From: Eledone cirrhosa
Lineage: Eukaryota
Length of the DNA stretch: 64,000 nt
Direction: 5' to 3'
Assembly (NCBI GenBank): GCA_964016885.1
Contig: OZ024752.1
Location: forward strand, 22,692,001-22,756,000
Shown: positions 1-64,000 of the stretch, piece by piece
How the letters are laid out: the number at the start of each line of letters is the position of its first letter
Position numbering within the stretch: the first letter of the stretch is position 1
The notes under the pieces: model-generated
What the model was told of the DNA's origin: nothing
Database searches by the model: none
The model's input: the letters and a program-made list of their open reading frames with translations, nothing else
Translations under genes and position numbers: made by a program

Positions 1-1592
1 TTTTATGCACCCATACTTTGCATTTAGGACATAAAATGGAGTTTCTACCTACGCCTTTCCTACACACCGAGCACGACCATTTCCCAGAAGGGACCGCCGC
101 CTTGTTTTCTTTCCTACAAACTAGAACTTTGGTCTTAGCCAGGTTAATTTTAAGTCCTTTTGACTCTAGGCCGTGCTTCCATATTTGGAATTTCTTCTCT
201 AGCTCGGCCATTGATTCCGCTATGAGTGTCAGGTCGTCTGCATATAGGAGTTCCCATGGGCAGCCTGTCTTGAACTCCTCTGTTATAGCCTGAAGGGCAA
301 TAATAAATAGTAGGGGGCTGAGAACAGAGCCCTGATGGACGCCAACTTTTACGCTAAACTCTTCACTATATTCGTTGTTAATTCTAACCTTGCTGACTGT
401 TTCTTTATACATGGCTTGTATAGCCCTCACAAGCCATTCGTCAACGCCTAGTTTTCTAAGAGCCCACCAGATAATGGAGCGGGGGACTCTGTCGAAGGCT
501 TTCTCCAGGTCGACAAAAGCTAAGTAGAGGGGTTTACCTTTAGCTAGGTACTTCTCCTGTAGTTGTCGTACTATGAAAAGAGCGTCTGTGGTGCTTTTGC
601 CTGACACAAACCCGAACTGCATTTCATCTAGGTCAATTCTCTCTCTGATTAGTTGCGCTATTACTTTTTCCGTGACCTTCATGACCTGGTCGATTAATTT
701 AATGCCTCTATAGTTACTCCTATCTAGGGCGTCTCCTTTACCCTTATAACAGTTAACGATGATGCTGCTATGCCAGTCCTTCGGAACAACCCCATTCTGT
801 ACGACTTGGTTAACTATGCGGGTGACCATGGTGTGTCCCACCGTGCCAGATGCCTTCAGCATCTCAGCAACTATTTCCGAAGGCCCAGCCGCCTTACCCG
901 TCTTCATATCCTTGATTGCCTTACTTATTATACTCCCCTCGACTAACACTGCTGGTCCCTCTATCGGGTCGATATGGGGGAGACTGTCTTTCTCCCATTT
1001 ATTCTCCTCATTTAGTAGCCTTTCATAGTGACACTTCCAAGCTACCTTCTTATCAGTGTCGGTGATGGCAAGTATGCCATCATCGTTAAGTACACACTTC
1101 TCCCCGACAATATCACGGTTTTCCTTGACGCATTGCCTGGCAATCCTGAACACCTCACGTTTTTGGTCATCGCGTTTTTGGTCATCGCGTTGTAGAACAT
1201 GCTTGAACTTTCTTTCCTCAGCTTCCCTTCTTGCTAAGTACACTTCTCTCCTAGCTTCCCTCCTGGCCACTTGATAGTCTACTCTACTTCCCCCATCCCG
1301 CCATACTTTCCAAGCCTGCTTTTTGGCCTTAATTGACCCCTCCACCCTACTGTTCCACCACCATGTTACTCTCCTCCTGCCTACAGGCCTGCTCCAGCCA
1401 CAGACTTCGTCTGTCGCCAACAGAAATTCCCACTGTCCCTCTATATTGTCCGATTCTAGATGCTCTTCCTTACTGTCGAAAGCATCAAGTAATATGCTTT
1501 GAAATTTATTTCTGGCTGTGGGGTCCTTTAGTTTCCATATTTTCCTCCTGAGGATAGTCCTCTTCTGCTGTCGAGTACATCTCGTCCTGACT
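1..1592 (-). mobile_element. RTE-clade LINE, copy A (5'-truncated; linker and RT; runs off the left edge)
   Basis: Bases 1-1073 are the near-exact reverse complement of 1611-2683 (RT motifs AFVDLEKAFD, GVHQGSVLSP, YADD). Bases 1074-1592 resemble the EN-RT linker at 30555-30960. The 5' end abuts a short TA tract. Confidence 0.93.
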
Positions 1593-1610
1593 ATACATAT
1601 ATACATATAT

Positions 1611-3812
1611 ACTTGCCATCACCGACACTGATAAGAAGGTAGCTTGGAAGTGTCACTATGAAAGGCTACTAAATGAGGAGAATAAATGGGAGAAAGACAG
1701 TCTCCCCCATATCGACCCAATAGAGGGACCAGCAGTGTTAGTCGAGGGGAGTATAATAAGTAAGGCAATCAAGGATATGAAGACGGGTAAGGCGGCTGGG
1801 CCTTCGGAAATAGTTGCTGAGATGCTGAAGGCATCTGGCACGGTGGGACACACCATGGTCACCCGCATAGTTAACCAAGTCGTACAGAATGGGGTTGTTC
1901 CGAAGGACTGGCATAGCAGCATCATCGTTAACTGTTATAAGGGTAAAGGAGATGCCCTAGATAGGAGTAACTATAGAGGCATTAAATTAATCGACCAGGT
2001 CATGAAGGTCACGGAAAAAGTAATAACGCAACTAATCAGAGAGAGAATTGACCTAGATGAAATGCAGTTCGGGTTTGTGTCAGGCAAAAGTACCACAGAC
2101 GCTCTTTTCATAGTACAACAACTACAGGAGAAGTACCTAGCTAAAGGTAAACCCCTCTACTTAGCTTTTGTCGACTTGGAGAAAGCCTTCGACAGAGTCC
2201 CCCGCTCCATTATCTGGTGGGCTCTTAGAAAACTAGGCGTTGACGAATGGCTTGTGAGGGCTATACAAGCCATGTATAAAGAAACAGTCAGCAAGGTCAG
2301 AATTAACAACGAATATAGTGAAGAGTTTAGCGTAAAAGTTGGCGTCCATCAGGGCTCTGTTCTCAGCCCCCTACTATTTATTATTGCCCTTCAGGCTATA
2401 ACAGAGGAGTTCAAGACAGGCTGCCCATGGGAACTCCTATACGCAGACGACCTGACACTCATAGCGGAATCAATGGGCGAGCTAGAGAAGAAATTCCAAA
2501 CATGGAAGCACGGCCTAGAGTCAAAAGGACTTAAAATTAACCTGGCTAAGACCAAAGTTCTAGTTTGTAGGAAAGAAAACAAGGCGGCGGTCCCTTCTGG
2601 GAAATGGTCGTGCTCGGTGTGTAGGAAAGGCGTAGGTAGAAACTCCGTTTTATGTCCTAAATGCAAAGTATGGGTGCATAAAAGATGTAGTGGGATCACA
2701 GGTAAGCTAACTAAGAACATAGATTTTACATGTGGCCGGTGTTCTGGTGCAATAAGTAGCAGCAAGTGCCCACAAAATACTAGCTCTTTCAATTGCGCAG
2801 AGGGTTCTATAGAAATAGTGGACAGCTTCCGTTACCTGGGCGATAAAATCAGCAGTGGGGGAGGGTGCTCTGAAAGTACTGTAGCTAGAGTCAGAACTGG
2901 TTGGAAAAAGTTCAGAGAGCTTATACCACTATTAGCTGCTAAAGGGTTCTCCCTAAAAATGAAAGGCAGGTTGTACGATGCCTGCATACGAACAGCAATG
3001 TTGCATGGCAGTGAGACCTGGGCATTGTGTGCAGAGGATATACGCAGACTAGAGAGGAACGAAGCTTGCATGCTCCGCTGGATGTGTAACAGTAATATAC
3101 GTGAACGGCAAAGCAGAAACGAACTAAGGAAAAAATTAGAGATAAGAGGGATCAGATGTTGTTTACTCGAGAGAAGGCTACATTGGTATGGACACGTGAT
3201 GCGCATGAAAGTCGATAGCTGTATAACAAAGTGCAGGGCAATAAAGATAGACGGTAGTCACGGAATAGGCAGACCGAGAAAAACCTGGGACGAGCTGATA
3301 AACTCCGACATCACACACTTACACCTCTCCAAGATAATGTCACTGGACCGAGACCTTTGGCGGTACTCAGTAACAGAGAAGACCCGCCTTACCTAAATAT
3401 ATATAGTAAAACCTACTCCAGCCAGTAGGCATCTCTAACAAAATACACCCCGTCCCACCACCACCACCCCTACTTCATCCACACCACCCCGTTCTATGTA
3501 AAGTTATGTTGGTGCCGCGCCATCCAGGCCGAAACAAATGAGATCGTGTAGGCCGAAACAAATGAGATCGTGTAGGTGTCACCACAAAAAAACACACAGT
3601 CCACGCTGTAATGTGGCCGTGTAGGCAACACGGTAAAAACCTCCCAGACCCACACTGTAAATGTGGTTGGTGTTAGGAAGGGCATCCAACTGTAGAAAAC
3701 CTGCCAGACAGTCCTATGCGAGCAAGACAATCACTCTTGCCTCAAGTGGGACTACCCCCGTCCAAACCCATGAAAGCGTGGAACACGGACGTTAAACGTT
3801 GATGATGATGAT
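1611..3812 (+). mobile_element. RTE-clade LINE, copy B (5'-truncated; RT, C-terminus, 3'UTR, (GAT)n tail)
   Basis: Starts after a TA tract and ends with a 3' stem-loop and (GAT)4 running into a TA array. RTE-type C-terminal motifs LHGSETW, RRLHWYGHVMR, GRPRKTW. Confidence 0.95.
1612..3396 (+). CDS. RTE ORF2 fragment: reverse transcriptase with internal PHD finger (uninterrupted frame, no endonuclease, no native start)
   Basis: Frame is open from 1612. Motifs GKAAGPSEI, YKGKGD, NYRGIKL, QFGF, DLEKAFD, QGSVLSP, YADD (2440-2451), FRYLG. Confidence 0.9.
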   Translation, partial: LAITDTDKKVAWKCHYERLLNEENKWEKDSLPHIDPIEGPAVLVEGSIISKAIKDMKTGKAAGPSEIVAEMLKASGTVGHTMVTRIVNQVVQNGVVPKDWHSSIIVNCYKGKGDALDRSNYRGIKLIDQVMKVTEKVITQLIRERIDLDEMQFGFVSGKSTTDALFIVQQLQEKYLAKGKPLYLAFVDLEKAFDRVPRSIIWWALRKLGVDEWLVRAIQAMYKETVSKVRINNEYSEEFSVKVGVHQGSVLSPLLFIIALQAITEEFKTGCPWELLYADDLTLIAESMGELEKKFQTWKHGLESKGLKINLAKTKVLVCRKENKAAVPSGKWSCSVCRKGVGRNSVLCPKCKVWVHKRCSGITGKLTKNIDFTCGRCSGAISSSKCPQNTSSFNCAEGSIEIVDSFRYLGDKISSGGGCSESTVARVRTGWKKFRELIPLLAAKGFSLKMKGRLYDACIRTAMLHGSETWALCAEDIRRLERNEACMLRWMCNSNIRERQSRNELRKKLEIRGIRCCLLERRLHWYGHVMRMKVDSCITKCRAIKIDGSHGIGRPRKTWDELINSDITHLHLSKIMSLDRDLWRYSVTEKTRLT

Positions 3813-6136
<2,324 letters not shown>

Positions 6137-8406
6137 ACAATGCAAACTGGGAAGCGATCAGTCATGATCTTGCACATGTCGACTGGTCCTTCACGCACAC
6201 TCATACACCCACTAACATCAAAAAGTCCTGGCAGACATTTGTGGACACTGTTACAAACATATGTGCTAAACACACCCCATTAAGAACTATAAACAAATCT
6301 AAGAGCAGAATCCCTAGAAATAGAAAAACACTCATCAGAAAAATTAAGAGAACGAACAAAAAAATCAACAAGCTGAAATACTGTCAGCAGCAACACATCA
6401 ACTTGACTGCCATTTCATCACTAGAGATTAAAAAACATAACCTCCAAAACAACATAATGTCCCTCATCAACAATCAGAGAAGAGCTGAAGAGGCCTGGGC
6501 CATTGAGAAGATCAAACTCAATCCCAAAGTGTTCTTTTCATTTGCAAAAAAACACAAAATCACTGGCTCTACTGTTGGCCCTCTAATTGATGAAAATGGC
6601 ACTCTTCAAGACAATGCTAAAACCATGGGTGAGATACTGCAGAAACAATACTGCTCTGTTTTCAGCAATCCTGATATGGCCGATCTGGGCTGTATCGGCG
6701 ATGTTACTCCCCATTACACCTTATCGGACATAACGTTTGGCGCCCCTGATGTCTTGGCGGCAATAAAGGAAATCAAGCATAATTCAGCAGTAGGTCCCGA
6801 TAGGTTCCCTGCTTGTGTCTTGAAGGCGTGTCAACACCAACTTGCTTCTCCTCTTGCCAATCTGTGGCGGAACTCACTGGATGCTGGATATGTGCCAGAA
6901 AACCTTCTATCCCAGTCTGTTGTCCCAGTTTTCAAAAAGGGAAACAAATCCCTTGCCGTGAATTACCGTCCAATCTCACTCACCTCTCATATCATTAAGG
7001 TATTTGAGCGAGTGGTGAGATCGCGAATGACCCACTTCCTTGAGAGTAACAATATGCTGAACTCCAACCAGCATGGATTCCGTAATGGAAGGGATTGCCT
7101 GACGCAACTACTGCATCACTTTGATGACATTTGAGAGCCTTGGGAGAGGGTTCCAACACTGATGTTATCTACCTTGATTTCAGCAAGGCCTTTGACAGGG
7201 TTGATCATAACATTCTACTGAGAAAGCTGTCCAATATTGGTGTCACTGGAAAGCTGCTGCAGTGGATCAAGAGCTTCCTGTCAAACAGAACCCAACATGT
7301 TGTAGTTGAGGGAGTCAAATCAAGCCCAGCCAAAGTCAGTAGTGGAGTCCCACAAGGCACTGTGTTGGCCCACTTCTCTTCATCATCTATATTAATGACA
7401 TCACTGACATCATCAAACACAGCAACATTAAAATTTTCGCTGATGATTCAAGCTCCAAAAGGTCATCAATGGCGTGGATGACCGGATAAGCCTTCAGTCA
7501 GACCTACTGGCTGTTACCCAATGGGCAGAAAAGAACAACATGCTACTGAACGAAGACAAATTCGAACTGATCCACTTTGGAAAAGAGGATGCTCTGAAAC
7601 TCCCGTACTCCCTTCCCTCCGGGGAAACTCTCGTGGCATCTAACAACATCAGAGACTTGGAGTAACCGTGGACAGCAACATAAGCTGGACCACGCATATA
7701 AGCAGCAAAGTTGACATGGCCCGCAGAATGTGTTCCTGGATCCTCAGAACCTTCCAGTCGAGAGATTCCCGCACCATTATCCTTCTCTTCTCTACTTTCG
7801 CCCGACCACACCTTGAATACTGTTGTCCACTGTGGTCTCCCACACGAAACAAAGTATCATGAAACTTGAAGCTCCTCAAAGGGCAATCACGAAAAAGATA
7901 GATGGCATGTCAGACCTTGACTACTGGGGTCGATTGGAAAACCTGAAACTTTACTCACTCCAACGTCGCCGTGAGCGTTATATTATCTGCATGATGTGGA
8001 AAATGTTCCATCATCACTGCCCAAATGATGTTGGCATCGCCTTCAAGATACACCCAAGGCTTGGGCCCCGTGCTATCCGTCCCATTCAAAATCTAAATCG
8101 CAACTCATAACAACAATACGGCACAATTATTTCACCTCAATCGGCCCTGCTCTCTTCAACATCACACCAGGACACGTCAAAACAGAAACTGACCACACAA
8201 AATTCAAGAAGTCTTTGGACAAATTCCTCCAAGTAATCCCGACAAACCACCCACACCCGGATATGTCTCCGCAAACAGTAATTCTCTTCTCGAATGGGCC
8301 ATGGTGCCCAAATCCTGAATTGAAAGACTTCGCCAGGTGGTGCTATTAAGTTAGACATGGCCTGGGCCAATACTGGCCAAAACATTTCAAAGTTCAAAGT
8401 TCAAAG
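6137..8406 (+). mobile_element. CR1-group LINE, 5'-truncated ORF2 (RT) with frameshifts and (TTCAAAG)3 tail
   Basis: [71 protein letters not shown]. Short tandem-repeat tail followed by TA. Confidence 0.92.
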
Positions 8407-11764
<3,358 letters not shown>

Positions 11765-11794
11765 CAAACAGCACGGACACTCTATCTCAAAATT

Positions 11795-11833
11795 ATTTTT
11801 GAAAAGCATTTAGAAATGCGCAACCGGTAAAAA
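11795..11833 (+). ncRNA. Variant minimal hammerhead ribozyme motif (UUGAAAA...GCAA)
   Basis: tttt TTGAAAA gcatt-taga-aatgc GCAA ccgg TA aaaa: stem II, palindromic stem III and U3:A8 covariation are present, with A13C. Confidence 0.5.
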
Positions 11834-11977
11834 CTTAAAAACTTTAAACCACAACTGAATACTAACCCATACAATCACTAATACTCTTTTATTCCTAATT
11901 AAACCATTTTTCAACTGTGAACAATTTGTCAGCATTTTCTATTCCGTTTACCAATATATATATATATATATACATAT

Positions 11978-12587
11978 ATGGTGGCTGCCAACTCGTTTTC
12001 GAGTACGGCCACTACTTTATATCCATGTAGGAGAACCCCTACCGATGCGCTGAACGAGTGTGACTTTTTAGTCCAGCCAGCGACTTGAAAACTCTAGTAC
12101 AAACACTACACTTGTGACAATTATTGACACATAGTGCTTTGTAGTTGGTACCATGTGACGACAAGTGCAGAGAGATCTCCAGATATAAAGCAATGCCTGT
12201 GCCGTGAAGCTTTTATAGTGAGCAAAGGCACTGCACAAAGCCAGTCCCACTGTCTTAACCAAGATGATATTTACCAAAAAGAAGAACAAGTCAACATCAT
12301 TGGATACCATCAGGGTTGCAGGTGTTATATCAGAGTTTTCCTTCTCCTAGAATTCTGCCTTGACAAAGGCTAAGGGGTCATCTCTCCCAGTGATTTTGGA
12401 TGGCCATTGACTCTTAAGAGCTCCTTTGCCCTTTGACAGGTTTTGTTTTTAGTCCTGCAGGATGTCCAAAGTCACCCTCCTCACCAAGAAACCTTGGTGG
12501 GATTGCCAGTTTAGTCGCCAACGACCCGACCATGAGACAGGTTGTACTGGGATACATGTTACCAGTAGCACCAAGTGGTGACCTGAC
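11978..12587 (-). mobile_element. Non-autonomous bipartite RTE-derived element, copy 1 (5'UTR-like part fused to ORF2 C-terminal C2H2 finger and 3'UTR)
   Basis: Direct repeat of 13438-14047. Minus 12131-12039 reads [26 protein letters not shown]. Contains the RTE 5'UTR-type motif CTAGGAGAAGGAAAACTCTGA. Confidence 0.75.
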
Positions 12588-13437
12588 ATATATATATATA
12601 CATATATATATACATACATATATATATACATACACATATACATATACATACATACATACATACATATACACACATACATACATATATACATACATACATA
12701 TATATATACATATATACCTACACACATACATACATACACACATACATACATACATACATATATATACATACATATACATATACATATATATATACACATA
12801 TACATACATAATACACATATATACATATATATATATACACATATATATACACAATACACATACATATATATACACAATACACATACATATATACACATAC
12901 ATACATAATACACATATATACATATATATATACATAATACATATATATATACACACATACATATATACACACATACATACACACATACATACATATATAT
13001 ATACATATACATATACATACATATATATATACATACATACACATATACACATATATACACACACATACACACATACACATACATATACATATATATATAC
13101 AAAAAAAATATATACATACATATACATATACATACATATACATATACATACATATACATACATACATACACATATATATACATACACACACACATACATA
13201 TACACATACATATACATACATACACATATACATACATATACATACATACATATATACATATATACATATACACAATACATACATATATACACAATACATA
13301 CATATATACACAATACATATATATATATATACACATATATATACATAATACACATATACATACATACATACACATACATATACATATATATACACATACA
13401 TACATACATACACATATACATATATATATATATATAC
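12588..13437. repeat. Degenerate (TA)/(CA)/(TACA) array
   Basis: Direct inspection. Confidence 0.97.
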
Positions 13438-14047
13438 ATGGTGGCTGCCAACTCGTTTTCGAGTACGGCCACTACTTTATATCCATGTAGGAGAACCCCT
13501 ACCAATGCGCTGAACGAGTGTTACTTTTTAGTCCAGCCAGCGACTTAAAAACTCTGGTACAAACACTACACTTGTGACATTTATTGACACATAGTGCTGG
13601 GCCCTTGGTACCATGTGACGACAAGTGCAGAGAGATCTCCAGATATAAAGCAATGCCTGTGCTGTGAAGCTTTTCTAGTGAGCAAAGGCACTGCACAAAG
13701 CCAGTCCCACTCTCTTAACCAAGATGATATTTACCAAAAAGAAGAACAATTCAACATCATTGGATACCATCAGGGTTGCAGGTGTTATATCAGAGTTTTC
13801 CTTCTCCTAGAATTCTGCCTTGACAAAGGCTAAGGGGTCATCTCTCCCAGTGATTTTGGATGGCTATTGACTCTTAAGAGCCCCTTTGCCTTTTGACAGG
13901 TTTTGTTTTTAGTCCTGCAGGATGTCCAAAGCCACCCTCCTCACCAAGAAACCTTAGTGGGGTTGCCAGTTTAGTCGCCAACGACCCGACCATGAGACAG
14001 GTTTTACTGGGATACATGTTACCAATAGCACCAACTGGTGACCTGAC
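13438..14047 (-). mobile_element. Non-autonomous bipartite RTE-derived element, copy 2
   Basis: Same two ends as copy 1 with scattered substitutions; TA on both sides. Confidence 0.75.
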
Positions 14048-16670
<2,623 letters not shown>

Positions 16671-16910
16671 TACAATATTAAATAAATGGAAAACTATATT
16701 ATAAAACCATATTTATTTCATTATATATATTTCGGGGATATCATATTAACAATATGCTATGCCTTCATCAGACAAAATACAATATAAACAGTTTATATTG
16801 TATTTTGTCTGATGAAGGCATAGCATATTGTTAATATGATATCCCCGAAATATATATAATGAAATAAATATGGTTTTATAAATATAGTTTTCCATTTATT
16901 TAATATTGTA
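16671..16910. repeat. Near-perfect palindrome of about 240 bp; PLE pseudo-LTR fold-back with a hammerhead in each arm
   Basis: Arms are reverse complements around tataaac-a-gtttata. Right arm: ttttgt CTGATGA aggcatagcatatt-gtt-aatatgatatcccc GAAA tatata TA atgaaa. Confidence 0.88.
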
Positions 16911-16997
16911 AATATACTCCAAATATTTGTCGAGTGCTTTTATATCAGTTATAAATATTTACTAGTTGTAACCCAACAATTTTAAATATAACTTTAC

Positions 16998-17092
<95 letters not shown>

Positions 17093-17099
17093 TATATAC

Positions 17100-17150
<51 letters not shown>

Positions 17151-17153
<3 letters not shown>

Positions 17154-19096
17154 GAAATAGTTGCTGAGATGCTGAAGGCATCTGGCACGGTGGGACACAC
17201 CATGGTCACCCGCATAGTTAACCAAGTCGTACAGAATGGGGTTGTTCCGAAGGACTGGCATAGCAGCATCATCGTTAACTGTTATAAGGGTAAAGGAGAC
17301 GCCCTAGATAGGAGTAACTATAGAGGCATTAAATTAATCGACCAGGTCATGAAGGTCACGGAAAAAGTAATAACGCAACTAATCAGAGAGAGAATTGACC
17401 TAGATGAAATGCAGTTCGGGTTTGTGTCAGGCAAAAGCACCACAGACGCTCTTTTCATAGTACGACAACTACAGGAGAAGTACCTAGCTAAAGGTAAACC
17501 CCTCTACTTAGCTTTTGTCGACCTGGAGAAAGCCTTCGACAGAGTCCCCCGCTCCATTATCTGGTGGGCTCTTAGAAAACTAGGCGTTGACGAATGGCTT
17601 GTGAGGGCTATACAAGCCATGTATAAAGAAACAGTCAGCAAGGTCAGAATTAACAACGAATATAGTGAAGAGTTTAGCGTAAAAGTTGGCGTCCATCAGG
17701 GCTCTGTTCTCAGCCCCCTACTATTTATTATTGCCCTTCAGGCTATAACAGAGGAGTTCAAGACAGGCTGCCCATGGGAACTCCTATACGCAGACGACCT
17801 GACACTCATAGCGGAATCAATGGCTGAGCTAGAGAAGAAATTCCAAACATGGAAGCACGGCCTAGAGTCAAAAGGACTTAAAATTAACCTGGCTAAGACC
17901 AACGTTCTAGTTTGTAGGAAAGAAAACAAGGCGGCGGTCCCTTCTGGGAAATGGTCGTGCTCGGTGTGTAGGAAAGGCGTAGGTAGAAACTCCATTTTAT
18001 GTCCTAAATGCAAAGTATGGGTGCATAAAAGATGTAGTGGGATCACAGGTAAGCTAACTAAGAACATAGATTTTACATGTGGCCGGTGTTCTGGTGCAAT
18101 AAGTAGCAGCAAGTGCCACAAAATACTAGCTCTTTCAATTGCGCAGAGGGTTCTATAGAAATAGTGGACAGCTTCCGTTACCTGGGCGATAAAATCAGCA
18201 GTGGGGGAGGGTGCTCTGAAAGTACTGTAGCTAGAGTCAGAACTGGTTGGAAAAAGTTCAGAGAGCTTATACCACTATTAGCTGCTAAAGGGTTCTCCCT
18301 AAAAATGAAAGGCAGGTTGTACGATGCCTGCATACGAACAGCAATGTTGCATGGTAGTGAGACCTGGGCATTGTGTGCAGAGGATATACGCAGACTAGAG
18401 AGGAACGAAGCTTGCATGCTCCGCTGGATGTGTAACAGTAATATACGTGAACGGCAAAGCATAAACGAACTAAGGAAAAAATTAGAGATAAGAGGGATCA
18501 GATGTTGTTTACTCGAGAGAAGGCTGCGTTGGTATGGACACGTGATGCGCATGAAAGTCGATAGCTGTATAACAAAGTGCAGGGCAATAAAGATAGACGG
18601 TAGCCACGGAATAGGCAGACCTAGAAAAACCTGGGACGAGCTGATAAACTCCGACCTCACACACTTACACCTCTCCAAGACAATGTCACTGGACCGAGAC
18701 CTTTGGCGGTACTCAGTAACAGAGAAGACCCGCCTTGCCAGTAGGCATCTCTAACAAAATACACCCCGTCCCGCCACCACCCCCACCCCATTCTATGTAA
18801 AGGTATGTTGGTGCCGCGCCATCCAGGCCGAAACAAATGAGATCGTGTAGGTGTCACGACAAAAAAACACACAGTCCACGCTGTAATGTGGCCGTGTAGG
18901 CAACACGGTAAAAACCTCCCAGACCCACACTGTAAATGTGGTTGGTGTTAGGAAGGGCATCCAACTGTAGAAAACCTGCCAGACAGTCCTATGCGAGCAA
19001 GACAATCACTCTTGCCTCAAGTGGGACTACCCCCGTCCAAACCCATGCAAGCATGGAACACGGACGTTAAACGTTGATGATGATGATGATGATGAT
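17151..19096 (+). mobile_element. RTE-clade LINE, copy C (5'-truncated; one 1-bp frameshift near 18115; (GAT)n tail)
   Basis: Near-identical to 1803-3812 and flanked by TA arrays. Lacks about 30 bp at the ORF end relative to copy B. Confidence 0.95.
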
Positions 19097-19695
<599 letters not shown>

Positions 19696-19771
19696 AACAG
19701 AAATAACAACACGATCGGTACAGTATATGGAAACGATATATTAGGTTAACGCTTGATATAGCAGGAAGAGG

Positions 19772-19808
19772 GTCTTAACGTTTCGGACGCTAGTTCTTCA
19801 TCGGAGGA
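19772..19808 (-). ncRNA. Degenerate minimal hammerhead motif (CCGAUGA core)
   Basis: Minus strand: cct CCGATGA agaac-tagc-gtcc GAAA cgt TA aga. Confidence 0.45.
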
Positions 19809-20308
19809 AAGAATGAGAAATAAGATAGACTGAGGGGACGGGCGCGATGAAATTGGAAAAAATGTCTTTAGATAAAATTAACAGGTCCATTCATGTTGAC
19901 ATCTCTTGCAAAACTGTTCGTGCTGGCGTTTTGTGTATGATCTATTATTAGAAAAGCGGATGATGGAGCGCATCTACCTTAAATAAAAAAAAAAACGTTT
20001 TGTAAAAAGAGCTATATTTGAGCACATAAATAAGTGTGTGTGTTATCTTCATGCTAAAATACTCACTGTATTAGCCCCATAACTGCATTTATGTGACTTA
20101 CACACATTGAGTCTGAGACGCATGGCAATTCTGATGTGTGTACACTCAATGTTGATAAGGGTTCTGGTTGATGAAGGTAGTGCGTTGACCCATGTGTCAT
20201 CCTGAAGCAGGTAAAACAATTGTTGGTCAAGGGGTGTAAATGATAATTACCCAAGATGTTACACAGTGGGAGCAAACCTTGGAAATAATTTATTACCAAG
20301 CAAACCCC

Positions 20309-20526
20309 TTAACCCTTTAATGTTCAAACCGGCCAGAATTCTCTACCTTTTTCTGTTGAAACTGGCTGTAACTGGTCACTCAAACTGATGTTAAGGTATT
20401 GTTCTCAATATAAATACATTCAAAATCTCATAGATTCGATATTATGTGAGATAATTATGCGAGGTAAAGCCTTTACCATGAAAATATAATAGTATATATA
20501 GAGTAATGTAAATACTAAAGGGTTAA
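20309..20526. mobile_element. piggyBac-like MITE (family 1)
   Basis: TTAA-CCCTTTA ... TAAAGGG-TTAA; homologous copies at 43004 and 43535. Confidence 0.8.
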
Positions 20527-20670
20527 CCAGACTTATAGATAAAAACATACAAGAATCTGGTGGAGTCACTACTATATTGGATCAAATTATACTATCTTTG
20601 TTAAACACACATTTTATACAAATACATATTTTATACAAATAAAACAAAAAAACATTATTAAATACACGTA

Positions 20671-21050
20671 CTCTCGGGTCTCAAATAATGGTCCCTCCTC
20701 CTGCTTATTAATTTTTTCCAGCCCTTACCGCTCTTATTCCAATCAACCTGGTTATTAAACTTTGCTAATCTATCTTCGGCGAAATTTTATTTTAAGTGGT
20801 AGCATTCCTGCGAAGACATTAAAAACATTATACATGACAAAAAGAGTACATTACTAGCAATCCAATACGTTATAAAATAAATAGGAAGGGTTGGGGGTAG
20901 GGGCTTCAATATGTAAACTAAACGACTAAGTCTTTTTTTTTTTTTTAAATCAACGAAGACAACCTAGAAAAATGACCGATCCCCTCACACATTTCAACTT
21001 CCCCGCTTATTGCAGTCACCCTCTGCCTCTATTATTAGGGACCCCGAGAG
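20671..21050. mobile_element. MITE with TA flanks (Tc1/mariner-like)
   Basis: Imperfect TIRs ctctcgggtctcaaataat / attattagggaccccgagag, with TA on both sides. Confidence 0.6.
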
Positions 21051-21316
21051 TATTATTGTTTATTTCTTTACGAAGTTTAATGAAGTTTATATTATTATTC
21101 TGTATATATTTTCTTCTGCGTTAAAGTTAGTACAGCCTATGAAGGATCGCCTACCTTCCTACCCATCTGTGCACTCATGCATACATTGTTATCAATAGTT
21201 TCACTTGGGTTGTTCCTTCCGTTGTTTGTAATGATGGATGGTGGGAGTGGCGGCGGGTCTATCCGTTTGGCCCAGGACATTAAACAATATTTTTGGTTGC
21301 CTCCCACTGTTGTTAT

Positions 21317-21600
21317 CATCCTTACGGGGTCGATAAAATAAAGTACCAGTAATGCACTGAGTAATTGCTGGCCTTGTGCCTAAAGTAGAAACAGTTATTA
21401 GTTCTTACAGGGCGGTGCATTGGCAGTATCGGTAGAGGGTCGGACGCCATGCTTTCCAACATAGTTACGTCCCTTTACGATCTGAGTTCAAATCCCGCCG
21501 AGGTTGACTTTGCCTTTCATCCTTACGGGGTCGATAAAATAAAGTACCAGTAATGCACTGGGTAATTGCTGGCCTTGTGCCTAAAGTAGAAACAGTTATT
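21317..21600 (+). mobile_element. tRNA-derived SINE (full copy 21410-21600) preceded by a duplicate of its 3' part
   Basis: A box TGGCAGTATCGG, B box GAGTTCAAATCC, conserved GCCTTTCATCCTTACGGGGTCGATAAAATAAAGTACCAG; about ten copies in the window. Confidence 0.88.
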
Positions 21601-21975
21601 AGTTCTTACAATTCGTGTCACTGCTACTGTTGTTATTGTAGAAAAAAAAACTATCGTGTCATGAGTGAGGTCAGGTCATGTTATGAAAACAGCTGGTAGT
21701 TTTCAGACCGGATTTTCTACATTTTTTTTTCACCCACTGATCAGATCTTTTCTATCGAGCTTGTGGGAATAGCAGCATAATCCAATCTCTCTAAGTTAGT
21801 CAAATTACCTTTGACTGACGGACGTAAACGAACAACAAAAACAAACTACCATAAAAGTAGGCAATTATTTTATATTATTTTTCTTACTTGTGTTTCTGAT
21901 TTGTTTTATATAGTTACGTTATCTGTTTCTGTGATAACATAGATACACACACATATATACGTATATATGTATATA

Positions 21976-22116
21976 CAGGTGAAATTCCGTTAAAACGAGT
22001 TTTTCAGTATAGCGACACTTTTTTCAATCCCTGGCCGCACGATCTCGTTATGAAGAATTTTTCATTACAACAAATTTTTTTAAAGCCCTAAATTTCGTTA
22101 TAACCGAATTTCACTC
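21976..22116. mobile_element. Short pogo/Tigger-like MITE
   Basis: Imperfect TIRs gtgaaattccgttaaaacga / tcgttataaccgaatttcac. Confidence 0.55.
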
Positions 22117-22137
22117 TCTCTCTATATATATATATAT

Positions 22138-22146
<9 letters not shown>

Positions 22147-22210
<64 letters not shown>
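22147..22210. repeat. (CT)n microsatellite
   Basis: Direct inspection. Confidence 0.99.
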
Positions 22211-22222
<12 letters not shown>

Positions 22223-22313
22223 AAAACATGAGAAGATATATATATATCGTGTATTAGTGCGCAATATTCAGTTACTGATCGTTTACTAGTTTGAGCACCC
22301 AATGGTAATATTC

Positions 22314-22725
22314 TTTTTTTTAGTGTAAAATGTTTATTATACAGAACATATCAATAAATTTACAGTAGAATAACATAACAAATATGTTTTAAATAACATT
22401 ACAAATGCTTAGATTACATTATAAATTGCTCGTGATTCTTTCAGAAAGATATATTCTTTTAATGTTACAATATCAAAGAAAATATAAAGGAAGGGGTGAA
22501 CAACCGAGCCACCACCAGAGCAAAAAACAGCAGTGAGGGGTACTGGCAACCTATCTAATGATTTTTGAGGCAAGCCAGCACACTCGCAGCGTTGCCTCGG
22601 GTGATGGCGAGGCTAATGTGCTGGAACAACCAAGTGCCCTCGCGAGATTCGCCAGTTATCTCTATTAGGCGAGCCTCCAGTGAAGAGAGGAACCTCGCAG
22701 TCAGTGGCCCGACTCACCCTGCGTC
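22314..22725 (-). mobile_element. 3' end of a CRE-like (restriction-like endonuclease) non-LTR element
   Basis: Minus strand reads VGPLTARFLSSLEARLIEITGESREGTWLFQHISLAITRGNAASVLACLKNH*, then a 3'UTR, AATAAA and a short poly(A). Confidence 0.7.
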
Positions 22726-22812
22726 CAGATACAGATGCGGGATTCTGCGTTTGATATTTCACCATAGTTGGTATTCTTAAGAAGCAGTGTTATATATATA
22801 TATATATATATA

Positions 22813-23035
22813 TTTCGCTTCTGAATTTGTTTAGCAAGATTCTTTATCTGAAAACGTGTGTTGAAACCGATATTGTTATGCTTTGGGAGGGTCATGTTGC
22901 CAATAAGAAACACATGCACCAGTTGCTTTCACATGTGTTTCTTATTGGCAACATGACCCTCCCAAAGCATAACAATATCGGTTTCAACACACGTTTTCAG
23001 ATAAAGAATCTTACTAAACAAATTCAGAAACGAAA
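22813..23035. repeat. Inverted repeat with 104-bp arms and 15-nt loop, flanked by TA tracts
   Basis: Arms 22813-22916 and 22932-23035 differ at two positions. Further pieces of the family at 23265-23325 and 26289-26312. Confidence 0.92.
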
Positions 23036-23390
23036 TATATATATATATATATATATATGTTTTTTCAAAAACAAGATGGCGTAGGACAGAACAAAGGAGA
23101 GGCACAAAAACAAAGAAAAGAATCCCCAGTCACTGTAGAGGTCACAGAATATGTGACGAAAGAACTTTGACAGTATATGAACAATCGTCTGGTTGTGGAA
23201 CCAACCAACCAACCGGAAATTTATAAATTCCTAAATTTATAAATTTAATTTATAATAAATTGAAGTGAAAGCAACTGGTGCGTGTGTTTCTTATTGGCAA
23301 CATGACCCTCCCAAATCATAACAATATATATATATATATATATACACATATATATATACACACACAGACACACACACACGCGCACACACG

Positions 23391-23429
<39 letters not shown>

Positions 23430-23648
23430 GGGGTAACAAATAATAGTTATATGCAGTCCACTTAGGTGTAGTCCAGTTATGGTATTCCGGGTAGTGGATG
23501 ATATCAACGCTTGGCTTGGTTTGACTCAACAAGGTGTTTTCATAGTGATGTTGCGAGTATGCTGTAATTCCTATGTTGTAAACACTTGGAGTAATAATAA
23601 ATCAGGAAAGAAGATTGACATGGTTTGCTATACAAAAAAGGTTTTTAA

Positions 23649-23769
23649 TCTCATTGCTGACAATTGTTTCTCTGAACTGGTAGGTCTAGAGATCGCTATT
23701 CGTTTGTTTTCAAGTTACTCGATTGCCAATACAAAATTATAACCAGTCAGTTCTTCGGAGCATGTGAGA
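23649..23769 (-). ncRNA. Type I hammerhead motif with long stem II (CCGAAGA core)
   Basis: Reverse-complement copy of 24905-25025. Confidence 0.7.
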
Positions 23770-24227
23770 ATGAAGAGGATATACAGGCATGAAAGGAATA
23801 TACAGGCTACTATATGAAGTAGTAATGGCATTCAGTTAGAACAATAACAACAATTACAACAATGCTAGTAATAAATTATTTGAGGAGACCCTGACATTAC
23901 ATTTGGTGGGGGGGGGTGTAGTGAATCTAAGATTTTGGTGTAAAACTAGCTGACATGAAGCAGAAGTATAAGGTTGGCATGTAAGGAGTGTCGTAGGGTG
24001 TATTATATCAATTTTAAAGATAAGCCGGTGTTTATCAACAATGTAGGTCAGATGGCCGTAATGTTCAGTATTTATCTGACCAACGAAGTATTTATCATTG
24101 AGTAGAATTTGTGTGGTCTACATTAGATGAGAATACAGTCTTTCTTTTTATCTTCAATAACATACATGTATGGGACAACACTGTCAAAGCTAAATAATGG
24201 GCAAGTTAATACAGAGGTTAAGGAGGT

Positions 24228-24261
<34 letters not shown>

Positions 24262-24904
24262 CACACACATATATATATATACACACGCACGTGTACATAG
24301 ACACATACATACACATCAATATACACTCGTACAAATACATACATACATGCAAAGAGATAAACATGCTGACTGTAATTATGGCAAAAGGAAGGTAAAGTTA
24401 CATTGTAGTAGTGATTTGAGAAATTCTTGGATTTAGGATCAAGTGATGGCAGCAGCTGAGAAGGAATAAGTTTATGGGTTGATGAGGTACTTACAGACAT
24501 TTGTGTGGTATAGAACTGTGAAGGCTAGATTGTACTTAATGAGTATATTTCTGTGGTGATTTATGCAGGGTAGTGGGTATCCTAGTTTAAAGCTATGTTA
24601 TGTTGGTTCGATTCACGGAGGTTTGAATCTTATGAATTTAGTGGCAATTCTATGTCTGCAGAAGATAGATCTTTCTAACTTATTGTTAAGTAGCCTTTTT
24701 ACATTTTTGAGGATATACATTAGTTCTAGATCATATAGCCGAAATCTTAGATACACTATACCCCCCACCCAATGTAATGTCAGGGTCTCCTCAAATAATT
24801 TATTACTAGCATTGTTGTAATTGTTGTTATTGTTCTAACTGAATGCCATTACTACTTCATATAGTAGCCTGTATATTCCTTTCATGCCTGTATATCCTCT
24901 TCAT

Positions 24905-25025
24905 TCTCGCATGCTCCGAAGAACTGACTGGTTATAATTTTGTATTGGCGATCGAGTAACGTGAAAACAAACGAATACCGATCTCTAGACCTACCAGTTC
25001 AGAGAAACAATTGTCAGCAATGAGA
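24905..25025 (+). ncRNA. Type I hammerhead motif with long stem II (CCGAAGA core)
   Basis: tctc..tgct CCGAAGA actgactggt[about 60 nt]accagttcaga GAAA caattg TC agca..gaga; palindromic stem III CAATTG. Confidence 0.7.
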
Positions 25026-25181
25026 TTAAAAACCTTTTTTGTATAGCAAACCATGTCAATCTTCTTTCCTGATTTATATATATATATATATGAAATACCA
25101 ATGATCGTTGGCAAATCACTGATGAGGGACTAATTTTATAATATGTAATCCATGTGCAACCATGCAGCATTCTTCCATATT

Positions 25182-25216
<35 letters not shown>

Positions 25217-25392
25217 ATATTAGTGATACTATTTATAGTTATGTATATTTTAAACTATAAACAGGGAAGGTCAGTAATTTATAACTACCTTATTACCAGT
25301 AAGATAAATAGCTCAATGTAATAACATCAGTTGTTCTACAGAGCAGTTATATAGAATTCACAAGAATCAAAGCTATGTTCAAAGCATTTATT

Positions 25393-25440
25393 CACTTACA
25401 ATTGTTTCATCCAAACCTCGGCTTGGAGTCTTCGGAGCAT
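25393..25440 (-). ncRNA. Minimal hammerhead motif (CCGAAGA core)
   Basis: Minus strand: gct CCGAAGA ctccaagc-cgag-gtttggat GAAA caattg TA agt. Confidence 0.68.
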
Positions 25441-25748
25441 TTTTCAATGCTTGTACATATAATTGACATCCTATCCAATGCAAGAGACATACAGATACAT
25501 ATATATATATTGATGAACAGTGGAGTGACATATATTATACTATACTATATTTGTACAGCAATTCAAATTTAAAATCAAAATTAAAATACATGCGGCAGAT
25601 AACACAGATAATGCAATGTATATATATATACATATTTATACACACACAGACAAACACACATACATATATATATATATACATATATATACACACACAGACA
25701 CACACACACATATATATATATACATATATATATACATATATGTATATA

Positions 25749-25816
<68 letters not shown>

Positions 25817-25825
25817 TACATATAC

Positions 25826-25886
<61 letters not shown>

Positions 25887-25951
25887 CATATATATATACA
25901 TATATATATACATATATATATACATATACATACATACATATACATACATAA

Positions 25952-26022
<71 letters not shown>

Positions 26023-26037
26023 CATACATATATATAC

Positions 26038-26082
<45 letters not shown>

Positions 26083-26163
26083 CATACACATATATACATA
26101 CATATATATACATACACATATATACATATATATACATACATATATATACATATATATACATAC

Positions 26164-26194
<31 letters not shown>

Positions 26195-26218
26195 CATATA
26201 TATATATATACATATATC

Positions 26219-26281
<63 letters not shown>

Positions 26282-26319
26282 CGCAAATATGACCCTCCCC
26301 AAGTATAACAATATATATG

Positions 26320-26416
<97 letters not shown>

Positions 26417-26543
26417 ATACATATATATATACATATATATATATAGATATATATATACATATATATATACATATATATTATCATGGTAAGAATACATAAA
26501 CTATATACATATATATATATACATACATATATACATACATATA

Positions 26544-26593
<50 letters not shown>

Positions 26594-26594
26594 C

Positions 26595-26669
<75 letters not shown>

Positions 26670-26671
26670 CT

Positions 26672-26712
<41 letters not shown>

Positions 26713-26734
26713 ATATATACATATATATATATAC

Positions 26735-26781
<47 letters not shown>

Positions 26782-26824
26782 CATACATATATATATATAC
26801 ATATATATATATACATATATATAT

Positions 26825-26869
<45 letters not shown>

Positions 26870-27016
26870 CATATATATATATATACATACATATATATAC
26901 ATATATATATAAATATATACATATATATATATACATATATATATGTATATACATATATATATATATACATATATACATATATATATATATACATATATAT
27001 ACATATATATATATAT

Positions 27017-27065
<49 letters not shown>

Positions 27066-27250
27066 TGTATATATATATATATGTATATATATGTATATGT
27101 ATATATATATATGTATATGTATATATATATATGTATATATATATGTATATATATATATGTATATATATATATATGTATATATATGTATATGTATATATAT
27201 GTATATGTATATATATATATATGTATATATATGTATATATATATACATTT

Positions 27251-27299
27251 TCCAAACCCATGCAAGCGTGGAACACGGACGTTAAACGTTGATGATGAT
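27251..27299 (+). mobile_element. 49-bp terminal fragment of the RTE family of copies B/C
   Basis: tccaaacccatgcaagcgtggaacacggacgttaaacgtt(gat)3 matches 3761-3812. Confidence 0.9.
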
Positions 27300-27324
27300 A
27301 TATATATATATGTATATAATATAC

Positions 27325-27371
<47 letters not shown>

Positions 27372-27386
27372 CATATATATATATAC

Positions 27387-27419
<33 letters not shown>

Positions 27420-27683
27420 CATATATATATACACATATATATATATATATACACATATATATATATATATATATACATATATATACATATATATATATAC
27501 ATATATATGCATATATATATATACATATATATACATATACATATATATACATATATATACATATATATACATATATATACATATATATACATATATATAT
27601 ACATATATATACATATATATACATATATATATACATATATATATACATATATATATACATATATATATATACATATATATACA

Positions 27684-27789
<106 letters not shown>

Positions 27790-27821
27790 CATATATAGTT
27801 TTAATATAGATGAGATTCTAC

Positions 27822-27860
27822 AGGACTAGAACTGTTTCATTCTTTAGAAATCATCAGAAA
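27822..27860 (-). ncRNA. Truncated hammerhead motif inside a TA array
   Basis: Minus strand: CTGATGA tttc-taaa-gaat GAAA cagttctag TC; stem I not supported. Confidence 0.45.
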
Positions 27861-27864
27861 TATA

Positions 27865-27992
<128 letters not shown>

Positions 27993-28095
27993 CATATCTA
28001 TATATATATATACATATATATACATATATATACATATATATATATATACATATATATACATATATATACATATATATATATATACATATATATAC

Positions 28096-28126
<31 letters not shown>

Positions 28127-28127
28127 C

Positions 28128-28182
<55 letters not shown>

Positions 28183-28236
28183 CATATATATACATATATA
28201 TATATATACATATATATACATATATATACATATATA

Positions 28237-28296
<60 letters not shown>

Positions 28297-28454
28297 CATA
28301 TATATACATATATATATATATACATATATATACATATATATATATATACATATATATACATATATATACATATATATATATATACATATATATACATATA
28401 TATACATATATATACATATATATACATATATATATATTTATACATATATATACA

Positions 28455-28488
<34 letters not shown>

Positions 28489-28593
28489 CATATATATACA
28501 TATATATATATATATACATATATATACATATATATACATATATATATATATACATATATATACATATATATACATATATATACATATATATTC

Positions 28594-28638
<45 letters not shown>

Positions 28639-28639
28639 C

Positions 28640-28698
<59 letters not shown>

Positions 28699-28699
28699 C

Positions 28700-28740
<41 letters not shown>

Positions 28741-28747
28741 TATATAC

Positions 28748-28780
<33 letters not shown>

Positions 28781-28781
<1 letters not shown>

Positions 28782-29150
28782 TAGGATTGGTGCTCTGAAA
28801 TAGCGATGTATACATGAATGTATGTATAGTATATTTGGCAATATACAGTATGTTTAATTAAAAACATTTTGAAGACCTTACGCTATCATTTTTAAAGTAG
28901 TGACTATGTCACTTCTTTTCGGCGAAAGAAGGCAGAGAAGCTAAGTCTGTTTCATGTTGTTTGGCAATCATCAGAGCTACATACTGCCCTCTGCCGACAA
29001 GGATTATAGAGGCTGGATTCTTATAGAATTCCACTAATAATCAGGAGCTGATTATACAGAGCAATTCCCGGTTCAGCAAAAATTAAGTATTAGTTTTTAA
29101 GTATTAATTTTTGCTGGACCGACAATCTCTCTGTATAATCAGTTCCTGAT
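28781..29150 (-). mobile_element. PLE pseudo-LTR-like repeat with degenerate hammerhead and terminal fold-back
   Basis: Inverted homolog of 35297-35585. CTGATGA...GAAAC on minus at 28939-28977. Hairpin at 29039-29150. Confidence 0.6.
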
Positions 29151-29389
29151 ATATATATATATATATAAACTTTTTCCCTGAGTAGGTTTTTTCGTTGATC
29201 TGGTCCTAGCAGCTTGCTTTACGGTCGCTGGCTTCAATTTGCATAGCTGTCTAAACGTAATGTTATAACTCTAAGGTAAAATTCCTTATTGAGTACATAT
29301 AAATATATATATATATACATGTCCCACCCTTGCTAGCAGGGATAAGCGTACGTAAAATGATGATGATACATGTATATATATATATATAA

Positions 29390-29468
<79 letters not shown>

Positions 29469-29471
29469 TAT

Positions 29472-29539
<68 letters not shown>

Positions 29540-29572
29540 AATATTTTACATGTTTTTAATAATTTGTCTCAT

Positions 29573-30965
29573 TCTGTTGGACCCTTCCTAAAAACTAACC
29601 TGCTCCTAAAGTTATCCATTTCCTGCCCTCCCACCCCCAAACACCACCATTGGTATATGGACCAATCATAACTCACCGGCTTTAGTAAGTTCCCTAACAA
29701 ATCAGTATAGCAAAACTACCGCCCCGGTTACTACTCCTTAAGTTTAGACCTGTTTGATGGGTTGACTGCGGAAATTTAGAAAGTCTAAGCACTCAATGAC
29801 AACGTCACAGATAAAGATAAATTCACCTCCCGCTGCAGGACGAGAATACAAGAACCCCTCTCTATTTCAGACACAAATGACCAACATAATTCCGTCTCCC
29901 AGACCCCTCCCAGCCCCTCCAATCCATCCATCCCACCCTCCCAACTTCAGAGTTGATACCATGAACGTAGGCACATTGAAAGGTCGCTCAAATGAGGTTG
30001 TAGAGATGCTTGAACGTAAAGAAGTTGATGTTTGTTGTATTCAAGAGACAAGGTGGAGAGGGGGGTCTGCCAGATTCATCGTGAGTAAAAAACAATGCTA
30101 TAAACTTTTCTGGGTGGGAAATGACAACGGACAGCGTGGTGTAGGAATTATGTTAGCAGAAAAATGGGTACATAAGGTAATTGACGTAAATAGAGTAAAT
30201 GACAGAATAATTAAAATAAGGCTAGTACTAAATAGAACCGGCAGCGACTACATAATTATTGCTGGCGATCTAAATGGCCACGTTGGACAACATAGTGATG
30301 GCTATGATGGAATCCATGGAGGCTATGGGGTTGGAAATAGAAATGAGGAAGGCTTCAGAATCCTGGAATTCTGTGACGGTAATAACCTAACTATCTGTAA
30401 CACAAACTTCAAAAAACGTGAAAACCACTTGATCACCTATAGATCAGGGGAACATGCCAGCCATGTAGAAGAAGGGACAAAGTGTCTGTTGTAAACACTA
30501 AATCCCTCCCTCATGAAGAATGCACCTCCCAACATAGCCTAGTAGTTAGTGACCTCATAGTCAGGAATAGATGTACTCGACGACAGAGGAGGCCTACCTT
30601 GAGGAGAAGAATATGGAAGTTGAAGGACCCCATAGCCAGTGACAAATTTAAAAGCTTATTACTTGATGCCTTTGAAAATAAGGAAGAGCAATTAGAGACA
30701 TGCGATATAGAGGAACAGTGGCAATTCTTGAAAGTGAACCTGCTGAAAGCAAAGAATGAAATCTGTGGCTAGAGCAGACCTGTTGGCAGGAGGAGAGTAA
30801 CTTGGTGGTCGAACAGTAAGATAGAAGAGACAATCAAGGCCAAAAAGCAAGCTTGGAAAGAGGAAGTAGAGAGCACTATCAAGTGGCCAGGAGAGAAGCT
30901 AGGAGACAAGTGTACCTTGCAAAAGGGGAAGCAGAGGAAAGAAAGTTAGAGCATGTTCTACACAG
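29573..30965 (+). pseudogene. RTE LINE 5' part: apurinic-like endonuclease and linker, with internal deletions
   Basis: MNVGTLKGRS, VDVCCIQETRW, GVGI, AGDLNGHVG, NTNFKK, ITYRSG; linker homologous to copy A 1200-1590. Confidence 0.88.
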
Positions 30966-31104
30966 AAATGTATATATATTTCTTAGAACAAAATTATTAT
31001 TAATGTTTTGCTGTTCATAACAATTGGAATTGAAAAATTACTTTTGAAATTATTAGTTATTTTACTAATGCTTAGATATGTAAAAATGAAGCAATGTTTC
31101 TAAT

Positions 31105-31294
31105 AATTGTTTCTACTTTTGACACAAGGCCAGCAATTAACCAGTACATTACTGGTACTTTATTTTATCGACCCCGTGAGGATGAAAGGCAAAGTTAACC
31201 TCGGCGGTATTTGAACTCAGACCGTAAAGGGACGTAACTCCATGCTATGAAGCATGGGGTCCGACTCTCTACAGATTCTGCCAATCCACCGCCC
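31105..31294 (-). mobile_element. tRNA-derived SINE
   Basis: Reverse complement of the 21410/41340 family. Confidence 0.88.
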
Positions 31295-31632
31295 TATTGT
31301 CTGTACGTAATGAGGGAGTGAGAGGGGAGAGAAAGAAAGGCAGAGGTGAAGTGACAAAGTGACTCTCTCTCCTCCTCCTCCTCCTCCATCTCCCCATTCG
31401 TCACAGCGATAGAGGGGAGAAATGTTAGTGTGTTACAAAGAGAAAGAGTGAGAGTGAGAGAAATAGACAGACTAAAAGAGAGGGATAGCTGGAGAGAGAG
31501 AGATAGCAACCACGCGCGCACGTGTTTCCACTGTCGGACAGACAGACAGAGAAATTGCTGGTTATATATTATAAGGAGATATATATATATATATAAATAT
31601 ATATATACATGTATATATATATAAATATATAT

Positions 31633-31684
<52 letters not shown>

Positions 31685-32756
31685 ATATATATACATGTAT
31701 ATATAAATAAATATATACATGTCAATTTAAATAGATGAAGTACGTCGGTGGAGTCCTATCCTCTGTGCAGACAGGCACCCTAGGTTTCGACCAACAAGCT
31801 CCAATCCCCAGCCCCGGCTTGTGACCCGAATACCCAGAGGATATCCTGCCTCGAACCCGACCCCCTCGCACGCATGAGTCATGAATAAATATCACAAGTA
31901 AAAATGACACGCCGATTACTACAACTTACCCCTCTCCCTACCTCCAGAGGGACTTTGACCCTGTGTCCGTGTGGGTGTATCCACATATGGGCATATATGG
32001 AGCTATGTATATGCGTACATGTATGCGAGTGTGGGACTGTGCAGACATAATATGGGAATGCACCTGAGCCTGTGTTTGTGCGTGTGTGCTTGCACCGATG
32101 TGCGTTGACATACACGCATATGTACTTTATGCTGAAATAGGAACTGTAGTCCTTTGCATTTCCGGATTTTGACACACAGGTTTCTGGTGTCTTACACTCC
32201 ACTTTTACCTCATTTGTTCTTAAAACGCACCACTCGATGATAAAATAAGAATTGTAATTCTTTACACTTCTTGATTCTGACACAGGTTTTCTACTTCAGT
32301 TAATAATTTTCAAATCTTTCAAATTTTTCAAATCTTTCAAATTTTGACATATGTTTGGCACCCTCCACCATGTGAAATGGTGGCAGGATAGATACCAGCC
32401 TACACACATAAATTCTTCAGAACATAACAGCAGCATACTAAAGCTGACCTGCCAGCTGACCCCTTAACACTACTACCACTACCAAACACAATGGAGGAGG
32501 TCAGCTGTACTTAAACAACTACAACAGATTGTCTTGCCTCAGAATTTCTATAGACTTTTGACTGAGGAATGTTCTCACAACTGACCAATGAGATGCGAGC
32601 GTGTCCTATGACGCCGAAATTCGTTTGTTCTAACTCATATGATTCCAGTTCCTCAGAGGAATAACAACACAACCAGGAGCTGGACATATTGATGTATTGA
32701 TGGAGTTAAAACACACTTCAACAACATGTGTACCTGTCTTTTCCACACCAATTCGG

Positions 32757-32811
32757 ACTGCCTGAAGAGGTCACAGCCAATGATGGCTGTCACCGAAATA
32801 TATATAGCAGT
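32757..32811 (+). ncRNA. Canonical minimal type I hammerhead ribozyme (PLE-type)
   Basis: actgc CTGAAGA ggtcacagcca-atga-tggctgtcacc GAAA tatata TA gcagt: intact core, 5-bp stem I, long stem II, palindromic stem III. Confidence 0.85.
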
Positions 32812-33423
32812 ATATCTATAATTTATAATAAACGAAGCCAAATTTTACATATTTGACCTAATTATTTTATATGTATATATATAGCTTAAAATGGAGTGAG
32901 AAAAAGAAGAAAGCAAGAATGGGGCGGGGGGGGGGGGAGTTTTCCTCATCAGCTCTCTAGTGGGGGTCTCGGATATTTCCACGCTTTAAAGATAAGTTAT
33001 CTACCGCCCAGAGCGTCCAATAACTGGGTAATTATTGGGGAAACGGAGGAGGGAGAGAAGGAAAATAGAAGGGAAAAGGGAGGAAAAGAGAAAAGAGTGA
33101 AAAAACAACAACAAACCGAGCAATGTATGAGCAACCTAAGGTAAGAAAATCCAAGACCACAGCGATAAGAGAACTTAAGTTGAAGAACGTGTGGGTGAGC
33201 GAACAGACACATCTGACCCCAGTGAGTGTAAGTGAGAAAAGGACTGCTAGAGGGTCAGGTGAGGGAAACAATGGGGAGGTTGGTAGAGAGAGGATGAGTG
33301 AAAGTGAGAGGGAGAAAGGGAGTGGAAGAAAGAGGGGTAAGAGTAGATAGTAACAAAATAGGTAGATAGAGGGAGAGAGCAGACTGGTCACTGCGAAACA
33401 TGATAAAATAAATGGAGAATAGG

Positions 33424-34249
33424 ATTGGCCACAAAAGGTTTCTATCTAAAAATGAAAAGCAGATTGTATGATGCTTGTATACGAACAGCAATGTTACATG
33501 GCAGTGAGACATGTGCATTGTGTGTAGAGGATCTGCGCAGACTGGAAAGGAACGAAGCTTGCATGCTCTGTTGGATGTGTAATAGTAATATAAACAAACG
33601 GCAAAATATAAATGAACTAAGTGAGAAATTAGGAATAAGAGGCATCAGATGTTGTCTACTTGAGAGAAGACTACGTTGATATGGTCACGTGATACGCATG
33701 AAAGACGACAGCTGTTTAAAAAAGTGCAGGGCGATCAAAATTGATGGTAGTTACGGAGTAGGTAGACCCAGAAAAACCTGGGACAATTTGATAAATTCTG
33801 ACCTTACACACTTGCACCTCTCTAAGACAATGTCACTGGACTGAGATCTTTGGCACCATGCAGTAATACAGAAGACCCACCTTGTCTATGTACAAAGAGA
33901 AACCTACAGTCAGTAGGCACCTCTTAACCAAATATACACCCCAACCCTCTACCCCTACTCCATCCTCCGACTCCCACCAACACTACCCTTTTTCTGTAAA
34001 GTTATGTTGGTACAACAACATCCAGTCCAAACTAATGAGAACGTGTAGGTGTCACAACAAAAAACACACAGTCCATGCTGTAATGTAGCTGTGTAGGTAA
34101 CATGGTAAAAACCTCCCAGTCCACACTGTAAATGTGGTTGGTGTTAGGAAGGGCATCGAGCCGTAATGAGCGAGACATGGTCACCCGACCAATTCCCGTC
34201 TAACCCATGCTAGCATGGAAGATAGGCGTTAAACGATGATAATGATGAT
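33424..34249 (+). mobile_element. Older RTE copy, 3' part (ORF2 C-terminus with stops, 3'UTR, GAT tail)
   Basis: KSRLYDACIRTAMLHGSET; homologous to 2935-3812. Confidence 0.9.
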
Positions 34250-34257
34250 ATGCATAT

Positions 34258-34289
<32 letters not shown>

Positions 34290-34497
34290 CAAGTAAGTAT
34301 GTTTTGAAACAGTGAGCAGATTTGAAATTAGAAAATAGAATAGCTTTCACCGTATTTTTGACTAAAGGAATTTTAGCCTGATAATGGGGTTTAGAACCCT
34401 CAGATAAATGGAAAAAGATGAGTATTGACGTCAATATTCATCTTTTAGTCAAAAATACGGTGAAATATATATATATATATACACACACACATGTATA

Positions 34498-34528
<31 letters not shown>

Positions 34529-34791
34529 TCATGTTTTATGTGTATTTGGTGTATACGTTCGTATGTTTGCGGGTACAGGTGTTGCGCGGGTTTTGTATGT
34601 GTGCGTGTGGTTTTGTGTACGTGCCTGTATTTGCATACTTATGGCGGGTGTTTTCGCGTATGCATGTGTATGTACGTATATGGATGAGTGCATGTATTTA
34701 TTTATTTAATTATTGTTGATTTCAATTACCCCTGTAATATATTTACATTATTCTTAACTCTGAAGCCGAGAATCATTCGGTTTCCTAAATA

Positions 34792-35070
34792 GAATTTTAG
34801 TCTACAACTTCAGTTATACCATAAATGTGGTTTTGTCTTTGCGTGTAATTGTTCTCATCGCTCCACATAATGACGTATTATCTTCGCTTTTTTTCCATTC
34901 TTTGCCAGGGAATGTCTCCACAAACCACCTAATAGAATATCAGTCTACGACTTCATTTATACCATAAACATAGTTTTGTCTTTGCGTGTAATTGTTTTCA
35001 CCGCTCCAAATAATGACGTATCATCTTCGTTTTTTTCCGTTCTTTGCCAGGGAACGTTTCCACAAACCAA
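34792..35070. repeat. Tandem duplication with a unit of about 143 bp
   Basis: agtctac...ccacaaacca is present twice with scattered differences. Confidence 0.85.
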
Positions 35071-35218
35071 AGTACCGTCTTCCTGTCTTCCTTTGGTTGC
35101 AACAATTTTTGAAATATTTACTTCTGCGTTCACAGATTAATTTTTTTAGTTTCAGAAGATCCCGTTAAGGGTGAAAGCATCGATTCTTTATTTAAACATT
35201 AATCTGTTATTTTAATAA

Positions 35219-35269
<51 letters not shown>

Positions 35270-35296
35270 CATGTATATAGGTTAGTGACATCTAGG

Positions 35297-35585
35297 CAAT
35301 CTCTCTGTATAATCAGTTCCTGATTATTACTGGAATTCTATAAGAATCCAGCCTCTATAATTTTCGGCAGAGGTCAGTGAGTACGCTCTGAGGAACACCA
35401 ACAGTGTGAAACAGAATCTGCCAGCTTCTCTCCCTTCCTTTGCTGAAAAAAGAAGTGACATAGTCACTACTTTAAAATAATATCGCGAGGTCTTCTAAAT
35501 GTTTTTAATTAAACATACAGTATATTACCAAATATACTATACATACATTCATGTATACCTCGCTATTTCAGAGCACCAATCCTAA
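35297..35585 (+). mobile_element. PLE pseudo-LTR-like repeat with degenerate hammerhead (35385-35425)
   Basis: gct CTGAGGA acac-caaca-gtgt GAAA cag-aat-ctg CC agc; homolog of 28781-29065. Confidence 0.6.
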
Positions 35586-35609
35586 TATATATATATACAT
35601 ATATGTATA

Positions 35610-37465
35610 TTCTTTTACTCTTTTACCTGTTCCAGCCATCCGGCTGAGGCCATGCTGGAGCACCACCCTTGTTGCTACACATTTTATCTCCAGCCTGTAT
35701 TGGTTGGCCACTGGTGCAAGAGCGAGTCCGTTGGTTTCCCCCGTGCCTTGCTGTGGGATCATCCGGGATCCTGGATAGCAAGGTCTCGAGAAGTTTTTTG
35801 AAAACATCCACGTCTACACTGTGCTGATCTCTCAGATCCCTTGGCAGCTTGTTGAAGAGTTGAGGGCCCTTGAATCCCAGGCTATTGCAATATCTGCTCC
35901 TTATTGACACCACACAGTGACGTCCTGTTTGGGAGTTGGTCCAGCTCCCAATGCCAAAGTTTGGTGCTAGTCTCTCCAGGTTTTTCCATATGTATATCAC
36001 TGCATATCTCTCCTGTCTTCGTTCCAAGGAATAGAGGTTCAGTTCTTTTAGCCTCTCCCAGTAGCTCATCTCCTTCATCGTGCAATCCTCTTGGTGTAGC
36101 TTCGCTGGATTGCCTGAAGCTCCGTGGTTAGTTTGACACTATGGGGTGACCACAACTGGGAGCAATAGTCCAGGCGGCTTAGGACAACTGTCCTCCATAG
36201 TGTCAACATGGTGTCTCGGTCTCTTGTCCGGAAAGGCCCCAAGATCCAGCCAGCGAGTCATCTGCACATTGTCGCCACTTTCATGATGTGTGAGGAAAAA
36301 GATGCATCGTCGCTCACGTCTATTCCCAGGTCTCGTATCGATTTTGACACGGGAATTTCAGTCCCTCCTGGTCCAGTGTAACTGTGTTGTACTGTATTTG
36401 TGTTTGCAGGTTGGTATTGTAGGGCTTGAAATTTTCCAGCATTAAACTGCATGTTGTCTTCAGCCCATTTGTATATGGCATCCAGATCTTGTTGTAAAAG
36501 GGCAGTATCAGCCAGGTTTTTGATTGCCTGTGCTACCTTAGTGTAATCAGCATAGCTAGTGAGGGATGTTGTGTGTACTACAGAGGGCATGTCTGAGAGA
36601 GCCACCAAAAACAGTAGTGGTCCCAGGACTGTGCCTTGGGGCACCCCACTTGTTATTGATGTTTCCTTTGAGAGGGCCCCGTTTGCTGCAACTGTCTGAC
36701 TTCTGTCCTTTAAGAAGTTATGCAGCCACTCACCTACTTTTCCAGTTATGCCGAGTCTGTGTAGTTTGTGACATATCATTCCATGGTCGACCTTGTCAAA
36801 GGCCTTCGCAAAGTCAAGATATATCACGTCCACATGTGTGCTGTCTAGCAGTTGTTTCAGTACCCAGTCATAGTGATGTAGCAGCTTCTTCCTGAGCGAA
36901 AGCCATGCTGCGTGCTAGTCAGGCGGTCATTTTGCTGGAGGAAAGTGATCAGTTTCTTTCTGATGATTTGCTCCATGACCTTACTGATATGTGACATCAG
37001 GGAGACTGGCCTATAGTTTTTGGCCTCCGCTCTGCTACCTCCTTTATGGATAGGGCATATTGTGCCTTCTTTCATCTCCCTGGGTAGTCTACCACTAGCC
37101 AAGGAGCTTCTGAAGAGTGTCGTCAGTGGAGTTGCTAAGGCCCACTTACATGTTTTTAAGAGCACTGCTGGGAATAATCCATCAGGTCCAGCAGCTGAGT
37201 CTGTTCTAATTTCATCTATGGTGTATACCACATCCTCCTCCGTTATGTCTATGTGGTTGATGTTCACCATTTCTTTATGGAGTGTTGTGGCATCAAAGAA
37301 ATCCTCTGGCTTTGTTATTTGCATGTGCCTCAGTGGACATGTGAACACACTTTTGTACTGTTCATTCAGTATTTCACTTATCTCTTGGTGATTCTCAGTT
37401 ACTGAACCATCTTTATGGAAGAGTGGCCCAATCTTGCAGTGTACCGAGGCAGTCTCTTTTGTTTT
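35610..37465 (-). mobile_element. CR1-group LINE (second family), decayed 3' portion with (GTAAAAGA)2 tail
   Basis: AAGPDG, IHKGG, NYRPVSL, QHGFRSGRSC, YLDFAKAFD, SGVPQGTVLGP, YADY, LYSLERRQER. Confidence 0.92.
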
Positions 37466-38998
37466 AATATCTTTTATGGTCCTGCTTTCTTTCTTTGCCC
37501 TGGGAAAGTTTGAGTGCAATTTCGATGTCAAGTAGTGCATGTTTCAAATAGGATTCCTTCTTGTCTTTGTTTTTTTTGTTGTGTTCAAGAGGTTTGAGAG
37601 CTTAATTCCTAATCTTGTGGGGTTGTTGGGTGTCCGCCGTGATCCATCGCGGGGTTGTGCACAGCTCAGGTCGAGCTCGGTTGGGGCTATAAACCTGCGC
37701 GGTGCGGCCTCCCTGCTCAATGAGGGTTCGGCGGGTGGTGGGGCCGGTGCCTAAGCTCCACACCGCAGTGGTCTTCATCGTTAGACTGGTGGGGTATGCG
37801 GGACCTTCTACCGGGGGTGGTGACAGATAGGGGTCTGGGAGTGTTACTACTGGTCACCGAGGTATTAGGTGGGTGACTCATGCTCCTGAGGGTATTGGCT
37901 CGGGGCTCCCTTGGGTCATCTCGGTCATGTCCCTTAGGGTTATAGCTGATCCTATGGCTGTGGGACGCCTTGGCTAGCGCTGAGTTATAGTAATCAGCGT
38001 TACTATTGAAGATCTCTTTATTGGCAGACAAGTTAGAGATCCTGTCAGAGACACTCTTAACTACGGCCTTAACTATAGATCTAGGGTGATTGGACCCAGC
38101 CTCTCATTGGGTTTATGATATGGGTGGTGTAGCTTGGTGTTGAGGTTGAGGGTGGTGTCCAGGAAATTCACTACTTTTCTATTGGGTTCCATCTCTACTT
38201 TAAGTCCTACCTTGCTAAAGAAGCGTCTAATTCTCCTCTTCATATTTTCGACCATTGTGGTGCTGTTGTCCATGACAATGAAGAGTGCATCGTCTCGGTA
38301 CAGTCCGCCACCCAGGTTGGGTATTTCGCTCCTGATCTCGTAGAGTATGTATATCCCAACCAAGTCCGTTAGGTGTGCGGAGTCACTGGAGCCCATTGTA
38401 ATATCAAAATTATTTGGCCAGTCACTCCGGGTCCATATGTCCCCACCGAATTGGATCAGGGTATTTCTGGCGGCGTGTATGATTCGGACCTCGTCGCCCG
38501 TTAGGTCTGTCCTATTCATCGCGAATGTGAGTGCCTTGTTCAGGACTATGGGCGAGATAGAGTAGTAATTGTTGATGTCTAGTTGTATGAAGCTAGTCCT
38601 ATGTTTGTCAGGTAAAAATGTAAACCAGCCCAGCACCTTATTTTACTCTTAAGTGTGGGCAGGATCCTATCTAAAATGCTTTTGCTGATAACTCCCATGT
38701 CTGACCAGGAGGGGGTTATCAGTCTGACCGGCAGGTTAGACTCAAAGTTTGGTTTGCTGTCCTTAATGGTAATCCTCGGCTCCCTTGGTTGGTATGGGGC
38801 CGTCCTATCATCAATGCCAAGACCAGATACGATCTCAAAAGCCTTGATGTTGATATCCTCCAGGGTAGCCTCGGGCGTTTTTTTGTAGCTTTTTCTCAAT
38901 TCCCTGAGGATTAGCTCATGGTAAAGTTGAACGTCCATGCTGTAAAGGGGGTTGGTTTTGTCGGCATGGACGAGTATTCCTATAGATTCCTTAAGCTC
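37466..38998 (-). pseudogene. Penelope-like (Naiad-type) reverse transcriptase fragment with a long Pro/Arg/Ser-rich linker
   Basis: ADKT, YKK, ITIKDSKPNF, VRLITP, GVISKSILD, FIQLDINNYY, FDITMGS, GLYRDDAL, NFLDTTLNL, YNSAL; frameshifted. Confidence 0.85.
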
Positions 38999-39000
38999 GG

Positions 39001-39280
39001 TATGTTGTGGTACCAACATAACTTTACAGATAAAGGGGTGGTGTAGATGGGGGTGGGGGTAGGGGTAGTGGGATTGGGGGTGTATTTTTGGTTAGGAGGT
39101 GCCTACTGACCGTGGGTTTCGCTTTGTACTTAGGCAAGGCGGGTCTTCTGTATTACTGCGTAGCATCAAAGATCCAGCTCCTGGTTGTGTTGTTATTTCC
39201 TTGAGGAATACAGAAGACCCGCTTTGCCTAAGTACAAAGTGAAACCCACAGTCAGTAGGCACCTCTTAACCAAAAATACA
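39001..39280. mobile_element. RTE ORF-end/3'UTR fragment (minus) with a 74-bp fold-back copy (plus)
   Basis: 39001-39173 is the reverse-complement homolog of about 33845-34020; 39207-39280 is an inverted copy of 39081-39154. Confidence 0.8.
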
Positions 39281-40284
39281 TATATATACATATATATATA
39301 TATATATGAAACGCCTTCTCGATTCTGTCCGCCGGGGTCGTAGGGCGGTCAGCATGTGGGACCCCATTTGCTCATAATAATAGGAGCAGATTGTGAGAGA
39401 GTAAAAGCGGATCTGTTGCCATATATTGTTTCATCCATCCATATCCAGTTTTGGTCTTTAGGGTGCTTCCATCACCACACATCCATGAGCTCAGCTAGTC
39501 TCGCTTGGGGATCCAGCCAGATCAATTAGAGATGGTTGCTTCTGACAGGACCCACTGGAAGGCATGCTTGAGAACTTTGCCCCTATGACCTTCTCAGTAA
39601 TAAGTGGTCGAATATTAATAATATATATCACTATTGTTAATTATATATAGAGGCACCATCCACATGAAAAACATTAGTTAAGCTCGCATTGAAAACTTAA
39701 TGCATTGCTTAATTGTAGAATCACAGTTTTGTGACTGACATTCATGAGAAGAGGATAATAAAATAGCAGGAATATTTCAGTCACGACCAAGTCATTAGGT
39801 GAGATGCCTGTACATATAAAGTGGGTATATTTTTACACCCATCTTACTTTGGAGGTGAAATTTATGTTATCTGACCTTCGAAACTGTTGAAAATTATTGT
39901 TTTTTATTTAACTGGGTGACTAGGTTGTGGGAGAGGAGCTAACCTCCAAGTGTGATGGGTGTAATAGTAAAACATTACCAAATAGTGCAACCAATGTTTG
40001 CATGAAACAAGCAATAGCTGGGGATATGCAAGGAATGGTGCAAACATAATTGTTGTCTGGATGTAGATTGGGCAATTAAGATATGGTTAGAAGACAAAGA
40101 TATTAATAGTTGATTGTTGTTGTGTAGCCACACAACAGTTTATGTGTACAGTAATTTGTTTGTGCCAAATGTATGGTATATTGTTGTGTATTCATGTAGC
40201 TATAGTATGTTGTTGTATAGCCACGATGGTTAAAATGCATGGTGTGTTGTTGATGTTCTCACAACTGGAACAAAGCAGTGTGTT

Positions 40285-40730
40285 AGTGTAAATCGAGGTG
40301 TTGTTGGGGAAAAATGTGTTAGAAATGATGCTGGTACACTTAGCATCACTGATGCCCAAATAAAAGAGGTTTGGAAATGTTACTATAAGAGATCAATGTA
40401 TGTAGAGAATGAATGGGAGGAAGAGAGATTACCCACAACTTGATGTACATTAAGGAATCAACCAGTTATAATTAATTAATCACTTAACCATTAACGCTAC
40501 AAAATACTTCAGCAATGTTGGTCACTGCCTCGTCTCTCTGGTTCTCTCCATATCTCTCTATTATAAGGGGGGGGGGGGCATGTCCTGGCAGTCCTGGTGG
40601 GCCAGATATTGAAGTCAAAGAATCAATCAAAGATATGAAGAATGGTAGAGCTGTGGGATGTCAGAGATAGTTGCTGAGATGCTAAAAGCATCAGGAGAAG
40701 TAGGATTCTAATTAGTACACTGCATAGTCT
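40285..40730 (+). pseudogene. Highly decayed RTE ORF2 fragment
   Basis: [40 protein letters not shown]; homologous to 1612-1870. Confidence 0.7.
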
Positions 40731-41339
40731 TTTTTCTTTTGTTTGTATTCCTGTTTGATTTCTTTTCCTGCTGCCAAGGTTGACAACCACTTAACTCTAC
40801 ACCCAAACAACCCACCTTCTCATTCAACCATTCTATGCTAGCTCGCCTCTCATTACACTACAATGATGTGATTTGCTCTTTGAACTCCATTTGTATTCCA
40901 TCATAAACCCAGTTCTTTTGTACTTGATCTTAGTTCTCTCTCATCATTCCTCAGCCTAGACTTTGGACGTTGCTAATTCTTCCTCCTTCTCTCCAGAAAT
41001 TTCAAAATTCTTGCTTTCAGCAATTCAAACTGAACACAGAGTTAATGTTACACAGTTATTCTTATCCTTCTCCTGGCCATATTTATAAAAAGAACAGATT
41101 GTTTTTCTTTTTCAATTACTGTATATACTTGAATATAAGCTGAGAAATATGTAACAAAAAAAATCAATAGTAAAATAGAAGGGGGTGGGTGGGTCAGCTT
41201 ATATATGCTATCCAAATAATGTGTTGATTAGTTGCCCCAGTTTATAAATGGGATTTTGATTTTAGCCCGTTTCTCAGACATAAAATAAGGGTGGAAGACT
41301 TATATTCAAGTATATATGGTAGTATTATTTTTTAATTAA

Positions 41340-41530
41340 GGGCGGTGGATTGGCAGTATCGGTAGAGGGTCGGACGCCATGCTTTCCAGCATAGTTACGT
41401 CCCTTTACGATCTGAGTTCAAATCCCGCCGAGGTTGACTTTGCCTTTCATCCTTACGGGGTCGATAAAATAAAGTACCAGTAATGCACTGGATAATTGCT
41501 GGCCTTGTGCCTAAAGTAGAAACAATTATT
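41340..41530 (+). mobile_element. tRNA-derived SINE
   Basis: Nearly identical to 21410-21600. Confidence 0.9.
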
Positions 41531-43003
41531 TTTTAATAAATAAGTATTTTGAGAGATTTTTTTTTCCATGATGATGCCTATAATCAAAGATGTTTGTTTC
41601 AGCTTTTGCCATCCCACCTTTTTGTAAAGTCATGACTGCGCTGTTCAATGTGTCCTTCATTTGCTTTTTCTAGCTGGTTTAGCAGCCATACAGACTCCTT
41701 GGTTGGATTATTTGATTTAAATGTATGTTATGATGCTATCTGGAATACAATTCAATAAAGTGTCTACCTTTTAAACCTGGAGGGATGGGCTCCACCAGCT
41801 TTTAAAATGCCCTAGAAATGCTGTATGTCAATATGGCATCCCTAAAACTCCCTCAGGAGTTAAGGGTCCATACATATACTACCTTTTAAATTTTCACATT
41901 ATCATCTATGTCAACATCGTCGTTGTTTATCATTCATTTTCCCTGCTAACAAGAATTGAACATGTTGTCACAGACTGGTTGGTACTCAAGTGGAGCCTCA
42001 GACATCCATGTGGGCTGGTGGCCCAATATATCATCTTGCACTCTACTGAGTGAATTTTGTCATGGCACCAACTCTAGGGAAGTTGTTATGTCTTTAGCAT
42101 AGCTGAAGAGTCTTCGTGACCTTTTGTTTGGCAGGGTTTCTACAGCTGGATGCCTTTCCTGTCACCAACCACTTTACAGAATGAACTTGGTGATCATTTA
42201 TCATGTAGTTCACCAACACTAGAAAAGTTGTGATGCCCCTGACACAACTAAAGAGTCTTCTTGACCTTTTATTTCATAATGAAATTTCAACAGATTTTAA
42301 TTTAAATATGAAAACTTTAATATTAGTCAGTGGTCTTCGATAGGTTGAAAAATTACCATAGTTCTGTATGAAAAATCTATGGACATTAGCTTTTCTTTTG
42401 AGTCAATGAATCCTGATAGATATTTTTTAGCAAATTAATTTGAGTTGTGATGCTTAATTACTCGATGATTATCATATTATTTTATTTCATCAGAAAAAGA
42501 AAAAAACACGTAATATTCTGATTAGTTATCACACTTAAAATAAAATTGTAAGTTTTAAAAATATAAAGCATTTTTCTGGTGTTGGGGGTGGGGCTATCTT
42601 TGGAAGATAATAATTTTATAACTTTTTCTGTTTTATTTTTCATTCTTTTGCTTTAACCCCCCCCCCCCCCCCAAAAAAAAACAACAACAACACCTTTTGG
42701 TCATATGGGAACTTATGTTTTCCTCTTCCAGCTGCTGTTTTATCTAGGACTAAACATATTGCTAAACTCCCAGTAGCCATATCACCTTATCTCTCATACA
42801 ATATTATGATGTATCATTATTCTTATCTCATTGATATGATATGTCAATGGTCTACTTTGAATAGCAACAGTTTCCCTATCTCTTCCATTCTTGTAAACTC
42901 TTTCTGAAGCTAAATATATTAAAGAGAAAACTCTGTTTAGTATCTACATAATCCAAATCTACCGGCAACTTAGTATCAATCTTATATCACCAGGGACAGC
43001 CAT

Positions 43004-43275
43004 TTAACCTTTAGCATTTAAACCAGCCATATCCAGCTAGAATTCTCTCACCTCTTTCTGTCCAAACCAGCCATAACCAGCCAGAATTCTCTCACCTCTT
43101 TCTGTTCAAACTGGCCATAACTGGCCCCTCATACTGACTTTGAGGTATTGTTCACAAAATAAATAATATCAAAATCTCATAGATTTGATATTATGTGGGA
43201 TAATTATGTGAAATAAAGTGTTTACTGTGAAAATACAGTAGTAAGTATAGAGTAATACAAATGTTAAAGGGTTAA
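43004..43275. mobile_element. piggyBac-like MITE (family 1, internal duplication)
   Basis: TTAA...AAAGGG-TTAA; homolog of 20309-20526. Confidence 0.78.
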
Positions 43276-43534
43276 ATACTCCTTGCTATCAGAAACATGT
43301 CAGTGCAAAGATGTAAAACATTTGATTATATCCTCTTGCAAGATTGGTTTGTGGAATATATTGAAATGTTTGGATATTTTACTCGTTGCACTAGATATGC
43401 TATATGTATGCAAGGTTTGCTTTGCAACCACTCAGTTTCAGTTTCTTAAACTGCTCTGTCATGGTCTGATGAACTTATAATAAACATGAAGGGGCTATCC
43501 TTGATGAACACCTATTTGCCCATCGAATGCCCCA

Positions 43535-43746
43535 TTAACTTTTTAGCATTTAAACCAGCTGTATCCAGCCAGAATTCTCTCATCTCTTTCTGTTCAAACC
43601 AGCCATAACTGGCTGCTCATACTGCTGTTAAGGTATTATTCTCAAAATAAATAACATCAAAATCTCAGATTCGATATTATGTGAGGTAAAGCCTTTACCA
43701 TGAAAATTTAATAGTATATAGAGTAATGTAAATGCTAAAGAATTAA
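43535..43746. mobile_element. piggyBac-like MITE (family 1, degenerate TIRs)
   Basis: Internal homology to 20309 and 43004; TTAA at both ends. Confidence 0.72.
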
Positions 43747-44053
43747 ACTCATTATCTATTCTCATTTTATTGAAAGCCCCTCTGTACATTATTTGCACAG
43801 CTCTCATAAGCCACTCACCTACACCCAGTTTCTTAAAGTACCATCAGATGTCAAAGGCTTTCTCTAGATCTACAAAAGCTAGATATAACAACTTATACTG
43901 AACTCGTAATTTCTCTTGTAGTTGTCTCACTAAGAAGAGGATATCTTTCCTAGTACATCTTCTAATTTGATTCTTTCCCTTATTAGTTGTGCTGACACTC
44001 TATACACCCAAACGCATACACATGCATGTGCGTGCATGCACACACACACACAC

Positions 44054-44208
44054 GACAGGTTTCCAAACAGTTTCCGTCTACCAAATACAACTCTCACAAT
44101 ATTAGTTGATCAGAAGCTATGTTAGAAGACACTTGTCCACAGTGTTTGTACATTGGATTCGCACCTAGAACCACATGGTTGCAAAGCAAACTTCTTAATG
44201 ACACAGCC
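44054..44208 (-). mobile_element. Second tRNA-derived SINE family (CORE-like), decayed
   Basis: Minus: GGCTGTGTCATTAAG (A-box-like), GGTTCTAGGTGCGAATCC, GGACAAGTGTCTTCTA, GGTAGACGGAAACTG, then (TG)n. Confidence 0.6.
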
Positions 44209-44574
44209 CTTCTCTACATTGTTGATTAGTTGAATCAGAGATTCTTGAATTTGAATAGCAAGCCTTGAATATAAAGAGAACCAGGTCAACACAGTACAGT
44301 TGTTACTCCATCATCACTCACAAGTGAGGTGAGTGATAATCACATCTGGAGTGTCTTTGATCATAAACCTGCTCCATCAGGATTAACCTGGAGTTAAACA
44401 ACACAATAAGGGAGCAGACTTTCATAGAAATAGCAACCATATCTCCTTAAAACCACAGCTTGCTTGATTAAGATGATGGTGCTGATGATGATATATATAT
44501 ATATATATATATATAAGACTCATTGGACAGTATAGTCTTGGATACACTATCTAAAAAAAGTCTAATGTGTATCT

Positions 44575-44830
44575 CAAGCCTGGAGGCTCATCAGGCCGGT
44601 GCTTATCCTGGATTCCATGGCGTGAACTGACTGAGAACACAAAACTTTCCCCTGGACAGAACGCCAGTTCATCGCAGAGTTAAATCCTTAGCTATTGCTA
44701 GTTGGCATTTTCAGCTGAGTATACTGAAGCAACATGAAATGAAGTGTTTTGCTCTAGAAAACAACCCAGTCCAGGAATTGAACCCACAACATTATGATCA
44801 TATCTCCAACACCCTTATCACTAGGCCACT
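44575..44830 (-). mobile_element. Third tRNA-derived SINE family (V-domain-like)
   Basis: Minus: GTGGCCTAGTGAT (A box), GGGTTCAATTCC (B box), GCGATGAACTGGCGTTCTGTCCAGGGG. Confidence 0.55.
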
Positions 44831-47494
44831 ATCTGAAAGGAAAAATATGGAGTGGTTGTGGCTGGAGTAGTTTTGATCATAGTTTTGCTACATCAAGGCT
44901 AAAAAATAACAGCAACCATAATAGCAACCCTTATCCATCAAAACAGCTTCTATATGTTGTTCAAACTGCTCAATGTTGCAGTGAAATAGTTTACCCCTTC
45001 AATGATGATGATGATGATGAATACTAACCTGACTGAGACTGCTCATGATTCTATGACATGAAATCTCTCATTTCAAATTATATATATCTAAATTAAAACT
45101 TTCCATAATTATTTTATGTAAGAAACTTTTGTTAAGTTATGTTCCTCACACAAGTTTAATAATAGCAAAGTTATTTATTTTGCTAATTCCATCTAAATTT
45201 TAGTTATTTTCTAAATTCACTGAAACACAGAGGAGGTGTCTTTTCATTATAAATATTGTAATGGATGGGTTAACAGTTTCTCCACCATCTCACTACCATT
45301 TGAGAGAAGAGACAAAGTTGAATATTTGTTAATTATACAATTATATAATTGCTGTTTAGCCCCAGGTCAACTCTGAAGAAGCAGCCCTAATATTAACCTG
45401 TAAAAACCATGATCATCTCACCTTTTAGTATATTAAGGACTACATAATTCAATATGTTCCTGCTTTAAAAAAAATGAAGATGTAACTCAAATGATATTTG
45501 GCTGCTATTTCTAGCAGGTCGAGTGATTACACAAGTTCACTCATCAGCTTCTCAATAAGGTTATTGGTTTTGTTTAGCCGTAGGTTAAATCTGACTGAAC
45601 AGACCTAGGATAAGAGATCACAGTATCCAATGAGTCCTTTGTTTTAAATGGTGGTAGTATGTGAATGGAGGGAGATTTAGATGCTACTTCTAGCAGGTCA
45701 ATTAACTACACAGAGGTTCCCTTATTCACTTGTTTGTTGTTAGTAGAGGTTGTACTGTTAAATGAATAGACTTGAACTGTTCCACATGAGTGGATCTACA
45801 ACATGAAATATTTAAAAGAAACTTGTTTTTCCAAAACAACAGATATGTAGATAGAAAAAAATCCATATGCCTTTGAATAACCTTATTTATTTTAGAAGTG
45901 GTTTTCTTGTATGCATACTGGTATTCTCTGTCAGTTCTCCATTTTGTTTTATCTTTCTATTCCTTCTATTTCATTTTATAATTATCTCTGTCTTCATTAT
46001 TCCAATCTCTCTCTTTAGTTTTATCTCTCTAGCTCTCTCTCTCTATCTCTGTTTTATGTCTTTGTCATTATCTCTCTTTTCATCTGTTGTCGTTTTGTCA
46101 TGTTCTTCACTCTATATCTTCCTGACTTTATCTAACTATCTATTCAATCATCCACTCCTTCCTTTCTTCAATTTTTTATTTTATTTTATATCAGTTCACC
46201 TCAGACCATTTCTGATTCGCTGATACAAAATTGTTCATTTTTAATTGTCCATATTTAACCCTTTGGACACAAAAGTTTTTGAAACTGTCCCTGGTTTTTG
46301 GCAACAAAGCTGTTTATTCTAAAGTGTTTATATTTGAATTTAAACCTTCCATTATAATTTTATGCAAGAACATTTGTTAAGTTATATTCCAAACACCAAC
46401 TTTATAACAAAATATTTATTTTACAAAATTCTTTCAAACATCAGAATAATAATGACAAAGTTTATTCTTTTACTAAATTTACCTGTTATCATTGTTGTTT
46501 CAACATCTGCTTTCCCTGCTAGCAAGGAAGGTTTATTTAAAATTAATTGAAACAACAGTACGTTAGAATCATCATCATGTTAATGAAAGTGTTATGTCCA
46601 CTCATCCTTTCAGAAGCAGTACAAAAGAGGAAAACAAGAGTAAAAAGTTTTTTTAGATACTGTAATATTATGTAAAGAGGCGAATTGGCAGAGTCATTAG
46701 AATGTTGAATAGAATGCTTTATGGCAGGGGTTCTCAACCTTTTTTTCGCTGTGGACCACCAAAATAAGTAATTTTTTCCTGTGGACCACCTAAACTTTAA
46801 AATCTTTTGTAATAGAACTGCTACATCAGTAGATGTTTTTTTTCAATGAATTAGAAAATGCTATTATAATGTTCCAGTGCCTAAAAATCTACGCAAATAA
46901 ACAGCTGAAGTCGTACTTATGAGAAGAATAAGAACAGCGCTTTAAGTCAAATGCATGGATCAAAAAAGAATTTGCTATTGCACCAAGCAACGCATAACTT
47001 ATTCGTTATTAATTCAAATTTTTTCAATTACATATCTCAGCGACATTGATGTTGAGAATAAGTTTCTACTTCTAATTGGTAAGATCGATTTGATTGGTCA
47101 ATACCATTTTCACTTTGCAATGAAAGTTCCTTTTTTGTTCCCCTAAGGGACATGTTTTAAGCACCAAGACGACAGAGAACAAACAAATGAGAACACCAAT
47201 AAGAAAACCAATTTGAAAATGTCTGTTTTTTCAATAAAGCTTTATTTGATAGAATTGAGTAGAAAAAGGTTACTGAGTCCTGGAAAACACTCCCTATCAT
47301 TCAGATGAAATGGAAAGCTGTACAGTTTAAATATGATAATGTGTAGGGTAAGTTAAAAAAATGTGAAGATTTAAGTTGGGATCAGTACAAAAGGTTGTGT
47401 AAACGTTTGAGGGAATACAACAAATTGAATTGAATTAAAAATGTCAACGACAACACAATTACGCCACGTCATCAGACAACACGTAAAAAAACTG

Positions 47495-50386
47495 TCAATG
47501 AGACCCTTGTGCTTGTTTTTGATCCACAAGTTTAGAAATCCTTGGCTCTATGTGGCTCAAGCGAAGTCTCAAATCGGCATTGTTGTCGAGGATCAAACGC
47601 CTCCGCTGCTTTGTGTATGTGTGGAGGACAATGGAAAATCCCTTTTCAGCCAAGTAAGATGTAGGGAGATTTATTATGAAAGGCTCAACTTGTTCAAACA
47701 GCTTTGGCTCTTCTTGACAATGATTCAACCAAGCCTCGATCCAGTTAGGTTAAAAAAATTTACGCAGATTATCATCTACTGTTGCCTCACAGAGCTCCAT
47801 CTGAAGACATTCTGGTTGAACAAGTATGTCGTTCATAGACATTGTGTGAAGAGAATCCACAAAAATTGGGATATTTAAAGCCAAAATATCTTCAAAATGA
47901 TTATTGAAGTTTTCGTGAAGGAAAGATATATTTCTATTTATTGCCACAAGGGCGCAAAAGAAGGGGACAAATACAAGGGAGGGGGGAGTTTACACAAAAG
48001 AACAAGTAAAAAAAACAAATAACAAATATAAAATTAATAATAAAGTCCTCAATAGGGAGGAGGTGTTTTGGGGGGTCGCGCACACCCCCGAAAAAAGTGT
48101 GCAACCTTTCTCCTGAGGAGCACAGAGAGAGAGGGTGCTCCCTCGTTCCTTCATCTTTTCCATCTACAGGCTGATATAGAGAGAAGGCCCATTCACACGA
48201 GCCATTCTCGCCACTTTCACCCACCTTTCATAAAAACGACTGGGGTGGAACACCTCTCTCCCCATCCTGATCCTTCCGAAATGATATCGGAAGAAACGGA
48301 CCAGTTGTTGGCCAGAGAGAAAGGTGCCTGACCTCAGTCCTTTCAGATGCGTCCACCATACAACCTCTTTCACCATGGCTATTACGCACAGAAATACCGC
48401 CCCTCCTTCATTTTTGAAGGGGGGAGGCGGCTTAATCGTTACAATGGCTTCGGTGGTCAAACAGATCGATCCCACCCGTGACAGCAGTCATTCGACATAG
48501 CCCCACAGATCGGCCACGCCCGAGCAGTGTACCAATGCGTGTGCAACGGTTTCCTCGTTGCATCTGGGACAGATCTTTTTGGCGGGGTCCCTACCCGGGC
48601 GCCCGTGTCTGTAAAGCTTTTCTCGAACGGGTAGAGCCCCTCGGTAGCACTGCCAGGCTAGGGACTTCTGGAAGTTGTCCATAGGTCCCGGGCTGAATGT
48701 CCTACCGAACAGGCCGGCCAGTTCATCTTCCTCCATGTCTAGGGCTTCTCCGAGGGCGTCGTTGCACCTGCTGCATACCAGCCCGCTATAGAATGTCGAG
48801 GTGGAGTCTCCACTGATAACCGGGTCCGCTTGCCAGATGGCCGTGAGCGCCTGGGCACACTCAGTGTGCCAGGCGCCCAGTTTTCTCGGTCTTTGCAGCT
48901 CGGTGAGTGAGACGAGTCTGGGAAAGGTTCGTCTCACAAACGGGGCCCACACCGGTTGACCGGTGAAGAATACGTGGATGTGCCGTAGCCTTAATGCGTG
49001 GAAAGATAGATGCTCGATTATAGATTTGTGCAAGTCATTATCTACCACAATAGTTTTTAAGCTCTCGAACTGCGAAAAGTTATGATCTTCAATTTGAATT
49101 TTCCATAGAACGAGCTTATTCATGAAAGCCCTTATCAAGTGTTTGGCACGTACAACGTTGATGTTCTGCTTTTGCAAAGAAAGGTTGAGATCATTTAGTT
49201 TTTGAAAGATCTCATGTAAGTACAAAATTGTGGGTTTTTTCTCAGAAAGTAATGCTGTCGTAATTGGATCAGTCTGTTTGAAAAAATTCTATGACTTTAT
49301 CAAAGAGTGCAACAAAACGTCCAAGGCAGCTTCCCATTGATAGCCAGTGTATATCTGTCGAATACAACAGACGTTTGAACGTTTCATCTTTACAAGCTTC
49401 TTGGAAAAGCCTGTCCCGAAGACCAGATCTTTTGATCTTGTTGACTGCGGAAACAATTGTGTTAAGGATTTCAGAAAAGGTATAACTTCCGATTTTTTTT
49501 GCAATTAAATTTTCTCGATGGAGTACGCAATGAGTTGTGAAGATGTGATTAAATTCTCTCCATCTTGCAACAAAACCCTGGGATTTTCCAGCCTCTATGG
49601 TTGGAAAATCCCAGGATTTTGCACTGATGGAGTGCATATTGATATGATGTTGTGGGGATCAATGTTATTTTTAGTGAGAAAATCCATGACTGCATTGTAG
49701 ATTATCTCTCCAGTGTTTTTTAGTACAGTTGTCATAAAAAGTAGGTTTTCACAAACCGTGGTCCCTTTTACATAGCGAGCAAAAGCAAGCACAACACATT
49801 GGTTGTCAAAAGTGCTGTCATCCACCGTCAACGAAAATCTGCAGTGTCGCAATTCTTCTACAACTGTAGATTTGACATCTTTAACCATTTCAGAAATGCG
49901 GGAAGATACCGTGTTGTTGGAAAGTGGAATAGTTGCTAAAACTGAGGCAGCGTTCGACACATTAGCAACTTTATATCCTTCAAGTATTGAGGGCCTAATC
50001 AGGTCTTCACCAATGGTATGTGGGCGACCCTGTTTTGCTATCATGAGCGAAATGTTGTAGGATGCTTGCAGACCAGAACTGTTGTTAGCATGGGATAGGA
50101 AAATTTTCAGTGATGCAGATGACGCTTTTTTTTTTGCGAAGATATTCTTCGAAGTACTTCTTAGGCTTGCCATATAAATCGGGATGGACTTGGTTTTGAT
50201 GATACAATAATTTCGAAGGTTTCATTGAGTCGTTAGTTAACATATTTTTGAGCAGATGATACACTGTGGTGATGAAGGATCTTCTGCGCTGGATAAAAAA
50301 CCATATCTGATATAATCTGAGTTATATGGTCTACAAAATCGTTTTTCCGATTCGGTGAACGAAGAATTTAGAGAACGTTTTTCCAT
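47495..50386 (-). pseudogene. Buster/Charlie-type hAT transposase, frameshifted and interrupted by a LINE
   Basis: N-terminal YIRYGF..PQCIIC (BED finger), PHTIGEDLI, PLSNNTVSSRI, FSLTVDDST, HCVLHRE, IHWLSMG, PTSYLAEKGFS, QAQGSH*. Confidence 0.92.
47929..48999 (-). mobile_element. 5'-truncated L1/Tx1-group LINE (C-terminal CCHC region) inserted in the transposase
   Basis: 9-bp TSD GGAAAGATA at 47920-47928 and 49000-49008; LAWQCYRGALPV...CPRCNEETVAHALVHC; AATAAA at the 3' end. Confidence 0.85.
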
Positions 50387-50837
50387 ATCACTGACAACAA
50401 AATTTCTACAGACTACAATTAGACTAAGACTTGTGTAAAAATGTACTACCTGGGGAGATAATATGTTATGTTGGGTAAGCCGTAAGAACTGCTGTTTCGC
50501 TAGTAATCCTCAATTCAAAAGTCAGGTAGAAAACATGATCGTGTCGACCGGCCGAGAACACGCGATTTGTTGTGTGTTTTTATGCGTGCTAACGTCTGTA
50601 CGCGTCTGTACTTGTCTGGTACGCGTCCGTGTATGATTGGATAGCTAATCGTCCAATAGGAAAGGCGTGCTCTCAAGTGCACTCACAGGTGCAAGGTGTA
50701 ATGTGGCATGTTTCATTTGTGTGACGTGTACGGAAGAATTTAAATTTTTCAGGTGGTCCACAGCAAATTTTCTGTGGACCACATGAATTTTCCTGTGGAC
50801 CACTAGTGGTCCACATGGACCAGGTTGAGAACCCCTG

Positions 50838-51100
50838 CTTTATGGTATTCATTCCAGCTCTCTGCTCTCTGAGTTCAAATCTCGCTGAGGTCAACTTTGC
50901 CTTTCATCCTTTCGAGGTTGATAAAAAAAGTACCAGTCTAGTACTGGGGTTGATTCTTCCTCTATATTTCTTTCTCACTTCCCCTCTCACTTTCTATTTT
51001 TCTCTGGAAGAAATCTGCTCTACTCAGGCCTGGAGAGGGATGGGCTCCACCAGGCTTAAAATGCCCAAGAAACGCTGTATGCCAGACTCTATTAGGAGTT
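50838..51100 (+). mobile_element. Body of a SINE whose head lies at 46678-46724 (split by the hAT)
   Basis: The joined halves match the uninterrupted copy at about 54275-54585. Confidence 0.85.
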
Positions 51101-52214
51101 ATGAGACAATACATAAAATTATGTAGGAGTGTTGAATTGGTTGAGTCATTAGAACATCAAATAGAATGCTTTGCAGTATTTGTCCCTGCTGCCTGTACTT
51201 AAATCCTACCAAAGTCAATTTTACCTTTCATCTATTCGAAGTTGATAAAAAAAAACGTACCAGTCCAGCACTGAGGTTAATTCTTTCTCTATATCTCTTT
51301 CTCACTCCTCACCTCTCTCTATCTTACTCTGGAAGAAATTGGCTTGTGTTCAGACCTGGAGATGGGGGAGGGCTCCTGGTGACATTTTTTTATTTGCAAA
51401 TTGGTTGATATAATGCTACTGTTGATCTGCAGCCAATGAGTAGGCAGGTTAACTGTAATCAATTAGATAAGCCACAAAATGAGCTGTTTCATTTGCACAT
51501 CAAGATCATATTTTCTCTTTTTCTAAATCCAAGAATTTTTTTCAACATGCTGATGTGTATATGTATATGTGTGTATGTGCATATGCATACATTTATATGT
51601 ATGAATATATAAATATAAACACACAAACACAGACACTTACAAAAATACACACTCACAGACATATATTCACACACACACATACATTTACACAAACACACAC
51701 ATGCACATACAATCACCCAGCATAGCAAATGGAACGCCAGCTGTTGTTTTGCTATAGTTTTTTCACCATCCCCTTCTTTCTTTTTACACACGGGTGGATG
51801 GAAGTCGCTCAAATTCATATATAGATAAGTGATTTACTATAGAAACATCTTTTCATTTCATTGTTTTTTCTCTTCCTTTTTAGTTTTTATATAATGTCAA
51901 TGTTTTTCATGATATTCTGATATTTTGTACATTGAATATGTTTGTCTTTATGTTTAGTTGTTAAACTGATATACTTTGAATAAATGAAAGGAACTATCAG
52001 CATCCTCCTAAAATTATGATTATGAAATATCTTAGAGTTGACTGAAGGAAAAAAAAAACCTTTAGTAGTTTTTTTGAGTCACAACAGTTGGGAGGAAAAG
52101 GGTAGAGGAAATATACTTTATTTCTGTATCAAATCATATCTATAATATTAAAGAAATAGAGAGAAAGTGACGTCCAAATTAGTATCTTCCACCTCCAACT
52201 AACTTACCCTCCGC

Positions 52215-52695
52215 CTCTGGGTCCCAGCCAATAGGATGGAGAATACATTGCTCTGGAGGACGGTGTGGGAGACACACTGGAATAGCTATTCCACCACGTG
52301 GGGCTCGCACCTGCAGGCAGACAACTCCACTCTGACAGCAGTAAGTAGGGATGTGGCCAAGAGTCCAAGAACACTGGAAATTTCCACTGCTACAGGCTCT
52401 ACCACAAACCTATCAGAGAGCGGCTGATACTTGGACAGTTTGCCTTCTTTGGCGGAACGGGAAGATTGTGATGCTGTCTGGCCTATTGCCATCCCCTCAG
52501 TCCAGCCTCTCTGGTTTGAGTTGAGAAGGGAACCCTAAACCGCCCACGCCATGTTTTATGATCTCATTGAGAGCCACATGGCATGGGAAGTGGCCAGACT
52601 GTAATGGCATGACAGTGGGTGGAGGCTGAAAGGATCCACAGTGGTACCGCAGTGACATTTGTGAGGTTCACAGACGCGGAGGCCAGGCCTTAGAG
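52215..52695 (-). pseudogene. Decayed CRE-like element C-terminus (zinc knuckle and RLE)
   Basis: GLRVCEPHKCHCGTTVDPFSLHPLSC ... HVALNEII ... KLSKYQPLSDRFVVEPVAVE. Confidence 0.7.
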
Positions 52696-53043
52696 ATGAT
52701 AAAAAAACTTATTTGAAACTTGGTACAAGTTTGTATCATACTGGAAGTGCTGAGCTGTTGAATCATATTGAGTTATTATGCTTTTTTCTGCGTTACATCA
52801 CACTGGTAGCTTATCACATTAGACATCACATTAGTAGCTTATCACACTAGACATAATGCCAAAAGCTGGTTTGTATTCCTTCTCTACTTAATCATGTTAA
52901 GTTGATTGCTATCATGTCAGTGTCACCATTTTGTAGAAAATTATGTCACAAAAGCTATTCACTGGAGATCAATTGATTTTTCACTTTCTCCTCACAATTT
53001 TGTTGCTCTGTACCAACGAAAAAATAAATGAACAACAACTATA

Positions 53044-53432
53044 ATAATTGTTTCTACTTTTGGCAAAAGGCCAGCAATTAGCCAGTGCATGACTGGTACT
53101 TTATTTTATCGACCCCGTAAAGATGAAAGGCAAAGTTAACCTCGGCGAGATTTGAACTCAGACCATAAAGGGACGTATCTCTGCTGGAAAGCATGGCATC
53201 CAACTCTGTACCGATACTGCCAATTCACCGCTCTTAATAACAATAACAATGGTTACTGATTTAGGCACAAGGTCAACAGTTTTGGAGAAAGGGAAAGTCG
53301 ATTAAATCGACCCCCAGTGCATTACTGGTACTTTATATATACTTTATTATCGACCCCGTAAGGATGAAAGACAAAGCTAACCTCGGCAAGATTTGAACTC
53401 TGAATGTAAAGGGACGTAACTATATGCTGAAA
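53044..53432 (-). mobile_element. Two tandem tRNA-derived SINE copies
   Basis: Reverse complements of the 21410 family at about 53044-53232 and 53250-53432. Confidence 0.85.
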
Positions 53433-54274
53433 AGCATATAATAATAATAATAATAATAATAAAGAATTTTTCTTCTCCTCCTTTTTGGGAGAGTCATGCG
53501 GGCAGAATCTTGAGACATGCGTTCCAGAGAGCCCAATCAAAAGTAACCATTTCCAAATGATCCATTTGTATCCCCAAGCTCACGATCTTATCCTACCATC
53601 CTGCATGGGGTCTATTTCTAGATTTCCAACGATTGACTTTGTCCATAAAATATGTCCTGTGATTCTTTAGGTATTCTAACCACATGTCCAAAGTACTGGA
53701 GTTATGATATCTTGATTCAGATAAGTAGCAGCTCTATCTGGAACAATTTCCTGATATCTGAGCTACACTGCCTGATCTCCAAAGAACTTTCAGTAGAATC
53801 TCATTGTGTTCTTTAGGTCATTGTCCAAGATTCATGACCATATATAAAGGTAGGCATGAACACCGAATTGAAGATAGAGCATTTGGCTTTTTACACCTAC
53901 CTCTCTTCTGATGAGTGAGAGCTGAATTTGGCACTTTACTGGACCAGTTTCCAGCAATTCTTGCACTTAATTCAACCTCCAGCTACAAGTCATTTACATA
54001 CTCATACAAGGTTAATAGCTGGACATTACTTACCAGAGTAAAGAAGATTCATTAGTCTTGCAGTGGACAAGGCAAACTTCATGTTGGTGCCACAAAATAT
54101 ACTCAGTGCACTCTTTAAAGTTGTTGCTGTATGTATGCAGTGTTGGGTAGAAATGACTCTTTAGTCTTGTCAAGGACATGACAACTTCTCTTGGGTTAGT
54201 GACATGATAATATGCACCCTGTACTTTGTAAAATGTTTGGCATTAGGAAAAGCCTATAACTATAGAAAGGCAAT

Positions 54275-54585
54275 GAATTGATTAAGTTAGAATGTCAGAT
54301 AGATTGCTTTGTGGTATTCGTTCTGGCTCTCTGCTCTCTGAGTTCAAATCCCATCGAGGTCAACTTTGCCTTTCATCCTTTTGAGGTCAATAAAAAGTAC
54401 CAGTCTAGTACTGGGGTTGATTCTTCCTCTATATCTCTTTCTCACTTCCTCTTTCATACTTTCTATCCTTCTCTGGAAGAAATCTGCTGGTCTCAGGTGT
54501 GGAGAGAAATGGGCTCCACCAGGCTTAAAATGCCCAAGAAATGCCATATGTCAATATGGCACCTCTACGACTCCATCAGGAGGTA
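54275..54585 (+). mobile_element. SINE variant with an extended alternative 3' region
   Basis: B box and central domain, followed by a segment shared with 50950-51100, 51280-51375 and 41775-41860. Confidence 0.75.
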
Positions 54586-55254
54586 TGGAACAAGAAGAGA
54601 AGAAGATAGCCATAGATGTCAAAAAACAGGAGGGCAGTAATTTCATAAAAGAACAACAAACAGAGTTTGTTTCGACTCAACCAAGCTATGCCACCATGGG
54701 AAGTAGATATAAAAGGATGGTGATGATGACATTTTTACATTGTATACTAATTTATGTCTTCAATTATCTCGAATTAAGCCAGGTTTCAAATTACCATACC
54801 AGATGGTGCCATTAGTTAGAAAACTTTGTATGAGATAGCTCAGTTATTCCAGTTGAATAAAACCTACCTCACGTATACTTAGCTTAGTAACATGCTTGGA
54901 AGAACACTGTTGGAGGGCATAGTGTGGATGTATTGATTTTAACATTACAGTTATTGTCCTTCCTTTGTTTTACACACACACACGTGTATGAGTGGTGGTG
55001 GTGGTGGTGGGGAGCAACATTTTCTTTCACACATGCAAATGCTTTTATCGACTTCACAATATCTCATAAATCTATCTTAAATCATGCTTTATATATATGT
55101 GTGTGTGTGTGTTAGTGTTTCTGTGTGTGTTTGTGTTTAACCTAAATACAATCCTACATAAAATTTGCTCCTTATTAAGAAAAAATGATGCAATGATCAT
55201 GGCATTCCATCCATGACTATCTTTTATTTATTTTTGGACTTCATTATACTTCTT

Positions 55255-55610
55255 CTTTTCTTCATCCACTTATTCCTGAGAGGATTGTGGAGACAGAGTC
55301 TTCAAATGCTCCTTTCAGCAGGCCCTATCAGCAGAAACCATTTCCAACTGATCTGGCTGGATCCCCAAGTGTGACCAGCCAAGTTCATGGATGTTATCCA
55401 ACCATCTTGTTTGGGGTCTACCCCTAAGTCTCCTACCTGTTGGTTTCGCCCGTAAAATCTGTCCAGTGATTCTTACCTGAGATATTCTAACCACATGTCT
55501 ATAGTATCGGAGCTGTGATCTCTCAATTTGGAGAAATAGCGGCTCTACCTGAAGTCACTCCAGGTAGAACCGCTACTTCTTTGATTTGAGAGATCACACC
55601 TCCGATACTT
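55255..55610 (-). mobile_element. RTE-like 3' fragment (another family) ending in an imperfect 105-bp fold-back
   Basis: Minus strand GRPQTRWLDNI; 55504-55550 pairs with 55561-55609. Confidence 0.6.
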
Positions 55611-55984
55611 CATTATCCAATGTTTCTTTTTTTGAAGCAACTAGTGTATTTGAGGGGAATTTGGCTCTATTTCTAATAGATTGACAGCTTACTTAAAATT
55701 TTCCTCCTATGTAGGTGACAGTAGTGTTGTCTATCATAGAAATGTTTTTTATTGACTTTGCTTTCGCATAGTCCTTTGTTTAATGTGGCTATGTATGTGT
55801 GTGTGTGCTTGTGTGGATGTTTGTGTGTGTGTGTGTGTGTGTTGCATGTATGTGTGTTTGTGTATGTGTACTTGTGTGTGTGTGCTTGCATGGGTGTTTG
55901 TGTGTGTGTGCATGTGTTAGTTTGTGCGTGTGTATGCTTGTGTGGGTGTGTTTATGTATGTGTGTGTATTAATTTGTGTAATTT

Positions 55985-56172
55985 ATAATTGTTTCCACAT
56001 TTGGCACAAGGCCAGCGATTATCCCAGTTTGTTACTGGTACTTTATTTTATCAACCCCATAAGGATGAAAGGCAAAGTTAACCTCGGCGGGATTTGAACT
56101 CAGCACATAAAGGGCCATAACTCTATGCTGCAAAGCATTGCGTCCGACCCTCTATCAATACTGCCAAACCAC
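55985..56172 (-). mobile_element. tRNA-derived SINE
   Basis: Reverse complement of the 21410 family. Confidence 0.85.
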
Positions 56173-56275
56173 TTATAATGGAGGCTAAGTCTTCTTTCAT
56201 ATAGTATTGTCTATAAGACAAATAGTTTTATTGACTTTATATGTATTGATATCATGTAACTCCTCTTAATAGAGC

Positions 56276-57080
56276 TATGTTAACATGTGTATATATGTCT
56301 ACACCATGTTAACATGTGTATATATGTCTACACTATGTTAACATGTGTATATATGCCTACACCATGTTAACATGTGTATATATGTCTACACCATGTTAAC
56401 ATGTGTATATATGTCTACACTATGTTAACATGTGTATATATGTCTACACCATGTTAACATGTGTATATATGTCTACACTATGTTAACATGTGTATATATG
56501 TCTACACTATGTTAACATGTGTATATATGTCTGCACCATGTTAACATGTGTATATACGTCTACACCATGTTAACATGTGTATATATGTCTGCACCATGTT
56601 AACATGTGTATATATGTCTGCACCATGTTAACATGTGTATATATGTCTACACTATGTTAACATGTGTATATATGTCTACACCATGTTAACATGTGTATAT
56701 ATGTCTGCACTATGTTAACATGTGTATATATGTCTGCACCATGTTAACATGTGTATATATGTCTGCAACATGTTAACATGTGTATATGTGTCTGCACCAT
56801 GTTAACATGTGTATATATGTCTACACCATGTTAACATGTGTATATATGTCTGCACCATGTTAACATGTGTATATATGTCTACACCATGTTAACATGTGTA
56901 TATATGTCTACACTGTTAACATGTGTATATATGTCTACACTGTTAACATGTGTATATATGTCTACACCATGTTAACATGTGTATATATGTCTGCAGCATG
57001 TTAACATGTGTATATATGTCTACACCATGTTAACATGTGTATATATGGCTACACCATGTTAACATGTGTATATATGTCCA
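56276..57080. repeat. 29-bp minisatellite, about 28 copies (YATGTTAACATGTGTATATATGTCTRCAC)
   Basis: Period counted from successive TTAACATG motifs. Confidence 0.97.
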
Positions 57081-57274
57081 TTCATGTGTATATAGATTGC
57101 ATGTTAACAAGGCTATGAAAATGTGTATATATGTCCATACTATGTAAACATGTGTATATATGTCCATTTATTTATCCTGTATAGAATGTATGTTAATAAG
57201 GCTATGTCAACGTATATATATATATGTGTGTGTGTATACAATGTATGTGAAACTGTAAACATGTATAGGACATG

Positions 57275-57632
57275 TGTTTGTATATAATGTATGGAAGATT
57301 ATATAAACATGTGTATACATGGCCATTTCAACATGTATGTATATACAATGTATTTAAGACTATATAAATGTGTGTATATATGGCCATTTCAACATGTATG
57401 TATATACAATGTATGTAAGACTATATAAATGTGTGTATATATGGCCATTTCAACATGTATGTATATACAATGTATGTAAGACTATATAAATGTGTGTATA
57501 TATGGCCATTTCAACATGTATGTATATACAATGTATTTAAGACTATATAAATGTGTGTATATATGGCCTTTTCAACATGTATGTATATACAATGTATGTA
57601 AGACTATATAAATGTGTGTATATATGGCCATT
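57275..57632. repeat. 61-bp minisatellite, about 6 copies
   Basis: GGCC recurs at 57321, 57382, 57443, 57504, 57565 and 57626. Confidence 0.95.
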
Positions 57633-57726
57633 TATTCATATGTGTGTATAGAATGTCAGTAAATGTTTCATGCTAATTATATTGTATGGTATTGACATCT
57701 GTTGTGTATATATCTGCTATGTATAT

Positions 57727-57934
57727 ATCATCATCATCATCATCATCATCATCATTTTACGTCCGCTTTTCCCTGCTTGCAAGGGTGGGACGGGTCTTAT
57801 TCAGCACAGCATCTCTCCACTCGTCACGGTCCCTCGTCAGCTCCACCGTGAGCTTCAATGATCTGAGGTCTGTTCTCACCACCTCCGCCCATGTTTTTCG
57901 TGGTCTACCTCTACCACGTCTTCCTTCAACTGGC

Positions 57935-57935
<1 letters not shown>
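57727..57935 (-). mobile_element. Short RTE-type 3' fragment with (GAT)n tail, between TA tracts
   Basis: Minus strand GRRGRGRPRKTWAEV, 3' stem-loop, (GAT)n; relatives at 29320-29368 and 59116-59285. Confidence 0.8.
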
Positions 57936-57972
<37 letters not shown>

Positions 57973-58524
57973 ATATATCTGGTTTTCCAAGCTGGTATGG
58001 ATTGGATGTAACATTTTGAGGTCGTGTTTTTCGACCAGATGCTGTTCTTGATGCCAACCCCTGTAGTTACCTCTTGTGACATACAAGAAAGCAGTGTATA
58101 CCTATTCTAAAAACCAGATACACCCAGACTGGGTGTATCCTGGTTTAAAACATGTGTTCAGGCATAGCCAAAGTTTGCTTTAGAATCATTGAAATTCTGG
58201 GTTCAATGTCTCTAAAAAAGACAGAAAAAAAACATAAAAATGAAAGAAAAACAGTAAGTAAGCATATTCAGAGAGTTCATAGTAAAGATTATATGTTGTT
58301 GTTGTCTTTCACCATATTTGAATTCGATTTTTCCCCCAATAAATTTTTGGGATTCACAATTTCCAGACGGGCTTCCTATTGTACAAGAGTGACTAAACAA
58401 AAATATAAAAACAACACATGCAGAATTTACAGTTTTCTAAATCATGCCAAACAAAGTTGAGAGGACCCATCAGTCACAACACAACAAGCTCCCTACTGTT
58501 TGTGTCATTATTTCACTCAGACTT

Positions 58525-58751
58525 TTAACCCTTTCATTATAATATTTCAGATCAGTTGAAAATAATAAAGAATTTGAAAGGATTTAGTAAAATGACCAAC
58601 TTCCTTATTATTAAGCTGATGTTTAGTATATAAAGTTCCAAAAATTCTTATATAAAATTATGATGCAAGATTTTCAGTTAAATATAAACACTTTAAAACA
58701 AGCAGCTTTGTATCATAGGAGTTGGGTTTTTATTACTATCAAAAGGGTTAA
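58525..58751. mobile_element. piggyBac-like MITE (family 2)
   Basis: TTAA-CCCTTT ... AAAGGG-TTAA; a partial relative starts near 46255. Confidence 0.75.
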
Positions 58752-59648
58752 TTTATGTCCACACAACAATATATACACACAACCTCATATATAGATATAT
58801 TCACAACCTCCTTCTTATTCTCTAGACAGCAGCATAACTACTCCAACATTATATCAATCATCTACAGCCTGGCTCTAAAACAATGGGCTTGAAGTAGTAC
58901 TTACCAAATCCATTGTCTCACTTCTTATAGAAATCATCAAATACAATCAACTATCACATTCAACATAAACATACCATACACACATACATGCGTACATACA
59001 AACACATGAAACAAAAGTACTAAGAGGAGTTATATATACAATGCCTGCACAACATTCATAGTGCACATAAAAACAGTAAAGAAAGGAAAACGACTCACAT
59101 GATTACTTTGTACATTCATCATCATCATCATGTCTGTTTTTCCATGCTTGCATAGATTGGACAGGTCCTTTTCACACAGCATCTATCCATGTTCCTTTCT
59201 CATCTCCTCTGTGAGACTCAGTGATTTGAGGTCAGCTCTCACAACCTCTTCCCAGGTCTTCCTTGGTCTACCTCTACTGTGGCTTCCTAAGTATCTAATT
59301 GTAAAAAGGGATGCTAAAATATTAATAGGGAGAGAAGGCAGTAAGATGTTAGATGTTAGTTAACTTTATATCAATCTTAATCGGGCAAACATATGTGTCC
59401 TAGCCATTACCAACCTGTCCTAAGTGGCATTGCATATCTAGGACTACATTATCCAATGTGATGCATTTCCCTTTTTAAAATAGTAGGGCACAAATTAAGG
59501 GATCCAATAAAGACTTCTTTGTTAGATGGAAAGAAAGAAAGTGAGAGAGAGAGAGAGAGAGAGAATTATACATCCACCACACACATTCATATATATATAT
59601 ATATGAATATAAAAGAAGAAATTAAAAGGAGGTTAAAGAAGTTCCATA

Positions 59649-59718
59649 TATTTTATTAATCGCATTTCGAAAACAACATCATCCTGGGACAAAAATTGTG
59701 TTCTCATCAGATAAAATA
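59649..59718 (-). ncRNA. Type I hammerhead motif
   Basis: Minus strand: tattttat CTGATGA gaacacaa...ttgttttc GAAA tgcgat TA ataaaata; 8-bp stem I, imperfect stem III. Confidence 0.62.
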
Positions 59719-60887
59719 AGGTAACATGATATGAGGCCTAAAAACTCTTGTTTACAGGAAAGTGCAAAGCCTACATATGACATAAAATATAAGAGTAAGA
59801 AAAAGATAGGAAAATAGAAAAAAAGGGTAGAAGAAGGAGAAAAAGGAAAAAGAAAGTGAAGAGAGGAAAAAAGGAAAAAAGAAAGAAGGAAGAAAGAGAA
59901 AGAGAGAAAGAGAGACTTTTGATCAGGAACACTGTCAAAATGAAAACAGCTGTAAATAACGGCTAAAAAGTAAATTGATGAGGTGTATGTGCGAATATTA
60001 TAGATGGTATTCAAATATTAGAGGTATAAAATATAGAAACTGGTTATATTATTTTATATTGGGTTTAAATACTAAAACTTGGATTAAGAAGTGTAAAAAT
60101 GTATTAAAATAAAATAAAATAAAATTAAAATAAGTATAAAAAAGATTTTTATATAAAATAAAATAAAATAAAATAAAAAAATAAAAATAGTCTATCTATG
60201 TCAAAATTAAAAATTTCTATTAAAAATCTATATATGTGGGGTATACTATTTAATTATTTTATATCAAATAAATAAAGGAAATTGCTAGAAAGGTTTATAA
60301 ACGTAGAAAAAACATAAATTTAAAAAAAAAAAAAAAATATATATATATAATGTAGAATAAAAAAATAAATGATAATAATAGAAAAAAACTAGGTGGGACG
60401 GAAATAAAGGGACCCTTATACGAGGTATAAGTGCATGTATCGTACGAAGACGGGTCAACAAAAGGGGGGCCAGAATACTAAAGAGACTACCACGAAAATA
60501 ATAAAGGTTTCTACCCCAAACACAGGGCCAGCAACTATGCAGTGCAAGAAAGTAAACTAGTGCGAGAATATAATTCAGGGTCCCGCAAAAAAATACTGGT
60601 GCTAACTCTAAGGGTACCGCCACTACCAACGCATGAATGGGTCTACTTCACCCCCTCTCCCCTTTTCTCCTACCGGCAGGTTTAGCTACCCCTTCCCCCA
60701 CCAACTTGCCATCACAGATTTACTACTAACTTGTGATGTGACCAATCCTGGTGATTATCTCTTTGACCATATATGGAATTACCCCTTGATAAGTTCGGCT
60801 ATTTAAATACCAGAATTAATTTTTCATTCAGTACAGAATTAGCCGTCGAAACGGCTTGAGCTCAGCCGTCGGGGTCTTACTTGTTCC

Positions 60888-61023
60888 TATATGTATATAT
60901 ACGTGTATACATATGTATATATATATATATGTATATATATACGTATGTATATGTATATATACATATGTATATGTATATATATGTATATATATGTATATGT
61001 ATACATATATATGTATATGTATA

Positions 61024-61079
<56 letters not shown>

Positions 61080-61107
61080 TATACATATATTTATATATGT
61101 ATATATG

Positions 61108-61138
<31 letters not shown>

Positions 61139-61919
61139 GTATATATATATATATGTATATATATGTATATATATATATATATGTATATATATGTATATAT
61201 ATATATATATGTATATGTAAATATGTGTATGTATGTATATGTAAATATGTGTATATGTATGTATATGTATATATATATATATGTATATATATATGTATAT
61301 ATATATATAAGTATATATATATATATATATGTGTATATATAAGTATATATATATATATGTGTATATATAAGTATATATATATATGTGTATATACATATAT
61401 GTATGTGTATATATATATATGTGTTTATACATATATGTATGTGTATATATATATATCTATATATATGTATGTGTATATATGTATGTGTATATGTATATAT
61501 ATATATATATGTGTATATATGTATGTGTATATGTATATATATATATGTGTTTATACATATATGTATGTGTATATATATATATCTATATATATGTATGTGT
61601 ATATATGTATGTGTATATGTATATATATATATATATGTGTATATATGTATGTGTATATGTATATATATATATGTGTTTATACATATATGTATGTGTATAT
61701 ATATATATGTATGTGTGTATATGTATATATATATATATTTATATATATATATATATGTATATATGTATATATATATGTATGTATATATATATGTATATAT
61801 GTATGTATATATGTATATGTATATATATATGTATATGTATATGTATATGTATATATATATATGTATATATATATGTATATGTGTATGTATATATATATGT
61901 ATATATATATGTATATATA
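60888..61919. repeat. (TA)n array with TGTA interruptions (opposite polarity to the left arrays)
   Basis: Direct inspection. Confidence 0.99.
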
Positions 61920-62323
61920 CTAGCTGAGCTACCCGGTGATACCCGGGTATTTTATGAAAGTTACAATATATTTGGCACACATTACAAAATATTGCCCATT
62001 CAAATATGATTGCTGAATTTTAACCAAAGTAGGAATTATAACAGAATATTTATTGCCGTTTGGTCAAAGTAAATCATCTAGATAAAAATATTAGTTTTTT
62101 CCAGTTGTGATTTTTTGAATACTACTCCCTATTACAGTCAGCATATATAATGCTTTACTCATAGATGAATCATTAGGTATGTTGTCAGTGAAAAGGGCAT
62201 GACCCAAAAAATAGATTTAGATTATTTTTATTTATCCTTTTCTTTATTTTTTATTTTTTTTGCCCAATCTGAACCACTGAAATTCAAACAACATGTAAAG
62301 ACTATTTTAAAAACCATAAATAA

Positions 62324-62514
62324 AATAATTGTTTCTACTTTTGGCAGAAGGCCAGCAATTACCAGTGTATTACTGGTACTTTATTTTATCGACCTCATAA
62401 GGATGAAAGGCAAGGTTAACCTCGGCGGGATTTGAACTCAGAATGGCAAGGGCCATAACTCTATGTGTCAAAACATGGCGTCCGACCCTCTACCAATACT
62501 GCCAATCCACCGCC
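62324..62514 (-). mobile_element. tRNA-derived SINE nested in the Helitron
   Basis: Reverse complement of the 21410 family. Confidence 0.85.
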
Positions 62515-63077
62515 TTATATAATAAAATAATAAAATATATTTAGCATTGGTTTATGATTGAATGAAGCATTTACTTACTCATTTCTGTAATTTGTGGGAA
62601 AGTGTATTTAAATTTGTACACTGTAGCTTTCACCAATCTTTGCCTCTATGGCAGTAGGATCTTGTTTGAGGGAGATTTGTTTTCTATTTCTATTAGCTAT
62701 ACCAACAGTTATATTGGCTCACATGATATACATAGATACATACACACACATGTATGTGTGTAAGGCAGTTGTTTGTTATTTGAAATGGATTTTGCAAGTA
62801 GATCGAGTTATCACATAAAACCATTCCTTTTTGCTTCATACATATATACATACCTGAGAAAGTAAGGTGGGATTTGAAGGAAATTTGGCTGTTATTTCTA
62901 CCCAACAAAGTCCTCACTTATACTACTTTATATAGCAGAGGTACTCGGGAATGCCTGCATATTCTTCCAATGTAACACCATGCAGTAAACTTGCGGCTTC
63001 AGAATTCCTTGCAAACTACATGACTAAGGAATTAGGATCTGTGTGTATTGTCATTGAATGAGGAATTACGACACTGC

Positions 63078-64000
63078 TCATTCCAAAGCCTCTGGATAAA
63101 CAATATTGTTGGTTTTGCCCTGTGGTGCCACAATGAAGAGACAATCAGGGTTCCCAACCCTTGTACCAACATAGAGTTGACCATGCGAAAAGACAGGATC
63201 TACCAGATTCAAACCAACGACTTTCAATGATTGCCCTTGAGATTTATTAATGGTCATGGCAAAACTGAGCCTGATCGGAAATTGAAGTCTTTGAAATTCA
63301 AATGGCAAATCAGTTGGCTTCAGAGGTATTCTGGGAATGAAACAATTGTGATCAGCAAATTTTCCTGACATGATTGCAACATCTAGAACATTGAACATCA
63401 TATTTTTGATGTTGAGTCTGGTGCCATTACAAAGTTTTGGAGGATCCAGATTACGAATTAGCATAACCAATGCTCCAAGCTTCAGTATCAGGTTGTGTGG
63501 AGGAATTCCCGCTTGTTCAAGACTGTTCAAAAATTCAGTTGGATAGTTTACAACCTGGTCTTGAGAAGTGATTGTGTCAACTGATTTGTAGCATATTTTC
63601 TCTCCCAGTAACATCTCCAGCAGCCTTCTGTTGATTTCTTTCACAGCAACATTTTTAGGTGCTAATATTGCTTGTCACAGAGCCATTTCGGATCACATTG
63701 CCTGGTCTGAATGATTGGAAACATTCTGGCAATCAGTTCTTTTTCTGTGTCAATGATATTGCCAAATGACAACTGAATATGGTCATTGGAGTCCTTTTCA
63801 AGAAGTCCATTTCCCAATTTAAGTAGTTGGATGGCAAACTCACTGACACTTTCGTCACCAGTTAAGTGCACTCGCATGTTGGTTGTAAGGCTCAGCAGCT
63901 GAAAGTGGGTCAGACATAGGATGTTTTCAGACCTGATCAGCTCGAGTCCCTCGAAGAATTATAGACAGAGTTTGTCTGAAATCACCAGCAAGAACCATTG
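63078..64000 (-). pseudogene. Helitron RepHel PIF1-like helicase C-terminus (frameshift and small deletions)
   Basis: GDFRQTL, TTNMRV, YPTEFLNSL, LIRNL, LCNGTRL, IPRI, RLQFPIRLSFAMTINKSQGQSL, FSHGQLYV. Confidence 0.92.

Follow-up and report, generated by a model that had tools for sequence, protein, structure and literature searches.

A basic, Pygopus-like PHD finger within the reverse transcriptase of an RTE retrotransposon lineage represented in Eledone cirrhosa

Among APE-type LINEs, PHD fingers are known from CR1/L2 elements, where ORF1 or the ORF2 N-terminus carries them, upstream of the endonuclease, and where the top structural matches include the Pygo structures 2vpb and 3zpv. A targeting role was proposed for them, with no functional study as of 2014, in an account that also regards LINE ORF2 as structurally constrained (Metcalfe and Casane 2014, PMC4120745). 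RTE-clade LINEs such as RTE-2_OV encode APE endonuclease and reverse transcriptase (RT) domains in a single ORF of roughly 1.1 kaa, end in short repeats, show 5' truncation and reach high copy numbers (PMC9115989); the sites at which RTE elements insert reportedly correspond to the microsatellite at their 3' end (PMC6007223). In R2Bm, an RLE element, a loop of a few residues between RT motifs 6 and 7 (loop 6a, residues 672-677, structure 8gh6) recognises an upstream target DNA motif in a sequence-specific manner and is required for nicking; its authors call it unique to R2 (PMC10499050).

The window analysed here, a stretch of 64,000 nucleotides of contig OZ024752.1 from Eledone cirrhosa, contains three copies (A, B and C) of an element that has something in common with each of these systems (Table 1). 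It shares the RTE characters listed above with RTE-2_OV, which we compared by description only (1109 aa, with a finger given as 'C2H2' and a 3' UTR made up mostly of microsatellite, PMC9115989), and differs from it by a 65-residue PHD insert at motifs 6-7 and by having no C-terminal zinc finger; the 'C2H2' of RTE-2_OV, known here by that description, may be the same finger. As in CR1/L2 elements, a PHD is found in an APE-type LINE, but it is located in the RT palm and in another clade. As in R2Bm, there is an insertion with basic residues between motifs 6 and 7, but here a complete zinc finger occupies the place, and the element that bears it is of the APE type and has no set target.

Table 1. 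Coordinates of the features discussed, in positions of the window
Feature	Position	Strand	Basis or remark
Copy A, 5'-truncated	1..1592	-	97.9% identical to full-ORF copy L033, 96.1% to copy B
Copy B, 5'-truncated RTE LINE	1609..3812	+	95.6% identical to full-ORF copy L033
RT catalytic YADD (motif 5), copy B	2440..2451	+	Sequence; RVT_1 E 3.7e-32
RT motif 6, copy B	2533-2562	+	Sequence, in frame with finger
Insert N-terminal linker, copy B	2563..2604	+	Place equivalent to R2Bm loop 6a (residues 672-677) by alignment
C4HC3 PHD finger, Pygopus-like and basic, copy B	2605..2742	+	Pfam PF00628, Pygo1 profile match, AF2
Insert C-terminal linker, variable, predicted disordered, copy B	2743..2808	+	16% mean identity; pLDDT <50 at residues 383-389
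RT motif 7 (IEIVDSFRYLG), RT resuming beyond insert, copy B	2809..2841	+	Sequence; aligned to FxYLG of PHD-less relatives
CR1/L2-like LINE	6138-8407	+	Full-length copies L208, L212, L217; short-repeat tail
608-bp element, no long ORF	11980-12587 and 13440-14047		Two copies, 96% identical
AT-rich palindrome	16665-16916		Perfect 91-nt arms, 1-nt spacer, plus 36-nt outer arms
Copy C, 5'-truncated	17151..19096	+	98.4% identical to L033
Older broken relatives of the RTE family	29766-30962 and 33434-34272		76-81% identical to L033
Penelope-like RT piece	38073-39091	-	Presumed transposon remnant, judged from translation
hAT-like transposase pieces	48488-50221	-	Presumed transposon remnant, judged from translation
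PIF1/Helitron-like helicase piece	63078-63674	-	Presumed transposon remnant, judged from translation

The full-length element has a single 1084-aa ORF, with an N-terminal APE endonuclease followed by the RT, and no ORF1. This ORF aligns to the L1 EN and RT, and its homologs bear PF03372 and PF00078. Long copies have a 3' UTR of roughly 370 bases, and all those fetched (19/19) terminate in (GAT)n. A search for a C-terminal CCHC/C2H2 motif found none in 29 ORFs (0/29). The anatomy is that of an RTE element: a single ORF, APE plus RT, and a short-repeat 3' tail. The 5' region of long copies is microsatellite-rich; in L032, L034, L036-L039 and L043 it contains a (CA)n(TA)n microsatellite of its own as well as duplicated segments, so that the true 5' end is not fixed. 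At the other extremity, a GACG-x-AAAC(G) motif stands just before the tail in the distant PHD-RTE families represented by L051, L053, L054, L056, L057, L061, L064 and L070, and at 3787-3812 in the window. It is possible that this motif of PHD-RTE 3' ends is a conserved RT-recognition signal. In several of these families, the ORF stop lies inside the tail itself.

In copy B, the frame is open to a stop at 3396, and is followed by the 3' UTR and a (GAT)n tail that merges into (TA)n. Only 16 bases of TA/CA repeat separate copies A and B. Because the two are head to head across this repeat and 96% identical, they are likely to be two independent 5'-truncated insertions into one microsatellite.

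A complete PHD finger inside the RT of copy B had been proposed from the letters of the window, and this was confirmed. The segment has the pattern W-S-C-x2-C-x10-C-x2-C-x4-H-x2-C-x14-C-x2-C, and YADD, motif 6, finger and motif 7 form one reading frame. The Pfam PHD model (PF00628, curated cut-off 24 bits) scored 27.5 bits on the whole ORF and 32.9 bits on the segment alone. It matched 21/21 aligned family members at E<=0.01, far beyond chance, and all eight zinc ligands, whose conservation across related families was in question, are invariant in the family alignment. Identity as a C1 or RING domain was rejected, both models remaining under their own cut-offs and under the PHD score. The AF2 prediction for the finger gave strands at residues 24-26 and 33-35 and a short helix, with a core pLDDT of 75-87.

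The finger had been placed at the palm-thumb junction of the RT. It does lie inside the RT, 55 residues C-terminal to YADD and N-terminal to the FRYLG of motif 7, but this position is in the palm, between motifs 6 and 7 and before the primer grip, and not exactly at the junction. The distance from YADD to FxYLG is 63-72 residues in PHD-less relatives, versus 125-134 in most PHD-bearing ones, hence an insert of approximately 65 residues. The finger is also intact in copy C, at 17952-18089, one base to the left of where the sequence-only reading had it, and is followed by a 1-bp frameshift near 18117. In copy A, where it had been glimpsed at the edge, its first part occupies minus-strand positions 79 to 1 and the remainder is provided by the genome left of the window; there, it is intact within a 780-aa open frame.

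Searching the genome of the animal with the insert and its flanks returned 61,065 first-look candidates, which are matches and not copy numbers; the 150 that were scored were 98-100% identical to the query. These genome-wide candidates, together with the homologs described below, rule out that the insert is a peculiarity of one young family or an assembly artefact.

Any implication that the insert is special to a young family found no support. A finger was present in 28/28 long homologs, at 42-55% identity, in a set biased toward the insert, as the insert region was the query. A less biased metagenome scan, seeded on RT-core words, gave 79 loci, 54 of them truncated or broken between YADD and FxYLG. 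Among the 25 that were open over this interval, the finger was complete in 22, decayed in 2 and absent from 1 (24/25 with the insert). When the RT before the insert was used as query, the best 150 cluster representatives comprised 17 with a PHD, 82 without (mostly one near-identical family), 32 unclear cases and 19 without YADD. In the ESM Atlas, RVT_1 + PHD clusters represented 19/30 named matches, and the few taxa recorded for them were Nematomorpha, Mollusca and Cnidaria.

In a tree built on the RT and thumb columns, those of the insert being excluded, 22 PHD-bearing RTs and 13 PHD-less ones were separated by a branch with support 100/98 (three rows, P0197, P0202 and P0297, left out; no outgroup). 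In trees on the RT core only, one of them rooted with outgroups that placed the root among the PHD-less rows, 4 PHD-less rows at the base could not be separated from the PHD group (2 changes in one tree, support 48 in the other). The group was apart from the CR1-like outgroup; the rows of these trees are proteins without element names, and the PHD-less sister rows are assigned to RTE provisionally, from their motifs. A single early gain of the insert in the lineage appears to be the simplest reading, and is well supported by the trees. The insert is a trait of a whole RTE sub-lineage.

Mean identity across 29 proteins was 55% for the PHD, 64% for the RT core and 53% for motif 7 plus thumb, while the linkers reached only 22% (N-terminal) and 16% (C-terminal). 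Over this alignment, the finger equals the thumb in conservation, which its linkers do not. The sequence-only reading had suggested a substitution analysis, and its outcome agreed: when L033 was compared with the diverged copy that L209 contains, the PHD had a pN of 0.116 for a pS of 0.615, with a pN of 0.29-0.32 in the linkers and 0.083 in the thumb. In this analysis, the PHD was covered by 13/31 loci only, and few variants were shared within the finger (3 synonymous, 1 non-synonymous). From the cross-family identity and the low pN relative to pS, the finger is therefore needed by active elements.

Which kind of PHD is it? A profile of 21 fingers searched against the PDB matched Pygo PHDs best (Pygo1, E 2.8e-08), then mostly H3K4me3 readers, and PF27108 PHD_Pygo was found in 12-29% of the members of look-alike ESM Atlas clusters. 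Likeness to the Pygopus PHD (2vpe, 2dx8) extends to a YPC-type start and to the hydrophobic residues of the K4me and T3 pockets. In Pygo1, the K4me2 cavity is formed by W366, Y341, D352, V350 and A356, an E360 mutant loses H3K4me3 binding, which makes E360 essential, and the R2 side chain stays in solvent (PMC2726290). Among 43 RTE fingers, the equivalents of these pocket residues were W in 43, V in 42, S or A in 42, I or V in 43, and Y, F or W in 38. The Trp and the aromatic residue before Cys1, which had been put forward as methyl-lysine cage positions, indeed correspond to Pygo W366 and Y341. The same proposal had remarked on a Ser in place of the usual Met: the Ser is there, but is no defect, because Pygo, the closest solved relative, has Ala at this position. 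The acidic residues behave otherwise. The equivalent of E360 (C3+1) is Glu in 1/43 fingers, and the C2-C3 loop, in the D352 region, is two residues shorter and acid-free in 40/43. Judged from these alignments, the hydrophobic methyl-lysine pocket is kept and both key acidic residues are lost. Loop 2 is also shorter than in Pygopus, and the elements that bind BCL9 there are absent from it. Pygo matches of both CR1/L2 ORF1 PHDs and RTE PHDs hint at a domain exchange between LINE clades.

The net charge of the finger is positive in 49/49 cases, from +3 to +12 with a mean of +6.9 (20 of these 49 were picked by ligand pattern), as compared to about -6 for the Pygo1 PHD by hand count from the alignment. 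Relative to windows of equal length in their own ORFs, which average +2.0, the fingers rank on average at the 85th percentile, the weakest case being at the 52nd only. Typical H3-reading PHDs have acidic faces (PMC3241642, PMC10124903). Loss of the D352 and E360 equivalents combined with the strong basic charge therefore makes a case against a classical H3-tail reader. A basic PHD finger is known in the VIN3/VEL PHD superdomain of a host Polycomb accessory protein; it bound no H3 peptide, bound DNA and RNA weakly, and had no aromatic cage, whereas the RTE finger keeps one (PMC9640981). Readers of unmethylated H3K4, of the BHC80/AIRE type, have an acidic cluster N-terminal to Cys1 and lack an aromatic cage (PMC3241642). 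This identity was rejected for the RTE finger, in which the decapeptide preceding Cys1 carries a net negative charge in 4/43 cases only, and in which an aromatic cage is present.

An AF2 model of RT and thumb (pLDDT 85.5, with 79-87 over the finger and a disordered linker beyond it) superposed on R2 and L1 structures of target-primed reverse transcription with Z of 19-24. The last residue of motif 6 (codon 2560) aligned with R2Bm residue 666, at E 0.22 for the short query and 1.1e-10 for the full protein. The PHD insert thus appears, by an alignment that is weak, to begin at the place equivalent to loop 6a, and we infer that the finger faces target DNA.

The explanation that we favour, tentatively and at somewhat less than an even chance, is that the basic finger serves to hold target DNA or chromatin close to the nick while target-primed reverse transcription proceeds. 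The PHD would stem from an RT loop matching the R2Bm loop that touches target DNA upstream of the nick. Projecting from there, the finger would keep the substrate in place for an enzyme of the APE type, one devoid of a C-terminal zinc knuckle. Its surface Trp and Tyr would make stacking contacts with nucleic acid or accommodate a methyl-lysine as an additional contact. Tethered in this way, a basic finger would make target-primed reverse transcription more efficient but impose no particular sequence; site choice would come from the endonuclease, from pairing between target and (GAT)n tail, AT repeats being possible partners, and from the genomic abundance of TA repeats. Consistent with such a grip are the uniformly basic charge, the loop 6a position, the loss of the Pygo acids, the VIN3 precedent, the missing C-terminal zinc motif, and a finger that is conserved far better than its linkers. 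Speaking against it, the hydrophobic residues of the K4me and T3 pockets are almost invariably kept, as would be expected of a methyl-lysine reader; many LINE domains are basic, and in the weakest case the finger hardly exceeds the middle of its own ORF; and the equivalence with loop 6a comes from a weak sequence alignment.

The well-kept cage leaves room for another explanation, which we consider rather unlikely as it stands: a Pygopus-type H3K4me reader would tether the RT to marked nucleosomes and bias insertion toward such chromatin. The RAG2 PHD, which tethers V(D)J recombination to chromatin, provides a model for it. The best PDB matches being all Pygo PHDs, the PHD_Pygo annotation of the look-alike clusters and the conserved equivalents of four of the five cavity residues (Y341, V350, A356, W366) point in this direction, and an acidic R2 pocket is not required, as Pygo leaves this side chain in solvent. 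However, the D352 wall and the E360 equivalent are missing, a net charge of about +7 contrasts with the acidic faces of canonical H3 binders, and no acidic cluster precedes Cys1 as in readers of unmethylated K4. Moreover, sampled copies stand mostly in TA microsatellites (49/69), a location that does not suggest promoter chromatin. Grip and H3K4me reading could be combined. The finger would then be a bivalent nucleosome sensor, with its basic residues on linker DNA and its Trp/Tyr cage on methylated H3K4, an arrangement to which we give a little less credit still.

Binding to the element's own RNA or to the RNA:cDNA hybrid, or packing on another part of ORF2p or on a host protein, in a role in RNP assembly or structure that would make up for the lack of an ORF1 or a C-terminal knuckle, seems improbable to us. 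The single ORF without ORF1 or C-terminal zinc knuckle (0/29) would leave such a role vacant, the basic surface exposes aromatic residues, and a GACG-x-AAACG motif with a short-repeat 3' tail is common to many relatives. But PHD-less RTE relatives also appear to do without such modules and are abundant all the same, and the variable linkers suggest a domain that is tethered rather than packed.

The relation of the family to TA repeats was analysed on 69 distinct 3' flanks. By the rule used, 49 were of the TA type and 20 were not, versus 1272 of 5000 random positions (25%) in a window that is unusually TA-rich. The TA preference of the family is real; it falls short of the strict insertion into one repeat that characterises a microsatellite-specific LINE. 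In the same genome, 14/15 copies of the CR1/L2-like LINE end in TA. The PHD profile found nothing in that element itself, at 14 loci that included full-length copies. Conversely, PHD-bearing relatives from other hosts had a TA flank in 1/15 cases, these being single flanks of collapsed contigs. That the PHD steers new copies into (TA)n repeats, as the sequence-only reading had suggested, can therefore be given hardly any credence despite the excess of TA-type flanks: a LINE without the finger ends in TA in the same genome, relatives with it do so in a single case elsewhere, published work on RTE elements links their choice of site to the microsatellite in which they end (PMC6007223), and we regard the claim as largely refuted.

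Several other occupants of the window were seen in passing. The ORF1 of the CR1/L2-like LINE has a poly-Gln tract and no PHD, and this LINE is a candidate TA-preferring family. The 608-bp element, which had about 3000 first-look candidates in the genome, has both ends in TA/ATAC repeats (31/38 ends, some counted twice), and no similarity to the RTE family was found; lacking an assigned mobilising element, it was left out as a TA control. The palindrome stands between a TA array and copy C, and is either a MITE-like element or an assembly fold-back. An Rfam scan of positions 1-20000 found nothing.

Within the open literature, which was the scope of our search, no description of a PHD inside an RTE RT was found, and the main text of two mollusc transposable element papers did not contain the term 'PHD'. 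The RVT_1 + PHD pairing already exists in automatic annotation, where PF00628 is recorded on 13/28 homologs. Repbase may note PHD domains in some invertebrate RTE entries. PHDs in LINEs were already known from CR1/L2; the present one lies inside the RT palm of an RTE lineage.

A deep and successful RTE lineage with a PHD at motifs 6-7 represents a second, independent use of the loop employed by R2. As the system is abundant, recently active and made of a single ORF, the role of a LINE PHD finger can be tested directly in it. The motif 6-7 site tolerates a 65-residue domain in RTE-type RTs, enzymes already used for gene writing (PMC13708176). Should the finger prove to be a bivalent sensor, a chromatin reader would be built into the polymerase palm of a pan-invertebrate RTE lineage, and the motif 6-7 loop would offer retrotransposon gene writers a natural site into which targeting modules can be fitted time and again.
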